A stretch of 28,353 nucleotides of DNA from a virus (Duplodnaviria > Heunggongvirae > Uroviricota > Caudoviricetes), in IMG/VR virus record IMGVR_UViG_648276669_000001, one strand, 5' to 3'. A program made the translations under genes and the position numbers. The notes below the pieces were generated by a model, which searched no databases, was not told where the DNA came from, and saw nothing but the letters and a program-made list of their open reading frames with translations. How positions within the stretch are numbered: the first letter of the stretch is position 1; each line of letters starts with the position of its first letter. Shown here one piece after another: positions 1 to 28,353 of the stretch.

Positions 1-299
1 CAAAGTAACCCGGGGCCGATTGCCATTTTGGTATGCGGCCAAAGTTGTTTAATCGCGTGCCCTAACAGGTGCGCACAGGAGTGACGAATGATCTCCAGAC
101 CTTCTTCGTCTTTGGCGGTAATGATCGACAGTTGTGCGTCGTTTTCAATCAGATCGCAAGCATCAACCAGTTCACCATTAACGCGCCCTGCAATACAGGC
201 TTTCGCCAGACCTGGACCAATGTCCAGCGCAACATCCATGGGGCTTACAGCGTGGTCGTAATGGCGTTGGCTGCCATCAGGAAGAGTTATAACAGGCAT
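1..299 (-). CDS. thrS: Threonyl-tRNA synthetase, N-terminal part (gene continues beyond window start)
   Basis: Minus-strand translation from ATG at 299 reads [96 protein letters not shown], recognised from memory as the ThrRS N-terminal domain; AAGGA RBS about 9 nt upstream. The last few codons at the window edge differ from what I recall for E. coli. Confidence 0.85.
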
Positions 300-470
300 T
301 TTATATCCTTATTTGCAGTGGTGACCCACACGAAAGATCACATACAAAGAGAAAACTTGTTTATTTACAGTTGATTACGATACCATCTAGCCAACAATCG
401 CTAAATTGGTACACAATCTGGTACACAGATGAAAAACTGACACAGCAAGTTTTTCATCCATTAAAATCAT
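300..470 (-). promoter_or_regulatory. Probable thrS 5' leader/operator region (translational autoregulation site in E. coli)
   Basis: Position immediately upstream of the thrS start; E. coli thrS is known to have a roughly 160 nt structured leader bound by ThrRS. Sequence not matched base by base from memory. Confidence 0.35.
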
Positions 471-545
471 GGTAACACCAAAAAAGTAGTGATTGCACCA
501 TTCTATTTGACAGTGTCCAAAATTGCCTTACTTCGATGAGGCATG

Positions 546-595
546 CCCCCCCATCTGGTATGTTTTAGTTGATATTGTGATTATACTGCCCCCCC
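546..595. repeat. Two homopolymeric C7 tracts (546-552 and 589-595) flanking a TATACT -10-like hexamer (582-587), upstream of the acetyltransferase ORF
   Basis: Seen directly: gcatgCCCCCCCatctgg and tatactgCCCCCCCaatcat. Confidence 0.9.
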
Positions 596-647
596 AATCA
601 TCCGTGTTGCATTACCTCGCCAGATAATGTAAATTTGAAATTTTCAT

Positions 648-1382
648 TTGCATTTTTTACTTATTGATAATATGAAAATTAGAAAAGTTGTTTTAACAAA
701 AGCAGAGAAGTATTCTGATGAAATGGGTAATGAGATCCAGTACGAAGGTAGTTGTGACGTCAAACTAATTCAGTTTAGAGGATCTAATAATAAACTTATC
801 ATTCATAAAGATGCATCATTAAAATATTTTGAGATATATTTTGACTGCAACAATGGGTATTTTGAAATTGGCCCATGCCATATCGCAAACAAAGGTATAC
901 AAGCCCATATAAGAGTGGGTGAGAATTCCTCCATAAAAATAGGCTCTGATTTCACTTGCACTGGTAAAGGTATGATTTCTGCTGTAGAAAACTCAAGCAT
1001 AATTATTGGCGATGACTGCATGTTTTCAAGTGGAAATGAAGTTAAAACTGATGACTCCCACCCTATTTTTAGTGTAGTAACAGGTGAACGTATAAATATG
1101 CCAAAATCTATTTATATTGGAAGTCATGTCTGGGTTGGCCGCCGAGCGGCAATACTTGGTGGTGCAGAAATCGAAAGTGGTAGTGTTATTGGCTATGCAG
1201 CTGTTGTTAAAGGACACGTCCCAAATAACTCTATTGCAGCAGGAGTTCCAGCAAGAGTAATAAAAAAAGACATTGCCTGGGAAAGACCTCATCTCTCCAT
1301 ACATAAACCTTATGTAAAGCCTAATAAGGACTCCATAAAAACCACAAGTGAATATTGGAACCTAACAAAAGAAAAACAATAA
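648..1382 (+). CDS. Hexapeptide-repeat (left-handed beta-helix) acyl/acetyltransferase, AT-rich cargo gene; alternative start at ATG 672
   Basis: Translation shows repeated [LIV]-G-x-x-x-x hexapeptide motifs (IGSHVWVGRRAAILGGAEIESGSVIGYAAVVKGHVPNNSIAAGVPARVI) typical of LacA/NeuO/WbbJ-type O-acetyltransferases; base composition markedly AT-rich relative to the phage structural genes. Confidence 0.8.
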   Translation: MHFLLIDNMKIRKVVLTKAEKYSDEMGNEIQYEGSCDVKLIQFRGSNNKLIIHKDASLKYFEIYFDCNNGYFEIGPCHIANKGIQAHIRVGENSSIKIGSDFTCTGKGMISAVENSSIIIGDDCMFSSGNEVKTDDSHPIFSVVTGERINMPKSIYIGSHVWVGRRAAILGGAEIESGSVIGYAAVVKGHVPNNSIAAGVPARVIKKDIAWERPHLSIHKPYVKPNKDSIKTTSEYWNLTKEKQ

Positions 1383-1419
1383 AAACACACCATATATTGA
1401 ACGACAAGTAAATCACATG

Positions 1420-1452
1420 TCACTCCTAGAATGCGATATCTTTAAGGAGTGA
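1420..1452. terminator. Inverted repeat (tcactcct / aggagtga, 8 bp stem, 17 nt loop) between convergent acetyltransferase and tailspike genes; possible bidirectional terminator
   Basis: Seen in sequence; flanking T-runs are weak. Confidence 0.3.
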
Positions 1453-1537
1453 CATTTATCTATAACAAATTACTAAAACACCCAAAAAACATAGACTTCA
1501 ATTGGTAATATTGAGACTTAAGGTGTCAGTAAAATAG

Positions 1538-4279
1538 TTAATTTGCAAGCTTATTTTCCAGTTCTTCAATCCTCTTTATAATATTTTTCTGACGTATACC
1601 TAATGCAGCAATCATTAGATACTGTAATTCATCATTTCTGAATGCATAGCGTTCTCCTGCTTCATGCGTAATAGTTATAGCCTCACGAACAAGGTTACCT
1701 TCATCATCATAAACAGCTGGATCTGTATCTGTATATGCATCCCATCTGTCATAGCAGATCGCTCCGTATTTAAATGGATCAAGTCCATTCTCTCTGAATA
1801 TTTCCATTGCCCGTTGCACCGTAAGTCCGGCATGAAGTCTGGCATCAGCTCCCTTATTTTTTACACTATCAAGCCATTGATAAAAACCAATTTCATCAAC
1901 AAGAGCTAACCCAACCGCCTGCTCTTTATCGGAAAGAGTTCTGACTTCCGTTTTCTCTGTTGCATCAGATGTATTTATAGTTGCAGTCCCTGCGTAGACC
2001 TGAGAAAAGCGGTTAACGGACCTTCCAAGTGATACCTGGTTATCAGTTGTTGGCCTTAATGTCGTCGTCGCCCATGTCGATGTAGTATCTTTAGTCGCAG
2101 AAAATACTGTTACATTCCCCTGCTTAAGTCTGACGACACCTCCATCTGTAGAGGCAAGTATCAACTCACCAGCCGCAGATGGACAATCAGCAGCATGGAT
2201 ATCAATATAAGCACCACCCGCAGTATTCCCATCTTTAGAACGGAACTGCATACCTCGAAAGTTTGAGTCGAATACTGCTTTCGTACTTACCCATGAATTA
2301 TTGTCATGTCCGTAATCTGTATCAAACAGGTTAAGGTTATTTCCATAATTCAACTCGAGGGATTTGGTATACTCTCCAATGGCTTCGTCAAATATCGCAA
2401 TAGTAAATGAACCGTGCTCACGGTTAAAGGCGATATCAGTTCCAGCATAATATTGATGCGCGGTTCCGGTATACGGATCGGATTCTGCACCATGCACTGG
2501 ATGGTTGCCAAGAATATCAGACAGGTTTGCTATTCCAAACAGATGCTTATTTCTGCGAGTATAATCACCTGATTTATATGTTGCGCCTGAATCCCATTCA
2601 CCACTTGTCGCTGCAAGCGATGTTTTTAACCAATAAGACCTGTTTGTCGGAAGATTTCCCTTGTTATCACCAGTAACAATACTTACCCAATTTTTACCAC
2701 GATGGCTTACAACATCCCCTGCGCTTTTCCATACATCCATAGCACCACAGACAAGTTCATCACCTCTTATTGCCAGCCCTTCAGGCTCAAAGCTAACCGG
2801 AACTCCGATTTTAGAGTCAGAACCATTTAACTGAGTCTCTGTATAAAGTGATGCGGCAAGTGATACAGGAAATGAACGTATTAGCGTACCACCCATATCA
2901 TAAATCTGTACTGTCCTTACGCATCTTGCAGGAACGCCACCCCAAATTGTGTAAATATATCTGCTATCTGATGTAATACCCTGAAGTGTTGCACCATACT
3001 GACCTTTACCACGGACAAGTGGAACAGGACCATTAATCGGTCTAACTTTCATTGGGTTAGAAGAAGATTCCACTTCTTTGCGATCATATACGTATAAAAA
3101 GCGGCCAGTCCCAGCGTTTGATGTCGCAATTAATATGACATATCGCCCATCATTAGATACACAAATACTTGCCCGCTGCGCAAGGTTAATCAGATTATTA
3201 TCACCCGGCTCACCAAATACTCGGTAATGAGTTATATCTTCAGCAGATGTTGATGCCCCTTTCCATTTTGTCTTTGAATACCCCTTCCCTCCTAGAGAGG
3301 AACCAGTCTCAGCAATTGTTGTTGTAAACAGATATAGTTCACCGTTCTCTATTGTGGCAGAAAGATCTGAACCGTGACCAAGAGGCAATGGCTCTGTAAA
3401 TGTCACAACATAAAGAGTTGAACCATCGCTTGTATAGTGCCACTCACTGATCCTTGTGAGGGTGTCCGTTCCCCAGTTAGAACCTCCAACCTGTTGAGTG
3501 ATAAAAACCTTCTCAATACCTTCATGCCTTACACAAGCTATTCCCTGCAATGCATTTTGTGCATTCGCATATATAGTTGGCGCATTGATATCATCACCAA
3601 AATTCAGGGTCGCAAGTTTTCTTTGTCCAATGGAGAAACTTTGCATCGGCGGATTAACAGAAATGCGAACACCATTACTGATTAGAACACCATCACCGGA
3701 GAAGCGTGAAATATCTATTTTCGATGCATCAACTATAAACTCACCAGAAGGCACATGAACCAAACCACTATTTCCTGCGCTAGATGCGGCGTCAAGAAAA
3801 GCCTGTGTTGAATCTCTATTCGCAGAGTCATCCGCCCCCCACCCGCGAACGTCTTTATCATCCCGCCATCGTGCAATCTGTAATTCAGGGTATTTTTTAG
3901 CACCATCAGGATCTTCTAATTGCTGCCGTAACTGATCCGGGTCATACTTCAGCACATTCGGAAAATAGAACTGCTGCGTACCATAAGCATCGTACACAGC
4001 CATAGAGTGTCCTTTCACAGTAACGAATTTGGCAATCTGTCCGTTATATACAGGATATCCAGCAGCATTGATAACGATTGGTTGCGAAACAGGAACGTGA
4101 GAACCTTCTTCATTCTCTACATAAACCTGAATCTGGTTTTCAGGATTTACAGGGTCAGTGTCAATTTTACCGATATAAATTTTGCCATTAGCTACGGCTT
4201 TAAAAGAACGAGCCATAGTGAAGAGTTGCGAAGGCATCCCAATTACAACATTTGGAGTTATATCAGGCATATTAGTCAT
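1538..4279 (-). CDS. Tailspike protein: P22 gp9-type N-terminal head-binding domain fused to a non-P22 receptor-binding/enzymatic domain and a C-terminal intramolecular-chaperone-like domain
   Basis: Residues [62 protein letters not shown]...[31 protein letters not shown] match the P22 tailspike head-binding domain from memory. The rest is unrelated to the P22 endorhamnosidase; the C-terminus ([36 protein letters not shown]...) resembles the autoproteolytic chaperone domain of endosialidase/tail-fibre proteins. Start set at the internal ATG (4279) because the 48-codon upstream extension is AT-rich and has no counterpart in P22 gp9. Confidence 0.85.
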
Positions 4280-4604
4280 CCTGTTTGAAAATTTAGATAT
4301 TGAAGAAAACGGAATGACTGCAGACAAAGATGCAATTGTTTTGAAAAATAATCTTCTATTCACTTTAAAACTATGCAACATGAACAAAACAATTATTTTA
4401 CAACAAACAAGAATCTTGATCAACAGACATATGCTTTATGCGTTTAATGCGTCATTTAAAAATAACAAGTACTACTTTTATTCCTATCGTCCATGATTTT
4501 CATTTTCAAATATTATTAAATAACAATTCCTATTTATAATATCTGTCATTTAATTTGCTCCAGATACAAGGAATCGCCGCAGCATGGCTACGGTGAATTT
4601 TGGG

Positions 4605-4631
4605 CATAAAAAACCCAGCCGAAGCTGGGTC
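4605..4631 (-). terminator. Rho-independent terminator downstream of ant (hairpin ACCCAGC-TTCG-GCTGGGT followed by a T-run on the minus strand)
   Basis: Seen in sequence: aaaaaacccagccgaagctgggt on the plus strand. Confidence 0.7.
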
Positions 4632-4648
4632 GTTGCGTTGGTTATCTG

Positions 4649-5551
4649 TCAGTAGTTATGTACTGAAGGAGGCAATTCTTTATTCTTAAGTCTCATCCAT
4701 GCGGAAAGATTCGTTGGTCCGTCTGGCTCATTGATATCAACATCTCGTGTGTGATTGATTAAAACGTCTCTCGCCATTCCGATAACATACGAGAATTCAT
4801 GACCGTAGTCGTAGCATCTGCCGGAATAGTTCGATTGAATTTGTTTTAGCGCCGGATACAGTTCGCGGAATAATGCCTGTGAACGGTTGGCATAATCCCA
4901 TAACCATACAAGGCTGTTTGCTTCTTTTGCAGAAAGCTCGTTTGCTTTCTTCTCTTGTTTGCCAATAAACTCGCCTTCAAGCACTACCCTGTGGATGTAC
5001 TCTACTGCTTGCGGTATCTGAGATGCATCAAGCTCTTCAATACTTTCCACGTTGAAACGCTGATGAATCATTGCATAAGCTTCTGGGTACATTAGATGCT
5101 TTTTGCTGACTAGCATATTTACAGCATCACGAAGCGGAGTCCTGTCATCAACAGATGTTTTCTTACGTGCATTTTCTTCCTTTCCCTTCGTCCAGTAGTC
5201 ATGCAGCACGCTAAAGCATTCCTCCTGGTACTGAATCAGTTTATCACGGATGTCAGCACGAACTTTCTCAGGGTTGATGCTGAACAGCCATCCATTTAAC
5301 TTCTTCAAAGGAAGGCAGAGTAGCTTACGAAGCTTCCCATCAGCGGCAACCATGTTCATATGAACACAGTTGAATTTGCTAATCTGCTTCATGAGTTTTG
5401 TTTGCTGCGTTGACCAGCTCATTCCAAGGTTTTCAACGATTGGCTTCATCGCAACATATGCAACTCCGGCAGCCATGGCGGTGATAATTTGCTGACCGTT
5501 GAATGGTACGTAAGAGGTGTTCACTGCTTCTAAAATTGCTATACTATTCAT
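4649..5551 (-). CDS. ant: Antirepressor Ant (P22 immI)
   Basis: Translation from ATG 5551 ([21 protein letters not shown]...) recognised as P22-type antirepressor; GGAG RBS about 10 nt upstream; lies directly downstream of arc as in P22. Confidence 0.9.
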
Positions 5552-5620
5552 GTTGGTTTTTCTCCACGGATTTACTGACAACCGAAGCCCTGACTGTTCC
5601 CGCAGTTGGGGCTTCAACTT
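5552..5620 (+). ncRNA. sar: Candidate sar antisense RNA (about 68 nt, antisense to the arc-ant intercistronic region and ant RBS)
   Basis: P22 is known to make a 68-69 nt antisense RNA here. Sequence shows a plus-strand promoter-like pair TGTTCA(5517-5522)-17 bp-TATACT(5540-5545) and a hairpin GAAGCCC...GGGGCTTC near 5580-5615. Confidence 0.45.
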
Positions 5621-5781
5621 TACGCGCCAATGCGCCCTTCCTTCTTAAAGCTTTCCATTACTCTCTGATAAATCTCAGAGTTAACAGACCGACCATTCTC
5701 TTCCGCCACCTTGCGGACCAAATCCAATACTTCTTTAGGCCACCGCAAATTGAACTGCGGCATCTTGCTCATTCCTTTCAT
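5620..5781 (-). CDS. arc: Arc repressor (53 aa, ribbon-helix-helix)
   Basis: Translation [53 protein letters not shown] is essentially the P22 Arc sequence as I recall it. Confidence 0.95.
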
Positions 5782-5794
5782 ATTCACCTCACAA

Positions 5795-5816
5795 TATAGG
5801 TCCACCGTGGACCTAT
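5795..5816. promoter_or_regulatory. Mnt operator (Omnt), palindrome TATAGGTCCACCGTGGACCTAT, within the Pant region
   Basis: Perfect palindrome seen in sequence; matches the known P22 Mnt operator. Confidence 0.8.
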
Positions 5817-5823
5817 TGAGAAT

Positions 5824-5844
5824 ATAGTAGAGTGCTTCTATCAT
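5824..5844. promoter_or_regulatory. Arc operator (Oarc), ATAGTAGAGTGCTTCTATCAT, between Pant and Pmnt
   Basis: Matches the known 21 bp P22 arc operator (ATGATAGAAGCACTCTACTAT on the other strand). Confidence 0.8.
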
Positions 5845-5871
5845 GTCAATACACTAACTTGGAGTGATGGC

Positions 5872-6144
5872 ATGGCTAGAGATGATCCGCACTTTAACTT
5901 CCGTATGCCTATGGAAGTAAGGGAGAAATTAAAATTCAGGGCGGAGGCGAATGGGAGATCAATGAACTCCGAGTTGTTACAAATCGTCCAAGATGCTCTA
6001 TCAAAACCATCGCCTGTGACTGGATATCGCGACGATGCAGAACGACTCGCTGATGAGCAGTCAGAGCTTGTTAAGAAGATGGTGTTTGATACGCTGAAGG
6101 ATTTGTACAAAAAAACCCACCTGAAGGTGGGTCCTATTTATTAG
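5872..6144 (+). CDS. mnt: Mnt repressor (maintenance of lysogeny), with a C-terminal tail that differs from the P22 ending I recall
   Basis: Translation MARDDPHFNFRMPMEVREKLKFRAEANGRSMNSELLQIVQDALSKPSPVTGYRDDAERLADEQSELVKKMVFDTLKDLYKK... matches P22 Mnt from memory; GGAG RBS at 5861-5864. Confidence 0.95.
   Translation: MARDDPHFNFRMPMEVREKLKFRAEANGRSMNSELLQIVQDALSKPSPVTGYRDDAERLADEQSELVKKMVFDTLKDLYKKTHLKVGPIY
6108..6133 (-). terminator. Rho-independent terminator for the minus-strand lipoprotein gene (hairpin ACCCACC-TGAA-GGTGGGT plus T-run); overlaps the 3' coding end of mnt
   Basis: Seen in sequence: aaaaaacccacctgaaggtgggt. Confidence 0.6.
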
Positions 6145-6560
6145 TCTTGCTTTGTTGATGGTATAAGAGATGCGTTTGCCTCTTTTGGCTTCAAGGTATA
6201 CATCCCACCATTAAAAGGATCTACAGCAAGCCAACCAATTAACCCACCAAACACAAGGTTTCCACCAATATACCAGCCATTAGCATTGGCTTTGATTGGC
6301 AGGGTAACTGGTTCGTACCCATCCTTTTCCATAGTGATCTGGTAGCTCTTTTTGCCAAAATAACTACCATCTGACTTGGCAAGAGTTACTCCTTGTGGGG
6401 TCTTACCTTGCGCAACAATCACGCCTGATTCGTCTTTTACCTTAAAGCTCGCACCGGAAGGATTGCTGTTCACTTGCACAAGCTGCGTTTCGTCACCAAC
6501 AATAGTTGCGCACCCAGATAACAATATAGCGCCAGCAACGACGCCAATAATCCTCTTCAT
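6141..6560 (-). CDS. Putative lipoprotein (signal peptide with lipobox LLSGC); moron in the sieA-equivalent position
   Basis: Translation from ATG 6560: MKRIIGVVAGAILLSGCATIVGDETQ...; Gly-rich C-terminal motif GGNLVFGGLIGWLAVDPFNGG. No homolog confidently recognised. Confidence 0.7.
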   Translation of the reverse strand: MKRIIGVVAGAILLSGCATIVGDETQLVQVNSNPSGASFKVKDESGVIVAQGKTPQGVTLAKSDGSYFGKKSYQITMEKDGYEPVTLPIKANANGWYIGGNLVFGGLIGWLAVDPFNGGMYTLKPKEANASLIPSTKQD

Positions 6561-6676
6561 ATCAATTTCCATATTTAAAAAACCGGAAACATCCTAATGA
6601 CAAACCATTCAAATGTGAAGTAGGCAAAAGATGTTTACTTTTTCATGGTATCCTGCTCAAAACTAAGGAGGTTGGC

Positions 6677-7066
6677 GTGAAGCAATTTCTTACTGCTATG
6701 TTCTTATTCATATCTTTTGGGGCTACAGCAGAGTGCTGGGTCGTTGGAGATATGCGCGGAATAAGCTATTCAGAACGAAATAATTTCCACCCGGAAGAAG
6801 ATGGTTTTAGTGGAACATTCATCATTAAGACAAACGGTGAAGATGCCAGCATCACATATTCTGGGACAGATGCGGGCGGCATGGCTTACAAAGCATTGTC
6901 TAAAAACTCCATCATAGGAATCGGCGCGAATGGCGAAACTCAACGCGTTATCGACTCATGGGTAATACATCCTACTGGAACAGTTTTAATGTCAAAAACC
7001 ATTTCCGGTTATGGAAATATGGATTCAACCAAAGCTTTTGTTGGAAAAGTAAAAAGAAAATGTTAG
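6677..7066 (+). CDS. Small exported protein of unknown function (N-terminal signal peptide, GTG start)
   Basis: Strong RBS AAGGAGG 6 nt upstream of GTG; N-terminus MKQFLTAMFLFISFGATAEC looks like a Sec signal peptide; divergent from the lipoprotein gene. Confidence 0.65.
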   Translation: MKQFLTAMFLFISFGATAECWVVGDMRGISYSERNNFHPEEDGFSGTFIIKTNGEDASITYSGTDAGGMAYKALSKNSIIGIGANGETQRVIDSWVIHPTGTVLMSKTISGYGNMDSTKAFVGKVKRKC

Positions 7067-7090
7067 CGATTGAATCCAATTTCCCATACG

Positions 7091-8917
7091 TTACTGCTGT
7101 GTTGCCTCAGTAGCAAACAGCGGTCTGATGGCATTCGCAGCGTTATTTATCGCTCTTTCATAGGCTGGTGTTCCTGCTTTGGTGTTTGCCAAACGAAGAA
7201 GCATATTTCTTGCTGCTTTGGACTCATACAAGCGCATCATTGCACCAAAACCAGCCTCAAGCCCCATTGATACGCCAAGGGTCGCAGTTGCGCCAATCGT
7301 CCTTATCCTGTTGGCTTGCGATTGCCCCGTCTGAGTTACTACATTTGCGGTGTCTGACCTTGCTGTTTGCTGTAGAACTTCATGAAGAGCATCAAGCTCT
7401 TTCATGTGCTTTCCAGAAAAAATAGTGTTGTAAATTTCACCGCCTGACTGAGATTTCAGCTTATTAACTTCAGTGATGAACTTGGCTGGAGAGTCCCCGG
7501 CCTTTTCCGCTATTTTGCTGACGTAAGCTGCACGCATAGCATCTTTCCCCTTATCATCCAGTGCGCTCCAGATTCGTTTCACGTCAGATGGTTTTCTGCT
7601 TAATACAACGGTATTTATAAGTTCAGGACTGGCTTCGCTGCTTGCCTTGTTGAGCTTGTTGGCAATGTTTTTATTAAGCACCTTATTATAAACGTTTGCA
7701 TAATCGGAATTTGCTTTAAGGTATTTTGCTGCGTCTGATGCACCGAGGTTTTTAGCAACTGCGTTACGAAGGTCTTTTGACATTGCATTCTCTACCATAT
7801 TGGTAGCTGCTTTTGCCTGGTTGGGGAAGACCATAGCATCTCCCTGAACATTAGATCTAAATGCTGTTCTGTGCTGACGCAAGAGATCAAACGTAACATC
7901 CAAATCAGTTGCAGGGTTTGCTAATTCTTCACGTAGGTTACGCAAGGATGTAAGCAGGCTTTGATTGGCAGACGTCCCAAGCCGTTCCTGTCTTGCGATC
8001 GCTGTATTCAGAGCATTCATGGTATTTGTGGTATCAACTGCGGCATTACCCATTTTATTGGTGACGTCATTGATAACAGCGCCAGCGGCATCCTTCCGCC
8101 CCCTTAACGTGGTGGTAAGAGATTTCACCACATCATCAGGGTTGTACTCACCAAAACGGTCAAAATAATTGCTTACCAGCTTACTACGCGTTGCATATTG
8201 CTCCGCTCGCTTTGAGCCTGTCCCGAGCAAAGCCCCCTCAGCATCCTGAGTAAGTCCGCGAGTGAAAGCATTTTTCGGCGGGATAACATCAGATGTCATT
8301 GGTGTCACGCCCATCGATTCTGATGTGGCAATTTTCTTCGCCACTTCTGGCGCAATATCACCTTTTATAGCCGTTATTCCACGCCCTATTCCCTTTGCTG
8401 CTGCGGAAAGAACACCCTGAGCGGCAAGGTTAACTCCGGCATTTTTAGCTGCATTTTGTGCGAAATCACCTTTCTGATTTGCGGCCTCTGCCAGTGATCC
8501 AATAGCCATACTTCCTGCCGTTCCAACTCCTGGAACTAAATACCCGCCAATTGTTTCTCCAGCTTGAGCGTAGGAGTCTGTCGGTCTGTCTACTGGACGA
8601 TAGACATCATCCAATACTTTTGGCCCACCAAGCCCCTGACTGATTGCATTAATCAGACTTGCGCCACCCTGCAATACGTCAAATGGTATGTTTACCAGAC
8701 CACGACCAGCCTGTTCTGCAATTTGCCCTGCACTTTGACCACCAGTGAGCCAGTCAGTAGCTTTTCCTACCAGAGATTGTTCTTCTGGCTGCGATTGGTT
8801 TTGGGTGGATTGATCACCAGAAGACAGCATCTGAGCAATGCGACGTGCTCCCTCAGTATCACCAGCAGCATCAGCATTCCTTAACGCCGTCATCAATTGT
8901 TCACGACTATAAGCCAT
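7091..8917 (-). CDS. Ejection (injection) protein, P22 gp16 homolog
   Basis: 608 aa ORF in the P22 gene 16 position and size, Ala/Gly-rich; stop overlaps the upstream gene. Confidence 0.85.
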
Positions 8918-10302
8918 TACTGCCCTCCGAGATATTTGCTAATTAATTCGTCATCGGACAATTGCTGTTGAGGTTGGCTATCGCCATAACTTGAGGAAAG
9001 AAAACGTTTTGCCGCAGAGTTCAATGATTCACCCTTCTTAACATCCATCCCCATGATGTTTCGGTTGCGATCAGATTGTCCAGGGCTGCCGTTTGCACTC
9101 ATCCACTCTGACCTAAACTCGTTGAACTTCGCGTTATTACTTTCCATTTTTGCCATACCCCTTAACCATCGAGCCATGACCATTGGATTATCCGTTTCGC
9201 TTGGAATGCCTTTCCTTGCAAACTCAATATCCTTATCTGATGCAGGGCCGGGAGGTAGAAGCTTGGTTGCCTGCGCATTGGCTAGTTGGTTGAATCTAAT
9301 CCGCATATCTCGGAGGTAGTTATCTTGCCCCGTAAGCTTAGAGAACATATTTTCAGCGTTACCGAACAAACCAGGAGTTGGCTTCTCCTTCTCCAGCGTG
9401 TCAGCGAGCGTTGTCATTGAATCGGCAGCATTACGACTAGCTGCCGCATCACCTGCTGATTTTTCTATAGCCTTTTCCATGTTCACGGATAGTTTTGGCG
9501 CAGCATTAATAAGTTCATCGGCCTTCTTTTGTGCCTGTTGTACTTCAAAACCGAATTTCTGCTTATCAAGTGCCAGTCTTTCTGCTGCAAGTCCGTGTCC
9601 AGTCATTGCTGACTGATAGGAAAGGTTTTGCCCTCTCGCCTGAAGTGCCTCGCCAGCCTGATTGCTGCGGATTGTCTCTGCCAGCCTGCCTCGGTCAATT
9701 TCACGACCAGCCATCTTGTCCTGAACAGCAAACGCCTTTTCTGGCCCAAGTGCACCGAGAGACATAGTAGTCAGCATGTGTGATAGCTGCTCTGGATTCT
9801 GGATACCTGTCTGAATCATCCAGTCAGCATTAGCACCAACGCGATTTAACCTGTCCTTGTTGTCAGTAATGAATTTACTGTAGGCTTCCGGTCCCTGAGA
9901 AAGAGCGACGTTAGCCCTCATGGCTAAATCGCCCATATCGTTGCGTTGCTGCTCATTAAGACCAGAAAACGCCTGTTGTGCCTGTGCAACAAACGCTGGA
10001 TTTTCCTGGGCAAACTTAAATAGTCCCGATGGATCACCAGAAGCCCATGCATCAGCATGAACCTTATTGAACGCACTAATCGCTTTCTGTTGCTGTTCCT
10101 GATTGTAAATATCAGCAACTCCAGCCAGGCCACGTAACGCGGTCAGGCCAACGTTATTTGCACCTGAGCGAGCCAGTTCATTGTTTTCGCGGATCAGACC
10201 AAGCGTTGCGTTAATGTCGCTTGCCTTTGGCGCATTCTCATTTTGCGTACCGATGCCAGCCAGAAAACCACCAGAATTAATACCCTGTTGCCACGTAGCC
10301 AT
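8917..10302 (-). CDS. Ejection protein, P22 gp20 homolog
   Basis: 461 aa ORF in the gene 20 position; gene order 14-7-20-16 conserved. Confidence 0.85.
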
Positions 10303-10312
10303 TGATTACCCC

Positions 10313-11008
10313 TTAATAAAGCAGTGAACCAAGCAGACCGATACCAGCACCGATACCAGCACCCCACGGAGTTGATGAACCAATTAATTTCGCAAGTCCA
10401 GCCCCAGCAATGGCACCAGACGCACCTCCACCAATAGCAGATTGCAATGCTGACGGTCGGTTGGCGTTTGCCGCAGCCAGCGCCGCGCTTTGCTGTGAAA
10501 TCTGACTCATGTTGTTGGCATATGTTTGCCCGGCATTTGCCTGACCCTGAAGCGCGCCAAGACCAATATTTGCCAGATTCTGGTAGTTGTTCATCTGACC
10601 AGACAGCCACTGCTGACCAAGCGTTGGTGCGATTGTTGCTAACTGATTACTGGTTGCGGTGGAACCCAATCCACCTGTTGCTTCCGCTGCCGCCAGACTC
10701 TGATAGCGCGCCTGACCAGCAAAGTCTTTGTACTGCTGAGAGTTGTAATACTGGTTAAGCGCCTGACCTTGCCCCTCCAGAGACGATAAGTTCTCGAGGC
10801 TGCCGACATACTTCTCAGCCAGAGGAGTAAACGGTTTCAGGTTGTTCATGATGGTGTTGAACTGCTGATTTTGCAGGTCTGCGGCATACTTCTGAGCTTC
10901 TGCTGCATACTTTGCGCTTTTATCAGAGCTGCCACCTTTCCCGCCTTTTTCAGGGCAATAAGGTTCCTCGCCGCGCAGTTTTCTGCCCAGCTTAAATGCA
11001 TATAACAT
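10313..11008 (-). CDS. Ejection protein, P22 gp7 homolog
   Basis: 231 aa; N-terminus MLYAFKLGRKLRGEEPYCPEKGGKGGS resembles P22 gp7; Gly/Ala/Gln-rich C-terminus. Confidence 0.8.
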   Translation of the reverse strand: MLYAFKLGRKLRGEEPYCPEKGGKGGSSDKSAKYAAEAQKYAADLQNQQFNTIMNNLKPFTPLAEKYVGSLENLSSLEGQGQALNQYYNSQQYKDFAGQARYQSLAAAEATGGLGSTATSNQLATIAPTLGQQWLSGQMNNYQNLANIGLGALQGQANAGQTYANNMSQISQQSAALAAANANRPSALQSAIGGGASGAIAGAGLAKLIGSSTPWGAGIGAGIGLLGSLLY

Positions 11009-11010
11009 GG

Positions 11011-11466
11011 CTATCTCCCGTTATTCAGGAAGTCGATTAGTTCTTCACGTGTGGCGCTGTAAAACGTCACGTCATCCACGCCTTTGAAGTATTTCTTGAT
11101 AGTTCCTACACGCTTAAGGCCAATCATTGCGCAGTACATCTGCCCGTGGCGGAATTTGCGCGCAGCGAACGATGTGACGCACTGAACGGTGGTGTTAGTC
11201 AGAATGTATCGCCAGAACGCCAGACCGATTTCCTTGCTGAAGCCGCGAACCTCTGGCAGGTACATGGCGTGGCAATCGAATGTCAGCGGCTGAATCTCCT
11301 GATAGTAAACAATGCCGCCAAACTGACCGTGCACGTTAACCTCAAAGTAACGGCATTCAGGCTTGTAGTCGTATCCATCACCGTTGTTGCTCCCGGCGAT
11401 AATGTCGGGGTGATTTCCCACGGCTTCTATCAGGTCGATGTTTCGCGTTGGTTTGAATGTAATCAT
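11011..11466 (-). CDS. P22 gp14-position protein (head assembly/ejection accessory)
   Basis: 151 aa ORF between the tail-needle and gp7 genes as in P22; identity by synteny only. Confidence 0.7.
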   Translation of the reverse strand: MITFKPTRNIDLIEAVGNHPDIIAGSNNGDGYDYKPECRYFEVNVHGQFGGIVYYQEIQPLTFDCHAMYLPEVRGFSKEIGLAFWRYILTNTTVQCVTSFAARKFRHGQMYCAMIGLKRVGTIKKYFKGVDDVTFYSATREELIDFLNNGR

Positions 11467-12167
11467 CAGTCAATCAGCCCATGTAATCTAAGTGCTGTTT
11501 CAAGCGCCAGAATACGCTGCCGCGACTGCTGCAAACCTGTAGCGAGATCTGCGACTTCGGATTGTGCGTACGTAGTGCCGACAGTGTATGACTGGTTAGC
11601 GTTGAATGAGCCAAGAAGTGGCGTACCTGTGGCTGCAGTCCATCCGGTATTTCTTGCTCCAACAACCTGAATGCCATCAACTGAATATGATGTTTTTACA
11701 TCCAGCGGTGACGCAAGAGACTGCGATTCGGTTACGGTTTTCGATACGTAATCACTCTTAATGCCAGAGACATCGTTTTCTACGTCATCCAGTCTTTGGT
11801 CAACAGTGACCAGATGCGCCTGAATATCGATAACCTCATCCAGCAAGTAATCAACATCGCTACGCAGTACGACTATCTTCCCTTCGGCAGTTGTTAACCT
11901 GACCTCAAGTAGATTTATCGCTTTTGTGTTTGCGGTGATTCTTGCGTCGTGCTCAGCCAGTTCGACATCCTGTTCATCGTTTTTTACCTGGGCATCGTAA
12001 GCGCCCTGACCAGCCTGATTTGCCTTCCCGGCAATTGCGCCGACATCAGCCCCCTGATTAATGACATACAGCAGGTAAGACTGGCTGAATATATTGCGTG
12101 GAAGGATTGATGTATCGAGCCGCGTCGCCTGTACAATAACAGGTGTGTTGAGATTTGAATCAGCCAT
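11466..12167 (-). CDS. Tail needle protein, P22 gp26 homolog
   Basis: 233 aa; N-terminus [35 protein letters not shown] and coiled-coil middle region resemble gp26. Confidence 0.85.
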
Positions 12168-13585
12168 TACTCAATCCTTACCTGGCAACCAGACAAAGTG
12201 ATAGGTGACTTCGTGATAACGCGCAATTTGAAGCCGACATTTTTCCTGACGCGCCCTACTCGTTTCCACAAAACGCGTTTGTCGTAAACGAACGGTTCAT
12301 TCTGCTCAATCATCTGCTCACGTCCGTAATTAATGCCGTCAGTGGTTACCGATAGGAACAGTCGGTCGGCGTACTGCGCAACGCCAGTTGACGATTCAAC
12401 CTCAAGGTCAAACACCCTGGCATTATCCGCTTTGAACAGTGGAGTAAACAGCAAGTGTTCCTGTTGCTTGTCGTACTGGCTGCTGATGTCGAATTGCAAT
12501 TTCCCGGTCACGGGTTCCAGTTTATCGCCGCACGTTATCTGATTGCCTTCGTAAATGAAGTCGATAGCGCGGTACACATCGTCATACAGTCCAGTTTTCA
12601 GCACACACCATTGTGGGCCATTGGCGCTTGAAGATGCGTCGTAAACAAGAACATGGCGCGGCAGGTGGATAATCAGCAACTCATGAGCATCAAAGCGCAA
12701 CGATTCCATCACACCATCAGCCAGTTCATCAGCAGTGTAGGAGCGGAGGATTTTCTCAATGCTCGCGCTGGCGATTGGTGACACCTGACCGGATCCGATG
12801 ATGTATACAGACGGCGCACCTGTTGCCGGATTGCTGATAAACGCATAGGAATCAGCAAACGGCGTTTTGCAGTAAGTCCCGGCGATGCCTTTTTGCACCA
12901 TCAGTGATGGCTGTGCGACATACAAAGCAGCACCAACGGTGGTTGCTCCAGTAAGGGAGAAATATTCAATAGTCGATGAACCAAAGCAGACGATGAAGTC
13001 TCGCCATGTCCCGATACCGATGATGCCGTCCGGCTGCGATTCTGCGCGATATTGTGCACTGTATCGGTCAGGATGCGATTCGTCTTCAAGGTCAGTGATA
13101 AACCATGAATCAGTTCCGTCTTTTGACCACGCATAACGCCCACGTAAGCGCGTAATGTCGCGGACCGAGCCTAACTCATACTGAGTGAATCCGCTATCAG
13201 TAGGCCAGTTTGAGACGGTTTTAACCGTGCCATCATAGCGATACTCTACCAGTTGACCATTAACGCCTACCGCCTGTGATGTCCGGCCATGCGCCATTGA
13301 TACACGACCACTTCCTGAAACATCACCGACTTCACTTTCTCCTTTGTAGAGCTTGCCGCCACACACACGATAAACAGCATTCTGCGCCATGTTGTACTCG
13401 ACGCCGCGAGATACACCGTTCACATCAGAGCGTTTGGCAATGCCAGGGAATGAGCGAAGATATCCGCTGCTGTTCAGTATTTCTTTGGGTGTAGCCAACA
13501 TATTCACTGGCAGATAGTCGATATAGTCGGCATTTCGGAAGTCTTTGCCGACACCTTTCATAAGCGGAAGTTGCTGAATCGGCAT
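12167..13585 (-). CDS. Tail hub protein, P22 gp10 homolog
   Basis: 472 aa, same length and position as P22 gp10. Confidence 0.85.
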
Positions 13586-14086
13586 TTATTCGCTCCCGTT
13601 ATCGCAAGGTTCCTTCCGGTGGAAGTAATTCCAACCGTTCCACTTCGCCAACTGATTACCACTACCAACAGGCATAAGGTTTGGATAACCGGACTTACAT
13701 TTAGCGGCTTTTGCTCTGTCCATTGCAGACAGTTTGACGAGTCGCTCTTTCCCGTATCTGGCAGTGGTTATAAGTTTTGCAGGCGCTTCCAGCGCATAAT
13801 CCGGTGCAATGCGGCAGGCAAGGTTGAAAATGACAGCATTGATAGCGTTATTTGATAAACCGTGCTCATCGCCCGGATCTGGAGCGACATCTGCATCAGC
13901 GAAAATGTAGCCAACGTTGATACCAGGTGACACATCACCGCCAAGCCATTCAGCCATCATCATTTCAAGGTCATTGACGCCGTCTTCCATGGACTGCGGT
14001 TCGACATCAGTTAACGTGGCATTTGATGCCACACCGAGCTTACGTAATGCCGCAAGAACTAAATCACCCTTCGTTGTCAGGTTCAT
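13586..14086 (-). CDS. Tail adaptor protein, P22 gp4 homolog
   Basis: Translation from the internal ATG ([48 protein letters not shown]...) matches P22 gp4 from memory. The longer ORF-track start (14173) overlaps another frame and is rejected. Confidence 0.85.
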
Positions 14087-14312
14087 CTGCTGCCGCCTTA
14101 GGTTTTCGACCAGGCTTTTTACGCTGTTTTTCTTCTGGCTCTGGCTTTGGATCTGGCTCTGGATCTGCAACATCCTTCAAAAGGTCATCAGGATGTGAAA
14201 ACCAACCAGCATCCAGATATTCCTGAAGCTCTTCGGCTTTCACGATTTCAAAGTCGTATCCAACGCCTTTCCACTTCTTCATGTCGCCATGACGAAAGAT
14301 CATGTGTGTCAT
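14064..14312 (-). CDS. Small hypothetical protein between the coat and gp4 genes, with an acidic Pro-rich C-terminal tail ([22 protein letters not shown])
   Basis: Open frame with GGAG RBS before the internal ATG ([16 protein letters not shown]...); a similarly placed extra gene exists in Sf6-type relatives as far as I recall. The GTG at the ORF-track start lies inside a terminator hairpin and is unlikely to be used. Confidence 0.45.
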
Positions 14313-14325
14313 GCTTGTCTCCAGA

Positions 14326-14350
14326 TAAAAAAGGGAGCCGAAGCTCCCTC
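14326..14350 (-). terminator. Hairpin plus T-run immediately downstream of the coat gene (GGGAGC-TTCG-GCTCCC then TTTTTT on the minus strand)
   Basis: Seen in sequence. Confidence 0.6.
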
Positions 14351-14356
14351 TGGTTA

Positions 14357-15652
14357 TCACGCGGTCTGGTTAGGAAGACCAACACCAATTGCCTCTGGTC
14401 GTACAGCACATGCTGAATACCACACAGCAATACGGCACTTACCAGACAGAGTGTTGATATCACCCTGCGTTGCGAAGATGCCGTTAACACCAATACCAGG
14501 AATGCTGAAGGAAGACGTTTTCATGCCAGCAAACAGTTCATGGGTTACCGGGATCGGCTGAGACAGCAGACGGATTGAGTCATCAGCCCAGAACACATTA
14601 GCGGTGGTTGTTGCCACGTTCAGAACGTTTACCGGAGTGGTATCAGCAAGAGAGGTGTTTACGTTAGCGTAAGCCTTCTCTTCTTTTGTCAGTGACGCGT
14701 CATCCAGTGCAATCGGTTTCGGCGTGATTTCGATGTGAGTACCATCGATCACACGGGTGATTGAGAAAGTCGCATCATCAGTTAGCACGTTCTTCGCCAT
14801 CTGAGACAGGAATTTCACACCAGTGAAACTGATTTTGTCGCCGCGCTTAAATCCGGTGGTGGAGGATACGGTCACCGTTGCAACACGGTTGTCGACGTTC
14901 TCTTTGTTACCATCGGTATCAAGGGTGTATGCCTGCGGCTTAAACTTCTGCGCACCAGAAACAGTTACACCAGTAGCGGTTGACTTGGTAACTGCCGGAA
15001 GTTTCGGTGAGCGAAGAATTTCATCAAAGCCAGCAATCTGACGCTGAATAGTACCGTTGCGATACGCTTCTTCAGGAACGCGACCGAAGATGTCACCATC
15101 TACCAGGTTGCGGCCTGCTTTGCGGTAATCGTCAGGGTTCAGGAAGTAACTGATGCCCATGTCGCGGTTGAGTTCGCGGGAGAACATCAGGCGCTCTGCA
15201 TCAGACACAAAATCCCAGCCAGACAGGCCAGTAGATGGACCAATTGCGCGGGTATCGTGAACAACAAGTGAGCCCATTTCAGTTGCCTGTTTGGCAATTG
15301 CTGACTCAATGTTATTCGCCAGTTTTTTAGCGGATGCCTGGATGCGGCGACGGTAAGAACGCTCATCACGCAGGTCATCTGCACGAAGCTCGAAGAAATC
15401 GTTATCCGGATCGCCCATGTTGCATTTCACGGAGAGTTCCAGAATCCCAGTTGCGTTGCCAGTTAAATCCCAGCCAGTCTGGGTTGGCGCTTCCTGCTCA
15501 ACAGGCATCCACACGGTGTTGCTTGAACGCTGCATGGATTCTGCCGGAGGGGTGTATTTTGTCACTTTGGACGCCATTGGCGTCAGATTCTGGACGGTTT
15601 CGATGATTTCATCCAGAGCATACGTGACCAGTTGACCTTCATTTAATGCCAT
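14357..15652 (-). CDS. Major coat protein, P22 gp5 homolog
   Basis: 431 aa; [21 protein letters not shown]... and C-terminus ...[14 protein letters not shown] closely match P22 coat protein as I recall it. Confidence 0.95.
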
Positions 15653-16563
15653 TATCGAATTCCTTTATTCAGTTGCGCCTTGAGCTTGCGGTACGTCTCT
15701 ACATCCCCTTTGTTTGCTGCCGCTTCCATCTGCTTTTCAATCGCAGAGATATTTGCAGCAACAGCGTGTCCCTGAATTGGTTCATCAGGTAACGGGGCTT
15801 CTGAAACAGGCTTGGCTCGAGGCTTGAGAGTTAAACGTTCTGACAGTCGAGTGAGTTCAATCAGCGCGGATTGCCCGTCCATCGCCAGCAACTGGCGTGT
15901 TTTTTCAGGATTAGCACCAAGGTGATACATGAGAGCAGCGGATTTCTCCGGGAAGAGGCGCATGATGTCGGCACCGACTGCTGGCGGCACCAGTTGCATG
16001 AATGCATCCTCTTTCTCCTGATAGTCAGGGATATTGAGCTTTTCCGCTGCGTCGTAGTGCTTACGGGCTGCCTCGACGTATTGCGCTGATTGCTGGGTGA
16101 ACTCCTGAGTTTTGCGACCCTGCTCGGCGACAGCCTGGCTTCGTGCGTCCATAGCCTTGATCTGCCATTCACTGTTTGCCTGCTGGAAGGCAGCCAGTGC
16201 GCGGCTCTGGTCATAGTCGTACTTAGCCAGTGCATCTTCGGAAAGATAATCGTTAGGGTCTGGTTGTTTTGGTAACTCAGGGTTCACCCGCAGGTGCTCC
16301 GGCAACTCTCCACGCTTAACCGCTTCCATCTGCTGCTCAAGCTCACGCTGGCGTTTGCGTTCGATGCGGCGACGGGCAAATTCAGCATTAGTTGCCGGGT
16401 CTTGTTTTGGTTTCTCATCGTCTTTCAGGACAATCTCGAAGCCTTCTTCCTGACCTGCGTTGTCGTTGGCATTATCGACAACTAAGCCATCAGCAGATGC
16501 CGCTGCATGATTGCCGGGCAGGGTTAATTCTTCAGAAGCCTGAATGTCGGTGGTTTGGTCCAT
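15652..16563 (-). CDS. Scaffolding protein, P22 gp8 homolog
   Basis: 303 aa; large stretches ([31 protein letters not shown]..., C-terminal [11 protein letters not shown]) match P22 gp8 from memory. Confidence 0.9.
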
Positions 16564-16576
16564 GATTAACTCTCTC

Positions 16577-18742
16577 TTATTGAGGTGTCTCGGCTACTCC
16601 GCCGGAGGGGATTTGAACTTGACGCATAAGATTCGCGAAATCCATGCGTTGTGAATGAGTCTGGTCTGCATCTTTAAGAAGCAGCTCAGCGTTAGCACGA
16701 GCATCTTTGCTGCGCTGTTGCTGGAATTGACCTACTAGCTTGAGGTACTCACGCAGTTCTGCCTGCTTGTCGAGGTCCATATTGTTGAAGATTTCTGCAA
16801 TCTTCGCGGCGTTGAGTTGGTTTTGGGCTTCAACCTTGGCGGCTTCAACCTGAATCTGCGCCTGTTGGTTCTCTGCCTTGAGCAATTCAGCCTGACCTTG
16901 CAGAAGGATACCCTGCGCCTGAATTTGCTCTGCTGATGGCTGCTGCGGCTGCTGTTGAGCCTGCTGTACCATCTCCATCTCTTCAGGTGTTTCTGGTTTC
17001 TTCAGCCCCATCATCACCAGTTGCTTGTTCGCGTACTCTCGCATCATCTCGACGCCTTTACCGTCAAGCAGCGTGAAGTATTGCAGCATCAGCATCTGGA
17101 ACTCTGGAGTACCTTGCGGAACCTTGGTTAGCAACTCCTGAATCTCTGCGCGATTCTGTTCCTTCATGCTCTGGAAGGATGGTCCGACGTCTGTATAGCA
17201 CTCATAGCGACCGCGAATATCGTTGAGTGTGACCACATTGCCGGACTGGTAATCGACAACTTGCGCGTAGAGTTGAACGTCTTTCTCGCTACCATCTTCA
17301 AGTGTCAGCGTTACATGGCGAGGAACGTCATAAATATCGTTGACCATTGAGGCATAAATCTCGCCATCACGTCGCATTGCGGTAGCCAGGTTATCCTGAA
17401 ACACGTATGTCTCAAGGTCTGCCCGCATGTTCAGTTGATTGACGGTATCGAAAGCGACCTGAGAGTTTGCTGCCTGCGCATCCACGCCAAGACTAGCCAC
17501 CTCTTTCACTGCGTTGGTGGCAGCCTCAAGCATGTAAGCGTTGGCTTGCGGCACTTCAGGGTTTTCCATGTAGGAGATTGGACCAATCGGCAGGTCGTTA
17601 CCGTTTTCATCGGTCCTGTTCTGCAGATAGTACGGATAGTCATCATTTCCACCGTACATGTATTCGTAGCCTTCGATTTGCTCAGGGAAGAAGGTCGGTT
17701 TCTTCTTCGGTGAACGAGCAACAATATCGGCGTTGAATGACATGATCATGTTACGAAGGCGTTGACCGTCTTTCGTCAGCCTTACCACTCCTTCGTAGCA
17801 CTCCTTGTCACCAGCGAATGACCATTCGCCATACACTGGAACGATTGGAATATGCTCTCCGGCTATCTTCTCGCGGTCTTTCAGTATCTGTGTACAGGTG
17901 ACGATCGACTTATACACACGCCGACGCTTCACCTTACGCTCTGCTACCTTAATGAATCCACGATTAGCCAGGTCGTCGATAACGTCTTTAATATCCTGCT
18001 GGTAATAGCTGACCGGCTCACCTGTCAGCGGGTCGCGGTAGATGAAGACTTTCTCCTTCTTCTCTTCTACCTCGTAATACTCAGCGACGTAGACGACATC
18101 ATTCGATACCCACGGAAACAGCCATGTGTCGTTCGGATTCTGGAAAGATGGCAGGGTGTCAGGATCAATACCGTAATCCTCTGCGAACTCTTTCCAGCCA
18201 TTGCGTGACAAAGCGTTAATCACCGTGCAATGCTTAGCGTCGCTCTTATCCATCTGCTTGCTGTTGGCGTCCCATATGACGTGTGAGCAGGCTTCATGGA
18301 TTGGCAGGCGTCTGATTACCTGATTGTTGCTTGTTGGATCGTTGTCTTCGTACTGTGTGACCAGACGCCATGCACCAACGCCGGACTCTATCTGCTCACG
18401 AACGCCAACGTTAACGGCAATCTTTGCCGTGTTATGGCGCATATCAGTACGATACATTCCCATCAACACATCGGCAGCATCAGGATTAGCGCCGTCTTTT
18501 GGTCTGAAGAGAACGTCGATAGGGTTACGGCGCATCTCTGCGACCAGCTTCCTGACCACCGGGCGGACAACATCGAATTGTCCGCGATATTGCAGGGTGG
18601 TGTAGTTTGATAGCCAGTCATCCCATTGCGACACTCGGCTAAAATACAGGTCATTTGTCGCCTCGGTTCTGGCTTCATCGCTCGCCATCCAGTCCGCGTC
18701 AAACTTACACAGAATGGAATTGAGTCTGTTTTCGTCGGCCAT
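16577..18742 (-). CDS. Portal protein, P22 gp1 homolog
   Basis: 721 aa; [18 protein letters not shown]...[18 protein letters not shown]... and C-terminal coiled-coil barrel region match P22 portal from memory. Confidence 0.95.
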
Positions 18743-20242
18743 TTAAGTTCTCCGTGCGATGGGCCTGATTGGGGCTGGTATCTTTTTCTCTTTTGGTTTT
18801 TTGATGTCGCGCATCATTTTGGCGAAGCGGCGCATCATGTATGCATAGCGAACGGCTGAGAGAACGTCGTCGTTAAGCTTGACGATCTTCCCGTTTTCAT
18901 CACGGTGATAGAGGCGGAATTCCTCAAAGAATGGTTCACAGGTGTTGAATACCTTGAAGCGACCATCTAGCATCATGTCGCGCAATTCAGTGATTCCAGG
19001 CTCAACAGCATTACCGCCATCAGGCCATGTCGCATGCTCCTGCAACATCATAAATCCAGCGTCCGCATACTGCCCTTTGAGCTGCTCACCGCCGCCCTTC
19101 TCGTGCTGGTTTCCGTCATGGGGCCATGCGGTTGGCACTTTATGCGCCCATGGTTTAACGGCTCCCCACGCCTGAACGGCTGTCTTTTCTTTCGCCTTCC
19201 ACACGCGTGAAAGGTAGATTATGTCTGCGTCCTTATCCCACCAAAGCTGAACCTGCGCCTGTGGGTGATCCCATCCGAAATCCATCCCGCCAATTACGTA
19301 GAAGTGATCAGGACACTCGAACGGCTGACACTTAATCGTCTCTTCAGGTATCTGGAAGATTCGACCACTACCCATCGTAGGAATACCGCGAGCACGCGCC
19401 TCTCTCTCATGCTCGGGATAGGATGCGATGATTTGCTCTTTCTGCTCGTCGGTGTAGTGCTCAGCGTCGTAGATGGTCATGTTGACCACTTTCTGCGACT
19501 TGCTGGGATTCTTCAGGAACTTGGTAACAACGTCAGACATCCCCATCAGCGGGGTAAACGTCAGAATTGAGAATTGCCCGTATTTGTTGGTACGGGTAAG
19601 GCCTTCGCCATAAATGCTGTATGGTGGTTCTTCGTCAAACCACACGCCGTGGATTGTGTCACCCTGCCAGCGAGCACGGCCTTGCGAGTATGGCTTGAAG
19701 TAGCAGATTGAAATGCCATCTTCAACGCCATCAGCCGTGTGATGCTTAACCAGAAGATGATCAACAAGGTTCGGAAAGAAAGGAGACTTCTTCCAGCTAA
19801 TGATGTCTTCTTTCGGTATGGAACCGTAGCCAGGTTCACCATTCTCTTCGATACGACCGCACAGGATGCGTTGAGTCGTTTTGGTTACAGTCTCGTTTGT
19901 CTCGCCACCAATCCAGAAGACAACAGGCTCATAGAAACGCTTACCTTTCCACTCACCGCCATATTTACCATCAGCAGGATAGCCTTTTGTGCCCGGATAA
20001 CGCCCGGTAAGGTGAAACGCGACTTCAGCAGCACCAGTAAATGACTTACCAAGCTGGTTACCAGCCATAAAACATCGCTCTGGATAGTCATGCCCGGCGT
20101 CGATGAACTCACGCTGTTTGCTGTATGGCGTAAATTCATATAGCAGGTGTGTGTTCCGGTAGCTCTCTTCTTCTTCGAGTAGCTCGAGCAATTCGATTTG
20201 CTCTTCGTCGCTCAGGTTATCAAGAATCGCGTCCAGTTCCAC
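18743..20242 (-). CDS. Terminase large subunit, P22 gp2 homolog
   Basis: 499 aa, same length as P22 gp2, immediately downstream of gp3. Confidence 0.9.
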
Positions 20243-20708
20243 GGTTGAATAGCTCCTTGATACGAGAGCGTCGCTTATCGCGATCTCCCTTATCAGGTGT
20301 CACGTCTTCAACTTGCGACTGCTCTTTGAGGCCCAAATCACGGGCGATGATGTTAGCATTGAGAAGGTCAGCGGCTGCGCCAGAAAATTTCTGGTCGTAG
20401 ATGACCTGTTCTGCTCGCGTAACGACTTCAGATAAATCTTCTCGCAGGCGATATGTGCGCCATGTTTCAAGCGTCACATCAATGAACAGAGTGAGGCCGG
20501 TAATGGTCATCGCTCGCATCTTGGCGATAGGCTCTTGTATCACTTCACCCTGATACGAGAACGCCTTCATCTCCCATAGCGGGTTAGCTTCTACCCACTC
20601 GAAGTATTCACAACAAGCAGCCCACAGCGCCTCAGGCGATTCGAATTTAGGATTTCGCCCATGACTACTGCGGGCCTCCCAAAATCGGTTGCCCTTTGGT
20701 GCCGCCAT
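20220..20708 (-). CDS. Terminase small subunit, P22 gp3 (162 aa from the second ATG)
   Basis: [50 protein letters not shown]... appears identical to P22 gp3 as I recall it. Confidence 0.9.
20420..20441 (-). other. pac site (headful packaging recognition sequence) inside gene 3
   Basis: Minus-strand sequence GAAGATTTATCTGAAGTCGTTA matches the P22 pac consensus from memory and sits in the equivalent gp3 codons (REDLSEVVT). Confidence 0.65.
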
Positions 20709-20731
20709 ATTCATCTCACTTAATTGTCATT

Positions 20732-20911
20732 TCAGGTTGAGGACTCTTTCGTGCTTTCAATCAATGACTGCTTCAGCAATTCGAGTGTGCCAATCGCCTC
20801 GCATAAACTGATTTCACCATCGTAATCATGGATGACGCTTTCCATCCGCTCGTATAGCTCTTGAGTAATTGGGAATTTCTTCTCCTTACCCAAATTGATT
20901 ACGCGGCTCAC
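20732..20911 (-). CDS. Possible small ORF (59 aa, GTG start), hypothetical; below the ORF-track size cutoff
   Basis: My own translation: VSRVINLGKEKKFPITQELYERMESVIHDYDGEISLCEAIGTLELLKQSLIESTKESST; GGAG 6 nt upstream of GTG; start abuts the stop of the upstream 80-aa ORF. Confidence 0.3.
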   Translation of the reverse strand: MSRVINLGKEKKFPITQELYERMESVIHDYDGEISLCEAIGTLELLKQSLIESTKESST

Positions 20912-20912
20912 A

Positions 20913-21155
20913 TCATGCTCCGGTAGTGAACAGGTCTAACGCTTCCTTCGATTTACGCACCGCTTCGATAGTGCGAGATGTGAAGTCTGGATTTGCACCG
21001 CCATCGTTGTAGTGCAACTTGAACAATTCCAGTTTCAGTTGGTCGGCACTAATGAATGCAAAAGCTTCCTCTGCCGCTGAATTGTTCTTAGATAGCAGTC
21101 GGTAAATTTCTAACTTGAATTTCTGTTCTTCAGTCATGGGAATAATCTCTGCCAT
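20913..21155 (-). CDS. Hypothetical protein (80 aa)
   Basis: ORF with GGAG RBS about 9 nt upstream of ATG; no homolog recognised. Confidence 0.5.
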   Translation of the reverse strand: MAEIIPMTEEQKFKLEIYRLLSKNNSAAEEAFAFISADQLKLELFKLHYNDGGANPDFTSRTIEAVRKSKEALDLFTTGA

Positions 21156-21258
21156 TGTTGGCTCCGTTTATCCGTTAAAAGGGATATCAGTTAAGTTATC
21201 CCGTGTAGGGTATAAGCCATTATCAAAGCCACTCTGTAGGGAATGGCTTTTGTAATAA

Positions 21259-21615
21259 CTACTGTTCGCTTAGCTTCTGCTTCAGCAAGTAACCTTCGAG
21301 CATCCAGATTTTGTTTACAGCATTCTGCCGGGCAATCTTCCGACCAATTTCTGCATCAAAATTTTCCGGACTTGCACAGGCGCTCTCTCCGGTGACGGTG
21401 AAGCCATTCTTCAGCACCAGTACGCAGAAAGTCAGGAGGTCTGTAGATTTATGCGCTGTCCATGAATCGCCAACGCCCATATTGGCAGCACGAATGCCGT
21501 CATAAGCAGTAAAGAAATGCTCTTCAAGAATGATGCTTTCGATATATTGAAGCGTAACTCGCGGAGCGGTTTTGCCTTTCTCAACGATTTCTTTTTCGAT
21601 TTGCTGGTCGTTCAT
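21259..21615 (-). CDS. Gp49-like phage protein (Phage_gp49_66-type), function unknown
   Basis: 118 aa; family assignment by recall of the motif pattern only, not by search. Confidence 0.55.
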   Translation of the reverse strand: MNDQQIEKEIVEKGKTAPRVTLQYIESIILEEHFFTAYDGIRAANMGVGDSWTAHKSTDLLTFCVLVLKNGFTVTGESACASPENFDAEIGRKIARQNAVNKIWMLEGYLLKQKLSEQ

Positions 21616-21773
21616 AATTATGACCCTGTGGAGTGGTTGCTTGATTAGGATGTCTTTCCATCAGTCCGCCACCACAAAGAATCTTTTTTGCCATAAGGCA
21701 GGAGGTTCATCTTTCAGTGGCTGCCAGTGTTATTTCCCCACTTACTGGCTTGGGTTGTTTCGCTGTACTGCCG

Positions 21774-22316
21774 TTAATTAGTGAGTCCGGGGATTACGGT
21801 TTGCCCGTGCTGTTCAAGGCGTTCAATTCTCGCCAGTAGCTGAGGCTTCTTAATTTTTCCCCAGCGATTAAGCAGGCGACCTGACATGCTGGCAACATCC
21901 TTCTCTTTCATGTACTCCAGCATTACGGCATTTCTCTCTTCTTCAAATTGACGATGACCAACCTGAAGCATGGCGTACATCCAGTTAAATGCGTTGATGT
22001 AAGCAATTTTGATACGCATTGCTTCTTTTTTGGTGTAGGACATAACCAAAAGCATCAACCCATCCTTGCGGAGACGGTAGAATTTTTGCGGCTTACCATT
22101 CTGTAACTCATTGTTTTTATAGCAAAGCTCAAAGTTGAGCTTTGTATCAAACTCAGGAGGGCAAGCTTCTATGGTTCGTTCAATGTCACGAACTACGTTC
22201 TTCGGCAGCTTTCCAAATGCTTTTGCCACCATAAAAGAATCTGTAACCGGATCGTTGTTTGCCACAAAAATCAGATCTCGGAAATCAATGCCGTTAACGA
22301 TAGTTGGATAATGCAT
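21774..22316 (-). CDS. rha: Rha-family phage regulatory protein
   Basis: 180 aa; N-terminal region (IVNGIDFRDLIFVANNDPVTDSFMVAKAFGK..NVVRDIE) typical of Rha/ORF6N-domain proteins; AAGGTG RBS. Confidence 0.8.
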   Translation of the reverse strand: MHYPTIVNGIDFRDLIFVANNDPVTDSFMVAKAFGKLPKNVVRDIERTIEACPPEFDTKLNFELCYKNNELQNGKPQKFYRLRKDGLMLLVMSYTKKEAMRIKIAYINAFNWMYAMLQVGHRQFEEERNAVMLEYMKEKDVASMSGRLLNRWGKIKKPQLLARIERLEQHGQTVIPGLTN

Positions 22317-22461
22317 CAGTGATCACCTTTTAGTGATGAACCTTGTCACACAGGATTCCGGCCCACAGAAAGGCACCGATCACCAAACCGGCATCCTCAA
22401 GGGTCATCCTGAAAGGTTCTGTGTTCATAAGTCGCGCGTGTGAAGCGCGTTTACTGCGGAC

Positions 22462-22488
22462 ATAAAAAAGCCCCGCATCGCGAGGCTC
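22462..22488 (-). terminator. GC-rich hairpin plus T-run downstream of Rz/Rz1
   Basis: Plus strand aaaaaagccccgcatcgcgaggc. Confidence 0.5.
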
Positions 22489-22519
22489 ATTAAATGGACT
22501 TTGTGATTTGCAAAAAAAT

Positions 22520-22957
22520 TTATTTCAGGCACTGAGTCCTGATGTACTCCTGCAGGTAGTTAACCTGCGCGGTTATCCTGTCGATTCCACTTCGGAGACG
22601 GTAATAATTGAGTTCAGCATCTGCTGTAAGTCTTGGGCTTTCTCCATCGCCCATGCCGCTGGCTCCGGTCGTTGACTTTGCACAGGTGGCGGCGACTTGC
22701 AGGCGCTTACGCCCAGCAGAAACATCAGCACGGAGACTTTCGATAGTCGCGTTAGCATCAGCAAGCTCCTTTGTATATCTGGCATCGAGTTCTGCTACGT
22801 CACGTTGACGCTTCTGCATATCAGCGATGATGGATGTGGCTTTATCGCGCTGGTCTTTGTAGGCGATGGCGTTATCACGGTAATGATTAACAGCCCATGA
22901 CAGGCAGACGATGATGCAGATAACCAGAGCGGAGATAATCGCGGTTAACCGACTCAT
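22520..22957 (-). CDS. Rz: i-spanin Rz
   Basis: From the internal [37 protein letters not shown]..., closely matching lambda Rz from memory. Confidence 0.85.
22573..22758 (-). CDS. Rz1: o-spanin Rz1 (lipoprotein) embedded in the +1 frame of Rz
   Basis: [27 protein letters not shown]... with lipobox LLGVSAC and a Pro-rich segment, embedded in Rz as in lambda. Confidence 0.75.
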
Positions 22958-23045
22958 GACATCAACACCCCAACAGCCAGAAAACACGGCCACGCATCGT
23001 TGCCATTAAATGCGAGCAACGCTGCCATGAAAAAGCAAATCATGC

Positions 23046-23543
23046 TCATTGCTGCCCCCACAAACAGACTTCACGCTCAATCTCACGACGAGTCATCAGC
23101 CCTTTCCATTGCTTACCGCCAGCGTATGTCCAGCGACGTAGCTGGTCACATGCGCCTTTGATATCGCCCTGGTTTATTTTGCGAAGAAGCGTCGATGTTC
23201 TGAAATTGCCTGCGCCCACGTTGTAGACGAACGAGTAAAGAGCGCCGCGCGTTGTTTCCGGTATATCGACTTTGATGTACGGGTTAATTTGTCTGGCGAC
23301 CGTGGCAAGGTCTTTATTCAGGAGGGCTTTGCATTCTGCTTCGGTATACGTTTTACCGGGAATGATGTCTTTTCCGGTGTGTCCGTGACATACAGTCCAT
23401 ACACCAACGATATCTTTATATGGTATGTAGCTGACGCCTTCCAGACCATCGTTACCACTTGGGCCAGTGATTAACACAGATGCTATAGCAATAGCCCCGC
23501 CACCAATAGCCGCAGCAACGGCTTTTCGTAATGATGGAGGCAT
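23046..23543 (-). CDS. SAR endolysin (lysozyme, phage 21 R21 type)
   Basis: N-terminal signal-anchor-release segment [20 protein letters not shown] followed by a T4-lysozyme-like catalytic region. Confidence 0.9.
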
Positions 23544-23758
23544 TATTCACCTCTCGCAGCCTTTCTTCTGTCTTCTCTGATTTTGAAGTACAGATTTGTC
23601 AGATAGGTGAGAAAGCCCAACACAAGGCTTCCAAGCACTCCAATCGCAGCCCACTGTGATGGACTGACCTGATCCAACCACTGCAAAAACCAGTATCCCG
23701 CACTACCAGCGGATGTTCCGTAAGCAATGCCAGTTGAGATTTTGTCCATTGATTTCAT
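23543..23758 (-). CDS. S: Pinholin S21 with dual start motif (S21-71 at 23758, S21-68 at 23749)
   Basis: [71 protein letters not shown] matches phage 21 S21 from memory. Confidence 0.9.
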
Positions 23759-24046
23759 AGCAACGCCTCCGCCAGTAACGGATTGCGTAGTTCTTATATT
23801 GGGAAGGGGAAAAGAAGGCCGCAGCGTAACTATCGCTGATGAGTTCAGGATAGTCAGTGGCTACGGCTCAGTTTGGGTTGTGCTGTTGCTGGGCGGCGAT
23901 GACGCCTGTACGCATTTGTTGATCCGGTTCTGCTTCCGGTATTCGCTTAATTCAGCACAACGGAAAGAGCATTTATGGCTCGCATCGCGGGAAAAAGCCC
24001 ACGGTAGAGAGTCGAACTCTACAAATGCTCTTACCTGTTGCACAGA

Positions 24047-24108
24047 TATAAAAAATCCCGAAACCGTTATGCAGGCTCTAACTATTACCTGCGAACTGTT
24101 TCGGGATT
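24047..24108 (-). terminator. tR' terminator (end of the lambda-type 6S RNA)
   Basis: Minus-strand AATCCCGAAAC...GGTTTCGGGATTTTTTAT is recognisable as the lambda tR' hairpin. Confidence 0.75.
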
Positions 24109-24243
24109 GCATTTTGCAGACCTCTCAGCCTGCGATGGTTGGAGTTCCAGACGATACGTCGAAGTGACCAACTAGGCGGAATCGGTAGTAAGCGCCGCCT
24201 CTTTTCATCTCACTACCACAACGAGCGAATTAACCCATCGTTG
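24048..24243 (-). ncRNA. 6S late leader RNA (PR' transcript to tR', about 194 nt) including the qut region
   Basis: Near-identity to the lambda PR'-tR' segment by recall (…TGACCCAACGATGGGTTAATTCGCTCGTTGTGGTAGTGAGATGAAAAGAGGCGGCGC…). Confidence 0.65.
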
Positions 24244-24280
24244 GGTCAAATTTACCCAACTTTATTCAAATAGTCAATAT
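24244..24280 (-). promoter_or_regulatory. Late promoter PR' (-35 TTGACT, -10 TAAATT) with Q-utilisation site
   Basis: Minus-strand TTGACTATTTGAATAAAGTTGGGTAAATT matches lambda PR' with 17 bp spacing. Confidence 0.7.
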
Positions 24281-24319
24281 TATGCCGTTAATATGTTGCC
24301 ATCCGTGGCAATCATGCTG

Positions 24320-24943
24320 TTAACGTGTGACCGCATTCAAAATGTTGTCTGCGATTGACTCTTCCTTGTGGCATTGCACGACCAGAGCGTCATACAGCGG
24401 CTTAACAGTGCGTGACCAGGTGGGTTGAGTAAGGTTTGGGATTAGCATCGTTACAGCGCGATATGCGGCGCTTGCTGGCATCCTGGAATAGCCGACTCCT
24501 TTGCATCTTCCGCACTCTTTCTCAACAACTCTCCCCCATTGCTCTGTTTTGGCTATATCAACCGCACGGCCTGTACCGTGGCAATCTCTGCATCTTGCGC
24601 CCGGCGTCGCGGCACTACGGCAATAATCCGCATAAGCGAATGTTGCGAGCACTTGCAGTACCTTTGCCTTAGTATTTCCTTCAAGCTTTGCAACGCCACG
24701 GTATTTCCCCGATACCTTGTGTGCAAATTGCATCAGATAGTTGATAGCCTTTTGTTTGTCGCTCTGGCTGAGTTCGTGCTTACCACAGAATGCAGCCATT
24801 CCGAATCCGGCTTGTGATTGCGCCATCCCCATAGCAGCCATCACATCAGTACCGGAAAGAGAGTCAGAAGCCGTAGCCCGTGGTGAGTCGCTCATCATCG
24901 GGCTTTTTGGCGAATGAAATTTAGCTACACTTTCGAGTCTCAT
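24320..24943 (-). CDS. Q: Late antiterminator Q (lambda type)
   Basis: 207 aa; MRLESVAKFHSPKSPMMSDSPRATASDSLSGTDVMAAMGMAQSQAGFGMAAFCGKHEL... matches lambda Q from memory. Confidence 0.95.
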   Translation of the reverse strand: MRLESVAKFHSPKSPMMSDSPRATASDSLSGTDVMAAMGMAQSQAGFGMAAFCGKHELSQSDKQKAINYLMQFAHKVSGKYRGVAKLEGNTKAKVLQVLATFAYADYCRSAATPGARCRDCHGTGRAVDIAKTEQWGRVVEKECGRCKGVGYSRMPASAAYRAVTMLIPNLTQPTWSRTVKPLYDALVVQCHKEESIADNILNAVTR

Positions 24944-25128
24944 CGTCTTCCCTTTTTGCCTGGCGTGACCATCAGGACGCCGTTAACTATTACGTGACGC
25001 TCGCCTTTGCTGTCTCGGTTGTACTTGAGCACTGTTCCTCTTGCGCAGGAAAGCATCCTTGCCACTTCGGTCTGATTGCCTCGTGTCTGGATAAGAAGCT
25101 CTGGTATCGTTTGAATTGTGGCGTTCAT
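24940..25128 (-). CDS. ninH: NinH-like small DNA-binding protein
   Basis: 62 aa; TIPELLIQTRGNQTEVARMLSCARGTVLKY resembles lambda NinH; start overlaps the RusA stop and its stop overlaps the Q start. Confidence 0.75.
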   Translation of the reverse strand: MNATIQTIPELLIQTRGNQTEVARMLSCARGTVLKYNRDSKGERHVIVNGVLMVTPGKKGRR

Positions 25129-25487
25129 ACGTTCTCCAGTTCGGTGATTTTTATTCCAAGCCTTCCGCCTGGTACTTTCACGCCACGAATTACGCGAATG
25201 TCATCGAATTGCTCGTCGTCTTCTGCAAATCCGGCGTGGATAAGGGAGTCGAGTAAACCTTTCAGGATGTTATCGAGGTCGCGGCGGCGGGAGTCTGGAA
25301 CGTCTGCGATGACTTTGATGCGGAGTCGTGATTTGGTGAAAATATCTAACTTGAGTTGGCGGATTATTTGCTGTACATCTTTTCGGTATTTCTGGCCTTT
25401 ATCGCTGATGTAGTATTGGCTTCCCCGTCTTCGCCAGTAGGTGTTCAGCGACGGCGGATATGGAAGCACAAACTGATATTCGTTCAT
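25125..25487 (-). CDS. rusA: RusA-family Holliday junction resolvase
   Basis: 120 aa; motifs LPYPPSLNTYW and DSRRRDLDNILKGLLDSL resemble RusA. Confidence 0.85.
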   Translation of the reverse strand: MNEYQFVLPYPPSLNTYWRRRGSQYYISDKGQKYRKDVQQIIRQLKLDIFTKSRLRIKVIADVPDSRRRDLDNILKGLLDSLIHAGFAEDDEQFDDIRVIRGVKVPGGRLGIKITELENV

Positions 25488-25774
25488 GACTTAATCTTCC
25501 CCTCCTTCAGCAGTATCGCCTGCGTCCTGATCACGCCTTCGAGGTGGTAAAGTCTGGCGTCTTTGTTGTCGAGATTATGGGTGCGTCGGTCGATTTCATC
25601 GTGACACGCGCTACAAGCCCATGCACCGTTCAGGTCGTCAGGCTTCATTCCAGTTCCGCAAATTCCAGCCATCCGGTAATGTGCCAGAACTGTAGTTTCA
25701 GGATTGCCATTGCATATGCCGTAAATACGTACCTGGCATTCTCTGCCGCGCGCTTCTTTGCGTAGGTTAGCCAT
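25484..25774 (-). CDS. YbcO-like (DUF1364) Cys/His-rich putative nuclease
   Basis: From the internal ATG with AGGA RBS: MANLRKEARGRECQVRIYGICNGNPETTVLAHYR...CSACHDEIDRRTH resembles DLP12 YbcO as I recall it. Confidence 0.7.
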   Translation of the reverse strand: MANLRKEARGRECQVRIYGICNGNPETTVLAHYRMAGICGTGMKPDDLNGAWACSACHDEIDRRTHNLDNKDARLYHLEGVIRTQAILLKEGKIKS

Positions 25775-26114
25775 TGTGATTTTCCTTTTCGTCACATTTG
25801 CATTTGCAACATTCCATATGGTATGGGAATGAGCTATCCAGTTCGGTAAACCATTCCCTGCATTCAGGGCAATACAAAACCTCCCATGGAACTCCGTATT
25901 CCGTTATCCATTCGAGGACCTGCTTTGTCATTGGAATTGGCGGTATTGCTGAAACATCGTAATTTTTTATGGATAATTCTTTCAAAGCCATGTCGTAACG
26001 ATGCTGAACTGTCGAAAGGTGTCGATTTGTTATGACTAGCTGGCGTCTTAACTGGTAATTGGCTTCGATTAAATCGTTAATCCTTTTTCCTGGATGGGAA
26101 AGTGTTTTCATCAT
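25767..26114 (-). CDS. Hypothetical Cys-rich nin-region protein (115 aa)
   Basis: GAGGA RBS 5-6 nt before ATG; C-terminal CPEC...HMECCKCKC suggests metal binding. Confidence 0.55.
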   Translation of the reverse strand: MMKTLSHPGKRINDLIEANYQLRRQLVITNRHLSTVQHRYDMALKELSIKNYDVSAIPPIPMTKQVLEWITEYGVPWEVLYCPECREWFTELDSSFPYHMECCKCKCDEKENHNG

Positions 26115-26280
26115 CTTCTTCCTCGTACATTGAGCTATTCGGATCGCTCATCAGTTCTGCGCAGCAATCGGAGCACACGTGAACTTCCAGCACATGCAGC
26201 TTCTGACCGCAGTTAGCGCACGTTAAAGCCCGCTCGACGCTTTCTTTCTGGTATTGAAGAGATTGGGATGGACTAAGCAT
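26077..26280 (-). CDS. Small zinc-ribbon protein (NinF-like position), 67 aa from the internal ATG
   Basis: CANCGQKLH...CSDCC motif; internal ATG lies 5 nt before the stop of the upstream gene (ATGCTTAG). The ORF-track start at 26337 would overlap that gene by 65 nt. Confidence 0.5.
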   Translation of the reverse strand: MLSPSQSLQYQKESVERALTCANCGQKLHVLEVHVCSDCCAELMSDPNSSMYEEEDDENTFPSRKKD

Positions 26281-26680
26281 GGCTTTCACCATTAAAAAGT
26301 CGCTTGTAAGCATCAATGTCTCGTTTTGCTTCACCAAGCTTTCGTCTTAATTCCATGTTTTCTGATTCAAGCTTTTCCATGTCTTGCTGGTATCGATCGC
26401 GGTGTTCTTTCCATGCTTTTCGATACGCCTTCATGTATGTCGTATTGGCCTTTCTCTTTGCCTGACGAACTGCGTGGTGGTTTTTCACAAACCAGTCAGG
26501 GTCGTTAAATGCTGCTCTGGCGCATGTATACCAATAATTTGTTGCCTCCCTGTTTAGCCAATAAATACTGATAAATGGCAACTGGATAGACACCATTTTT
26601 CGTTGAGACTCTTTCTCGCCAAACATGTGCCCTTTTTTGATGCTAAGGCCAAATCCAGGTTGAATTAAAAGCATTGTCAT
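26273..26680 (-). CDS. Hypothetical nin-region protein (NinX-like position) with a C-terminal coiled coil
   Basis: Start chosen at the ATG that overlaps the NinE stop (ATGA); the ORF-track start (26716) would overlap ninE. Confidence 0.55.
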
Positions 26681-26853
26681 TTCCTCGCACGATGTCTTAG
26701 CCACCGGATATCCCACAGGTGAGCCGTGTAATTGAAGGTTTTTACGTCAGATTCTTTTGGGATTGGCTTGCGTTTATTTCTGGAGCGTTTCGTTGGAAGG
26801 TATTTGCAGTTTTCGCAGATTATGTCGGTGATACTTCGTCGCTGTCGCCTCAT
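26677..26853 (-). CDS. ninE: NinE (58 aa), not in the ORF track because it is under the size cutoff
   Basis: My own translation of the minus strand: [58 protein letters not shown] matches lambda NinE from memory; ATGA overlaps at both ends with ninB and the downstream gene. Confidence 0.8.
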
Positions 26854-27260
26854 TCATACCTCCTGTCGGTAAATCTGACACCCTGACCAATAGCCCAGGC
26901 TGTTGTGTACTCGATCAGACTTGCCATACGCTTCACGCTCATCTGTGCGCTACTCTCCCGAATGTTGACGAATTCGCCTTCAAGGCCGGGCAAAACATCA
27001 GCTTCCTGTTTTGTTGCCACTGCATGACCGCTGATCAACAAAACCTTCCATTGTTCTGGTTTTAACCATTTATCGCACCATTGAACCTGACGAGCGATAT
27101 CCGCCAGCATCGCGTGAAATTTTGCGTTCTGGTCAAGATTTCGCTTGTAGTCAGTAATGCGGATGGTGACTGGCTTGTCTTTATCGAGAGGAGTTGAGAG
27201 GATGGCATTTATTGCGGCTTGCTGTTGTTGCTTACTTCGGAGGAAGATTGTTTGCTTCAT
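26850..27260 (-). CDS. ninB: NinB/Orf-family recombination mediator
   Basis: 136 aa; core [30 protein letters not shown]...[12 protein letters not shown] resembles lambda NinB. Confidence 0.85.
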
Positions 27261-27262
27261 CG

Positions 27263-27577
27263 TTACTCCTTCACTTTGACTCCGGCAGCGCGGATGTTTT
27301 CCTCATAAGCATCCATTGCATCACCGAAGCCATTGGAATAATCAACAGTAAACCCTTTGGCTAATGCTTCTCTGCTGTCGATAAACTTTGGCGCGGTTAT
27401 TTCAATAGCTGCTCGCGATGCCTGCCATAAAGCCCACCACTCATTTAAGGAGTGACGAATATCCATGCTTGAAAATGCGAAGTACCTATCACCATTTCTT
27501 GCCTCGGTTATCATCTCGAATGGTAATCTCAATTTTTTGGCAACGTATTCCTCAAACTTCTTTCTTGATTCGTCCAT
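27263..27577 (-). CDS. Hypothetical protein (104 aa)
   Basis: ORF tightly packed with neighbours; no homolog recognised. Confidence 0.55.
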   Translation of the reverse strand: MDESRKKFEEYVAKKLRLPFEMITEARNGDRYFAFSSMDIRHSLNEWWALWQASRAAIEITAPKFIDSREALAKGFTVDYSNGFGDAMDAYEENIRAAGVKVKE

Positions 27578-27588
27578 ATCAATCCCCG

Positions 27589-27789
27589 TTATGACAGGTT
27601 AATTTTCACCCAACCCTTCCCACGCACATTTGCAACAAGCCCTTTCTTTCTCAGGTATTGCATACGGCGATCGATGGTTTCGATATACATTCCATTGCTC
27701 CGCCATTTAAGCCAGATATCAAAAACAGGTGTTGGTCTTTCACTCAGCATTGAAAGAATGTTTTGATCTAATTTTTCGTACTTGCTCAC
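27589..27789 (-). CDS. Hypothetical protein (66 aa)
   Basis: ORF in the operon; stop overlaps the start of the downstream gene. Confidence 0.5.
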   Translation of the reverse strand: MSKYEKLDQNILSMLSERPTPVFDIWLKWRSNGMYIETIDRRMQYLRKKGLVANVRGKGWVKINLS

Positions 27790-28112
27790 AAATACCCTCT
27801 CTCACTTAATCGCGCCCACGCTTCGTTAAACTCTTCTCGGGTTGCGCCGGATTTTCTTTCTTCAAACATCACGCATTCGCTGATGTCTCCCCATGACTTT
27901 GGTCGCTTTTCAGCGAACAGATCATCCCATTCGAATACCCAGCGGCCTGATTTTCGGTAGTGGTAAATGGTCAGCCATGTTGTGCTGTTCGCTGGATACC
28001 CATAGAGAACTTCGACTTTTTGATCACGGTCTTTATGCTTTTTCAGAAGGATAAAGCCAGCAACCAGCGAAGCTCCGGCAAGAATGATGATTGGAATTTG
28101 CCAGTCAGCCAC
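27786..28112 (-). CDS. Hypothetical membrane-anchored protein (108 aa, GTG start, N-terminal TM helix IPIIILAGASLVAGFILL)
   Basis: ORF track; AGGG-type RBS upstream of GTG. Confidence 0.5.
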   Translation of the reverse strand: MADWQIPIIILAGASLVAGFILLKKHKDRDQKVEVLYGYPANSTTWLTIYHYRKSGRWVFEWDDLFAEKRPKSWGDISECVMFEERKSGATREEFNEAWARLSERGYL

Positions 28113-28188
28113 ACTTCCCTCTCCCCCAAATAAAAAGGCCTGCGATTACCAGCAGACCTGTTATTAGCTCAGTGATGTAGATGGTCAT
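28105..28188 (-). CDS. Possible 27-aa hydrophobic peptide (MTIYITELITGLLVIAGLFIWGRGKCG), translationally coupled to both neighbours
   Basis: My own translation; ATG overlaps the stop of the upstream partial ORF (ATGA) and its stop overlaps the GTG start of the downstream gene. Confidence 0.3.
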   Translation of the reverse strand: MTIYITELITGLLVIAGLFIWGRGKCG

Positions 28189-28353
28189 TGCTTCATCTCC
28201 CTTTCCATTTCATCAATGTCAACGTCATCAGGAAGATGGGAGCAATACGCCGCTATACCATGATGATTTATCTCATACCCTTTGAACGTTACCATCTGAT
28301 GCGTAATCTCAACTTCGTTCAGGAATCCGTCATCGCATAACTGCCTGGCTATT
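28185..28353 (-). CDS. 3' end of an unidentified gene entering from beyond the window end (...HLPDDVDIDEMEREMKQ)
   Basis: Open minus-strand frame from the window edge to TGA at 28185-28187; start lies outside the window. Confidence 0.4.
   Translation of the reverse strand, partial: IARQLCDDGFLNEVEITHQMVTFKGYEINHHGIAAYCSHLPDDVDIDEMEREMKQ

Follow-up and report, generated by a model that had tools for sequence, protein, structure and literature searches.

The thrS-proximal end of a P22-like prophage

The window (the whole stretch of DNA that was analysed, 28,353 bp in length) begins inside thrS and continues into a prophage. The 5' end of thrS, which by translation encodes the N-terminus of threonyl-tRNA synthetase, occupies 1..299 on the minus strand with its ATG at 299-297, and is preceded by a proximal leader segment (300..327, minus strand) that is host-derived and identical to that of K-12; this segment contains the Shine-Dalgarno sequence UAAGGA (306-311, minus strand; sequence as in PMC3858243) and, from the fold, the 3' strand of operator hairpin 2 (321-327, minus strand). 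A match to this end of the window, extending from approximately 6/13 to 434/437, is present in all 5426 of the 5426 complete E. coli genomes. Further upstream, at 672..1382 on the plus strand, is a gene for a hexapeptide-repeat acyltransferase of 236 aa (Pfam Hexapep; RefSeq WP_001313877.1), a low-GC gene (0.36) that is carried as cargo at the int-distal end of the prophage and whose ATG is 372 bp from that of thrS. The gene and its flanking sequence are found in five of the 5426 complete genomes and are absent from the other 5421, which disposes of the possibility, raised with the original prediction, that this region is core-genome sequence. The intergenic region upstream of it (516..671) is phage DNA with no similarity to the empty site, is found only in the five cargo-bearing genomes, and contains on direct reading two TGCCCCCCCA tracts (C7) at 546-552 and 589-595.

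The acyltransferase gene is followed by that for a P22-type tailspike (1538..4270, minus strand; 910 aa from the annotated ATG) with Pfam matches to Head_binding (8e-65) and Peptidase_S74, in agreement with the annotation of MS 16-3, an E. coli strain whose complete copy of this prophage is 99.98% identical to the window. The RefSeq annotation of the MS 16-3 prophage also includes portal, scaffold, coat, gp4/gp10/gp26 and ejection proteins, a P22-type virion module that, together with the tailspike head-binding domain, identifies the element as P22-like. At the DNA level window 1383-25000 is 94.5% identical to phage IME10 and 84% identical to P22, over ~55% of the query. The integrase gene and the second junction lie outside the window, and what we say of both is drawn from the 99.98%-identical MS 16-3 prophage.

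The last thrS codons at the window edge encode GPGLL where E. coli has GPVIDNG, a difference that had been noticed earlier, with another species or allele, or else a misreading, suggested as its cause; the difference is real, but the first of these explanations does not hold. Compared with MS 16-3, window positions 1-12 contain an extra C (position 9), an extra G (position 12) and unmatched terminal bases, and three further differences between the window and MS 16-3 are likewise homopolymer-length indels. Since 13-327 is 99.0% identical to K-12 by alignment, the odd bases at 1-12 are, on these comparisons, sequence-end and homopolymer errors and not the mark of another species or allele.

The junction and the att core

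The original prediction placed the prophage directly upstream of thrS with no tRNA gene between them, left the att core open and proposed alignment with a prophage-free genome as the way to find it. Alignment with the K-12 empty site and with both ends of the MS 16-3 prophage yields both the junction and the direct repeat, and agrees with the proposed position and with a target other than a tRNA gene; ARAGORN detected neither tRNA nor tmRNA genes anywhere in the window, and the tRNA target usual for P22/Sf6-type phages is ruled out by this search. The boundary itself is not ~350 bp from thrS as first supposed; the true junction is 29-51 nt from the ATG, at window 328-350, where the window, the K-12 empty site and the MS 16-3 and TUM10008 junctions share a 23 bp core, ACACGAAAGATCACATACAAAGA. 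This core lies 29-51 nt upstream of the thrS ATG, within the thrS mRNA leader rather than a tRNA or tmRNA gene. It is identical at 23 of 23 positions in attB and both prophage junctions; K-12 has it a single time, and MS 16-3 has a copy at each junction. By extension, the attP core would also be identical to these 23 bp.

Homology to all other E. coli genomes breaks at both edges of the core. At the int-side junction the homology of the other 5425 matching E. coli genomes ends exactly at the core edge, and the far junction of MS 16-3 consists of the int-side phage arm, the same core, and then a native K-12-type leader. The thrS-side junctions of the window and MS 16-3 are identical to each other, and at this edge the identity to the host falls from 100% (328-350) to ~85%, with the match running on to 434/437. 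Measured against K-12, identity is 99% over 13-327, 100% over 328-350 and 83% over 351-439 (~85% over 351-437), then 42% over 440-470 and 66% over 471-520, and is random beyond. From 351 onwards the DNA is of phage origin. Judged by these alignments the crossover must lie within 328-350, and we infer the exact cut sites within the core; host-specific core variants do no more than suggest its left 14-16 bp as the place of crossover.

The position of the core with respect to the thrS operator is precise. The sequence 300-350 is identical to K-12 and contains operator hairpin 2 (321-341), with the loop UUCGUGU and an anticodon-like CGU; the first 7 nt of the core (328-334) are this loop, and bases 335-341 form the 5' stem strand in the fold. 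In attP the sequence to the left of the loop is only weakly symmetric with that to its right, and the 7 nt loop is no more than a candidate for the overlap region. By analogy, the thrS-leader site works like the anticodon-loop class of integration sites, of which it is not a member, because its core starts at a 7 nt anticodon-like loop.

Integrase, arm motifs and the phage-borne leader

The integrase at the far end of the MS 16-3 prophage is a tyrosine integrase of 402 aa with Pfam matches to Arm-DNA-bind_3 (2e-20) and Phage_integrase (1e-17), the match to the central domain falling below the Pfam cut-off; its gene is transcribed away from att and is convergent with the early-left operon, and a neighbouring ORF of 76 aa is a candidate excisionase. 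The phage collection contains no free phage genome with exactly this integrase, the best match being that of phage Oslo (75% identity), and the attP of this prophage was therefore reconstructed. Among the other sequenced phages, no relative of the integrase exceeds 48% identity.

In the int-distal arm TGGTACACA is repeated in tandem with a 12 bp period (407-415 and 419-427, plus strand), and these are the only two occurrences in the 28 kb window, in which 0.13 are expected; the only other pair in the MS 16-3 prophage is 29-49 bp upstream of the int start codon. Relative to the core, the pairs are fixed at -158/-146 and +73/+85 throughout the elements of E. coli, Oslo and Citrobacter, which have integrases that are 75-100% identical. 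The tandem pairs, which are far more frequent than chance would give, are candidate arm-type sites of the integrase.

Beyond the core, 351..437 (minus strand) is a phage copy of the distal thrS leader that takes in hairpin 4 and the 5' portion of linker domain 3, with ~85% identity to K-12; 12 substitutions and one inserted base separate it from the native E. coli leader. The chimeric leader folds into the same hairpin 4 (373-418, minus strand), the 5' strand of which includes the first TGGTACACA copy. Across nine leaders the hairpin 4 pairing is kept in 93% of cells, compared with 30-38% in slid controls, the loop UUGUU is invariant and there is some compensatory change in the stem, the covariation being modest, with two pairs showing double changes among nine related sequences. 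ThrRS binds hairpins 2 and 4, both of which mimic the tRNA-Thr anticodon arm (PMC11088916), and the conservation of both in the chimeric leader suggests that autoregulation by ThrRS would be retained. No thrS-leader family was found in window 1-1500 by an Rfam scan at a permissive threshold; Rfam apparently has no model of the thrS operator, so that the scan counts neither for nor against it, and the operator assignment therefore follows from identity to K-12.

The 5' end of the chimeric leader (438..468, minus strand; 42% identity) is phage-specific and non-homologous to the native sequence, and folds into a 5' hairpin. It is followed by a phage-borne, thrS-promoter-like block (469..515, minus strand) that has 66% identity to the K-12 promoter region and unrelated sequence on either side, and that includes an extended -10-like sequence TGTTACCAT (477-469, minus strand), the native K-12 counterpart of which is TGTTAACAT. 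The predicted start of the chimeric leader is near 462, ~163 nt upstream of the thrS ATG; we take the native E. coli thrS transcription start to be at -162. The block ATGGTAACACTAAAAAA is found at a fixed distance in seven genome loci with the phage leader type, including those of Citrobacter, Escherichia sp. E1V33, S. arizonae and Buttiauxella, and is also visible in the attP of phage Oslo. We infer from this similarity and position that 469..515 would act as the thrS promoter. A consensus scan of 250-760 for promoters and terminators gave nothing useful, and is uninformative since it also missed the native K-12 thrS promoter. The suggestion that insertion could alter the thrS promoter or leader is borne out, not as a mere disruption but with everything upstream of -51 replaced by a phage homologue that keeps the hairpins; as the alignments read, most of the 350 bp interval between thrS and the acyltransferase gene consists of phage DNA made in the likeness of the leader and promoter of thrS.

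Related elements and interpretation

The int/att module extends well beyond this prophage, and is present in 73 of the 5426 complete E. coli genomes (~1.3%). Salmonella phage Oslo and prophages of Citrobacter also have it, and a remnant of it surrounds the wzy locus of Salmonella, which is excisable; a search of sequenced phages with the junction DNA matched phage Oslo alone. A motif scan of representative genomes located, in Citrobacter and Escherichia sp., int-side arms adjoining integrase homologues, as well as leader-side arms that lie ~107 bp upstream of thrS; the two are 44.6 kb apart in C. meridianamericanus. Empty and occupied Citrobacter sites are both present in metagenomes. In Citrobacter the native sequence past the core is entirely different, and the lysogens carry the phage-type leader. 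Another version of that leader is found in a lambda-like lysogen, E. coli 266917_2. For the annotation of genomes, the thrS leader is a prophage hot spot outside the tRNA genes, situated between thrS and espL1/arpB in E. coli and between thrS and yniD in Citrobacter. In the literature searched, only the papers on Salmonella wzy and Vibrio Aux3 were found to treat thrS as such a site, and Reeves et al. (2013) make no mention of it.

Phage vB_SosS_Oslo (NC_018279) resembles the E. coli prophage in its integrase (75% identical) and in the contiguous layout of its attP, which has tandem TGGTAC(A/G)CA pairs at -158/-146 and +73/+85, the core, and a leader-like and promoter-like arm, beside the integrase gene. 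Its core differs at two positions (ATACGCAAG...), and unlike the E. coli prophage it is a siphovirus with unrelated virion genes and umuDC as neighbouring cargo; no description of its integration site was found in the literature searched. In Salmonella Typhimurium the wzy locus is bounded by 113 bp attL/attR repeats between nucA and thrS, and deletion of the thrS-side repeat (attR) causes a growth defect that the authors blamed on the thrS promoter (PMC12074656). It shares with the E. coli prophage a site in the thrS leader and a repeat of ~110 bp, and its circular junction (PMC12074656 supplement) has the same core (CTTTGTATGTGATCTTGCG, in the thrS sense), this type of leader, the promoter sequence TGTTACCAT and, in degenerate form, the int-side arm of phage Oslo. 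Together with the contiguous attP of phage Oslo, this circular junction is indirect support for the view that attP and attB would be regenerated by the recombination. Unlike the prophage, it is a 2.6 kb island without an integrase, its cargo is the O-antigen polymerase and not a whole phage, and its repeats are identical to each other. That study left the mechanism of excision open, and drew no connection between the repeats and either the thrS operator or a family of phage integrases (PMC12074656).

Comparison with better known systems sets the thrS site apart. P22 integrates in thrW, Sf6 in argW, and phage 21 and e14 in icd, in each case with replacement of the displaced part. As in these, an identity block extends from the crossover to the end of the displaced segment, the target stays functional, and the crossover is in or beside an anticodon-type hairpin loop with stem arms on either side. 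Here, however, a protein gene is targeted at its 5' regulatory leader, rather than a tRNA gene or a 3' end. The block runs upstream, and the replacement, to which a promoter and an RNA operator belong, is ~85% identical to the native sequence in E. coli and unrelated to it in Citrobacter. The integrase is like those of the P4 type in its N-terminal Arm-DNA-bind_3 domain, in the transcription of int away from att, and in the location of arm repeats between the core and the int start, although the target is the thrS leader whereas that of P4 is a tRNA-Leu gene. In Vibrio cholerae the Aux3 T6SS module and its 40 kb prophage-like form lie between gcvT and thrS (PMC7721734), and resemble the E. coli prophage, as described, in bearing an integrase and in having att repeats in an intergenic region beside thrS, albeit in a different genus.

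We consider it highly probable that window 1-650 is the attR of a ~40 kb P22-like prophage whose tyrosine integrase recombines inside the thrS 5' leader. The crossover would take place within the core at 328-350, -29 to -51 from the ATG, at the anticodon-like loop of hairpin 2, with an arm-binding integrase using the tandem TGGTACACA pairs in both arms. Integration would separate thrS from its native distal leader and promoter, and the phage arm would supply a substitute, with linker domain 3 and hairpin 4 in homologous form, a 5' hairpin that is new, and a promoter-like block as far away as in the native leader. In the lysogen thrS would be read from phage DNA through a chimeric leader with both ThrRS-binding hairpins; because the phage would bring the rest of the leader and the promoter, thrS would remain intact on phage-supplied control sequences. 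The 5' strand of hairpin 4 may have a double role, as DNA in integrase binding and as RNA in pairing, because the TGGTACACA pair is written into it.

That 351-437 is instead an ordinary host leader allele, or a recombined one, with the true prophage end near 438-520, might be argued from its still being ~85% identical to the native leader with the same fold, and from homology in other genomes that runs to 434-437. We find this scarcely credible, given that MS 16-3 has the K-12-type version at the other prophage end, directly past the same core, and that the variant is confined to lysogens (five of 5426 genomes for this version, with the other version in the lambda-like lysogen); no prophage-free E. 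coli among the 5426 genomes has it beside thrS. The same arm type also occurs in the free phage Oslo genome, and Citrobacter lysogens carry the phage-type leader despite their entirely different native sequence. The Citrobacter elements bear equally on the possibility that the prophage entered without integrase action at the core, through homologous recombination over the ~110 bp that the leaders have in common or through some secondary or illegitimate event, since host and phage there share only the 23 bp core and yet integration is at the same place. The homology is long enough for RecA-dependent exchange, and homologous recombination was weighed for the 113 bp Salmonella repeats (PMC12074656), but host sequence gives way to phage sequence right after 350 in each of three independent lysogens of E. 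coli (MS 16-3, TUM10008 and the lambda-like 266917_2), and paired arm motifs and an arm-binding integrase always lie alongside, making such an entry very unlikely.

Integrase-mediated recombination in the leader leaves the question of whom the phage-borne sequences serve. thrS is essential, and its leader is a textbook example of self-repression by a synthetase that acts on its own mRNA through tRNA mimicry; what emerges here is a temperate phage family, with its remnants, that recombines within this operator and puts a promoter and distal operator of its own in place. It could be supposed that the leader and promoter are mainly for phage use, to drive or regulate the divergently placed int gene across attP or to provide arm sites, with thrS expression as a by-product: the promoter-like block is directed in attP towards int, by way of the core and the int-side arm, and the TGGTACACA-bearing 5' strand of hairpin 4 is nearly invariant in phage copies, while its partner strand varies. 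The changes in the partner strand nevertheless keep the pairing, and the anticodon-like loop is invariant, indicative of selection on an RNA operator; expression of thrS from phage DNA is moreover required in every lysogen. While the phage and thrS roles are not mutually exclusive, a primarily phage role seems to us improbable.

A wider reading, in which an integrase family targets the anticodon-mimic hairpin of the thrS operator in the way that others target true anticodon loops, each of its elements brings a portable thrS promoter-operator cassette, lysogeny rewires thrS, and the wzy locus is excised in trans, is one that we put forward only tentatively. Were it true, control of thrS would be rewired mildly in E. 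coli, with its ~85% identical leader, and completely in Citrobacter, where the native leader is unrelated; int would be what the native thrS promoter, once displaced, faces. The reversible Salmonella wzy excision would owe its missing enzyme to the same family, acting in trans from a phage that is either resident or infecting, and the present analysis offers a concrete candidate enzyme and att anatomy for that unexplained event. The natural operator variants should be usable for measuring their effect on ThrRS autoregulation, and hairpin 4 illustrates how one piece of DNA would be under two constraints, those of an arm site for the integrase and those of a strand in a regulatory RNA hairpin.

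The native leader beside yniD in Citrobacter, Atlantibacter and Escherichia sp. E1V33 differs from the E. coli/Salmonella type, and for this reason we have considered that the E. coli/Salmonella type of distal leader might itself be the fossil of an ancient element. No trace of a yniD-type leader was found in K-12, and the native flanks of Erwinia and Tatumella resemble a diverged E. coli-type leader.

The attachment site and its prophage

Alignment of the window with the empty site of E. coli K-12 and with both prophage ends from two strains, E. coli MS 16-3 and TUM10008 (whose copy is degraded), locates the junction and direct repeat for which the original prediction had looked to a prophage-free genome, with the att core at 328-350. 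At the thrS-side junction the host sequence runs through 350 and differs thereafter, and at the int-side junction phage sequence is followed by ACACGAAAGATCACATACAAAGA and then by K-12 sequence. These 23 bp are the sole block identical in all four aligned sequences, and strand exchange must therefore fall within them. Identity to K-12 is 99.0 % over 13-327, 100 % in the core, 83 % over 351-439 (about 85 % over 351-437, with 12 substitutions and one inserted G), 42 % over 440-470, 66 % over 471-520 and random beyond 520; the att site thus comprises the core and an imperfect direct repeat of ~87 bp. Two genome searches independently confirm the core and junction edges: every one of 5426 complete E. 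coli genomes shares the window sequence between ~6/13 and 434/437, with just seven extending further, and at the int-side junction all other E. coli genomes match just to the core edge, and the window just to ~437.

Window 13-28353 is 99.98 % identical to a complete, P22-like prophage of ~40 kb in MS 16-3 (NZ_CP146667.1). This prophage is bordered by thrS on one side and by an espL/arpB-type pseudogene on the other, and a tyrosine integrase is encoded at its far end; its virion module most resembles that of phage IME10 (94.5 %), with 84 % identity to that of P22. The prediction that the tailspike/acyltransferase end lies close to the thrS start, with no tRNA gene between, agrees with our gene calls: translation identifies the first 99 codons of ThrS on the minus strand (1-299, ATG at 299-297), followed by a 236 aa hexapeptide-repeat acyltransferase (672-1382, plus strand) and a 910 aa tailspike with a P22 head-binding domain (1538-4270, minus strand), and an ARAGORN search of the window gave neither tRNA nor tmRNA genes. 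Two copies of TGCCCCCCCA (544-553 and 587-596), 43 bp apart and containing C7 tracts (546-552 and 589-595), lie upstream of the acyltransferase start at 672 and are unchanged in MS 16-3; such homopolymer runs, placed in front of a surface-modification gene, could support slipped-strand phase variation.

The odd last thrS codons (GPGLL in place of the E. coli GPVIDNG), for which a different species or allele, or a misreading, had been suggested, are a sequencing or assembly-end artefact. Positions 1-12 are matched in no E. coli genome and differ from MS 16-3 by an additional C (position 9), an additional G (position 12) and unmatched end bases; the remainder of the thrS fragment has 99.0 % identity to K-12. 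Five other differences from MS 16-3 occur in 28 kb, three of them homopolymer-length indels. The differences at 1-12, 4608, 6109 and 6639 are nearly all of this type (C, G, A and T runs), which suggests that the underlying assembly has homopolymer errors and that ORFs close to such runs may show false frameshifts.

A thrS leader carried by the phage

The core occupies -29 to -51 relative to the thrS ATG. The folded leader agrees with the known architecture of the thrS translational operator (PMC11088916; PMC3858243), with a Shine-Dalgarno sequence UAAGGA (306-311), hairpin II (321-341) with a 7 nt loop UUCGUGU in which CGU mimics the anticodon, a linker rich in U, and hairpin IV (373-418). The loop of hairpin II (328-334) coincides exactly with core nucleotides 1-7, and the following 7 nt form the 5' strand of its stem. 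The crossover is predicted to lie within this anticodon-mimic hairpin, in the 5' leader of a synthetase gene that is essential. All DNA upstream of -51 in the lysogen is of phage origin; this takes in hairpin IV and the 5' portion of the linker as well as the leader 5' end and the promoter. We take the native transcription start to be at -162, which fits an extended -10-like TGTTAACAT in the K-12 sequence.

The suggestion that insertion could alter the thrS promoter or leader therefore holds as far as replacement is concerned, although what is supplied resembles the native region: the phage arm is a homologue of the region that it displaces. Hairpin IV has the same fold in both; over nine native and phage-borne leaders its pairing is kept in 93 % of cells, as against 30-38 % in slid controls, with two pairs changed on both sides and an invariant loop, UUGUU. 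A third phage-type leader variant, from a lambda-like prophage, likewise retains the stem. Further upstream, 30 bases unrelated to the native sequence form a new 5' hairpin, and next in the arm is a promoter-like block TGTTACCAT (477-469; predicted start near 462), found at a fixed distance at seven genome loci with the same leader type and also in the attP of Salmonella phage Oslo. We infer that the arm has promoter activity and that autoregulation is retained. Indirect support comes from the essentiality of thrS, since all lysogens rely on the phage-supplied DNA, and from the small colonies seen in Salmonella when the equivalent repeat was replaced (PMC12074656). The phage would bring a putative replacement promoter together with a distal operator.

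At the int-side junction of MS 16-3 (extract 6240-6610) integration leaves the native thrS promoter and distal leader, now cut off from thrS, facing int through the core and int-side arm. Transcription of int runs away from att and converges with that of the early-left genes. In the free phage it would be the promoter-like block of the phage that faces int from this position.

Integrase, candidate arm sites and mode of entry

The MS 16-3 integrase has an Arm-DNA-bind_3 domain, a weak central-domain match and a catalytic domain. The motif TGGTACACA occurs four times in 49 kb (0.2 expected), as two tandem pairs with 12 bp spacing, one in the thrS-side arm (407-427) and one 29-49 bp ahead of the int start codon. 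Their distances to the core (-158/-146 and +73/+85) are equal in the E. coli prophage and Oslo, and that of the int-side pair is also equal in Citrobacter, Atlantibacter and Sodalis elements, making them strong candidates for arm-type sites. One copy is the 5' strand of hairpin IV. This strand is near-invariant among phage-borne copies while its partner varies with pairing kept, the pattern that a joint DNA and RNA constraint would give. An arm-like motif TTGGTACGCAATTTGGTACACA is present in other contexts in E. coli SCPM-O-B-8794 (extract 5453-5474) and Enterobacter sp. MGH 24 (6041-6062), with no detectable homologue of the MS 16-3 integrase nearby in either.

The long repeat might be taken to mean that the prophage entered by homologous recombination, but the sites in Citrobacter, Atlantibacter and Escherichia sp. 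E1V33 argue against this. The host sequence following the core there is unrelated to the E. coli leader, with yniD next, and only the 23 bp core is common to host and phage. Metagenomic data include ten contigs in which thrS, core and Citrobacter-type leader are contiguous (empty sites) and eight in which thrS is replaced by the phage int-side arm. Integration at such sites exchanges a different structured leader for the E. coli-type leader of the phage, which also shows that the phage cassette genuinely replaces the local sequence and does not copy it. The mechanism is ordinary integrase-mediated lysogeny; it is the target and consequence that are unusual.

In the Citrobacter-type distal leader the hairpin UUUCGC-AGAGUGAA-GCGGGA is conserved and a long-range helix shows compensatory changes. 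Either leader type may be ancestral; the E. coli one, which adjoins espL1/arpB, might have arisen through a mobile element. One Citrobacter-like metagenome contig (extract 1400-1480) carries a differing left arm (…CTTACAAAGATGCACACGTAA) on the same core and native leader, which suggests a second, unrelated element using this core.

Distribution and related elements

The int-side arm and integrase are present in 73 of the 5426 E. coli genomes, chromosomal in all cases, and the acyltransferase and arm version of the window in only five. In strain 266917_2 (NZ_CP026723.1, 570500-620300) this site is occupied by a lambda-like siphovirus prophage with an identical integrase protein (WP_001196928.1); the int/att module is a mosaic unit common to podovirus and siphovirus lambdoids. 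This prophage carries iss, and its thrS-side cargo is a P-loop NTPase gene. In the genome of Oslo, which comes from an isolated virion, attP is contiguous, has the same design and lies beside an integrase 75 % identical to that of MS 16-3. Scanning species-representative genomes for the arm motif revealed int-side arms adjoining integrase homologues (50-90 % identity) in Citrobacter, Atlantibacter, Sodalis, Yersinia, Erwinia, Tatumella and Escherichia sp., and, in Citrobacter, Escherichia sp. and Buttiauxella, thrS-side arms placed ~107 bp upstream of thrS; the Salmonella arizonae arm is probably similarly placed, with thrS past the locus end. The distance between the two arms is 44.6 kb in C. 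meridianamericanus but 4.7 kb in C. braakii, the shorter spacing indicating an element remnant.

Our literature search, conducted mostly outside subscription journals, found no papers on P22-like or other E. coli prophages at the thrS site, or tying this site to the thrS operator. The Aux3 module of V. cholerae also adjoins thrS (PMC7721734). In S. Typhimurium the wzy (O-antigen polymerase) locus, located between nucA and thrS and bounded by 113 bp repeats, excises reversibly (PMC12074656). Its circular junction (supplement to PMC12074656), compared with Oslo (extract 3330-3800), has the same core, a similar leader and promoter, and a degenerate Oslo int-side arm. The island therefore looks like what remains, without an integrase, of an element from this thrS-leader family, and an integrase from the family, acting in trans, is suggested as a candidate for the excision enzyme.

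In TUM10008 (extract 3027-15772) a 13 kb decayed remnant of the E. coli prophage retains the thrS-side junction, acyltransferase and tailspike, but lacks the early region, with its immunity, replication, nin and lysis genes, and most of the genes for the virion; its integrase is split by IS1A. Here the phage-supplied thrS leader has outlasted the dead phage.

Follow-up and report, generated by a model that had tools for sequence, protein, structure and literature searches.

The tailspike gene and the acetyltransferase gene that stand side by side at one end of a P22-like prophage of Escherichia coli are best explained as a single module combining host range and lysogenic conversion, and it is reasonably probable that this module of a temperate phage is specific for one rare group-2 (ABC-transporter) capsule of E. 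coli. As judged from sequence comparisons, the two proteins most likely recognize and modify the same rare capsule type, in what would be a second version of the K1/CUS-3 arrangement. The pair is read as acting on the same polysaccharide because it co-occurs exclusively with one K locus, because homologues of the acetyltransferase are encoded within capsule loci of other bacteria, and because the pairing itself recurs. Prophages that acetylate the very capsule recognized by their own tailspike have so far had one well-studied representative, NeuO/CUS-3, with effects on virulence, on resistance to serum and neutrophils and on susceptibility to phages. In the literature searched, the coverage of which was incomplete, no description of the present module was found, and a search on NeuO-like enzymes returned nothing relevant. 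The analysed DNA is a stretch of 28,353 nucleotides, hereafter called the window, and its features are listed in Table 1.

Table 1. Coordinates of the features discussed, in positions of the window
Feature	Position	Strand	Remarks
Host thrS, 5' end (threonine-tRNA ligase)	1..299	-	Start codon at 299, as annotated by RefSeq for MS 16-3, where the locus is identical
Attachment-site region	330..437		thrS leader/upstream sequence; an imperfect copy lies at the integrase end of the prophage
Poly-C tract 1 (C7), upstream of the acetyltransferase gene	546..552	+	C6 in strain GMF065
Poly-C tract 2 (C7)	589..595	+	C8 in E4; shorter in GMF065
Acetyltransferase gene, 236 aa	672..1382	+	RefSeq start at 672, WP_001313877.1; full ORF 648-1382
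Stem-loop between the convergent genes	1417..1455		RNA fold of 1383-1537: -28.9 kcal/mol, z = -3.15
Tailspike gene	1538..4270 (910 aa) or 1538..4279 (913 aa)	-	RefSeq start at 4270 (MPDIT...); start of the earlier note at 4279 (MTNMPDIT...)
C-terminal intramolecular chaperone (Peptidase_S74), residues 771-913	1541..1969	-	Starts S771-D-A-T-E-K776
Receptor-binding region, residues ~142-735	2075..3856	-	Predicted five-bladed beta-propeller (~215-590), then beta-sandwich/stalk
P22-type head-binding (particle-attachment) domain, residues 4-116	3932..4270	-	Pfam PF09008, E 8e-65

Insertion site and layout of the prophage

The prophage is inserted 138 bp upstream of thrS, a gene found in all of the 5426 complete E. 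coli genomes compared, and similarity to the prophage-free members of this set stops at positions 434-437. The att duplication extends over about 100 bp and includes an exact 16-bp core, ACCATCTAGCCAACAA, at 382-397; in MS 16-3 the look-alike copy adjoins int. The tailspike and acetyltransferase genes are convergent, are separated by a gap of 155 bp and lie both within the prophage. The acetyltransferase gene sits between the tailspike gene and att, so that the modifier is inside the prophage and adjoins both. It has a GC content of 36%, compared with 48% elsewhere in the window. An earlier note on this DNA, written from the letters alone, had described a convergent AT-rich acetyltransferase next to the host junction, and this description holds. 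The same note had considered that the gene might turn out to be a host housekeeping gene conserved at this locus in prophage-free strains. This is ruled out by its absence from all such strains (5421 of the 5426 genomes): the acetyltransferase belongs to the prophage and not to the host. The stem-loop located between the two genes is a probable bidirectional terminator according to the folding prediction, and it was missed by a simple terminator scan because its loop is long.

The acetyltransferase is a relative of NeuO

The acetyltransferase matches the Pfam Hexapep family (PF00132) with 29.2 bits for a cut-off of 27. Among proteins of solved structure it is closest to NeuO (3jqy, E 3e-32, with an alignment spanning residues 32-206) and then to OatWY (2wlc, E 5e-25), and it shares 38.5% identity with NeuO of CUS-3. 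NeuO and OatWY have in common the active-site residues Met134, His147, Trp171, Arg174, Trp220 and Arg222 (PMC3046976). All six align with residues of the present protein, M117, H130, W154, R157, W203 and R205, which are invariant across 15 members of the family. On these sequence criteria, the enzyme is a homologue of NeuO and more than an analogue, and is a member of the NeuO/OatWY subfamily within the left-handed beta-helix (hexapeptide) family. No hydrophobic segment was found in the protein.

The AAGACTC heptanucleotide was searched in the acetyltransferase gene and was found neither there, as the earlier note had remarked of NeuO-type repeats, nor was any other tandem repeat; heptads were likewise not found at the N-terminus of the protein. 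A repeat scan of positions 300-4700 returned a single 12-bp tandem repeat, inside the tailspike gene. A promoter scan upstream of the acetyltransferase gene recognized nothing convincing. In the alignment of about 400 bp from the five carriers of the module, indels are confined to the two poly-C tracts, and these differences in length may be due to phase variation or to sequencing errors in homopolymers. Position 546, which the earlier note had taken as the left edge of its region, corresponds to the first of these tracts and to no gene boundary.

A tailspike with a putative propeller in its centre

With its start at 4270, the tailspike is in register with those of P22 and Sf6. The P22 head-binding domain claimed for its N-terminus is present, matching Sf6 gp14 as well (7sg7, E 6e-64), and the DNA of this region is about 88-92% identical to that of other P22-like phages. 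Structures of the P22 and Sf6 tailspikes match residues 4-121 only, in agreement with the earlier claim that the remainder is unrelated to the P22 endorhamnosidase. At the other end, the anticipated chaperone of the endosialidase and tail-fibre type was also recovered: Peptidase_S74 (PF13884) covers residues 771-832 with 31.7 bits for a cut-off of 22, position 1 of the model falling on residue 771, and the C-terminus matches the chaperone of endoNF (3gw6, E 3e-16) and the T5 L-shaped fibre (4uw8, E 1e-31), with further PDB matches to 7y5s and 3gud. The chaperone starts at Ser771 with a lysine five residues on (SDATEK, 771-776), which is the predicted cleavage site; this is the spacing of the Ser/Lys dyad at the cleavage site of endoNF. 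Chaperones of this type also occur in T5 pb1 and GA-1 gp12.

For residues 120-730, no solved structure was matched by sequence. Modelled as a monomer from a shallow alignment of 14 sequences (mean pLDDT 65), the centre of the protein adopts a five-bladed beta-propeller whose nearest solved fold is that of Gp45 from the staphylococcal phage phi11. The structural relatives of this propeller comprise Gp45, the P68 tail fibre and the 80alpha receptor-binding protein, with about 12% identity to these staphylococcal proteins, and a sequence relative is the neck appendage gp12 of Bacillus phage GA-1 (28.7% identity over 93%). All four are receptor-binding proteins from phages for which teichoic acids serve as receptors. 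The ligand of Gp45 is glycosylated teichoic acid, and no enzymatic activity has been reported for this protein. The propeller fold as such is common to receptor-binding proteins of this kind and to enzymes of families GH43, GH32 and GH62. Twelve residues are invariant across the receptor-domain family: H302, K332, K336, D348, D377, D438, E498, E500, W517, W550, K578 and R680.

Two other identities were considered for this centre and rejected. A search for endosialidase features, which the earlier note had put forward, detected no endosialidase domain (Pfam PF12217, PF12218, PF12195), no Asp-box and no FRIP motif, and in the structure comparison five-bladed propellers come far ahead of sialidases. 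A right-handed parallel beta-helix is similarly discarded, the structures of P22, Sf6 and HK620 matching the head-binding domain only and the model being a propeller. The proposal of a receptor-depolymerase and receptor-modification pair is supported, on comparative grounds, as a pairing of receptor recognition with receptor modification; with Gp45 nearest to the modelled propeller, the tailspike is no more than a candidate depolymerase.

Co-occurrence with one rare capsule locus

The module is carried by five of the 5426 genomes. The earlier note had pointed to the capsule and O-antigen clusters of the host, and a group-2 kps locus was indeed found there. Its region 2 holds only genes for a TagD-like cytidylyltransferase, a TagF-like enzyme, a 701-aa PF05159 protein and a GT8 protein, and no neu genes were found in it. 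This region 2 is complete in exactly five genomes, which are the same five that carry the module; SE15 and SCU-102 have a variant of the locus that lacks GT8. From carrier to carrier, identity is 99-100% both in the module and in kps region 2. In the remainder of the prophage, the resemblance does not exceed that between unrelated P22-like prophages; the prophage of E4, for instance, is covered over 72% at 96.8% identity, against 99.2-99.7% within the module. The carriers differ in prophage backbones, immunity regions and housekeeping alleles near his/gnd, they come from three continents, and their O-antigen loci are of four types (O4, O7 twice, O11 and O23). The prophage occupies one common site in all of them, and a relationship among the five hosts is possible in spite of their differing O loci. 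Since a resident prophage no longer needs its receptor, the co-occurrence with the K locus reflects history.

The gene content suggests that the K antigen may be a K2-like galactosyl-glycerol-phosphate polymer or a Kdo-containing polymer; a paper on K-locus typing mentions neither glycerol nor acetyltransferases. Group-2 capsule loci with TagB/TagF-like enzymes lead to teichoic-acid-like polymers, and the TagF-like enzymes of such loci may build just a linker (PMC11666461).

Homologues in other bacteria

In Betaproteobacteria, homologues of the acetyltransferase with 55-61% identity are encoded within ABC-transporter capsule loci whose biosynthetic core is that of the E. coli locus. The order TagD, TagF, PF05159 protein and acetyltransferase is observed in Alcaligenaceae CGII-56 and in Acidovorax; the capsule locus of Pusillimonas comprises TagD-like and TagF-like genes, with a GT29-like gene replacing that of the PF05159 protein. 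The TagF-like enzyme of E. coli is 34-50% identical to its counterparts in these three organisms, and the PF05159 protein 35-39% identical to those of Alcaligenaceae and Acidovorax. Alcaligenaceae CGII-56 also holds a prophage with a P22-type coat, in which a tailspike homologue is followed by an acetyltransferase homologue (57% identity), and a metagenomic prophage contains the convergent pair with 64% and 32% identity. The prophages that share the pairing are unrelated. More generally, of 80 loci in other species, 42 have a TagF-like gene within 9 kb of the acetyltransferase homologue, and in the other 38 the ad hoc profiles detected no marker gene. One homologue from Pseudomonas is situated in a flagellar glycosylation island, where it adjoins TagD- and TagF-like genes.

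The pairing is not universal. A profile search of viral sequences with the tailspike domain returned 21 loci, and the domain occurs without the acetyltransferase in Mu-like prophages, in siphovirus prophages and in a non-P22 E. coli phage whose receptor domain is 95% identical. The locus of the closest metagenomic homologue of the tailspike was rejected as a recurrence of the pair, its neighbouring hexapeptide genes being only remotely related to the acetyltransferase.

Comparison with known systems

The closest parallel is CUS-3, a P22-like prophage of E. coli K1 that combines the siaK1 endosialidase with NeuO. The two tailspikes share their head-binding domain and their C-terminal chaperone. 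In each prophage, the immediate neighbour of the tailspike gene at the prophage end codes for a hexapeptide O-acetyltransferase, both enzymes belonging to one subfamily, and each host has a group-2 capsule. The receptor domain of the present tailspike, however, is predicted to be a five-bladed propeller and has no sequence relationship with the six-bladed endosialidase of CUS-3. NeuO has an AAGACTC VNTR and the corresponding poly-psi (RLKTQDS) domain for phase variation, whereas the acetyltransferase described here has neither. The two genes are convergent instead of co-directional, the integrase gene is found at the other end, the thrS leader serves as attachment site, and the host capsule locus is without the neu genes of polysialic acid. 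The parallel with CUS-3 drawn in the earlier note is upheld for the pairing, with the different enzyme and substrate that it had envisaged, in view of the subfamily assignment, the K-locus co-occurrence, the capsule-locus homologues and the recurrent pairing. It does not extend to the layout: gene orientation and prophage organization follow the position of gtr in P22 and not CUS-3.

In P22 and Sf6, the gtrABC and oac cassettes lie between the tailspike gene and attP, and their products modify the very polysaccharide recognized by the tailspike of the same prophage. The module occupies the same position, from the tailspike gene to att, and in the present reading follows the same logic. The gtrABC and oac products act on the O antigen by means of membrane proteins (bactoprenol glucosyl transferases and the acyltransferase_3 family), whereas the acetyltransferase of the module would be a soluble, capsule-linked enzyme with a left-handed beta-helix fold. 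OatWY, from Neisseria meningitidis serogroups W and Y, has the same conserved set of active-site residues. Like the betaproteobacterial homologues, it is a chromosomal enzyme of a capsule locus, but its substrates are sialic-acid heteropolymers and it is not phage-borne. The tailspike differs finally from the receptor-binding proteins of Gram-positive phages in that its predicted propeller is fused to a P22 head-binding domain and serves in a Gram-negative host.

Alternative explanations

The pair may be real even if the tailspike is a non-enzymatic adhesin, its propeller binding the capsule like Gp45 while penetration is achieved by other means. With a protein devoid of any reported enzymatic activity as nearest solved structure, this has to be considered as a possibility, though not as the expected outcome. 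It is improbable, by comparison, that the K-locus association arose as a phylogenetic artefact, with one ancestral lysogen possessing both and all five strains inheriting them, in which case no conclusion on specificity could be drawn. Just five genomes are concerned, the insertion site is the same in all, and module and kps region 2 are nearly identical among them; the four O types, the divergent prophage backbones, immunity regions and his/gnd-near alleles and the three continents argue nevertheless against simple inheritance, and in the independent case of Alcaligenaceae the capsule core, the acetyltransferase and the tailspike are again found together.

The acetyltransferase could also be an unrelated moron, dedicated to small molecules or xenobiotics or to another glycan such as that of flagellin or ECA, and placed beside the tailspike by chance. 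Weak matches to maltose, galactoside and streptogramin acetyltransferases, the homologue in the Pseudomonas flagellar island and the 38 loci in which the ad hoc profiles detected no marker gene would fit this explanation. It is made quite improbable by the far better scores of NeuO and OatWY (E 1e-32 versus 1e-14 for small-molecule enzymes), by the conservation of the polysaccharide-specific W203 and R205, and by the location of the closest homologues in capsule loci or beside tailspike homologues; the Pseudomonas gene itself has TagD- and TagF-like neighbours. A module aimed at the O antigen, with a glycanase as tailspike and an enzyme acetylating O units in the manner of WbbJ or Oac, is very improbable, even if most P22-like tailspikes aim at O antigens, WbbJ is among the NCBIfam matches of the acetyltransferase (E 1e-14, far below the cut-off) and Und-PP-linked O units are open to cytoplasmic hexapeptide enzymes. 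The carriers have four different O types, only 1 of the 36 O4 genomes and 2 of the 95 O7 genomes contain the module, and the acetyltransferase is closest to capsule enzymes and to proteins encoded in capsule loci. The O antigen was dropped as the main target after all five carriers had been typed.

Proposed mechanism and significance

For a module directed at the capsule, the favoured reading, the following mechanism can be proposed. The tailspike would dock on the virion by its P22 head-binding domain, and the five-bladed propeller would recognize the capsule and probably cleave it. The trimer would fold with the C-terminal chaperone, predicted to be cut off at S771. By analogy with the NeuO/OatWY type, the acetyltransferase would be a cytoplasmic, acetyl-CoA-dependent enzyme expressed from the prophage, and would O-acetylate the same capsule polymer during its synthesis in the cytoplasm. 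Acetylation would change the antigenicity of the capsule and probably lower adsorption or cleavage by phages of the same specificity, as NeuO does for K1, where it protects the cells against K1 phage (PMC13001214).

A more tentative and rather doubtful extension would see in the module a mobile cassette for the recognition and modification of teichoic-acid-like polymers that has crossed the Gram divide. The propeller would derive from the Gram-positive lineage of teichoic-acid receptor-binding proteins (GA-1 gp12, phi11 Gp45) and phages of Beta- and Gammaproteobacteria would have taken it over to attack group-2 capsules of the TagB/TagF type, the acetyltransferase having been captured from such a locus and being perhaps switched by the poly-C tracts. 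If so, an untyped K antigen of E. coli would have a first enzyme and receptor pair.

If the capsule-specific module itself is confirmed, it would provide a second and mechanistically distinct case, with another capsule, another tailspike fold and no heptad switch, which would make the strategy a general one for group-2 capsules. The module would also link the way in which phages recognize teichoic-acid-like capsules of Gram-negative bacteria with the receptor-binding proteins of Gram-positive phages. For a rare K locus that is untyped, the tailspike is in addition a candidate reagent, be it for recognition or as a depolymerase. A likely function can also be suggested for two families that phage databases list as of unknown function, phrog_30105 and phrog_16355.

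Layout of the prophage end

The window is a piece of E. coli chromosome, 100% identical to strain MS 16-3. Homology to prophage-free E. coli ends at 434-437. From there on the DNA belongs to a P22-like prophage that is complete and spans about 40 kb; its integrase is encoded at the other end, beyond the window. About 100 bp of the thrS leader are imperfectly duplicated in the attachment region, which has an exact core of 16 bp. The first prophage genes past the junction are those of the acetyltransferase and the tailspike. The earlier note started the tailspike at 4279, which adds three residues; residue numbering follows the 913-aa form.

Features of the prophage end and of the adjacent host and immI regions (window coordinates)
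Feature	Position	Strand	Remarks
thrS 5' end	1-299	-	host gene
prophage insertion region	300-470		in or beside the thrS leader/operator
poly-C tracts	546-552, 589-595		77-126 bp upstream of acetyltransferase start codon
acetyltransferase	672-1382	+	236 aa, 36% GC
stable stem-loop	1417-1455		between the two genes
tailspike	1538-4270	-	convergent with acetyltransferase gene
immI-region gene	6141-6572	-	candidate moron
immI-region gene	6677-7066	+	candidate moron

Only about 138 bp separate the insertion from the start codon of thrS, upstream of which it lies, so that the native thrS promoter may be replaced by phage DNA in lysogens; an imperfect copy of about 100 bp of the thrS upstream region is found at the integrase end (9290-9400 of the compared locus L014). 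Between arc/mnt and the ejection-protein genes, two small divergent genes are candidates for exclusion or conversion morons. One product is lipoprotein-like (143 aa, weak PEGA match); the other, of 129 aa, has a signal-peptide-like N-terminus.

Assignment of the acetyltransferase

The acetyltransferase is a soluble hexapeptide-repeat protein in which no hydrophobic segment was found. Among all solved structures its top two matches are capsule enzymes, CUS-3 NeuO (E 3e-32) and meningococcal OatWY (E 5e-25), with maltose and galactoside acetyltransferases far behind (about 1e-13). Among phage genomes, neuO is its nearest enterobacterial relative (38.5% identity over 174 residues). All six active-site residues common to NeuO and OatWY (PMC3046976) are kept (M117, H130, W154, R157, W203 and R205), and each is invariant across the family alignment. 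Because of these matches and conserved residues, the protein belongs to the NeuO/OatWY subfamily. Three points set it apart from NeuO proper: it has no poly-psi heptads, its identity is below 40% and the host capsule locus has no sialic-acid genes. This agrees with the earlier note, which had suspected a different enzyme; its description of the gene as AT-rich and free of NeuO-type heptanucleotide repeats was confirmed.

The poly-C tracts are the sole indel sites in about 400 bp aligned among the five genomes that carry the pair (C6/C7 and C6/C7/C8). They may act as a slipped-strand expression switch in place of the coding repeat of NeuO; the length differences among assemblies may instead represent homopolymer sequencing error.

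The tailspike receptor domain

The head-binding domain announced by the earlier note spans residues 4-116, similarity to the P22 endorhamnosidase is absent after residue 121, as had been claimed, and the proposed C-terminal chaperone corresponds to a Peptidase_S74 domain from residue 771. For residues 120-730, a PDB sequence search gave no match and PHROGs place them in a family of unknown function. An AlphaFold model, built as a monomer from a shallow alignment of 14 homologues, is all-beta and confident at residues 142-600; it resembles a five-bladed propeller closest to phi11 Gp45, with Foldseek matches to the P68 tail fibre and the 80alpha receptor-binding protein. Without its head-binding part, the tailspike is 28.7% identical to neck appendage gp12 of Bacillus phage GA-1. 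The note had likened the gene arrangement to the endosialidase and NeuO pairing; Asp-box and FRIP motifs were sought in the tailspike, and none was present.

GlcNAc on wall teichoic acid is the ligand of the phi11 propeller, which has never been reported to be enzymatically active (PMC4901313). The modelled fold would therefore indicate a carbohydrate-recognising propeller and is compatible with cutting and non-cutting alike. The charged residues invariant in the family (H302, K332, K336, D348, D377, D438, E498, E500, K578 and R680) are compatible with, but no proof of, a catalytic or phosphate-binding pocket. The chances that the tailspike is an enzyme appear roughly even or slightly better, because a podovirus has to get through the capsule and all P22-like tailspikes characterised so far are, to our knowledge, enzymes.

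Co-occurrence with a group-2 capsule locus

Three independent lines point to the host group-2 capsule as the target of the pair: the distribution of the module in E. coli, the usual genomic setting of the acetyltransferase family and the recurrence of the pair in other prophages. The module occurs in only five of 5426 complete E. coli genomes (MS 16-3, E4, TUM10008, EC24 and GMF065). The MS 16-3 kps locus adjoins pheV and contains no sialic-acid genes. Its region 2 (14672-19498 of locus L013) encodes four proteins: a cytidylyltransferase resembling TagD, a CDP-glycerol glycerophosphotransferase resembling TagF/TagB, a 701-aa protein whose PF05159 domain belongs to the KpsC/KpsS family and, from family knowledge only, presumably indicates beta-Kdo, and a GT8 glycosyltransferase. 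The complete region 2 is present in exactly five E. coli genomes, the same five as the module, a co-occurrence within a carrier sample of n=5 only.

The carriers are not simply one clone, because their O-antigen loci are O4, O7, O7, O11 and O23 and their prophage backbones are divergent. When the other 23.7 kb of the window are compared, coverage of at least 80% is reached in MS 16-3 only; the E4 prophage (72% coverage, 96.8% identity) matches no more closely than P22-like prophages unrelated to it do, and those of EC24 and TUM10008 come lower still. The att-acetyltransferase-tailspike segment is 99.2-99.7% identical among carriers. Conversely, of the 36 genomes with O4 and the 95 with O7, hardly any has the module. 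As a caveat to the co-occurrence, a prophage stays on after its receptor changes.

Region 2 of MS 16-3 has a GC content of 29-32%, and its cytidylyltransferase is misannotated as 'pantoate--beta-alanine ligase' or 'FAD synthase'. Two strains without the prophage module, SE15 and SCU-102, have all of the region but GT8; in 68 genomes the cytidylyltransferase gene is the only part in common. Near sbcB, MS 16-3 also contains the decayed remains of a prophage (locus L044, 6102-8657). They include yfdG and yfdH, which are gtrA/gtrB-like, and a putative gtrC, and form a separate O-antigen glucosylation cassette. In GMF065 the prophage is reduced to a remnant (locus L018, 3657-8361): the acetyltransferase gene is intact, ISEc31 truncates the tailspike gene at the 5' end, and a fragment of the integrase is left. 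The conversion gene survived after the phage was lost.

Related loci in other species

In Alcaligenaceae CGII-56 and an Acidovorax MAG, homologues 55-59% identical to the acetyltransferase lie within ABC-transporter capsule loci, where TagD-like and TagF-like genes come first, followed by that of the PF05159 protein and then that of the acetyltransferase; in a comparable Pusillimonas locus, a GT29-like gene replaces the PF05159 protein. The E. coli TagF-like protein is 50, 44 and 34% identical, over its full length, to the Alcaligenaceae, Acidovorax and Pusillimonas proteins, and the PF05159 protein 35-39% identical over about 550 residues to its Alcaligenaceae and Acidovorax counterparts. A TagF-like gene lies within 9 kb of the acetyltransferase homologue in 42 of 80 other-species loci, as counted with ad hoc profiles and no formal background control. 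Since the betaproteobacterial loci hold the same core plus the acetyltransferase, the E. coli K locus looks like one of them minus this gene, which the prophage would supply.

In Pseudomonas sp. LFM046, a 48% identical homologue directly follows the flagellin gene; the glycosylation island around it has one TagD-like and two TagF-like genes (locus L021, 9001-18696). Polyol-phosphate decorations of flagellin may therefore be a further target of the family.

Proposed mechanism and comparison with CUS-3

The phage would adsorb to the capsule via the propeller domain of a tailspike trimer matured through autocleavage at S771. In the lysogen, the prophage enzyme would acetylate the polymer in the cytoplasm before export, which is possible because ABC-transporter capsules are finished there. 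By analogy with NeuO, a precedent for acetylation against phage attack (PMC13001214), this should alter antigenicity and lower attack by phages of the same specificity. Litschko et al. showed that the linker made by TagB-like enzymes of group-2 loci is poly(glycerol phosphate), and that the polymers produced by such loci are teichoic-acid-like (PMC11666461). A capsule of this type would be in keeping with the resemblance of the tailspike to proteins of Gram-positive phages.

The nearest known system is CUS-3, with its endosialidase and NeuO. Both have a P22-like virion, the same head-binding and chaperone domains, an acetyltransferase of the same subfamily, the two genes side by side at the prophage end and a host with a group-2 capsule. 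The receptor-domain fold, however, is unlike that of the CUS-3 endosialidase, the heptad VNTR of neuO is absent, the genes are convergent instead of co-directional, and the integrase is at the opposite end, in a layout that follows the P22 gtr position; the attachment site (thrS) and the capsule type of the host also differ. Because of these shared features alongside the differences, the module is regarded as a further form of the CUS-3-type arrangement.

Recurrence and exchange of the pair

Alcaligenaceae CGII-56 also holds a prophage with a P22-type coat protein, in which a tailspike homologue (36% identity) is directly followed by an acetyltransferase homologue (57%). A convergent pair occurs in a metagenomic prophage (64% and 32% identity), and a third, more distant one in an IMG/VR contig. 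The receptor domain also occurs without the acetyltransferase, so the pairing is not obligatory: this is the case in Mu-like and siphovirus prophages and in an E. coli phage of non-P22 type, whose receptor domain is 95% identical.

In the IMG/VR locus L025/L026 (7404-10304), which has a non-P22 backbone and no acetyltransferase, a region 95% identical to tailspike residues 137-913 is fused to another N-terminal anchor. A sister contig of the same backbone (L042, 7404-11561) carries an unrelated-looking tailspike (25% identity), then, in convergent orientation, an ORF of 303 aa in which an acetyltransferase-like region is 31% identical. Together, these contigs clearly exemplify the swapping of receptor modules.

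Follow-up and report, generated by a model that had tools for sequence, protein, structure and literature searches.

Length-variable poly-C tracts at the inner edge of an attachment module, upstream of a NeuO-like acetyltransferase gene in a P22-like Escherichia coli prophage of the thrS leader

Do two short poly-C runs upstream of a phage-borne acetyltransferase gene switch its expression, or do they mark something else? The question arises from a stretch of viral DNA of 28,353 bp, the whole of which is called the window here. Two runs of seven cytosines, 36 bp apart, surround a TATACT hexamer (582-587). The initial annotation had read them as possible phase-variable promoter tracts or, alternatively, as a mark of the prophage-host junction (att core). 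The sequence confirmed both runs and the hexamer. The distance of 60-100 bp to the acetyltransferase start fits the TTG start at 648 of a mechanically called open reading frame; counted from the RefSeq start, the ATG at 672, the tracts are located 77-126 nt upstream. Homopolymer variation upstream of surface genes is of a well-known kind; here, the host and the vehicle are unusual and the function is putative. If the tracts tune or switch the acetyltransferase, the prophage would give E. coli a heritable and adjustable change of its surface polysaccharide. Serotyping, the recognition of receptors by phages and immune recognition would all be affected. Homopolymer promoter variation would, in addition, be extended to a mismatch-repair-proficient enteric bacterium, where it is thought to be rare. 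If the tracts are inert, the value lies in a corrected map, with the att core in the thrS leader and a phage that supplies the promoter of an essential gene, and with the poly-C runs as markers of the seam of cargo exchange between thrS-integrating phages.

The features of the locus are collected in Table 1. The two tracts are the sole C7 or G7 runs on either strand of the window. Their number alone is not unusual: at least two C7 or G7 runs occurred in 36 of 100 shuffled windows. The expected probability of two such runs within 60 bp was about 0.001-0.002 in a first-order Markov model of the window. The surroundings of both tracts are a stretch with 37% G+C. The tracts share the context TGCCCCCCCA(A)TC in the same orientation and are thus direct repeats, 43 bp apart. 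The AT-rich block between them holds TTGATA (569-574) and TATACT on the plus strand and a perfect TATAAT on the minus strand (585 to 580), which overlaps the TATACT. Because the minus-strand hexamer is perfect, the -10-like element is at least equally good in the leftward direction.

Table 1. Coordinates of the features at the left end of the window; allele counts refer to 17 public assemblies.
Feature	Position	Strand	Description
Host thrS 5' end	13..299	-	Start codon 297-299; RefSeq annotation of identical loci
att core, 23 bp	328..350	.	ACACGAAAGATCACATACAAAGA; located in the thrS leader (-29 to -51 relative to the thrS start codon)
Phage-borne att arm	351..~585	.	Diverged copy of the remaining thrS leader and thrS promoter region
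TGGTACACA repeats	407-415, 419-427	.	Putative integrase arm-type sites; pair recurs beside int at the far end
Poly-C tract 1	546..552	+	C7; alleles C7 14, C8 0, C6 2, C5 1 (C5 suspect)
AT-rich block between the tracts, 36 bp	553..588	.	G+C 28%
Poly-C tract 2	589..595	+	C7; alleles C7 10, C8 3, C6 3, C5 1 (C5 suspect)
Best sigma-70-like candidate promoter	607..635	+	TTGCAT (607-612), 17-bp spacer, TAAATT (630-635); PWM scan; predicted start near 642
Hexapeptide-repeat O-acetyltransferase, 236 aa, NeuO/OatWY family	672..1382	+	WP_001313877.1; RefSeq; Pfam Hexapep
Strong hairpin	1417..1455	.	Perfect inverted repeat of 11 bp (ATGTCACTCCT / AGGAGTGACAT), located where the acetyltransferase and tailspike genes converge
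P22-type tailspike	1538..4270	-	Head-binding domain, endosialidase-type stalk, S74 chaperone; Pfam, RefSeq

Other kinds of elements were sought in this region. Folding of 540-602 as a single strand yielded, for either strand, nothing more stable than shuffled sequences and no significant hairpin. An Rfam search of 200-1600 had no relevant match, and Tandem Repeats Finder detected no tandem repeats in 300-1600. In exact-pattern scans, the inter-tract sequence had one match in metagenomes and none in viral contigs or in one-genome-per-species contigs; a 14-mer of the thrS leader was not specific enough for such a scan, with 120 matches that were mostly due to chance. A small open reading frame or leader peptide over the tracts (523-627, or from ATG 543) was considered and dropped: it has no ribosome-binding site, and the tract alleles shift its frame.

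The attachment site was placed by alignment with the empty site of K-12 and with the far prophage end. In the complete genome of MS 16-3 (L005), this sequence forms one terminus of a P22-like prophage of about 40 kb, whose integrase is encoded at the opposite terminus. Exact copies of the 23-bp core border this prophage on both sides, 39,991 bp apart, whereas K-12 has a single copy. The window to the right of position 350 is phage DNA. It contains a pair of TGGTACACA repeats; such pairs occur on both sides of the reconstructed attP and are absent or degenerate in K-12. These paired repeats are probably integrase arm-type binding sites. The tracts are located well past them, 218 and 261 bp inside the prophage, and the far prophage end has no C7 or G7 run. 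Since the duplicated core is at 328-350 and the far end lacks such runs, the tracts are not the att core. In favour of a prophage-host junction, the homology to an apparently prophage-free thrS upstream region stops near 585, next to tract 2. The sequence used for this comparison, however, belongs to a prophage itself. Strains 2452 and A26 were rejected as prophage-free references, as another prophage occupies the same core; K-12 is the true empty site. The reading as att core is thereby refuted. A junction of a different kind does coincide with tract 2, that between a conserved att module and a cargo gene.

This junction became visible in the prophage of strain 2452 (L140), a defective lambdoid prophage of 18.6 kb with the same core at both ends and a similarly placed integrase gene. 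The 2452-type prophage was found in 71 and the window type in five of 5,426 complete genomes. In all 71 genomes, the homology to the window stops at 585, just before tract 2, and the cargo beyond is a KAP-family P-loop NTPase in place of the acetyltransferase. The NTPase is a possible defence gene. As the homology ends and the cargo differs beyond, tract 2 marks the seam at which a common integration module meets a cargo cassette that can be exchanged. In place of the two C runs, the 2452-type module has CGTCTAAC and CGCTG. Positions 561-580 are kept between both prophages, save a one-base indel; TATACT falls outside this conserved part of the inter-tract sequence. The whole att arm (351-585) is 82% identical to the copy in the prophage of strain 2452 and 64% identical to the native sequence of K-12 (L139). 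The original K-12-type copy of leader and promoter has been displaced to the far prophage end and is 99% identical to K-12.

The cassette on the other side of the seam has a G+C content of 36% versus 47% for the window. The hairpin downstream of the acetyltransferase gene has a DNA fold energy of -10.6 kcal/mol (z = -5.55), and none of 200 shuffled sequences was as stable. Although a simple scan for terminators passed over it, this hairpin probably serves as a bidirectional terminator at the end of the cargo cassette. Judged from its sequence, with swapped cargo, deviant G+C, hairpin and a predicted promoter, the acetyltransferase cassette looks like a moron.

The relation of the acetyltransferase to NeuO, which had been noted early, is well supported. 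The enzyme shares 38.5% identity with neuO of CUS-3 (tblastn), and its best matches among solved structures are NeuO (3jqy, E 2.7e-32) and the meningococcal OatWY (2wlc, E 5e-25). Within the P22-like prophage, the gene is next to that of the tailspike, in the slot for lysogenic conversion. The receptor-binding centre of the tailspike (about residues 120-700) had no sequence match to solved structures; only the N- and C-terminal modules match. The polysaccharide recognised by the tailspike is presumably the substrate of the acetyltransferase. Heptanucleotide (poly-psi) repeats are absent from the 5' coding region, where the N-terminus is unique sequence. Without these repeats of NeuO, any phase variation of the acetyltransferase would need another device.

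The nearest phage-borne homologues are 64% (L145-147) and 52% (L149-152) identical and also adjoin tail spikes with an S74 chaperone. They have no long homopolymers upstream, which shows that the tracts are not characteristic of the promoters of this enzyme family. Public assemblies contain four different and independent inactivating mutations of the gene (L011-L014): a stop by G732T, a stop by C817A, a deletion of G831 and a deletion of C872. These show that loss of function occurs by ordinary mutation. L014 has in addition a T671C exchange just before the start codon and C6 in tract 2.

The comparison of tract lengths across isolates, suggested together with the initial annotation, was made with 17 public assemblies. 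The sample comprised five complete genomes, loci retrieved by exact matches to the acetyltransferase and tailspike proteins or to truncated variants of these, and one metagenome contig. In the protein index, WP_001313877.1 is listed in 717 blocks. The source scaffold was present three times (window, L009 and L144) and was counted once; it may be the same strain as MS 16-3. Both tracts vary in length: tract 2 occurs as C6, C7 and C8, and tract 1 as C6 and C7, besides a suspect C5 (Table 1). The state 7/7 was found in 10 of the 17 assemblies, the modal length is seven and the maximum eight. Five control runs in the same 2.4 kb (A6, T6, A7, A6 and T6) were invariant in all assemblies but L141. 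The variation of the C lengths next to five invariant runs indicates that the tracts are genuine hot spots of indels, with slippage as the likely cause. In eight otherwise identical copies, the length of tract 2 was the sole difference across about 2.1 kb of phage DNA. C8 was present on two host thrS haplotypes, both of which also hold C7 isolates; this suggests that C8 arose repeatedly or that a phage with C8 has spread. Two sequences are C6/C6, one from GMF065 and one from an ENA metagenome scaffold; they belong to a sub-lineage with about 1% divergence that also lacks G588.

Sequencing or assembly artefacts on tracts that are really invariant C7/C7, and inert, are a very unlikely source of these differences. 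Some length calls could be assembly errors. L141 (C5/C5) certainly looks error-prone, and its C5 calls are suspect, since it also under-calls the A7 control run at 1262-1268. The platform is unspecified for most assemblies, and GMF065 and several others may be based on long reads only. Against errors as the general cause, C8 came from three assemblies of separate projects without an indel at the five control homopolymers, and C6/C6 came with the loss of G588 in two sequences, again without a control indel.

The pace of the variation appears to be low. Loci of high-frequency slippage typically have tracts of 8-9 or more G/C, and the present tracts, with a maximum of eight, have a mode of seven, which is short for such a locus. 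E. coli is mismatch-repair proficient, so slippage at C7 should be rare. The predominance of 7/7 points to slow drift rather than rapid switching.

Whether a length change could influence transcription depends on the position of the promoter. A consensus promoter scan of 500-672 found no sigma-70-like site, and none that uses TATACT; the candidate at 607-635 was below its threshold. The simple terminator scan had no match in this stretch either. A position weight matrix, which is rough and was built from approximate hexamer frequencies, so that its scores are approximate, gave this candidate 11.1 bits, the 99.97th percentile of all window positions. The TATACT candidate scored 6.7 bits with ATGTTT as the sole -35 partner. 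The best candidate is thus located downstream of both tracts. With the predicted start near 642, both tracts would precede the core promoter. Tract 2 would span about -47 to -53 and tract 1 about -90 to -96, and their distances from the predicted -35 element would be about 12 and 55 bp. In neither the consensus scan nor the rough matrix did a recognisable sigma-70 candidate have a tract between its -35 and -10 hexamers. If TATACT were used, GCCCCCCC followed by A596 would form a G+C-rich discriminator of 8 bp, with a geometry like that of rrnB P1. Tract length would then alter the length of the discriminator, which is possible but unsupported. A by-eye reading of the intergenic sequence found no acceptable match to sigma-54, CRP or IHF sites.

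Several known systems offer a comparison. The gtrABC operon of P22 for O-antigen glucosylation is subject to epigenetic phase variation by Dam and OxyR through GATC methylation. It occupies the same slot, next to att and past the tailspike, and there, too, a prophage varies the receptor polysaccharide. The mechanism differs: by eye, no GATC was seen in about 500-671, and one was noted in the att core (335-338). As this stretch showed no GATC by eye, a switch of the Dam/OxyR type looked unlikely.

The neuO gene of CUS-3 in E. coli K1 is close in gene content and arrangement. A hexapeptide O-acetyltransferase of the NeuO family is located between tailspike and att in a P22-like prophage, and the tailspike has an endosialidase-type stalk and a chaperone. 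CUS-3 is integrated at argW and has coding repeats, whereas the prophage studied here is in the thrS leader and has upstream homopolymers without tandem repeats. The remark that NeuO varies by a different repeat type proved correct: neuO switches via heptanucleotide (poly-psi) repeats inside the coding region (PMC9659370).

By analogy, the closest precedent for the tracts themselves is probably the fimX promoter of Bordetella pertussis. The C-stretches of fim2, fim3 and fimX are likewise C runs upstream of genes for surface structures. The fimX alleles C7 and C8 are polymorphic between strains and not rapidly switching, and the C8 transcript level is 3.8-fold below that of C7 (PMC1891110). In Bordetella, the tract is located between the BvgA activator site and the -10 element, and its effect was measured there. 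The present locus differs by two tracts, a candidate promoter that is predicted only and a mismatch-repair-proficient E. coli host. In the sabA promoter of Helicobacter pylori, a homopolymer outside the -35/-10 spacer grades expression via the presentation of upstream DNA to RNA polymerase (PMC4081817). Tract 2 would have this geometry if the promoter at 607-635 is real. The sabA tract is a long T run directly beside the -35 element in an organism without mismatch repair, whereas the C runs here are short and more distant from the predicted -35.

The reading with about an even chance of being correct sees the tracts as slippage-prone homopolymers at the seam of module and cargo. Their length would drift within the population and may, at most, tune transcription. 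The C7 runs are located at the inner edge of an attachment module that replaces the thrS promoter and leader, and tract 2 is the point where the module ends and the cargo cassette with its predicted promoter, gene and probable terminator begins. Replication slippage would shift the tracts by one base, occasionally two, between lineages. This would be a slow microevolution of the population and not a fast reversible switch. If 607-635 is a real promoter, the length changes may at most tune transcription by an altered helical phasing or quality of the upstream DNA, an effect that would resemble the C7/C8 difference of fimX. One finding stands against slow slippage at a seam as the full account. 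A pair of C7 runs with the same orientation and near-identical contexts has the low chance expectation given above, and this non-random pairing hints at selection or a shared origin, which drift leaves open. Also, surface-modifying phage enzymes in this slot, such as those of neuO and P22 gtr, are often phase-variable, which raises the prior for a designed switch.

Such a switch would be a selected, reversible slipped-strand device, or rheostat, for the NeuO-like acetyltransferase with one or both tracts, and a lysogen population would be a mixture of acetylation levels. Tract 2 could act as the discriminator and start-site region of a TATACT promoter, with GCCCCCCC and A596, or both tracts could set the phasing of upstream DNA relative to the promoter at 607-635. 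The tract-specific C6/C7/C8 polymorphism, the non-random pairing and a NeuO-like gene in the conversion slot without the coding repeats of NeuO speak for it, as do the precedents of fimX, where short C tracts alter transcription, and of sabA, where a T tract beside the -35 element acts as a rheostat. A selected switch is nevertheless unlikely: TATACT is without an acceptable -35 partner and outside the block that is conserved with the related prophage, the prevailing state is 7/7, slippage of C7 should be rare in a mismatch-repair-proficient host, the 64% and 52% identical homologues do without upstream homopolymers, and inactivation in the field proceeds through ordinary mutations. Of the original idea of phase-variable promoter tracts, the length polymorphism and the NeuO-like gene stand; the location in a promoter spacer is not supported by the promoter scans, and the modal length of seven and the tract-free homologues weigh against it. 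In its most specific form, the paired tracts would be a selected two-tract rheostat, and lysogens of the P22-like phage in the thrS leader would vary heritably in the O-acetylation of their capsule or O-antigen. This is quite unlikely. If true, no earlier contingency locus of the promoter-homopolymer type would have been described in E. coli, and the phage would have arrived independently at a counterpart to the coding heptad repeats of neuO. It is highly improbable that the tracts act through the opposite strand, through a DNA structure or as binding sites. Read leftward, they would be G7 runs 50-100 bp upstream of a phage-supplied promoter that would serve thrS when the phage is integrated and point towards int when it is circular. 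As a binding site, they would be direct repeats (TGGGGGGGCA) spaced by four helical turns; as a structure, a two-tract G-quadruplex or i-motif (GGG-G-GGG, 36 nt, GGG-G-GGG) would modulate divergent transcription. The shared flank of the direct repeats, the perfect leftward TATAAT between them and the position of int downstream of the region in the circular phage, as deduced from the direction of int, are consistent with such roles. However, no protein is known for such a site, the length drift of the runs argues against a precise one, and significant Watson-Crick structure was not found. In the 71 genomes with the related module, G/C runs are missing from these positions, yet that module presumably supports thrS expression.

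The integration site has consequences for the host gene. The essential, autoregulated thrS runs in lysogens on control DNA that is supplied by the phage and only 64% identical to that of K-12. Transcription of the int gene (L005 6609-7817) runs away from the core at the far end. Once the phage is circular, int would therefore be located downstream of a leftward thrS-like promoter in the other att arm (440-520 of the window). Integration would cut int off from this promoter and hand the promoter to thrS. The window itself begins with 12 bases that follow a run of N in scaffold GL884168.1 (GCA_000176595.2) and differ from thrS in all other assemblies. As these bases are not thrS, the apparent thrS fragment of 99 amino acids in this scaffold is an assembly artefact.

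A literature search for E. coli phages that integrate at thrS returned a single paper, on Salmonella wzy (PMC12074656). In Salmonella Typhimurium, wzy is located immediately upstream of thrS, and att-like direct repeats that overlap the thrS promoter region mediate excision (PMC12074656). The integration hot spot and the surface-polysaccharide type of cargo are the same as here. The wzy island differs as a 2.6-kb remnant without phage genes, and homopolymer tracts were not reported there. The work on wzy only partly anticipated a phage that integrates into the thrS operator region, brings along the promoter for an essential gene and has its att module in common with a differently loaded phage (PMC12074656).

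A DNA search of the phage collection had one match, the siphovirus Salmonella phage vB_SosS_Oslo. Its positions 26060-26208 are a 77% identical copy of window positions 360-508, without the tract region. With this copy of the att arm, the thrS leader appears to be an attachment site for several unrelated temperate phages across genera. The use of the thrS leader by several phages agrees with the Salmonella wzy island at the same place (PMC12074656).

Follow-up and report, generated by a model that had tools for sequence, protein, structure and literature searches.

The segment between mnt and the gene for the gene-16 ejection protein of a P22-like (Lederbergvirus) E. coli prophage holds two small genes, one for a 139-aa lipoprotein on the - strand and one for a 129-aa exported protein on the + strand, at positions 6141-7066 of the 28,353-nucleotide stretch of DNA that we analysed (the window). 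Sequence comparison identifies the exported protein as a full-length homologue of Hex ("heterologous exclusion") of phage 434, and its gene opens with the same leader and start codon as the superinfection-exclusion gene sieA of P22. On balance, we lean toward the view that the segment carries two independent accessory morons: a Hex-family periplasmic excluder that would have replaced the sieA open reading frame (ORF), and a solitary, envelope-converting outer-membrane lipoprotein. Both are probably accessory genes of the prophage whose products act at the cell envelope, most plausibly against other phages. For the Hex-like protein, its homology makes a part in exclusion plausible; for the lipoprotein, such a part is speculative. 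The features of the segment and its flanks are as follows:

5872..6144, + strand: mnt, the immunity I repressor gene (flank)
6107..6139, both strands: bidirectional intrinsic terminator hairpin (stem-loop 6116-6131), common to the convergent mnt and lipoprotein genes
6141..6560, - strand: lipoprotein gene, 139 aa, PHROG 6823 (ORF 6141..6572, ATG at 6560)
6198..6278, - strand: invariant Gly-zipper hydrophobic segment GWYIGGNLVFGGLIGWLAVDPFNGGMY, residues 95-121, from alignment columns
6282..6488, - strand: transthyretin/PEGA-like beta-sandwich, residues 25-93
6510..6560, - strand: signal peptide and lipobox, MKRIIGVVAGAILLSG/C, with the Cys17 codon at 6510-6512
6573..6676, no strand: divergent intergenic region, 104 bp
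6642-6676: conserved leader CATGGTATCCTGCTCAAAACTAAGGAGGTTGG, from alignment and pattern search
6677..7066, + strand: gene for the Hex-family exported protein, 129 aa, GTG start, PHROG 2651, from the ORF and the PHROG match
6677..6730, + strand: predicted Sec signal peptide, MKQFLTAMFLFISFGATA/EC, from family-wide statistics
6734..6736, + strand: codon of the invariant Cys20, whose presumed disulfide partner Cys129 is encoded at 7061-7063
7091..8917, - strand: P22 gene-16-type DNA ejection protein gene (flank), convergent with the Hex-like gene

A sequence-only reading of this DNA had placed both ORFs correctly; they lie at 6141..6572 on the - strand and, with a GTG start, at 6677..7066 on the + strand. 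The P22 gene order agrees with its statement that P22 carries sieA between gene 16 and mnt. The mnt/gene-16 interval lies in the hypervariable "ant moron" of P22-like phages (PMC2629481), and sieA is present in only 22 of 66 sequenced P22-like phages (PMC10883804). We found that the cargo between gene 16 and mnt differs between P22, epsilon34, Emek and the E. coli prophages. Occupants of the region in other phages include SieA, a Panacea-domain pair, a ClpP-like gene and a P63C-domain gene. The presence of the two genes thus varies among related phages whose surrounding gene order is conserved, which is one mark of a moron in the Hendrix/Juhala sense. As for the flanks, the gene 16 product is named 'P22-gp16 family phage DNA ejection protein' by PGAP in near-identical E. 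coli prophages, and Mnt has 90 aa here instead of 83, owing to one additional A in the run of A at 6109-6115. The only Rfam match was the sar RNA (5552-5619), which lies outside the two-gene segment.

The same leader followed by GTG opens P22 sieA, epsilon34 gene 14, Emek orf129 and the Hex-like ORF, and the conserved leader with the start codon reads AAAACTAAGGAGGTTGG(T/C)GTG. Since P22 sieA and the Hex-like gene start at one and the same GTG, preceded by a common leader, the ORF was swapped at the start codon. In this sense, the Hex-like frame displaced that of sieA exactly at this codon and retained the sieA leader and its Shine-Dalgarno sequence. The stretch in common with the DNA upstream of P22 sieA is only ~35-50 bp long, and a stump of three codons from the start of P22 hkcC lies in the intergenic region. 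The suggestion that the segment occupies the sieA slot can thus be upheld at nucleotide resolution for the + strand gene, which lies, as sieA genes do, between homologues of genes 16 and 9 in a P22-like prophage. The strong ribosome-binding site and GTG start that had been proposed are also in place, with an AAGGAGG Shine-Dalgarno sequence 6 nt 5' of the GTG and family alignments that open at the GTG residue. A scan of the 104-bp intergenic region for sigma-70 promoters gave nothing convincing, and a weak site (9/12, - strand, 6619..6591) scored no more than shuffled sequences do. In P22, a putative PsieA lies no more than 85 bp from the start codon, on a fragment that confers exclusion from a chromosomal copy (PMC10883804).

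The likeness to P22 SieA extends to position, orientation, leader, Shine-Dalgarno sequence, GTG start, envelope location and the status of accessory gene of P22-like prophages, but not to the amino acid sequence. In BLASTP searches against P22 SieA, the exported protein gave an E value of 0.99 and the lipoprotein one of 0.037 over 31 residues only, which agrees with the earlier remark that neither resembles SieA. Nor does either protein show the similarity that marks SieA types A-C, including the FxRYPxEAxxFNK motif. [quoted passage not shown]

The sequence-only reading had been unable to assign either protein to a described family. This does not stand for the exported protein, which belongs to the Hex family; the lipoprotein is epsilon34 gp15 (PHROG 6823). 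The exported protein matches PHROG 2651 (E 3e-61), for which there is no Pfam model, and is 96.9% identical to Emek orf129. Its alignment with 434 Hex covers the full length at only 27% identity by BLASTP (E 3e-12), likewise 27% over 100% of the query by tblastn, and hhalign relates the two at 99.8% (E 3e-30). Epsilon34 gp14 and HK620 HkcB were also considered as kin of the Hex-like protein and were rejected at an hhalign probability of 0.1%. Clustering at 50% identity divides the family into at least 89 groups, and Cys20, W95, G123 and Cys129 are conserved in it, which indicates that the ORF is a real gene. Among 82 aligned members, the N-terminus carries a hydrophobic core in all 82, a basic n-region in 81 and A, S, G or T at position -1 in 78. 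Cys20 is invariant in this set and Cys129 is found in 81 of the 82, every member having two or four cysteines. The homology and structure-prediction check that had been recommended for the exported protein returned, in addition to 434 Hex, a confident AlphaFold2 model (pLDDT 93.3) of a small beta-barrel with 8-9 strands. Cys20 lies in the first strand of this barrel and Cys129 in the last, and a disulfide between them probably closes it. The Hex-like protein would therefore be predicted to leave the cytoplasm through the Sec pathway as a soluble barrel, and the export signals of both products support the earlier notion that they are envelope proteins.

The Hex-like protein and 434 Hex also share a length of ~130 aa, the signal peptide, the positions of the N- and C-terminal cysteines, W95 and G123, and both are carried by temperate lambdoid or P22-like phages at a locus where activity in the lysogen is expected. 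Their genes differ in location, the Hex-like gene occupying the ant moron/sieA slot, where the sieA leader precedes it, and 434 hex lying downstream of cI, with which it is co-transcribed from PRM (PMC3564112). Family members were found downstream of cI in 434, Sf6 (gp38), HK446, HK633 and Sf101, and matches in Huey and Chlobot look alike. Another lies next to RexA/RexB within the tail cluster of a siphovirus, as a moron on the opposite strand, and further members reside in non-phage islands and in an integron-like array. According to PMC3564112, which relates it second-hand and gives no data, Hex is needed for the exclusion of P22 by lambda-imm434 lysogens; we found no mention of Hex in a recent exclusion review. 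Together with the homology, this reported exclusion of P22 gives a homology-based footing to the idea that the Hex-like protein is an excluder. Its 3' neighbour is the convergent gene 16. Since the Hex-like gene runs counter to the late operon, expression in the prophage state is most likely, as with sieA. The protein might then act in the periplasm against superinfecting phages, possibly at the ejection-protein or DNA-delivery step of incoming P22-like phages.

The lipoprotein matches PHROG 6823 with an E value of 6e-86 and has 728 homologues in our searches. It is 100% identical to a protein of phage Gally and 97.8% identical to epsilon34 gp15; translation from another upstream ATG, at 6572, would give 143 aa. 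The LLSGC lipobox that had been noticed is present, and a lipobox-like motif followed by Ala at +2 recurs in 38 of 38 aligned homologues. Sorting to the outer membrane is expected because the +2 residue is Ala. The following domain is a transthyretin-like beta-sandwich, a generic fold; the PEGA domain (PF08308) scores 17.6 bits, under the Pfam gathering threshold of 20.8, and reaches E < 0.01 in 4 of the 38 homologues. The Gly-zipper-like C-terminus of the earlier reading corresponds to the Gly-rich hydrophobic segment, which is the most conserved part of the family, with invariant columns G95, W96, Y97, N101, G109, D114, P115, G118, G119, M120 and Y121; residues 95-112 are predicted, at low confidence, to form a helix. 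The terminator that had been attributed to the lipoprotein gene is likewise found there and is shared with mnt: a GC hairpin precedes a run of seven T on the - strand (the terminator scan lists the + strand only), and the same hairpin is annotated as rho-independent on the gene-15 strand in epsilon34.

Differences within the lipoprotein gene amount to 16-18 synonymous versus 2-3 non-synonymous changes, the latter all in the signal peptide (dN/dS 0.03-0.04). By this measure the lipoprotein is under strong purifying selection. The mature protein is identical between the E. coli prophage and Salmonella phage epsilon34, where gene 15 has the same place and orientation beside mnt and the same terminator. 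We found no substantive difference from epsilon34 gp15, which is the same gene in another phage. Its PGAP name is 'peptidase associated/transthyretin-like domain-containing protein', and it is already on record as a gene of unknown function (PMC2629481); our literature search found no paper on the PHROG 6823 lipoprotein family, and no relative of characterised function turned up. For both proteins, Pfam and NCBIfam scans returned no family above threshold, PADLOC-DB 2.0 gave no match, and profile searches of the two families against PDB sequences gave nothing meaningful. Foldseek against BFVD gave nothing at E <= 0.001. The PADLOC result says little, because SieA and Hex are also absent from that collection.

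Carriers of the lipoprotein family are prophages of E. coli, Proteus, Pseudescherichia and Arsenophonus, together with Salmonella phage epsilon34. In siphovirus prophages of E. coli and Proteus, homologues are inserted between the genes for the tail chaperone and the tape measure. Others separate tail genes I and J or follow an N-like gene in the immunity region of an Arsenophonus prophage. The first of these sites is the slot of HK97 gp15, a 62-aa superinfection-exclusion protein whose likeness to the lipoprotein homologues is positional only. We rejected the idea that the lipoprotein serves in lysis, as an o-spanin or otherwise, by position, since the gene lies outside the lysis cassette and recurs in tail clusters and one immunity region. 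Cor (phi80/N15) and Llp (T5) are likewise small phage-encoded accessory lipoproteins, and their receptor-masking logic would fit. They differ from the window lipoprotein, a sandwich plus Gly-zipper, in domain make-up, and the Cor models (NF047972 and PHROG 1119) found no match beyond its signal peptide (E 0.19 at 11.7 bits, with a cut-off of 31, and E 0.0034, over residues 1-20/30 only). Altogether, the lipoprotein would be an outer-membrane-sorted moron recurring at several hot spots of podo- and siphovirus prophages, and it may convert the envelope by blocking a receptor or entry route as Cor and Llp do. On contextual evidence and by analogy with these proteins, envelope conversion is its most likely role, although this is a weaker case than exclusion by the Hex-like protein.

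One or both genes could instead serve lysogenic conversion for host fitness rather than defence against phages, for example serum or complement resistance, tolerance of envelope stress, adhesion, or protection from bacteriocins or type VI effectors. There is precedent in Bor, an outer-membrane lipoprotein of the lambda prophage, and in surface proteins like Lom, which benefit the host in this way. Longer relatives of the lipoprotein do sit in an ordinary chromosomal context beside pepN, so that the ancestral function is bacterial, and the Hex-family members of non-phage islands and the integron-like array would also fit a role for the host. However, Pfam and NCBIfam gave no match to the Bor, Lom, TraT or lysozyme-inhibitor families. 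Moreover, the hosts of the lipoprotein homologues include gut commensals, insect symbionts and plant pathogens, life styles so different that a phage-directed role fits better than a host-niche role. Among relatives of the barrel protein, the only one characterised is an exclusion gene, and the slot's other cargo is SieA and toxin-antitoxin-like genes. We thus consider a host-fitness role rather unlikely.

The only published biochemistry of Hex suggests a cytoplasmic role, in which Hex blocks the RecA-stimulated cleavage of repressor (PMC3564112). In that study, a hex replacement mutant showed a 30-fold, recA-dependent rise in spontaneous induction, and the fragment sHex inhibited cleavage of the 434 and P22 repressors in vitro (PMC3564112). 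The phage of the window being P22-like, its Hex-like protein could act in the same manner. Nevertheless, the mutant was made by placing a cat cassette directly downstream of cI, and sHex was purified with guanidine and has neither the signal peptide nor the C-terminal third of the barrel. The N-terminus of this stable fragment, ECWIV, coincides exactly with the predicted signal-peptidase site, and export is nowhere considered in PMC3564112. The predicted mature N-terminus is E19 in the window protein and likewise E19 in the 134-aa form of 434 Hex. Also on the side of export, over-expression of full-length Hex was lethal. Signal-peptide-like N-termini in all 82 aligned members, and a pair of terminal cysteines typical of oxidised periplasmic proteins in 81 of them, are hard to reconcile with a cytoplasmic activity, which on this evidence is doubtful in vivo. 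In addition, the Hex-like gene of the window is not beside the repressor gene, and the family members in tail-cluster morons and in the integron-like array are far from repressors. Hence, the mechanism published for 434 Hex is improbable for the Hex-like protein.

The two proteins might also form one two-component system, such as an anchor with a periplasmic partner, given that their genes are adjacent and divergent and that both products are envelope proteins. The pair occurs in 43 complete E. coli genomes (those covering at least 80% of a query spanning 5850-7150), yet 124 and 147 of 5426 E. coli genomes carry the individual genes. E. coli O111:H- 11128 has a locus 99.5% identical to that of the window. 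The lipoprotein, but not the Hex-like protein, has matches in epsilon34, Gally and vB_EcoP-720R6, the neighbour of the lipoprotein gene in epsilon34 being gene 14, which is unrelated to the Hex-like gene. Conversely, the Hex-like gene has different partners in Emek, ST-35 and E. coli PK8241. Mosaic breakpoints separate the two genes, and in every other context that we examined, members of either family stand alone as inserts. This independent assortment led us to reject a two-gene system as very improbable. For the same reason, the term 'moron' that had been applied to the pair holds in that both genes behave as mobile accessory genes, but not in the sense of a single unit. That the ORFs are decaying or non-functional recombination remnants of a hypervariable region is hardly credible: the region is highly mosaic, keeps the hkcC stump and has a frameshifted 3' end of the Hex-like gene in ST-35, but the lipoprotein is strongly constrained, both proteins are conserved over their full length among hundreds of homologues, the barrel model is confident, and the two ORFs are intact in at least 123 and 146 complete E. 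coli genomes.

The reading of two independent morons can be extended to the whole families. The Hex family might consist of widespread, unrecognised soluble periplasmic beta-barrel excluders that are interchangeable with SieA at the start codon and halt the delivery of incoming phage genomes in the periplasm. The cytoplasmic RecA/repressor mechanism would then be an artefact of a truncated, unexported fragment, and PHROG 6823 would represent a second new excluder, a lipoprotein of broad distribution at the moron hot spots of podo- and siphovirus prophages. We put forward this broader proposal tentatively, as a rather unlikely conjecture.

In P22-like phages that do not carry sieA, the occupants of the sieA locus are largely unannotated, and one of them is a divergent Hex homologue behind the sieA leader. 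This finding links P22 sieA and 434 hex, two long-known but little-studied genes for exclusion, by way of a common cassette site. The export signals found across the Hex family call for a re-examination of the published Hex mechanism. Finally, the strong constraint on the lipoprotein family makes it a reasonable candidate for a new prophage function acting at the envelope.

Two ORFs occupy the interval between mnt and gene 16 in the window, and both are transcribed divergently from a 104-bp intergenic region. The features are as follows:

5552-5619, plus strand, sar antisense RNA (Rfam RF00262, 95.6 bits)
5872-6144, plus strand, mnt, flanking the 6141-7066 segment
6141-6560, minus strand, lipoprotein ORF of 139 aa (143 aa from an ATG further upstream at 6572)
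6677-7066, plus strand, Hex-like ORF of 129 aa with a GTG start and AAGGAGG ahead of it
7091-8917, minus strand, P22 gene-16-type ejection-protein gene, the other flank

The sar RNA, arc and ant adjoin the segment, in surroundings corresponding to a P22-like late region; together with mnt, they indicate that the immunity I region is complete. At 6116-6131, the sequence shows a GC hairpin with a T7 run after it on the minus strand. The terminator scan reported this hairpin on the plus strand only; in the epsilon34 record, the same hairpin is a rho-independent terminator assigned to the gene-15 strand. The sequence-only reading had described two divergent ORFs, a GTG start, a strong RBS and a lipoprotein terminator, and this description is accurate: the ORFs, the AAGGAGG and the hairpin were all found. 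Of note, the A-run ahead of the mnt/lipoprotein terminator (6109-6115) has seven A, compared with six in epsilon34 and E. coli A35. The extra A shifts the mnt frame, so that Mnt is 90 rather than 83 aa long and ends in ...KKTHLKVGPIY. Either a genuine mutation or a sequencing error in the homopolymer could account for the extra A. In addition, a 19-nt inverted repeat (7010-7028/7070-7088, 84% complementary, 41 nt apart) extends from the 3' end of the Hex-like gene across the 24 bp that separate it from the gene-16 stop; the two convergent genes may share it as a 3' hairpin, one lacking a T-run.

The same reading held that neither protein could be assigned to a described family. This fails for the exported protein, which BLASTP and hhalign place in the Hex family. 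It matches PHROG 2651, of unknown function (E 3e-61), and has no match in Pfam, NCBIfam or PADLOC. Identity reaches 96.9% with Emek orf129 and 96.1% with the ST-35 copy. Full-length identity is 27-28% with the product of the gene directly 3' of cI in 434, lambda imm434, Sf6 (gp38), HK446, HK633 and Sf101; the Huey and Chlobot matches appear alike. In 434 this gene is hex (BLASTP E 3e-12), and a profile of the 82-sequence family aligns with Hex from end to end (hhalign probability 99.8%, E 3e-30). An exhaustive phmmer search yielded 89 clusters at 50% identity, nearly all of 122-148 aa. On these comparisons, the Hex family gains a new, divergent member, and also a new genomic site, with the exported protein.

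Export signals pervade the 82 aligned Hex-family members. A hydrophobic core precedes an invariant Cys in all of them, with a basic n-region in 81 of 82. The cleavage site lies one residue before this Cys, with A/S/G/T at -1 in 78/82. A lipobox was rejected, the residue ahead of the Cys being E, S, N, D and similar. Another Cys is conserved at the C-terminal end (81/82), and every member has two or four. By these features, the Hex family is predicted to be exported. The AlphaFold2 model, built on the 82-member alignment, is confident (pLDDT 93.3, pTM 0.81) and shows a signal helix and then an up-and-down barrel of 8-9 strands. Cys20 lies on the first barrel strand and Cys129 on the last, and a disulfide between them presumably closes the barrel. 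Judging from sequence rather than from coordinates, we read it as a soluble periplasmic barrel and not an integral outer-membrane one, because it has short, charged strands, only ~110 residues in its mature part, no C-terminal aromatic signal and a conserved Cys pair. RefSeq/PGAP starts the gene at an internal ATG (Met8, 122 aa) in three loci (L021:7349-7717, L025:2522-2890 and L026:3059-3427), which cuts the signal peptide short. The 129-aa form is favoured because its Shine-Dalgarno and GTG are conserved and common with sieA. In ST-35 (L003 near 3690-3710), the last codons differ (...KENVS vs ...KRKC*) and the C-terminal Cys is lost, probably through a frameshift.

Hypervariability is already known for the interval between gene 16 and mnt. 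Villafane et al. (PMC2629481) named the stretch from gene 16 to the tailspike the "ant moron", distinguished ten types among sixteen genomes, and listed epsilon34 genes 14 and 15 as of unknown function. The P22 order is 16(-), sieA(+), orf59a(+), mnt(+), and sieA is present in only 22 of 66 P22-like phages (Leavitt et al., PMC10883804). We found one leader, CATGGTATCCTGC(A/T)CAAAACTAAGGAGGTTGG(T/C)GTG, ahead of P22 sieA, epsilon34 gene 14, Emek orf129 and the window ORF, whose coding sequences differ from the first codon past the GTG. Different envelope proteins have thus been swapped behind a single translation-initiation region. In the window, the epsilon34-like module stops at ~6679 and the Emek-like module starts at ~6646. 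By this alignment, the Hex-like ORF occupies the sieA slot at nucleotide resolution. The epsilon34 gene 14 product is unrelated to it; its first 14 codons are hydrophobic, and only weak coiled-coil-type matches were obtained. The opposite strand of the leader (6635-6646, minus) holds the start of a 121/125-aa ORF of P22 (L011:4317-4694, minus), presumably hkcC of PMC2629481, which contains HECAH and has no match in Pfam or PADLOC. The window retains only ATG AAA AAG TAA of it, a three-codon stump, so the minus-strand cargo was likewise exchanged right at a start codon. Among the other ant-moron cargo are, in Emek (L002:1790-2663), a toxin-antitoxin-like pair made up of a SocA/Panacea-domain protein and the 161-aa ORF behind it and, at L026:1908-2444, a gene for a ClpP-like protease located 3' of mnt.

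The lipoprotein and Hex-like genes are not a unit. The former is paired with gene 14 in epsilon34, and the latter with a Panacea-domain gene and a second ORF in Emek and with a P63C-domain gene in E. coli PK8241. Among 5426 complete E. coli genomes, 124 carry the lipoprotein gene, 147 the Hex-like gene, and 43, including O111:H- 11128, the whole arrangement.

The lipoprotein falls into PHROG 6823 (E 6e-86), a family already known from phages and bacteria but uncharacterised. Its identity is 97.8% with epsilon34 gp15, 100% with the phage Gally protein and 99.3% with that of vB_EcoP-720R6. A word-indexed search returned 728 homologues, mostly from Enterobacterales, with hosts including Phytobacter, Enterobacter, Rosenbergiella, Pectobacterium, Proteus, Xenorhabdus, Arsenophonus and Candidatus Fukatsuia. 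A lipobox-like motif with Ala at +2 is found in all 38 aligned homologues and predicts outer-membrane sorting under the +2 rule. CATIVG, just past the lipidated Cys, and the C-terminal NGWYIGGN..FGGLIGW..VDPFNGGMY are invariant or nearly so. In the AlphaFold2 model (pLDDT 77.6), residues 25-93 form a confident beta-sandwich, the Gly-zipper (95-112) a low-confidence helix, and 121-131 a hairpin. Pfam PEGA scored below threshold (17.6 vs 20.8 bits; E < 0.01 in 4/38 members), and Cor-model matches were limited to the signal peptide. Compared with the epsilon34 and E. coli UTME-3 copies, the gene shows 16-18 synonymous and 2-3 non-synonymous differences, the latter all in the signal peptide (dN/dS 0.03-0.04).

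One homologue from E. coli, 68% identical and present on 445 contigs, lies in a lambdoid siphovirus prophage, with tail chaperone genes G/T on one side and the tape-measure gene on the other. In HK97, this slot houses the gp15 "moron product". The Proteus homologue uses this slot in another prophage type, and the Pseudescherichia one lies between tail genes I and J, the site of HK97 morons gp22 and gp23. In Arsenophonus nasoniae (L022:5001-9044), a homologue is found in the immunity region of a prophage, behind an N-like gene. Beside it, a second immunity region has its own N-like gene, then a Ser/Thr kinase and a PP2C phosphatase; the kinase recalls that of 933W, a kinase that aborts infection by HK97 and shares its transcript with cI (PMC3564112). 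A longer relative (168 aa) adjoins pepN in a non-phage context. Together with the scattered phage slots, this chromosomal relative indicates that the family is a bacterial envelope lipoprotein repeatedly captured by phages as a solitary moron. In all phage contexts examined, the homologues are co-oriented with the surrounding operon, so the lipoprotein may also be transcribed during lytic growth.

The Hex-like ORF opposes the late operon, as sieA does, and this orientation supports a prophage-state gene. Its homologues in 434 and Sf6 sit within the PRM operon. Strong exclusion was obtained from sieA with 85 bp of upstream DNA containing a putative PsieA (Leavitt et al., PMC10883804), of which only ~35-50 bp are common to the window. 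A promoter scan of the plus strand ahead of the Hex-like gene gave nothing convincing, so its expression is inferred. A 34%-identical family member (L029:5001-6822, also L028) lies within a siphovirus tail cluster, on the opposite strand, where a DUF6246 gene and the tape-measure gene flank it; in one contig, it adjoins rexB and rexA. Another, 35% identical (L018:1-9411 and L019), belongs to an array of ~15 small co-directional ORFs spaced by ~75-140 bp gaps, which looks like a chromosomal integron cassette array. Further sites are a umuDC/SRAP island and an IS1-bearing region.

What our analysis shows directly is the identity of the two proteins, their export signals and class of fold, the junctions between cassettes, the distribution of the genes, and selective constraint. 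We propose that the lysogen would produce the Hex-like protein, which would be oxidised after secretion to the periplasm and would there stop superinfecting phages while they cross the envelope. Given the Hex homology, the exact replacement of sieA and the company of its relatives (cI, RexAB), we give this exclusion function roughly an even chance. The lipoprotein would be a periplasmic sandwich anchored in the outer membrane, with its Gly-zipper segment either membrane-inserted or oligomerising, and it might mask a receptor or entry route after the manner of Cor and Llp. This role, suggested only by context, is tentative, and the main rival is that the lipoprotein serves host fitness instead. 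The initial observation is confirmed and its interpretation, a candidate exclusion function, partly supported: Hex homology and sieA replacement speak for it in the case of the exported protein.

These results also bear on Hex of phage 434. Shkilnyj et al. (PMC3564112) reported that hex is co-transcribed with cI from PRM, and that lambda-imm434 lysogens of Salmonella, unlike hex- lysogens, exclude P22, a phenotype termed "heterologous exclusion". They also found that a Hex fragment blocks RecA-stimulated cleavage of the 434 and P22 repressors, and that over-expression of full-length, 158-aa Hex is lethal. This ORF (L004:1929-2405) starts upstream of an internal Sec-type signal peptide, MIRIAALLSILLTTSANS, followed by ECWIV. 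The "stable fragment" sHex begins with ECWIV, exactly at the predicted signal-peptidase site. That paper nowhere mentions signal, periplasm or membrane, and does not discuss export. The signal peptide, the sHex start and the lethality cast doubt on a cytoplasmic mode of action; exclusion in the periplasm would fit these features better. Thus, the cytoplasmic RecA/repressor mechanism proposed for 434 Hex may need re-examination.

Follow-up and report, generated by a model that had tools for sequence, protein, structure and literature searches.

The 1.8-kb segment at positions 20715-22519 of the window, which is the whole 28,353-nucleotide stretch of DNA that was analysed, is probably an ordinary accessory stretch in a P22-like E. 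coli prophage of Lederbergvirus type, where it would form part of the late operon. It consists of three exchangeable cassettes that are probably transcribed from the late promoter, and includes a structured leader RNA and an acb4-family gene. The window is 100% identical to a prophage of E. coli MS 16-3, and all genes of the segment lie on the minus strand, between the stop of Rz (22520) and the start of gene 3 (20714/20708). The first cassette would comprise an intrinsic terminator, a leader RNA of ~135 nt and rha, the second the acb4-family gene with a conserved hairpin after its stop codon, and the third orf80 and orf59c. From Rz towards gene 3, the features are as follows:

22468-22488, minus strand: intrinsic terminator, GAGCCTCGC-GAT-GCGGGGCTT and then a T-run, just after Rz at the upstream edge of the rha cassette
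22313-22451, minus strand: structured leader RNA of ~135 nt that extends up to the start codon of rha and covers a 32-aa ORF (22330-22428)
21774-22316, minus strand: rha, Rha-family DNA-binding regulator, 180 aa (Phage_pRha at residues 25-113, ORF11CD3 at 125-176)
21616-21773, minus strand: IG1, a non-coding but conserved spacer that separates rha from the acb4-like gene and contains a 21-aa ORF
21259-21615, minus strand: acb4-like gene, 118 aa, predicted cyclic-dinucleotide sponge against CBASS (PF13876)
21215-21260, minus strand: 18-bp hairpin starting inside the acb4 stop codon, conserved with and without acb4
21177-21202, minus strand: second, terminator-like hairpin, GGGATA...TATCCC and then TTTT, upstream of orf80
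20913-21155, minus strand: orf80, DUF2560 (P22 Orf80 / Sf6 gp67 / HK620 HkbM), small helical protein, 80 aa (PF10834, 124 bits)
20732-20911, minus strand: orf59c (P22 Orf59c / Sf6 gp68 / HK620 HkbN), 59 aa, GTG start (phrog_3546, E 8.5e-42)

Genes and spacers between Rz and gene 3

The earlier note took the segment for an intervening cluster on the premise that P22 packs its lysis genes close to gene 3. The P22 record (BK000583) contradicts this premise, as gene 15 (Rz) ends at 39425, gene 3 starts at 41461, and the 2,035 bp between them contain rha, orf25, orf80 and orf59c. Genes 65-68 of Sf6 occupy the same place between the lysis and packaging genes, and Rha, Gp49 and DUF2560 are found between Rz and terminase in phiKp_30. 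Judged by its sequence, the gene cluster itself is thus a standard region of P22/Sf6/HK620-type phages and not an unusual insert relative to P22 and, apart from the correction of this premise, it offers little that is new. The four expected products, namely Rha, the Gp49-like protein and the 80-aa and 59-aa proteins, are all confirmed by Pfam or PHROG matches. They were, however, not unannotated, as all four ORFs are already annotated by RefSeq in the identical MS 16-3 prophage. The variable sites in all four genes are distributed over the codon positions in the order 3 > 1 > 2, a coding pattern, and the G+C content of the segment is 0.41-0.47, against 0.50-0.55 in the flanks. IG1, acb4, IG2 and orf80 co-occur in 61-65% of 82 related loci, with rha in 20% and orf59c in 17%, while at least 80% of the exact 2-kb arrangement is found in only five of 5,426 complete E. 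coli genomes. The acb4 gene is cleanly deleted in P22 and other alleles. No tRNA genes were found in the window. Rha was the only product matched in an NCBIfam search, and PADLOC gave no meaningful match for any of the five products, its sole hit being a JetB fragment (E 0.0078) over 24 residues of Orf59c.

Rha is matched by PF09669 (77 bits; cutoff 29.9), PF10549 (91 bits), TIGR02681 (84.8 bits; cutoff 45.95) and phrog_518 (E 8e-81), and its gene has variable sites at the three codon positions in the proportions 37/18/105. The phenotype of the phi80 and P22 Rha proteins is a block of phage growth in IHF-defective hosts (Henthorn and Friedman 1995, as related in PMC4936722). No copy of the IHF consensus WATCAANNNNTTR with one mismatch or fewer occurs near rha, in 22250-22540. 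Searches of the PDB with the sequences of Rha, Orf80 and Orf59c gave no hit below E 0.3.

The homologues of Orf80 form 74 clusters, and all those with a named source derive from Enterobacterales. Its model consists of four helices (pLDDT 78), and Foldseek found no fold match for this model in the PDB (best E 2.7). The best profile-versus-PDB hit, to ribosomal protein L29 (E 0.17), was judged to be due to chance. A relationship of DUF2560 to PF21825 (Sequestin), a new sponge family that is often fused to Acb4 (PMC12265669), was likewise rejected, with no match at E <= 10 for 32 members. The orf59c gene starts one base after the stop codon of orf80 and has GGAG 6 nt upstream of its GTG. The good ribosome-binding site claimed for this ORF is thus borne out, and the ORF has a PHROG match and a coding distribution of variable sites (13/5/17). 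It is annotated in P22, Sf6 and RefSeq, and a one-codon in-frame indel separates it from gp68 of Sf6. While nothing informative was found in the literature on DUF2560, orf59c or orf80, the sequence comparisons indicate that both are real genes for conserved small proteins.

Two further ORFs suspected in the gaps, one of 32 aa before rha and one of 21 aa (21645-21710) before the Gp49-like gene, are present mechanically as open frames, but neither is a gene. The frame of the former is broken in relatives despite ~90% DNA identity: 933W lacks the ATG and has a stop codon in place of Cys27, sal4 and ST64B have CTG instead of the ATG, and a 1-nt deletion occurs in ST64B and in a Klebsiella phage. 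It has no Shine-Dalgarno sequence, and Sf6 gp65 is unrelated to it. In the 21-aa ORF, GAAAG directly abuts the ATG, and in relatives the frame is shifted by an A-run of variable length (5 to 8). The column identity of IG1, which contains this ORF, is 98.0%, compared to 85% at the third codon positions of the neighbouring gene, and its 5' part is retained in P22, where acb4 is absent. A structured RNA in IG1 was considered and rejected (fold z-score -0.64, no covariation). By contrast, 21145-21265 has a fold z-score of -4.91. In the 18-bp hairpin located there, 97% of cells are paired, against 32-55% in slid controls, and four pairs are changed on both sides. The second hairpin, which belongs to the same predicted fold, occurs in most alleles and is deleted in a few.

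The Gp49-like protein and the Acb4 family

The guess that the cluster has a role in anti-defence is right for one gene only, because the Gp49-like protein belongs, by sequence and predicted fold, to the Acb4 anti-CBASS family. It matches PF13876 with 116.6 bits (cutoff 27; E 7e-34) over the whole model (1-82), and the same domain is present in 120 of the 120 listed homologues. PF13876 is the Acb4 family of CBASS-blocking cyclic-dinucleotide sponges (Chang et al., PMC11722364). The anti-defence role of the PF13876/Gp49 family is therefore already published and not new here; what is gained is that the published sponge function can now be attached to the "Gp49 family" gene. Compared to the SPO1 Acb4 structure (PDB 9e4w), the single sequence gave E 0.006, and a profile of 52 homologues reached E 4e-5 (next hit 0.14). 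The predicted model (pLDDT 82; H3-12, H22-28, E29-36, H37-44, H56-60, E61-68, E73-79, H88-116) has the three antiparallel strands, flanking N-terminal helices and long C-terminal helical region of the protomer. The top 13 Foldseek hits are all chains of 9e4w (probability 1.0, TM 0.51/0.63-0.73), and the next hit has E 0.26. The acb4-family gene occurs in prophages of about 10% of complete E. coli genomes.

The ligand-pocket set of SPO1 Acb4 that was compared comprises K36, F48, E49, V56, Y57, F62, N63, I66, T70 and K81. F48, F62 and I66 are kept in the window protein as F72, F86 and I90, while K36, E49, V56, Y57, N63 (a backbone contact) and T70 are changed to L60, T73, C80, A81, D87 and I94, respectively. 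As the contacts are only partly conserved, the ligand range could differ. The loss of several contact residues, a hypervariable insert at residues ~38-58 in the Gp49-like clade, and the resemblance of the Acb4 monomer to dsRNA-binding domains, with extensions in some homologues (PMC11722364), could also be taken to mean that the protein has the Acb4 fold but another role in P22-like phages, for example RNA binding via its dsRBD-like core, and is no anti-CBASS sponge. This is unlikely, however, given that the aromatic and hydrophobic pocket residues F72, F86 and I90 are retained and that eight of eight diverse homologues tested, including those of phages of Gram-negative hosts, bound 3'3'-cGAMP, albeit with specificities that differ among homologues (PMC11722364). 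Furthermore, Table S3 of the same study includes both Sf6 gp66 and A0A0C5F232, an E. coli protein that differs from the Gp49-like protein by one residue. Eight homologues were modelled in that study and all folded as tetramers. As a sponge, the product of the acb4-family gene would most likely be a homotetramer which sequesters cyclic dinucleotides of CBASS, for example 3'3'-cGAMP, and the host CBASS effector would then not be triggered during late infection.

Transcription and the leader RNA in front of rha

The hairpin after Rz, which the earlier note described as terminator-like, has a 9-bp stem with six G-C pairs followed by a T-run in the sequence scan. Hairpin and T-run are found in at least 58 of 81 unique cassette copies, with at least 12 different compensating stem sequences, and the terminator hairpin upstream of the rha cassette was also seen across ten genera. 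Preservation of the structure while its sequence changes argues that this is a real intrinsic terminator. The separate transcription suggested from it does not follow. No sigma-70-like promoter was found for the gene strand from Rz to gene 3 (22520-20714), and the single promoter-like site on this strand within 20000-25500, at 24249-24277, lies just downstream of Q. As no promoter was matched, and as genes 3, 2 and portal, which are essential, lie downstream, the hairpin is no argument for a separate transcription unit. Transcription most likely starts at the late promoter that follows the Q-type antiterminator gene, crosses the segment and continues into genes 3, 2 and portal. As is general in lambdoid late transcription, Q-modified polymerase would read through the terminator after Rz, while RNA polymerase unmodified by Q would be halted there, and because of this halt rha would be made only late. 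The late terminator in the P22 record is annotated as antiterminated via the gene 23 protein, permitting full late transcription.

These data also bear on the supposition that such a site is a typical moron or anti-defence position, according to which the cluster would be a moron-like insert, transcribed on its own between the post-Rz terminator and terminase and supplying anti-defence or lysogenic-conversion genes independently of the late operon. The reality of the terminator, the lower G+C content, the terminator-like hairpins 3' of acb4 and the presence of one anti-CBASS family member agree with this supposition. Morons are, however, defined by independent expression from their own promoter and terminator, and no promoter-like site lies on the gene strand within 20715-22519. 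The same region is standard in P22, Sf6 and HK620-type phages, the essential packaging genes downstream have no other evident promoter, and in 933W a leader and ant cassette without the terminator is placed between R and Rz, within the lysis cassette itself. In the literature, P22 rha is also assigned to the late operon and said to be harmful in the absence of IHF (PMC4936722). A moron-like insert is thus highly improbable, and the supposition holds only as far as one anti-CBASS family gene and the lower G+C content are concerned.

The sequence between the terminator and rha comprises a hairpin (H1), a loop-to-3' pairing (PK), P2, P3 and a long P5+P4 helix, the last five base pairs of which join CCUUU to the Shine-Dalgarno sequence AAAGG. 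In this leader 97.3% of cells are paired, compared to 24-49% in slid controls, seven pairs are changed on both sides and none of 500 shuffles reaches the score. Pair 12-107 occurs as GC (18), UA (7) and AU (6), and pair 31-89 as UA (15), AU (14) and CG (3). In a separate count, 11 of 19 pairs are changed on both sides and P4 is 99.5% paired. One alignment (A6) was fitted to the structure it tests, parts of P4 and P5 were fixed by the search patterns, and much of the core is nearly invariant. Several helices, including the one that sequesters the Shine-Dalgarno sequence, are supported by compensatory changes, although the single-sequence fold is not unusually stable (z -1.15). Three leader sequence families retain a cognate 17-20-bp helix of differing sequence, the cognate duplexes having energies of -19 to -29 kcal/mol, whereas pairing of the window-type family across families gives roughly -10 to -16. 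The covariance model (R1) scores 144 bits on the window leader and finds divergent copies on which it was not trained, in P22 (E ~1e-12) and phiKp_30 (E ~1e-10), with compensating changes. Comparison with Rfam, also at permissive thresholds, gave asX2 as the best hit, at 26.5 bits (gathering threshold 70) and on the opposite strand, and nothing else with E < 1. The leader is thus an apparently undescribed structured RNA with no Rfam family. Of 5,426 complete E. coli genomes, 806 (15%) carry it, with up to eight copies in O157:H7 strains, and it precedes antirepressor-type genes in many Shiga-toxin phages. The leader is also present in ST104, SE1 and 933W.

The same stretch could be read as something other than RNA, either a DNA boundary or linker, retained because it aids homologous cassette exchange between lambdoid phages, or a genuine gene for a small protein (PHROG 16173 / ORF41-type, 63 aa). 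Its position before unrelated genes (rha, ant, KilA-N and HNH; families Rha, KilA-N, P22_AR_N and HNH_3) resembles a mosaic junction, many copies are almost unchanged over ~100 nt, the 32-aa ORF matches phrog_16173 (E 2e-23), and an ORF is annotated there in a few records. Watson-Crick covariation of positions 60-95 nt apart, with three pair types at two of them, is not expected of either, nor is the retention of the long helix by three families with different sequences. Conservation is restricted to the upstream flank, the downstream flank being conserved in only 24 of 81 copies, and for this reason a linker flanking the rha cassette on both sides was rejected, while the loss of the start, the premature stop and the frameshifts exclude a conserved protein. 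A boundary or protein gene is accordingly quite unlikely. The structured RNA, on the other hand, explains the spurious small-ORF calls and the start of P22 rha, which is probably over-extended.

By burying the rha Shine-Dalgarno sequence in its 17-20-bp helix, the leader RNA may keep translation of a potentially toxic DNA-binding regulator low or conditional. The covarying P2 and PK pairings cross this helix, a sign of a pseudoknot or of an alternative fold by which the helix could be opened. It is conceivable, and proposed here tentatively, that the leader is a new regulatory RNA of enterobacterial lambdoid/P22-like phages in which P2+PK and P4+P5 are alternative states and a signal gates the late translation of regulators of the Rha, Ant and KilA-N types. 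The signal could come from an RNA acting in trans, a protein or a metabolite, or be given by temperature or the mode of transcription. Such a switch would extend to the ant genes inside the lysis cassettes of Shiga-toxin phages, and control of translation by the leader would provide a testable handle on the timing of poorly understood, potentially toxic regulators. The leader, with its unusually clear covariation, is a useful by-product of the analysis.

Comparison with known phage systems

The rha-orf25-orf80-orf59c region of P22, genes 65-68 of Sf6 and hkbM/hkbN of HK620 share position, orientation and gene families with the window. As in P22, rha follows Rz, and Orf80/DUF2560 and Orf59c are encoded immediately upstream of the small terminase gene. 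The DNA of P22 and the window is 81-89% identical over orf80 and the C-terminal two thirds of rha (~89% for the C-terminal part of rha), whereas the N-terminal third of the window rha and its leader belong to a different sequence class from those of P22. The window unites an rha like that of P22 with a gene 66/acb4 like that of Sf6, whereas in P22 acb4 is cleanly deleted and another insert occupies its site. The phi80 and P22 Rha proteins belong to the same Pfam/TIGRFAM family as the window Rha, which also shares the late-operon position of P22 rha. Acb4 of SPO1 (9e4w) is, like the window protein, a small phage-encoded PF13876 protein with a core of three strands and helices, and F48, F62 and I66 are common to both. 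The two are about 20-25% identical, and the window protein is longer (118 aa versus 96 aa), with the insert at ~38-58. SPO1 Acb4 reads guanine through K36 and E49 and contacts phosphate through Y57 and T70; in the window protein these four residues are replaced by L, T, A and I.

The arrangement in front of rha resembles the isrK-orf45-anrP locus of Gifsy-1 (Hershko-Shalev et al. 2016, PMC4825925), where a Rho-independent terminator likewise precedes a structured leader that is translationally inactive, and a gene for an antirepressor-like protein comes next. The leader "ORF" of Gifsy-1 is also conserved as nucleotides and not as amino acids, and its alternative helices involve a ribosome-binding site (PMC4825925). 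Homology between the two leaders was rejected, with no covariance-model hit and no sequence similarity, and AnrP is not similar to the window Rha or to Ant of 933W. In Gifsy-1 an sRNA made from the late promoter lies upstream and a translated uORF is coupled to anrP (PMC4825925), whereas in the window this upstream place is taken by Rz, no uORF is conserved, and the pairing involves the rha Shine-Dalgarno sequence itself. The sar-ant system of P22 and the c4-ant systems of P1/P7 (reviewed in PMC12197685) act in trans via antisense RNAs, while the evidence in the window is for a leader folded in cis, with no partner RNA known. What they would have in common with the proposed leader is control, at the level of RNA, of translation initiation of antirepressor-type genes.

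Gene content and transcription of the Rz-to-gene 3 segment

Every gene in the Q-to-portal part of the window is encoded on the minus strand, with the following features:

24320-24943, minus strand, Q-type antitermination gene
24249-24277, minus strand, likely late promoter TTGACT-17-TAAATT (promoter scan), immediately 3' of the Q-type gene
23543-23758, minus strand, class II holin gene
23046-23543, minus strand, lysozyme gene
22520-22993, minus strand, Rz
22573-22785, minus strand, Rz1
22468-22488, minus strand, intrinsic terminator after Rz (hairpin scan)
20220-20714, minus strand, small terminase gp3, downstream of the 1.8-kb segment
18743-20242, minus strand, large terminase gene
16577-18742, minus strand, portal gene

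The 1.8-kb segment between Rz and gene 3, encoding rha, a Gp49-like gene, orf80 and orf59c, matches a prophage of E. coli MS 16-3 at 100% identity. Its small ORFs had been called unannotated, although RefSeq already names all four products in the identical prophage: Rha family transcriptional regulator, Gp49 family protein, DUF2560 family protein and hypothetical protein. All four are real genes, with variable sites most frequent at codon position 3, then 1, then 2 (Rha 37/18/105 at positions 1/2/3, Gp49-like 21/15/74, Orf80 45/26/63 and Orf59c 13/5/17). The GTG-start 59-aa ORF does have a good ribosome-binding site, GGAG 6 nt upstream, and lies one base beyond the stop of orf80. Comparison with relatives shows that two further ORFs proposed in the earlier note are not genes. 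The 21-aa ORF (21645-21710) contains an A-run that varies from five to eight among close relatives and has no properly spaced Shine-Dalgarno motif in front of it. The 32-aa ORF (22330-22428) matches phrog_16173 and its peptide is found in 158 phage records (tblastn), but it lacks the ATG and has TGA for Cys27 in 933W and PA36, starts with CTG in place of ATG in sal4 and ST64B, and carries a 1-nt deletion in each of ST64B and one Klebsiella phage, while DNA identity in this region is near 90% in all these relatives.

The earlier note had also held that P22 packs its lysis genes close to gene 3. This is incorrect, as P22 (BK000583) has 2,035 bp between the end of gene 15 (39425) and the start of gene 3 (41461), occupied by rha, orf25, orf80 and orf59c. 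Genes 65, 66, 67 and 68 occupy the equivalent place in Sf6, as do Rha, Gp49 and DUF2560 in the Klebsiella phage phiKp_30. The 80-aa product of the window belongs to the P22 Orf80/Sf6 gp67 family (PF10834, 124 bits) and the 59-aa product to the P22 Orf59c/Sf6 gp68 family (phrog_3546, E 8.5e-42), while the Gp49-like gene is of the Sf6 gene 66 type. Locus comparison points to a mosaic region. The block from the rha/Gp49-like spacer (IG1) through gp49 and the gp49/orf80 spacer (IG2) to orf80 occurs in 61-65% of 82 related loci, rha in 20% and orf59c in 17%, and gp49 is cleanly absent from the allele of P22 and several metagenomic phages. Among 5,426 complete E. coli genomes, five carry at least 80% of the exact arrangement of the window and 3,016 some part of it. 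As a whole, the cluster is ordinary and was annotated before. By eye, an apparently unannotated ORF of ~86 aa can be read where gp49 is missing in P22, on the strand opposite rha (~1019-1279 of the reverse-complemented record, L001), adjoined by a two-way terminator-like hairpin, AAAAAAGCCGCTTACTTAGCGGCTT.

The hairpin noted after Rz is a good intrinsic terminator. Of 81 unique copies of the cassette 3' to it, 58 or more have a hairpin and T-run at this position, built on no fewer than twelve distinct compensating stems, and the structure is also kept over ten genera. The separate transcription of the cluster proposed on this basis is not borne out, as the sole promoter-like site on the gene strand between 20000 and 25500 is that at 24249-24277, just downstream of Q, and the essential packaging genes sit 3' of the terminator. 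Lambdoid late promoters sit just downstream of Q. The presence of the terminator thus does not set the cluster apart as its own unit; since Q-type antitermination is established, late transcription would pass through it, and only unmodified polymerase would be stopped. In the P22 record the late terminator bears the annotation 'antiterminated by gene 23 protein action to allow full late transcription', and according to PMC4936722, P22 rha belongs to the late operon and its product is harmful to lytic growth without IHF. The Q-to-holin interval of about 560 bp contains no tRNA genes and differs in this from Sf6.

The Gp49-like protein, the spacers and the small late proteins

The Gp49-like protein (118 aa, 21259-21615) scores 116.6 bits against PF13876 (cutoff 27), the family of SPO1 Acb4, which has 1,331 homologs (PMC11722364). 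SPO1 Acb4 is a tetrameric sponge that binds 3'3'-cGAMP and related CBASS signals (Chang et al., PMC11722364). All eight purified homologs bound 3'3'-cGAMP and none bound cGG, while cAA was also bound by homologs from phages of Gram-negative hosts (PMC11722364). Table S3 of that study includes Sf6 gp66 and one E. coli protein identical to the window protein bar one residue (P22 against L22). PDB 9e4w was matched at E 0.006 in a single-sequence search and at E 4e-5 with a 52-sequence profile (next match 0.14). Using an AlphaFold2 model (pLDDT 82), the best 13 Foldseek matches were 9e4w chains (probability 1.0, TM 0.51/0.63-0.73; next E 0.26). Profile and model thus place the protein in the Acb4 family. 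The SPO1 pocket residues F48, F62 and I66 align with F72, F86 and I90, while neither the guanine-reading pair K36 and E49 nor the phosphate-contacting Y57 and T70 is retained. The protein is expected to be a sponge whose ligand range could differ, since only part of the pocket is kept. The anti-defence guess of the earlier note therefore holds for the Gp49-like gene only, through the published family, and not as a new function. The gene is carried by 527 of the 5,426 E. coli genomes. Well-conserved N- and C-terminal parts flank a hypervariable insert (~21440-21500, residues ~38-58), where column identity drops to 0.69 and homologs (112-135 aa) differ in length.

The spacers on either side of this acb4-like gene are 98% conserved, against 85-94% at third codon positions of the neighbouring genes, and include:

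21616-21773, minus strand, IG1, 98% conserved in 47 unique relatives
21215-21260, minus strand, 18-bp hairpin in IG2, beginning in the acb4 stop codon
21177-21202, minus strand, terminator-like hairpin with UUUU, 3' of the 18-bp hairpin

Scans of IG1 gave no significant fold, intact ORF or promoter match; it is partly kept in P22, which lacks acb4. IG2 folds more stably than its shuffles (z -4.91), and its 18-bp hairpin is 97% paired versus 32-55% with slid partners, the acb4-plus and acb4-minus alleles keeping the pairing through four compensated pairs. Processing, stability or partial termination ahead of orf80 are possible roles of the IG2 hairpins. The Orf80 family is narrow, comprising 74 clusters, those named by source all being from Enterobacterales; its model has four helices (pLDDT 78), with no structural match in Foldseek and no match in a PDB profile search. 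Pfam, PADLOC and PDB sequence searches gave no informative match for Orf59c. Both genes adjoin the terminase genes on the upstream side and co-occur with different terminase types, and their products are conserved, presumably late-expressed small proteins.

A predicted structured leader in front of rha

The 32-aa ORF region appears instead to be a structured leader before rha, which is the part worth follow-up:

22313-22451, minus strand, predicted structured leader (covariance model, 144 bits)

Columns far apart in the leader covary in a column-pair scan. The UCNCAC loop of a small GCGC hairpin pairs with GUGN'GA ~90 nt downstream (the pairing PK; one pair is GC in 18, UA in seven and AU in six sequences), and CACAGAA pairs with UUCUGUG (one pair UA in 15, AU in 14 and CG in three). 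In an alignment of 32 sequences, the full structure is 97.3% paired versus 24-49% with slid partners, seven pairs changed on both sides and the covariation score was reached by none of 500 shuffles. In a second, model-based alignment, fitted to the structure it tests, pairing is 97.5% and 11 of 19 pairs differ in both partners. The covariance model, trained on the 32 sequences, scores divergent untrained copies before rha of P22 (59.7 bits) and phiKp_30 (48 bits), besides about 25 further untrained copies. Folded as a single sequence, the leader shows no unusual stability (z -1.15), and some of its core was imposed by the search patterns.

About six sequence classes can be told apart among these copies, each with a 17-20-bp helix of differing sequence between the segment after the helix P2 and a segment ending in the Shine-Dalgarno sequence, among them GGAUGA..CCUUG (the window), AGAAAGU..GAGCC and CUUUGGAAUG (P22). 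Its last 5 bp pair CCUUU with the Shine-Dalgarno AAAGG. Cognate duplexes reach -19 to -29 kcal/mol, against only about -10 to -16 when the window-type family is crossed with others in either direction; P22-type 5' segments still give -19 when paired with foreign partners, versus -25 with their own. Because P2 and PK cross this helix, the RNA would be either pseudoknotted or able to adopt two alternative folds.

Copies of the leader are present in 305 phage records and 806 of the 5,426 E. coli genomes (up to eight copies each), and a one-genome-per-species scan found it in Raoultella, Entomohabitans, Erwinia, Siccibacter, Serratia, Citrobacter, Enterobacter, Pantoea, Scandinavium and Yersinia pestis. 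The 32-aa ORF region always ends ~16 nt 5' of the start codon of a gene of 130-250 aa, encoding Rha, KilA-N, P22_AR_N (Ant) or HNH_3, in some cases with a tail of the ORF11CD3 or P63C type, and the upstream flank alone is common to copies of the cassette. As an HNH_3 endonuclease instead of Rha, KilA-N or Ant follows in some phages (IMG/VR contigs L092, L103, L117 and L144), the leader marks a gene slot rather than one protein family. In 933W (L085, 1476-2179) and many Stx1/Stx2 phage records the leader precedes ant between R and Rz, within the lysis cassette and without a strong upstream terminator. Three contigs carry two copies of different sequence classes, 1.4-2.9 kb apart (L043, 2060-2201 and 3432-3570; L075, 815-956 and 2184-2322; L054, 1187-1320 and 4057-4193), which suggests tandem regulator cassettes. 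The GTG annotated as the start of P22 rha (L001:2150, 201 aa) falls inside the leader RNA (L001 2080-2220). Translation from an internal ATG (L001:2081, preceded by GAAGAAGG) would give a product beginning MNELIANHDFDFRQL that aligns with the N-terminus of the window Rha, so that P22 Rha probably measures ~178 aa.

Comparison of the leader with described RNA elements

No Rfam family matched the leader at permissive thresholds. Among RNA controls of antirepressors, a 2025 phage sRNA review names sar, c4, 24B_1 and IsrK, and no element like the leader (PMC12197685). The closest described system is isrK-orf45-anrP of Gifsy-1, although it shares no sequence, covariance-model or protein similarity with the window, and a relationship of the leader to isrK-orf45 was rejected as sequence and model searches gave no match. 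In Gifsy-1, terminator read-through yields a translationally inactive leader before an antirepressor-like gene, and the leader 'ORF' is kept as nucleotides only (PMC4825925).

Follow-up and report, generated by a model that had tools for sequence, protein, structure and literature searches.

A T-arm-like hairpin in a phage late leader belongs to a structured RNA module at the position of lambda LPR2

The late-control region and its mosaic joint

The window, by which we mean the whole stretch of viral DNA analysed (28,353 nucleotides), carries its late genes on the minus strand, and the genes neighbouring the locus studied here are Q, holin, endolysin, spanin and nin genes. In the direction of transcription, the late-control and lysis region is laid out as follows, with the RNA module that is the subject of this work lying directly downstream of tR':

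24320..24943, minus strand: Q antiterminator gene, lambda type (205 of 207 residues identical to lambda Q, 99%)
24249..24277, minus strand: PR' late promoter and qut region (promoter scan; alignment to lambda PR'/qut)
24050..24107, minus strand: tR' terminator, which ends the 6S-type RNA (ATCCCGAAAC...GTTTCGGGAT stem, then a T run; lambda-identical in alignment)
23877..23961, minus strand: second domain, closed by the stem GUUGUGCUG...CAGCACAAC, with two hairpins inside (predicted fold)
23806..23871, minus strand: third long hairpin, GCCGUAGC...GCUGCGGC, then a U-rich tract (common to lambda, phage 21 and the window)
23543..23758, minus strand: S21-type pinholin/antiholin gene (71 of 71 residues identical to phage 21 S21)
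23046..23543, minus strand: SAR endolysin gene, phage 21 type (160 of 165 residues identical to phage 21, 97%)

A promoter scan places the -35 box of PR' (TTGACT) from position 24277 and its -10 box (TAAATT) to position 24249, and in pairwise alignment the PR'/6S/tR' segment differs from lambda by ∼9 mismatches in 307 columns (∼97% identity), three of which fall in the qut/QBE stretch. Together with the identity counts listed above, this confirms that Q, PR', qut and tR' are of lambda type and that the lysis cassette is of phage 21 type, as an earlier note on this DNA had claimed, and the alignments support its reading of the region as a mosaic of the two. Aligning the window to lambda and phage 21 also located the joint. 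Homology to lambda ends at ∼23815 and homology to phage 21 begins at ∼23871, so that the crossover falls within the long hairpin common to all three phages.

The breakpoints (23871-23815) do not coincide with the segment after tR' in which the earlier note had noticed a perfect hairpin, and which it had thought might be a recombination scar. This suggestion is not supported, since the crossover is ∼150 nt further downstream and the segment is a cleanly framed interior, conserved with compensatory changes. Nor was the hairpin inserted, as had been supposed; in the alignment it is part of a replacement, with 53 nt here in place of 42 nt in lambda, both framed by a common imperfect closing stem (P1). 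The allele is carried by E. coli MS 16-3, for example, and continuous alignments of the segment were obtained only with E. coli prophages that are uncharacterised, and with no named phage. No Rfam model scores on it; of the two outcomes that the earlier note held would together speak against it, a continuous match to one known phage and the lack of a structured-RNA match, only the latter was thus obtained.

A four-helix RNA module and its covariation

The perfect hairpin GTAGAG-TTCGACT-CTCTAC is real: an inverted repeat search recovers it at 24004-24022 on the minus strand, with arms at 24004-24009 and 24017-24022 and the 7-nt loop TTCGACT. Two details given with it needed revision. The sequence 3' of CTCTAC is CGTGGGC, one C having been counted twice, and the inverted repeat enclosing the hairpin, while present, is longer than the 8 bp first described and does not have its lower arm at ∼23985. 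Its core is a perfect 10-bp repeat, AAGAGCATTT/AAATGCTCTT (24032-24023 with 23974-23965), which extends to 13 nt at 92% (23962-23974 with 24023-24035) and, if a single bulge and a U-U mismatch are admitted, to an 18-bp helix in which 24042-24023 pair with 23974-23956. A search for the pattern AAGAGCATT-N20-50-AATGCTCTT gave one match in the window and none in 100 shuffles. The enclosed sequence forms three hairpins, giving the following module:

23956..24042, minus strand: whole module, closing stem P1 and three-hairpin interior around a four-way junction (covariation over 33 pairs)
24023..24042, minus strand: P1 5' strand, UGCAAC, a bulged A, GG, U (of the U-U mismatch) and AAGAGCAUUU (conserved in 143 unique frames)
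24004..24022, minus strand: P2, T-arm look-alike GUAGAG-UUCGACU-CUCUAC (inverted repeat; 100% paired)
23986..24003, minus strand: P3, closed acceptor-like arm CGUGGG-CUUUUU-CCCGCG (100% paired)
23975..23985, minus strand: P4, small D-like arm AUG-CGAGC-CAU (one compensatory change)
23956..23974, minus strand: P1 3' strand, AAAUGCUCUU, U, CC and GUUGUG, including UGCUCUUU (UGCUCU invariant in 26 type-A sequences)

Over the 33 pairs of this fold, 98.7% of the 858 cells are paired in 26 distinct homologues and 12 pairs show changes on both sides, these counts being taken from closely related sequences (mean column identity 92%, effective sequence number 1.01) from which the structure itself was also derived. 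In the control, none of 500 shuffles reached these values, and slid structures were 38-58% paired. An 81-nt stretch also has a low folding energy (z = -4.1), and it is conservation with covariation that constitutes the decisive evidence against chance. Compensatory conservation extends to Enterobacter phages and to a Candidatus Erwinia dacicola genome.

The individual helices contribute as follows. P1 is 97.9% paired, and over the 143 unique frames its pairs comprise 2002 Watson-Crick, 91 G-U and only 13 A-C combinations; the G-U wobbles thus fit the transcribed strand alone, and a covariance model likewise scores 30-47 bits in sense against 15-28 bits in antisense orientation. In P2, three of the six pairs covary (U-A, C-G, A-U, U-G; A-U, G-C). 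In P3, four of six pairs are changed on both sides; the arm also contains a U-G pair workable only on the minus strand, and at one locus (L253) the arm has been swapped for another hairpin of 5 bp with linkers. The same locus provides the compensatory change in P4 (U-A to C-G). P4 has only 3 bp. Its loop is complementary to the bases UUCG of the T-loop, which makes a contact between the two loops possible, judging from their sequences, and which surfaces in fold predictions as an alternative helix. The nearest-neighbour model favours this alternative fold by 1.8 kcal/mol (-29.2 vs. -27.4); across the homologues the T-arm helix is 100% paired with three covarying pairs, as compared with 11 unpaired cells and one covarying pair for the alternative. 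Neither the T-loop nor the GCGAG loop shows any variation from E. coli through to Enterobacter phages, most of the 26 homologues having been gathered by a pattern that fixed the T-loop.

The likeness of this interior to parts of a tRNA is partial. The inner 5 bp of P2 (UAGAG/CUCUA) are closed by a G-C pair, equivalent to G53-C61 of tRNA, around the loop UUCGACU, whose UUCGA corresponds to T54-A58, in keeping with the resemblance to a T-arm seen in the earlier note. The acceptor-like sequence next to it belongs to a 6-bp helix closed by CUUUUU, without a CCA end. An anticodon arm is absent, its position being taken by the open closing stem P1. In line with this, ARAGORN found no tRNA gene and no tmRNA in the whole window, nor in a matching annotated prophage locus (L008) that is 100% identical over the 121-nt query, which rules out a tRNA or tmRNA gene. 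An Rfam cmscan of 23400-24700 at E ≤ 10 gave no match to the tRNA clan and only noise (Ms_IGR-4, sR17), and at gathering score the sole match in the whole window is the sar RNA, located elsewhere. Weak matches to the T-arm of Rfam tmRNA models were seen on a homologous copy in another locus (L005). The notion of a tRNA-gene fragment may thus suit the distant origin of the interior, but not its present state, given the closed acceptor-like arm and the absence of tRNA from the ARAGORN and Rfam results.

Several other candidates were considered and set aside. An 83-aa open reading frame that runs through tR' (24112..23861; the analogue of lambda orf-64) is not conserved, as its length and frame change with the interior (35, 43 or 54 nt). 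A 12-codon frame from the AUG of P4 lacks a Shine-Dalgarno sequence, and its AUG is missing in L253; in L007, PGAP annotates a coding sequence from this AUG, probably with a wrongly called start. No intrinsic terminator was predicted at the hairpin on the minus strand. An RNase P '12-bp ruler' formed by P2 and P3 (together 12 bp) is weakened by L253, whose 5-bp P3 with linkers means that the coaxial length is not strictly kept. An analogy to integron attC sites fails on the long sequence-level conservation, which is un-attC-like, the one-strand G-U bias and the lack of an integrase among the neighbouring genes.

The lambda counterpart LPR2 and the spread of the closing stem

The lambda late leader was sequenced more than 40 years ago. 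An RNA from the corresponding place, LPR2, was reported only in 2024, as a Hfq-bound RNA of ∼63 nt in northern blots, expressed mainly during lytic growth and forming RIL-seq chimeras with only two partners, PreS and fliC (bioRxiv 10.1101/2024.10.31.621285). The northern probe used for it, P844, matches exactly at positions 1107-1141 of the lambda locus (L001), within the frame formed by P1; even when 3 mismatches are allowed, it matches nowhere in the window. In lambda, the span from the GG to the CC of P1 measures exactly 63 nt (L001 1085-1147), an agreement that is approximate inasmuch as the size of LPR2 was read from a northern blot. LPR2 and the module of the window lie directly after tR' and before the lysis genes, have near-identical flanks and the same closing stem, and both require read-through of tR' for their transcription; the 53-nt three-hairpin body of the window, on the other hand, is unrelated to the 42 nt of lambda. 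The module is the positional equivalent, and probably an allele, of LPR2, and of the three readings offered in the earlier note, that of an RNA element of the late transcript comes closest, the element being a covariation-backed four-helix RNA with LPR2 as its lambda counterpart. On the whole, the interpretation given in that note is partly supported.

By analogy with LPR2, the following product is predicted for the window:

23962..24035, minus strand: putative processed RNA of ∼74 nt, GG...CC

In the predicted fold, the GUUGUG strand is common to the lower P1 helix and to the second domain, and its pairing with the downstream CAGCACAAC would leave GG...CC as the base of domain 1.

The closing stem is found in 174 retrieved loci and encloses 106 distinct interiors, 9 to 176 nt long, which form 50 clusters without sequence relationship; the stem itself is far more conserved in sequence than any of these interiors. 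Lambda, the window and a group of four loci (L077, L096, L111, L222) carry three different interiors between near-identical flanks, and the sequences indicate that interiors are exchanged precisely at the stem, with at least 50 unrelated ones in the family. Among loci with enough flank, 73 of 125 have a Q-family gene upstream in the same orientation and 53 of 108 a holin or endolysin gene downstream; a tRNA gene is present within 1 kb in 44 of all 174, co-oriented in every case. The module is encountered after tR', after tRNA-Thr (beginning 3 nt past it in L006, L009 and L031) and after other hairpins, that is, in unrelated flanking contexts, and the interior of the second domain of the window is itself found in a P1-type frame elsewhere (L006 3319-3429). 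The equivalent leader holds tRNA genes in phage 21, CobraSix and P1-like plasmids. A genome-wide pattern scan for distant type-A copies returned 46 matches, nearly all of them ordinary tRNA 3' ends, the sole framed copy being that of Candidatus Erwinia dacicola. Mimicry of tRNA is not a family-wide trait, as a T-loop-like hairpin is present in only ∼8 of the 50 interior clusters. The copies of tRNA parts that we cite for the wider reading discussed below comprise the T-arm and acceptor of the window, the anticodon stem-loop of initiator tRNA at other loci and a tmRNA-like minihelix at another locus.

In the literature searched we found no prior description of this frame, and the report on LPR2 does not describe it, its spread or its variable interior (bioRxiv 10.1101/2024.10.31.621285). 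Our results place LPR2 in a large family with one conserved stem and at least 50 unrelated interiors, at an accessory hot spot where Shiga toxin genes, prophage sRNAs and tRNA genes are also found, and offer a comparative framework for it, with constant parts, variable parts and a predicted processing point.

Interpretation and comparison with known RNAs

We consider it fairly probable that the hairpin forms the T-arm-like part of a structured module of 87 nt in the Q-dependent, untranslated late leader, an allele of LPR2 that is probably processed. On this reading, Q-modified RNA polymerase would pass tR', the leader would fold as three successive stem-closed domains, and domain 1 would be cleaved, or trimmed back, at the P1 bulge, leaving a stable RNA of ∼74 nt; for this phage, processing to that length is proposed from the lambda RNA. 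The order of the interior (stem, T-arm, loop-closed acceptor-like arm, D-like arm, stem) is that of a tRNA whose anticodon loop has been opened and whose acceptor end has been closed. More speculatively, the ∼74-nt RNA might act as a tRNA mimic, with an elbow-like surface for some tRNA-recognising factor of the host or the phage.

If only the closing stem were functional, it would constitute an RNase III-type processing or stabilising site that parts the 6S/tRNA leader from the lysis mRNA, around a merely compact interior, with LPR2-like RNAs as stable by-products and the tRNA likeness as a relic of captured tRNA sequence. The irregular 18-bp helix of P1 suits RNase III, providing about two turns of mostly Watson-Crick helix, and the conservation of P1 beyond any interior, the variety and length range of the interiors and the two RIL-seq partners of LPR2 point the same way; for rnc-dependent staggered cleavage, the agreement of the 63-nt GG...CC span with the size of the LPR2 band is no more than an indirect hint. 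We nevertheless regard this as rather unlikely, as the interior is under structural selection, with covarying P2 and P3 and an invariant T-loop and GCGAG loop, and both strands of P1 are conserved at the sequence level beyond the usual needs of RNase III. Were the interiors indeed mere filler, the stem would still represent a processing signal of late transcripts, both widespread and uncharacterised.

An Hfq-dependent base-pairing sRNA, whose interior would be the seed for host or phage mRNAs or a sponge for a phage sRNA, so that targets would differ with the interior, strikes us as improbable. Hfq-bound LPR2 has been recovered, chimeras join it to PreS and fliC, related prophage late leaders encode further sRNAs, among them StxS and the Pas sRNAs, and the P3 loop is U-rich; however, nearly all interior bases are paired in the supported fold, the conserved single-stranded ones are the 7-nt T-loop and a 5-nt loop complementary to it, and the module lacks a terminator-type 3' end with a U tail. 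Pas sRNAs, STnc100 and StxS themselves occupy a similar kind of locus, but are different RNAs with terminators of their own, and no match to STnc100 was found.

It is very improbable that the module has no function and represents a piece of a tRNA or tmRNA gene of a phage, left behind when recombination took place in a hot spot of mosaicism. The canonical T-arm, the tRNA genes in the equivalent leaders and the demonstrable mosaicism of the region would accord with it, but it leaves the compensatory changes in three helices, the one-strand fit of the G-U wobbles and the recurrence of the unit in unrelated flanking contexts to be accounted for, and the true lambda/21 crossover lies elsewhere.

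We give equally little credence to the 3' strand of P1 (UGCUCUUU-CC) being a boxA for NusB/NusE, masked by an anti-boxA in the 5' strand and serving in regulated antitermination of the rrn type, or as an RNA-chaperone signal, for a leader that is long, untranslated and rich in tRNA: an 8-nt identity of UGCUCUUU to what we take to be the rrn boxA core, a variant, GCUCUUAC, that presumably equals the lambda nutR boxA, the invariant UGCUCU opposite a varying 5' strand and the boxB-like GAAAGA loops on many upstream hairpins are set against the burial of the strand, including its invariant GCUCUUU core (23970-23964), in a covarying helix, wobble tolerance, which largely explains the strand asymmetry, the expectation that Q-modified polymerase should not need Nus-type protection, and a 3'-strand-anchored scan that gave mostly unrelated coding sequence and no family member without its 5' partner.

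Returning to the reading of a processed LPR2 allele, we can extend it, tentatively and as an unlikely rather than an expected outcome, to a view of the stem as a general 'RNA cassette holder' of phages, a conserved element that would process and present RNAs in the late leaders, and in the tRNA arrays, of temperate phages of enterobacteria. It would hold rapidly exchanged small RNAs, some of them deliberate mimics of tRNA parts that decoy or inhibit defence nucleases directed at tRNA, or that recruit tRNA enzymes. Interiors resembling tRNA parts next to real tRNA genes suggest a link to the countering of tRNA-cleaving defences by phages, and, if this view is true, the mimics would complement the tRNA genes encoded alongside.

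Among known systems, the tRNA clusters that follow PR' (Asn/Thr in phage 21; P1-like phage-plasmids) share their leader position and strand with the module, which differs from them in having neither an anticodon arm nor a free acceptor end. Two-piece (permuted) tmRNAs are alike in that the T-arm and 3' acceptor strand precede the 5' acceptor strand, and the T-loop UUCGACU is of a kind common in tmRNAs; unlike these, the module has no CCA, no tag reading frame in the window and an acceptor closed by a 6-nt loop. YrlA RNAs are arranged in the same order (Chen et al., 2014; PMC4201824): their two ends pair into a long stem, which is followed by the T-arm, an acceptor-like arm closed by a loop, a D-like arm and again the stem; the canonical T-loop is also shared. 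They differ in that the module has a minimal D-like arm (3 bp, 5-nt loop), no linker nucleotides and no Rfam match, and lies in a phage late mRNA leader instead of an rsr operon; no TROVE (Ro60/Rsr) gene is found among the window neighbours or within 3 kb on either side in L008, the YrlA motif GNCGAA(N0-1)G does not occur in the 5' strand of the module, UGCAACAGGUAAGAGCAUUU, and the upstream hairpin loop of other loci, CACGAAAC, does not fit this motif and is absent from the window.

Hairpins cut by RNase III are well known from phage transcripts, examples being the early and late sites of T7, the lambda N leader and sib. The module resembles these in that its helix is long and irregular, containing a bulge and a mismatch, in its place in an untranslated part of a polycistronic transcript and in that the putative ends of LPR2 fall inside the helix, and it departs from them in its apical part, which, in place of a simple loop, is large, selected and exchangeable.

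The lambda/phage 21 joint

The late region of the window combines, as the earlier note had it, Q, PR' and tR' of lambda with lysis genes of phage 21.

Late-region features of the window
24943..24320, minus strand: Q gene, 205/207 identical to lambda Q
24277-24249, minus strand: late promoter PR', downstream of Q
24107-24050, minus strand: tR', the end of the 6S-type RNA
290 nt between tR' and the holin, minus strand: non-coding leader
23758..23543, minus strand: holin, 71/71 identical to phage 21
23543..23046, minus strand: endolysin, 160/165 identical to phage 21

The alignment with lambda (A1) holds at ~97% from Q to ~23815, one replaced segment excepted, and that with the S21-upstream region of phage 21 starts at ~23871 and continues onward; the crossover therefore sits in a long hairpin common to lambda, phage 21 and the window, and not at the hairpin flagged in the earlier note. 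The shared hairpin and the CUUCUUUUCCCC tract that follows it (window 23806-23871, minus strand) look like a terminator; the phage 21 copy lies directly after the tRNA-Thr of that phage, and a weak match to Rfam Ms_IGR-4 was judged noise. Between the PR' hexamers, the qut/QBE stretch (24255-24275, minus strand) has 3 differences from lambda (AUUUGAAUAAAGUUGGG vs UAUUGAAUAAAAUUGGG) despite a 99% identical Q, and its G variant also occurs in phage Dewey. A match to sar RNA (Rfam RF00262, 95.6 bits; 5552-5619, plus strand), which serves as antisense RNA in P22-type immI (ant) regions, indicates that this lambda/21-mosaic prophage also has a P22-like immI module.

A four-helix RNA downstream of tR'

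The hairpin singled out in the earlier note, GTAGAG-TTCGACT-CTCTAC, is indeed present (24022..24004, minus strand) and belongs to a 53-nt segment standing in for 42 nt of lambda (A1). Both versions lie between the arms of one and the same imperfect inverted repeat, CACAAC-A-GG-U-AAGAGCAUU ... UGCUCUU-U-CC-GUUGUG; we refer to this repeat as the frame and to what it encloses as the interior. In the window its two outermost pairs are wobbles and its upper helix is a perfect 10-mer, AAGAGCAUUU/AAAUGCUCUU, so that the 8-bp inverted repeat described around the hairpin exists, although it is longer than claimed and its lower arm lies at 23965-23974 rather than ~23985. The window contains the composite pattern once, whereas 100 shuffles yielded none. 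An 83-aa ORF (23861-24112, minus strand), the analogue of lambda orf-64, starts inside the 6S RNA and crosses tR' and the module, but is unlikely to be a gene because its end shifts with the interior present.

A four-way junction with zero linker nucleotides can form from this segment on the late-transcript strand.

Helices of the junction (minus strand)
P1: closing stem of the four-way junction
P2: GUAGAG-UUCGACU-CUCUAC
P3: CGUGGG-CUUUUU-CCCGCG
P4: AUG-CGAGC-CAU

Homologues were gathered with an interior pattern (53 IMG/VR contigs), with frame patterns and from genomes, and 26 distinct sequences were aligned (A2). In this alignment of close relatives (92% mean column identity), from which the structure was itself derived, standard pairs fill 98.7% of 858 cells and 12 of 33 pairs have changed on both sides; 0 of 500 shuffles match any of the measured pairing or covariation values, and pairing falls to 38-58% when the 3' partners are shifted by 1-3 columns. 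P2 and P3 are both 100% paired, the former with three covarying pairs (e.g., U-A, C-G, A-U, U-G) and the latter with both sides changed in four, while the short P4 has one compensatory change; one homologue, L253, carries a different hairpin at the P3 position. ViennaRNA favours, by 1.8 kcal/mol, an alternative that pairs the T-loop region with the P4 loop, but in that helix 11 cells are unpaired and only one pair covaries; the UUCG/CGAG complementarity, which never varies informatively, possibly reflects a loop-loop contact inside the junction.

Over 143 unique frames, the pairs of P1 are Watson-Crick in 2002 cases, G-U in 91 and A-C in 13; P3 of the window includes one U-G pair, and the covariance model built from A2 (R1) scores other family members at 30-47 bits in sense versus 15-28 bits in antisense. 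The conserved four-helix element is thus strand-specific, an RNA of the late transcript and not a DNA palindrome.

A constant stem with exchangeable interiors

The frame was found in at least 174 loci, and the matches listed hold at least 106 distinct interiors of 9-176 nt in at least 50 clusters: the stem is constant family-wide and the interiors are exchangeable. In lambda, the window and four contigs (L077, L096, L111, L222), flanks near-identical on both sides enclose three unrelated interiors (43, 54 and 35 nt, counting 2 nt of the upper stem), so exchange is precise at the stem. Among the matches listed, Q of one of three families lies upstream on the same strand in 73 of 125 sufficiently flanked loci (median gap 284 nt), a holin or endolysin downstream in 53 of 108 (median gap 361 nt, with a small probe panel), and a tRNA gene within 1 kb in 44 of 174, co-oriented with the frame in all 44. 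The interior type of the window, type A, is present in 59 of the listed loci, and at least 80% of a 121-nt type-A query is covered in 51 of 5426 complete E. coli genomes; in P1-like phage-plasmids it starts 3 nt past tRNA-Thr, within a tRNA array, and it recurs in diverged form, with compensatory changes, in Enterobacter phages (CobraSix) and in a Candidatus Erwinia dacicola genome.

On the 5' side of many frames stands one of a few recurrent hairpins (GCUCCACGAAACGGAGC, GACACCUCGGAAGAGACGAGG, GGCCCGGUGUGAUUAAUAAUGGGC, a terminator or the 3' end of a tRNA), and GGUGAAU-GCGCAGGCUGAUGCGC often follows on the 3' side; the whole resembles non-coding 'beads on a string' in a modular array. The segment AAUUAAGCG...CGCCGCCCAG is closed by GUUGUGCUG/CAGCACAAC in the window (23877-23961, minus strand) and lies inside a helix-P1-type frame, directly after tRNA-Ser, in a P1-like plasmid (L006 3319-3429), so this second domain, too, behaves like an exchangeable interior. 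The frame finder gave false-positive matches at L004 1337-1355 and the equivalent site of other CobraSix-type loci, a resemblance that may be a hint of origin or chance, and at L007 3056-3526 a 156-aa PGAP coding sequence begins at the AUG of P4, the D-like arm, where an in-frame downstream AUG with a GGGAG Shine-Dalgarno (MKKKHLLIAG...) is more likely the start.

Such extreme variability would fit a stem that functions alone, as a processing or stability site, with interiors as compact filler; we consider this rather unlikely, as it leaves the selection on type-A helices and loops without explanation.

Relation to LPR2 and to tRNA-like RNAs

The four-helix module is positionally equivalent to LPR2, a ~63-nt Hfq-bound RNA of the lambda late operon that adjoins the 6S RNA, found by RIL-seq and detected mainly during the lytic cycle (bioRxiv 10.1101/2024.10.31.621285). 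Its northern probe, P844, maps to lambda 44816-44850 (1107-1141 of the lambda locus, L001), a stretch made up of the lambda interior and 4 nt of the upper stem, 3 of them on the 3' strand; measured from GG to CC, P1 of lambda spans exactly 63 nt (L001 1085-1147). When the leader is folded in full, GUUGUG, the outer strand, is predicted to pair with downstream CAGCACAAC and so close the second domain, with GG...CC at the base of the first, in lambda and window alike. P844 has no match anywhere in the window, which therefore has a different allele at this locus, with a predicted product of ~74 nt (24035..23962). What was known is a barely characterised lambda RNA; the window holds a different, tRNA-like allele. 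Our literature searches turned up no account of the frame, of how widely it occurs, of the exchange of its interiors or of this allele, and Rfam offers no model of the module.

That the module is, like LPR2, a base-pairing Hfq sRNA is a slim possibility, given that it offers almost no single-stranded seed. A masked boxA is highly improbable: the 3' strand of P1 does contain an invariant UGCUCUUU (A2), but buried within the helix, and wobble tolerance accounts for most of the strand asymmetry. A neutral tRNA-gene remnant, against which covariation and strand bias speak, is just as hard to credit.

For the structured, tRNA-like RNA that we favour, transcription would occur only upon Q-mediated read-through, consistent with the mainly lytic detection of LPR2. 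The ~74-nt RNA would be freed at the bulge of P1, where RNase III, or RNase E together with exonucleases, would cleave or trim the transcript; more speculatively, the freed RNA might show a tRNA-elbow-like surface to a tRNA-recognising factor. Interiors resembling initiator tRNA, a minihelix and double T-arms add to this idea, although T-loop-like hairpins occur in only ~8 of 50 clusters among the matches listed. An orphan lambda sRNA becomes a comparative system, with a suggested, testable link to tRNA-centred phage-host conflict.

Eight loci (L085, L097, L134, L139, L154, L124, L263, L117) share a 60-nt interior (62 nt counting 2 nt of stem) with GGGCUCAUAACCC, which shares 13 identical nt with the anticodon stem-loop of E. 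coli initiator tRNA, a tRNA whose sequence was 100% confirmed in all 5426 genomes; the L117 variant, GGCUUCAUAAGCC, has a compensatory stem change. L087 has as its interior an acceptor-plus-T-arm minihelix whose T-loop, UUCAACU, is of the E. coli tmRNA type; L068 and L106 bear two T-arm-like hairpins apiece. T-arm-like hairpins are also present in L158 and L204, and the three-hairpin interior of L204 has the top R1 score outside type A. Between two frames, L005 (2701-2802), L080, L229 and L219 carry a tmRNA-like resume codon and tag (ANDDLMLMAA; ...ACAAAGAUAAAU GCA AAC GAU GAU UUG AUG UUG AUG GCG GCC UAA), then a T-arm-like hairpin and GCUACCA. ARAGORN found nothing in this region, and Rfam models of permuted and beta tmRNA match it weakly (E about 0.03); a phage tmRNA-like gene may have gone unrecognised here.

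The element order of the module (stem, T-arm, loop-closed acceptor-like arm, small D-like arm, stem) corresponds to a tRNA whose anticodon loop has been opened and whose acceptor end is closed. P2 satisfies the T-arm consensus (G53-C61, UUCGA), bearing out the resemblance first noticed in the hairpin, and P2 and P3 together have 12 stacked pairs, as does the acceptor/T minihelix of tRNA. The tRNA search proposed for the segment, run with ARAGORN and Rfam models, detected no tRNA or tmRNA. The same element order recurs in the tRNA-like domain of permuted tmRNA and in YrlA-type bacterial Y RNAs (PMC4201824); membership of the latter fails, since the module lacks their GNCGAA(N)G motif and a nearby Ro60 gene. 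A member of none of these families, the module resembles a tRNA mimic at least in appearance, if not in action.
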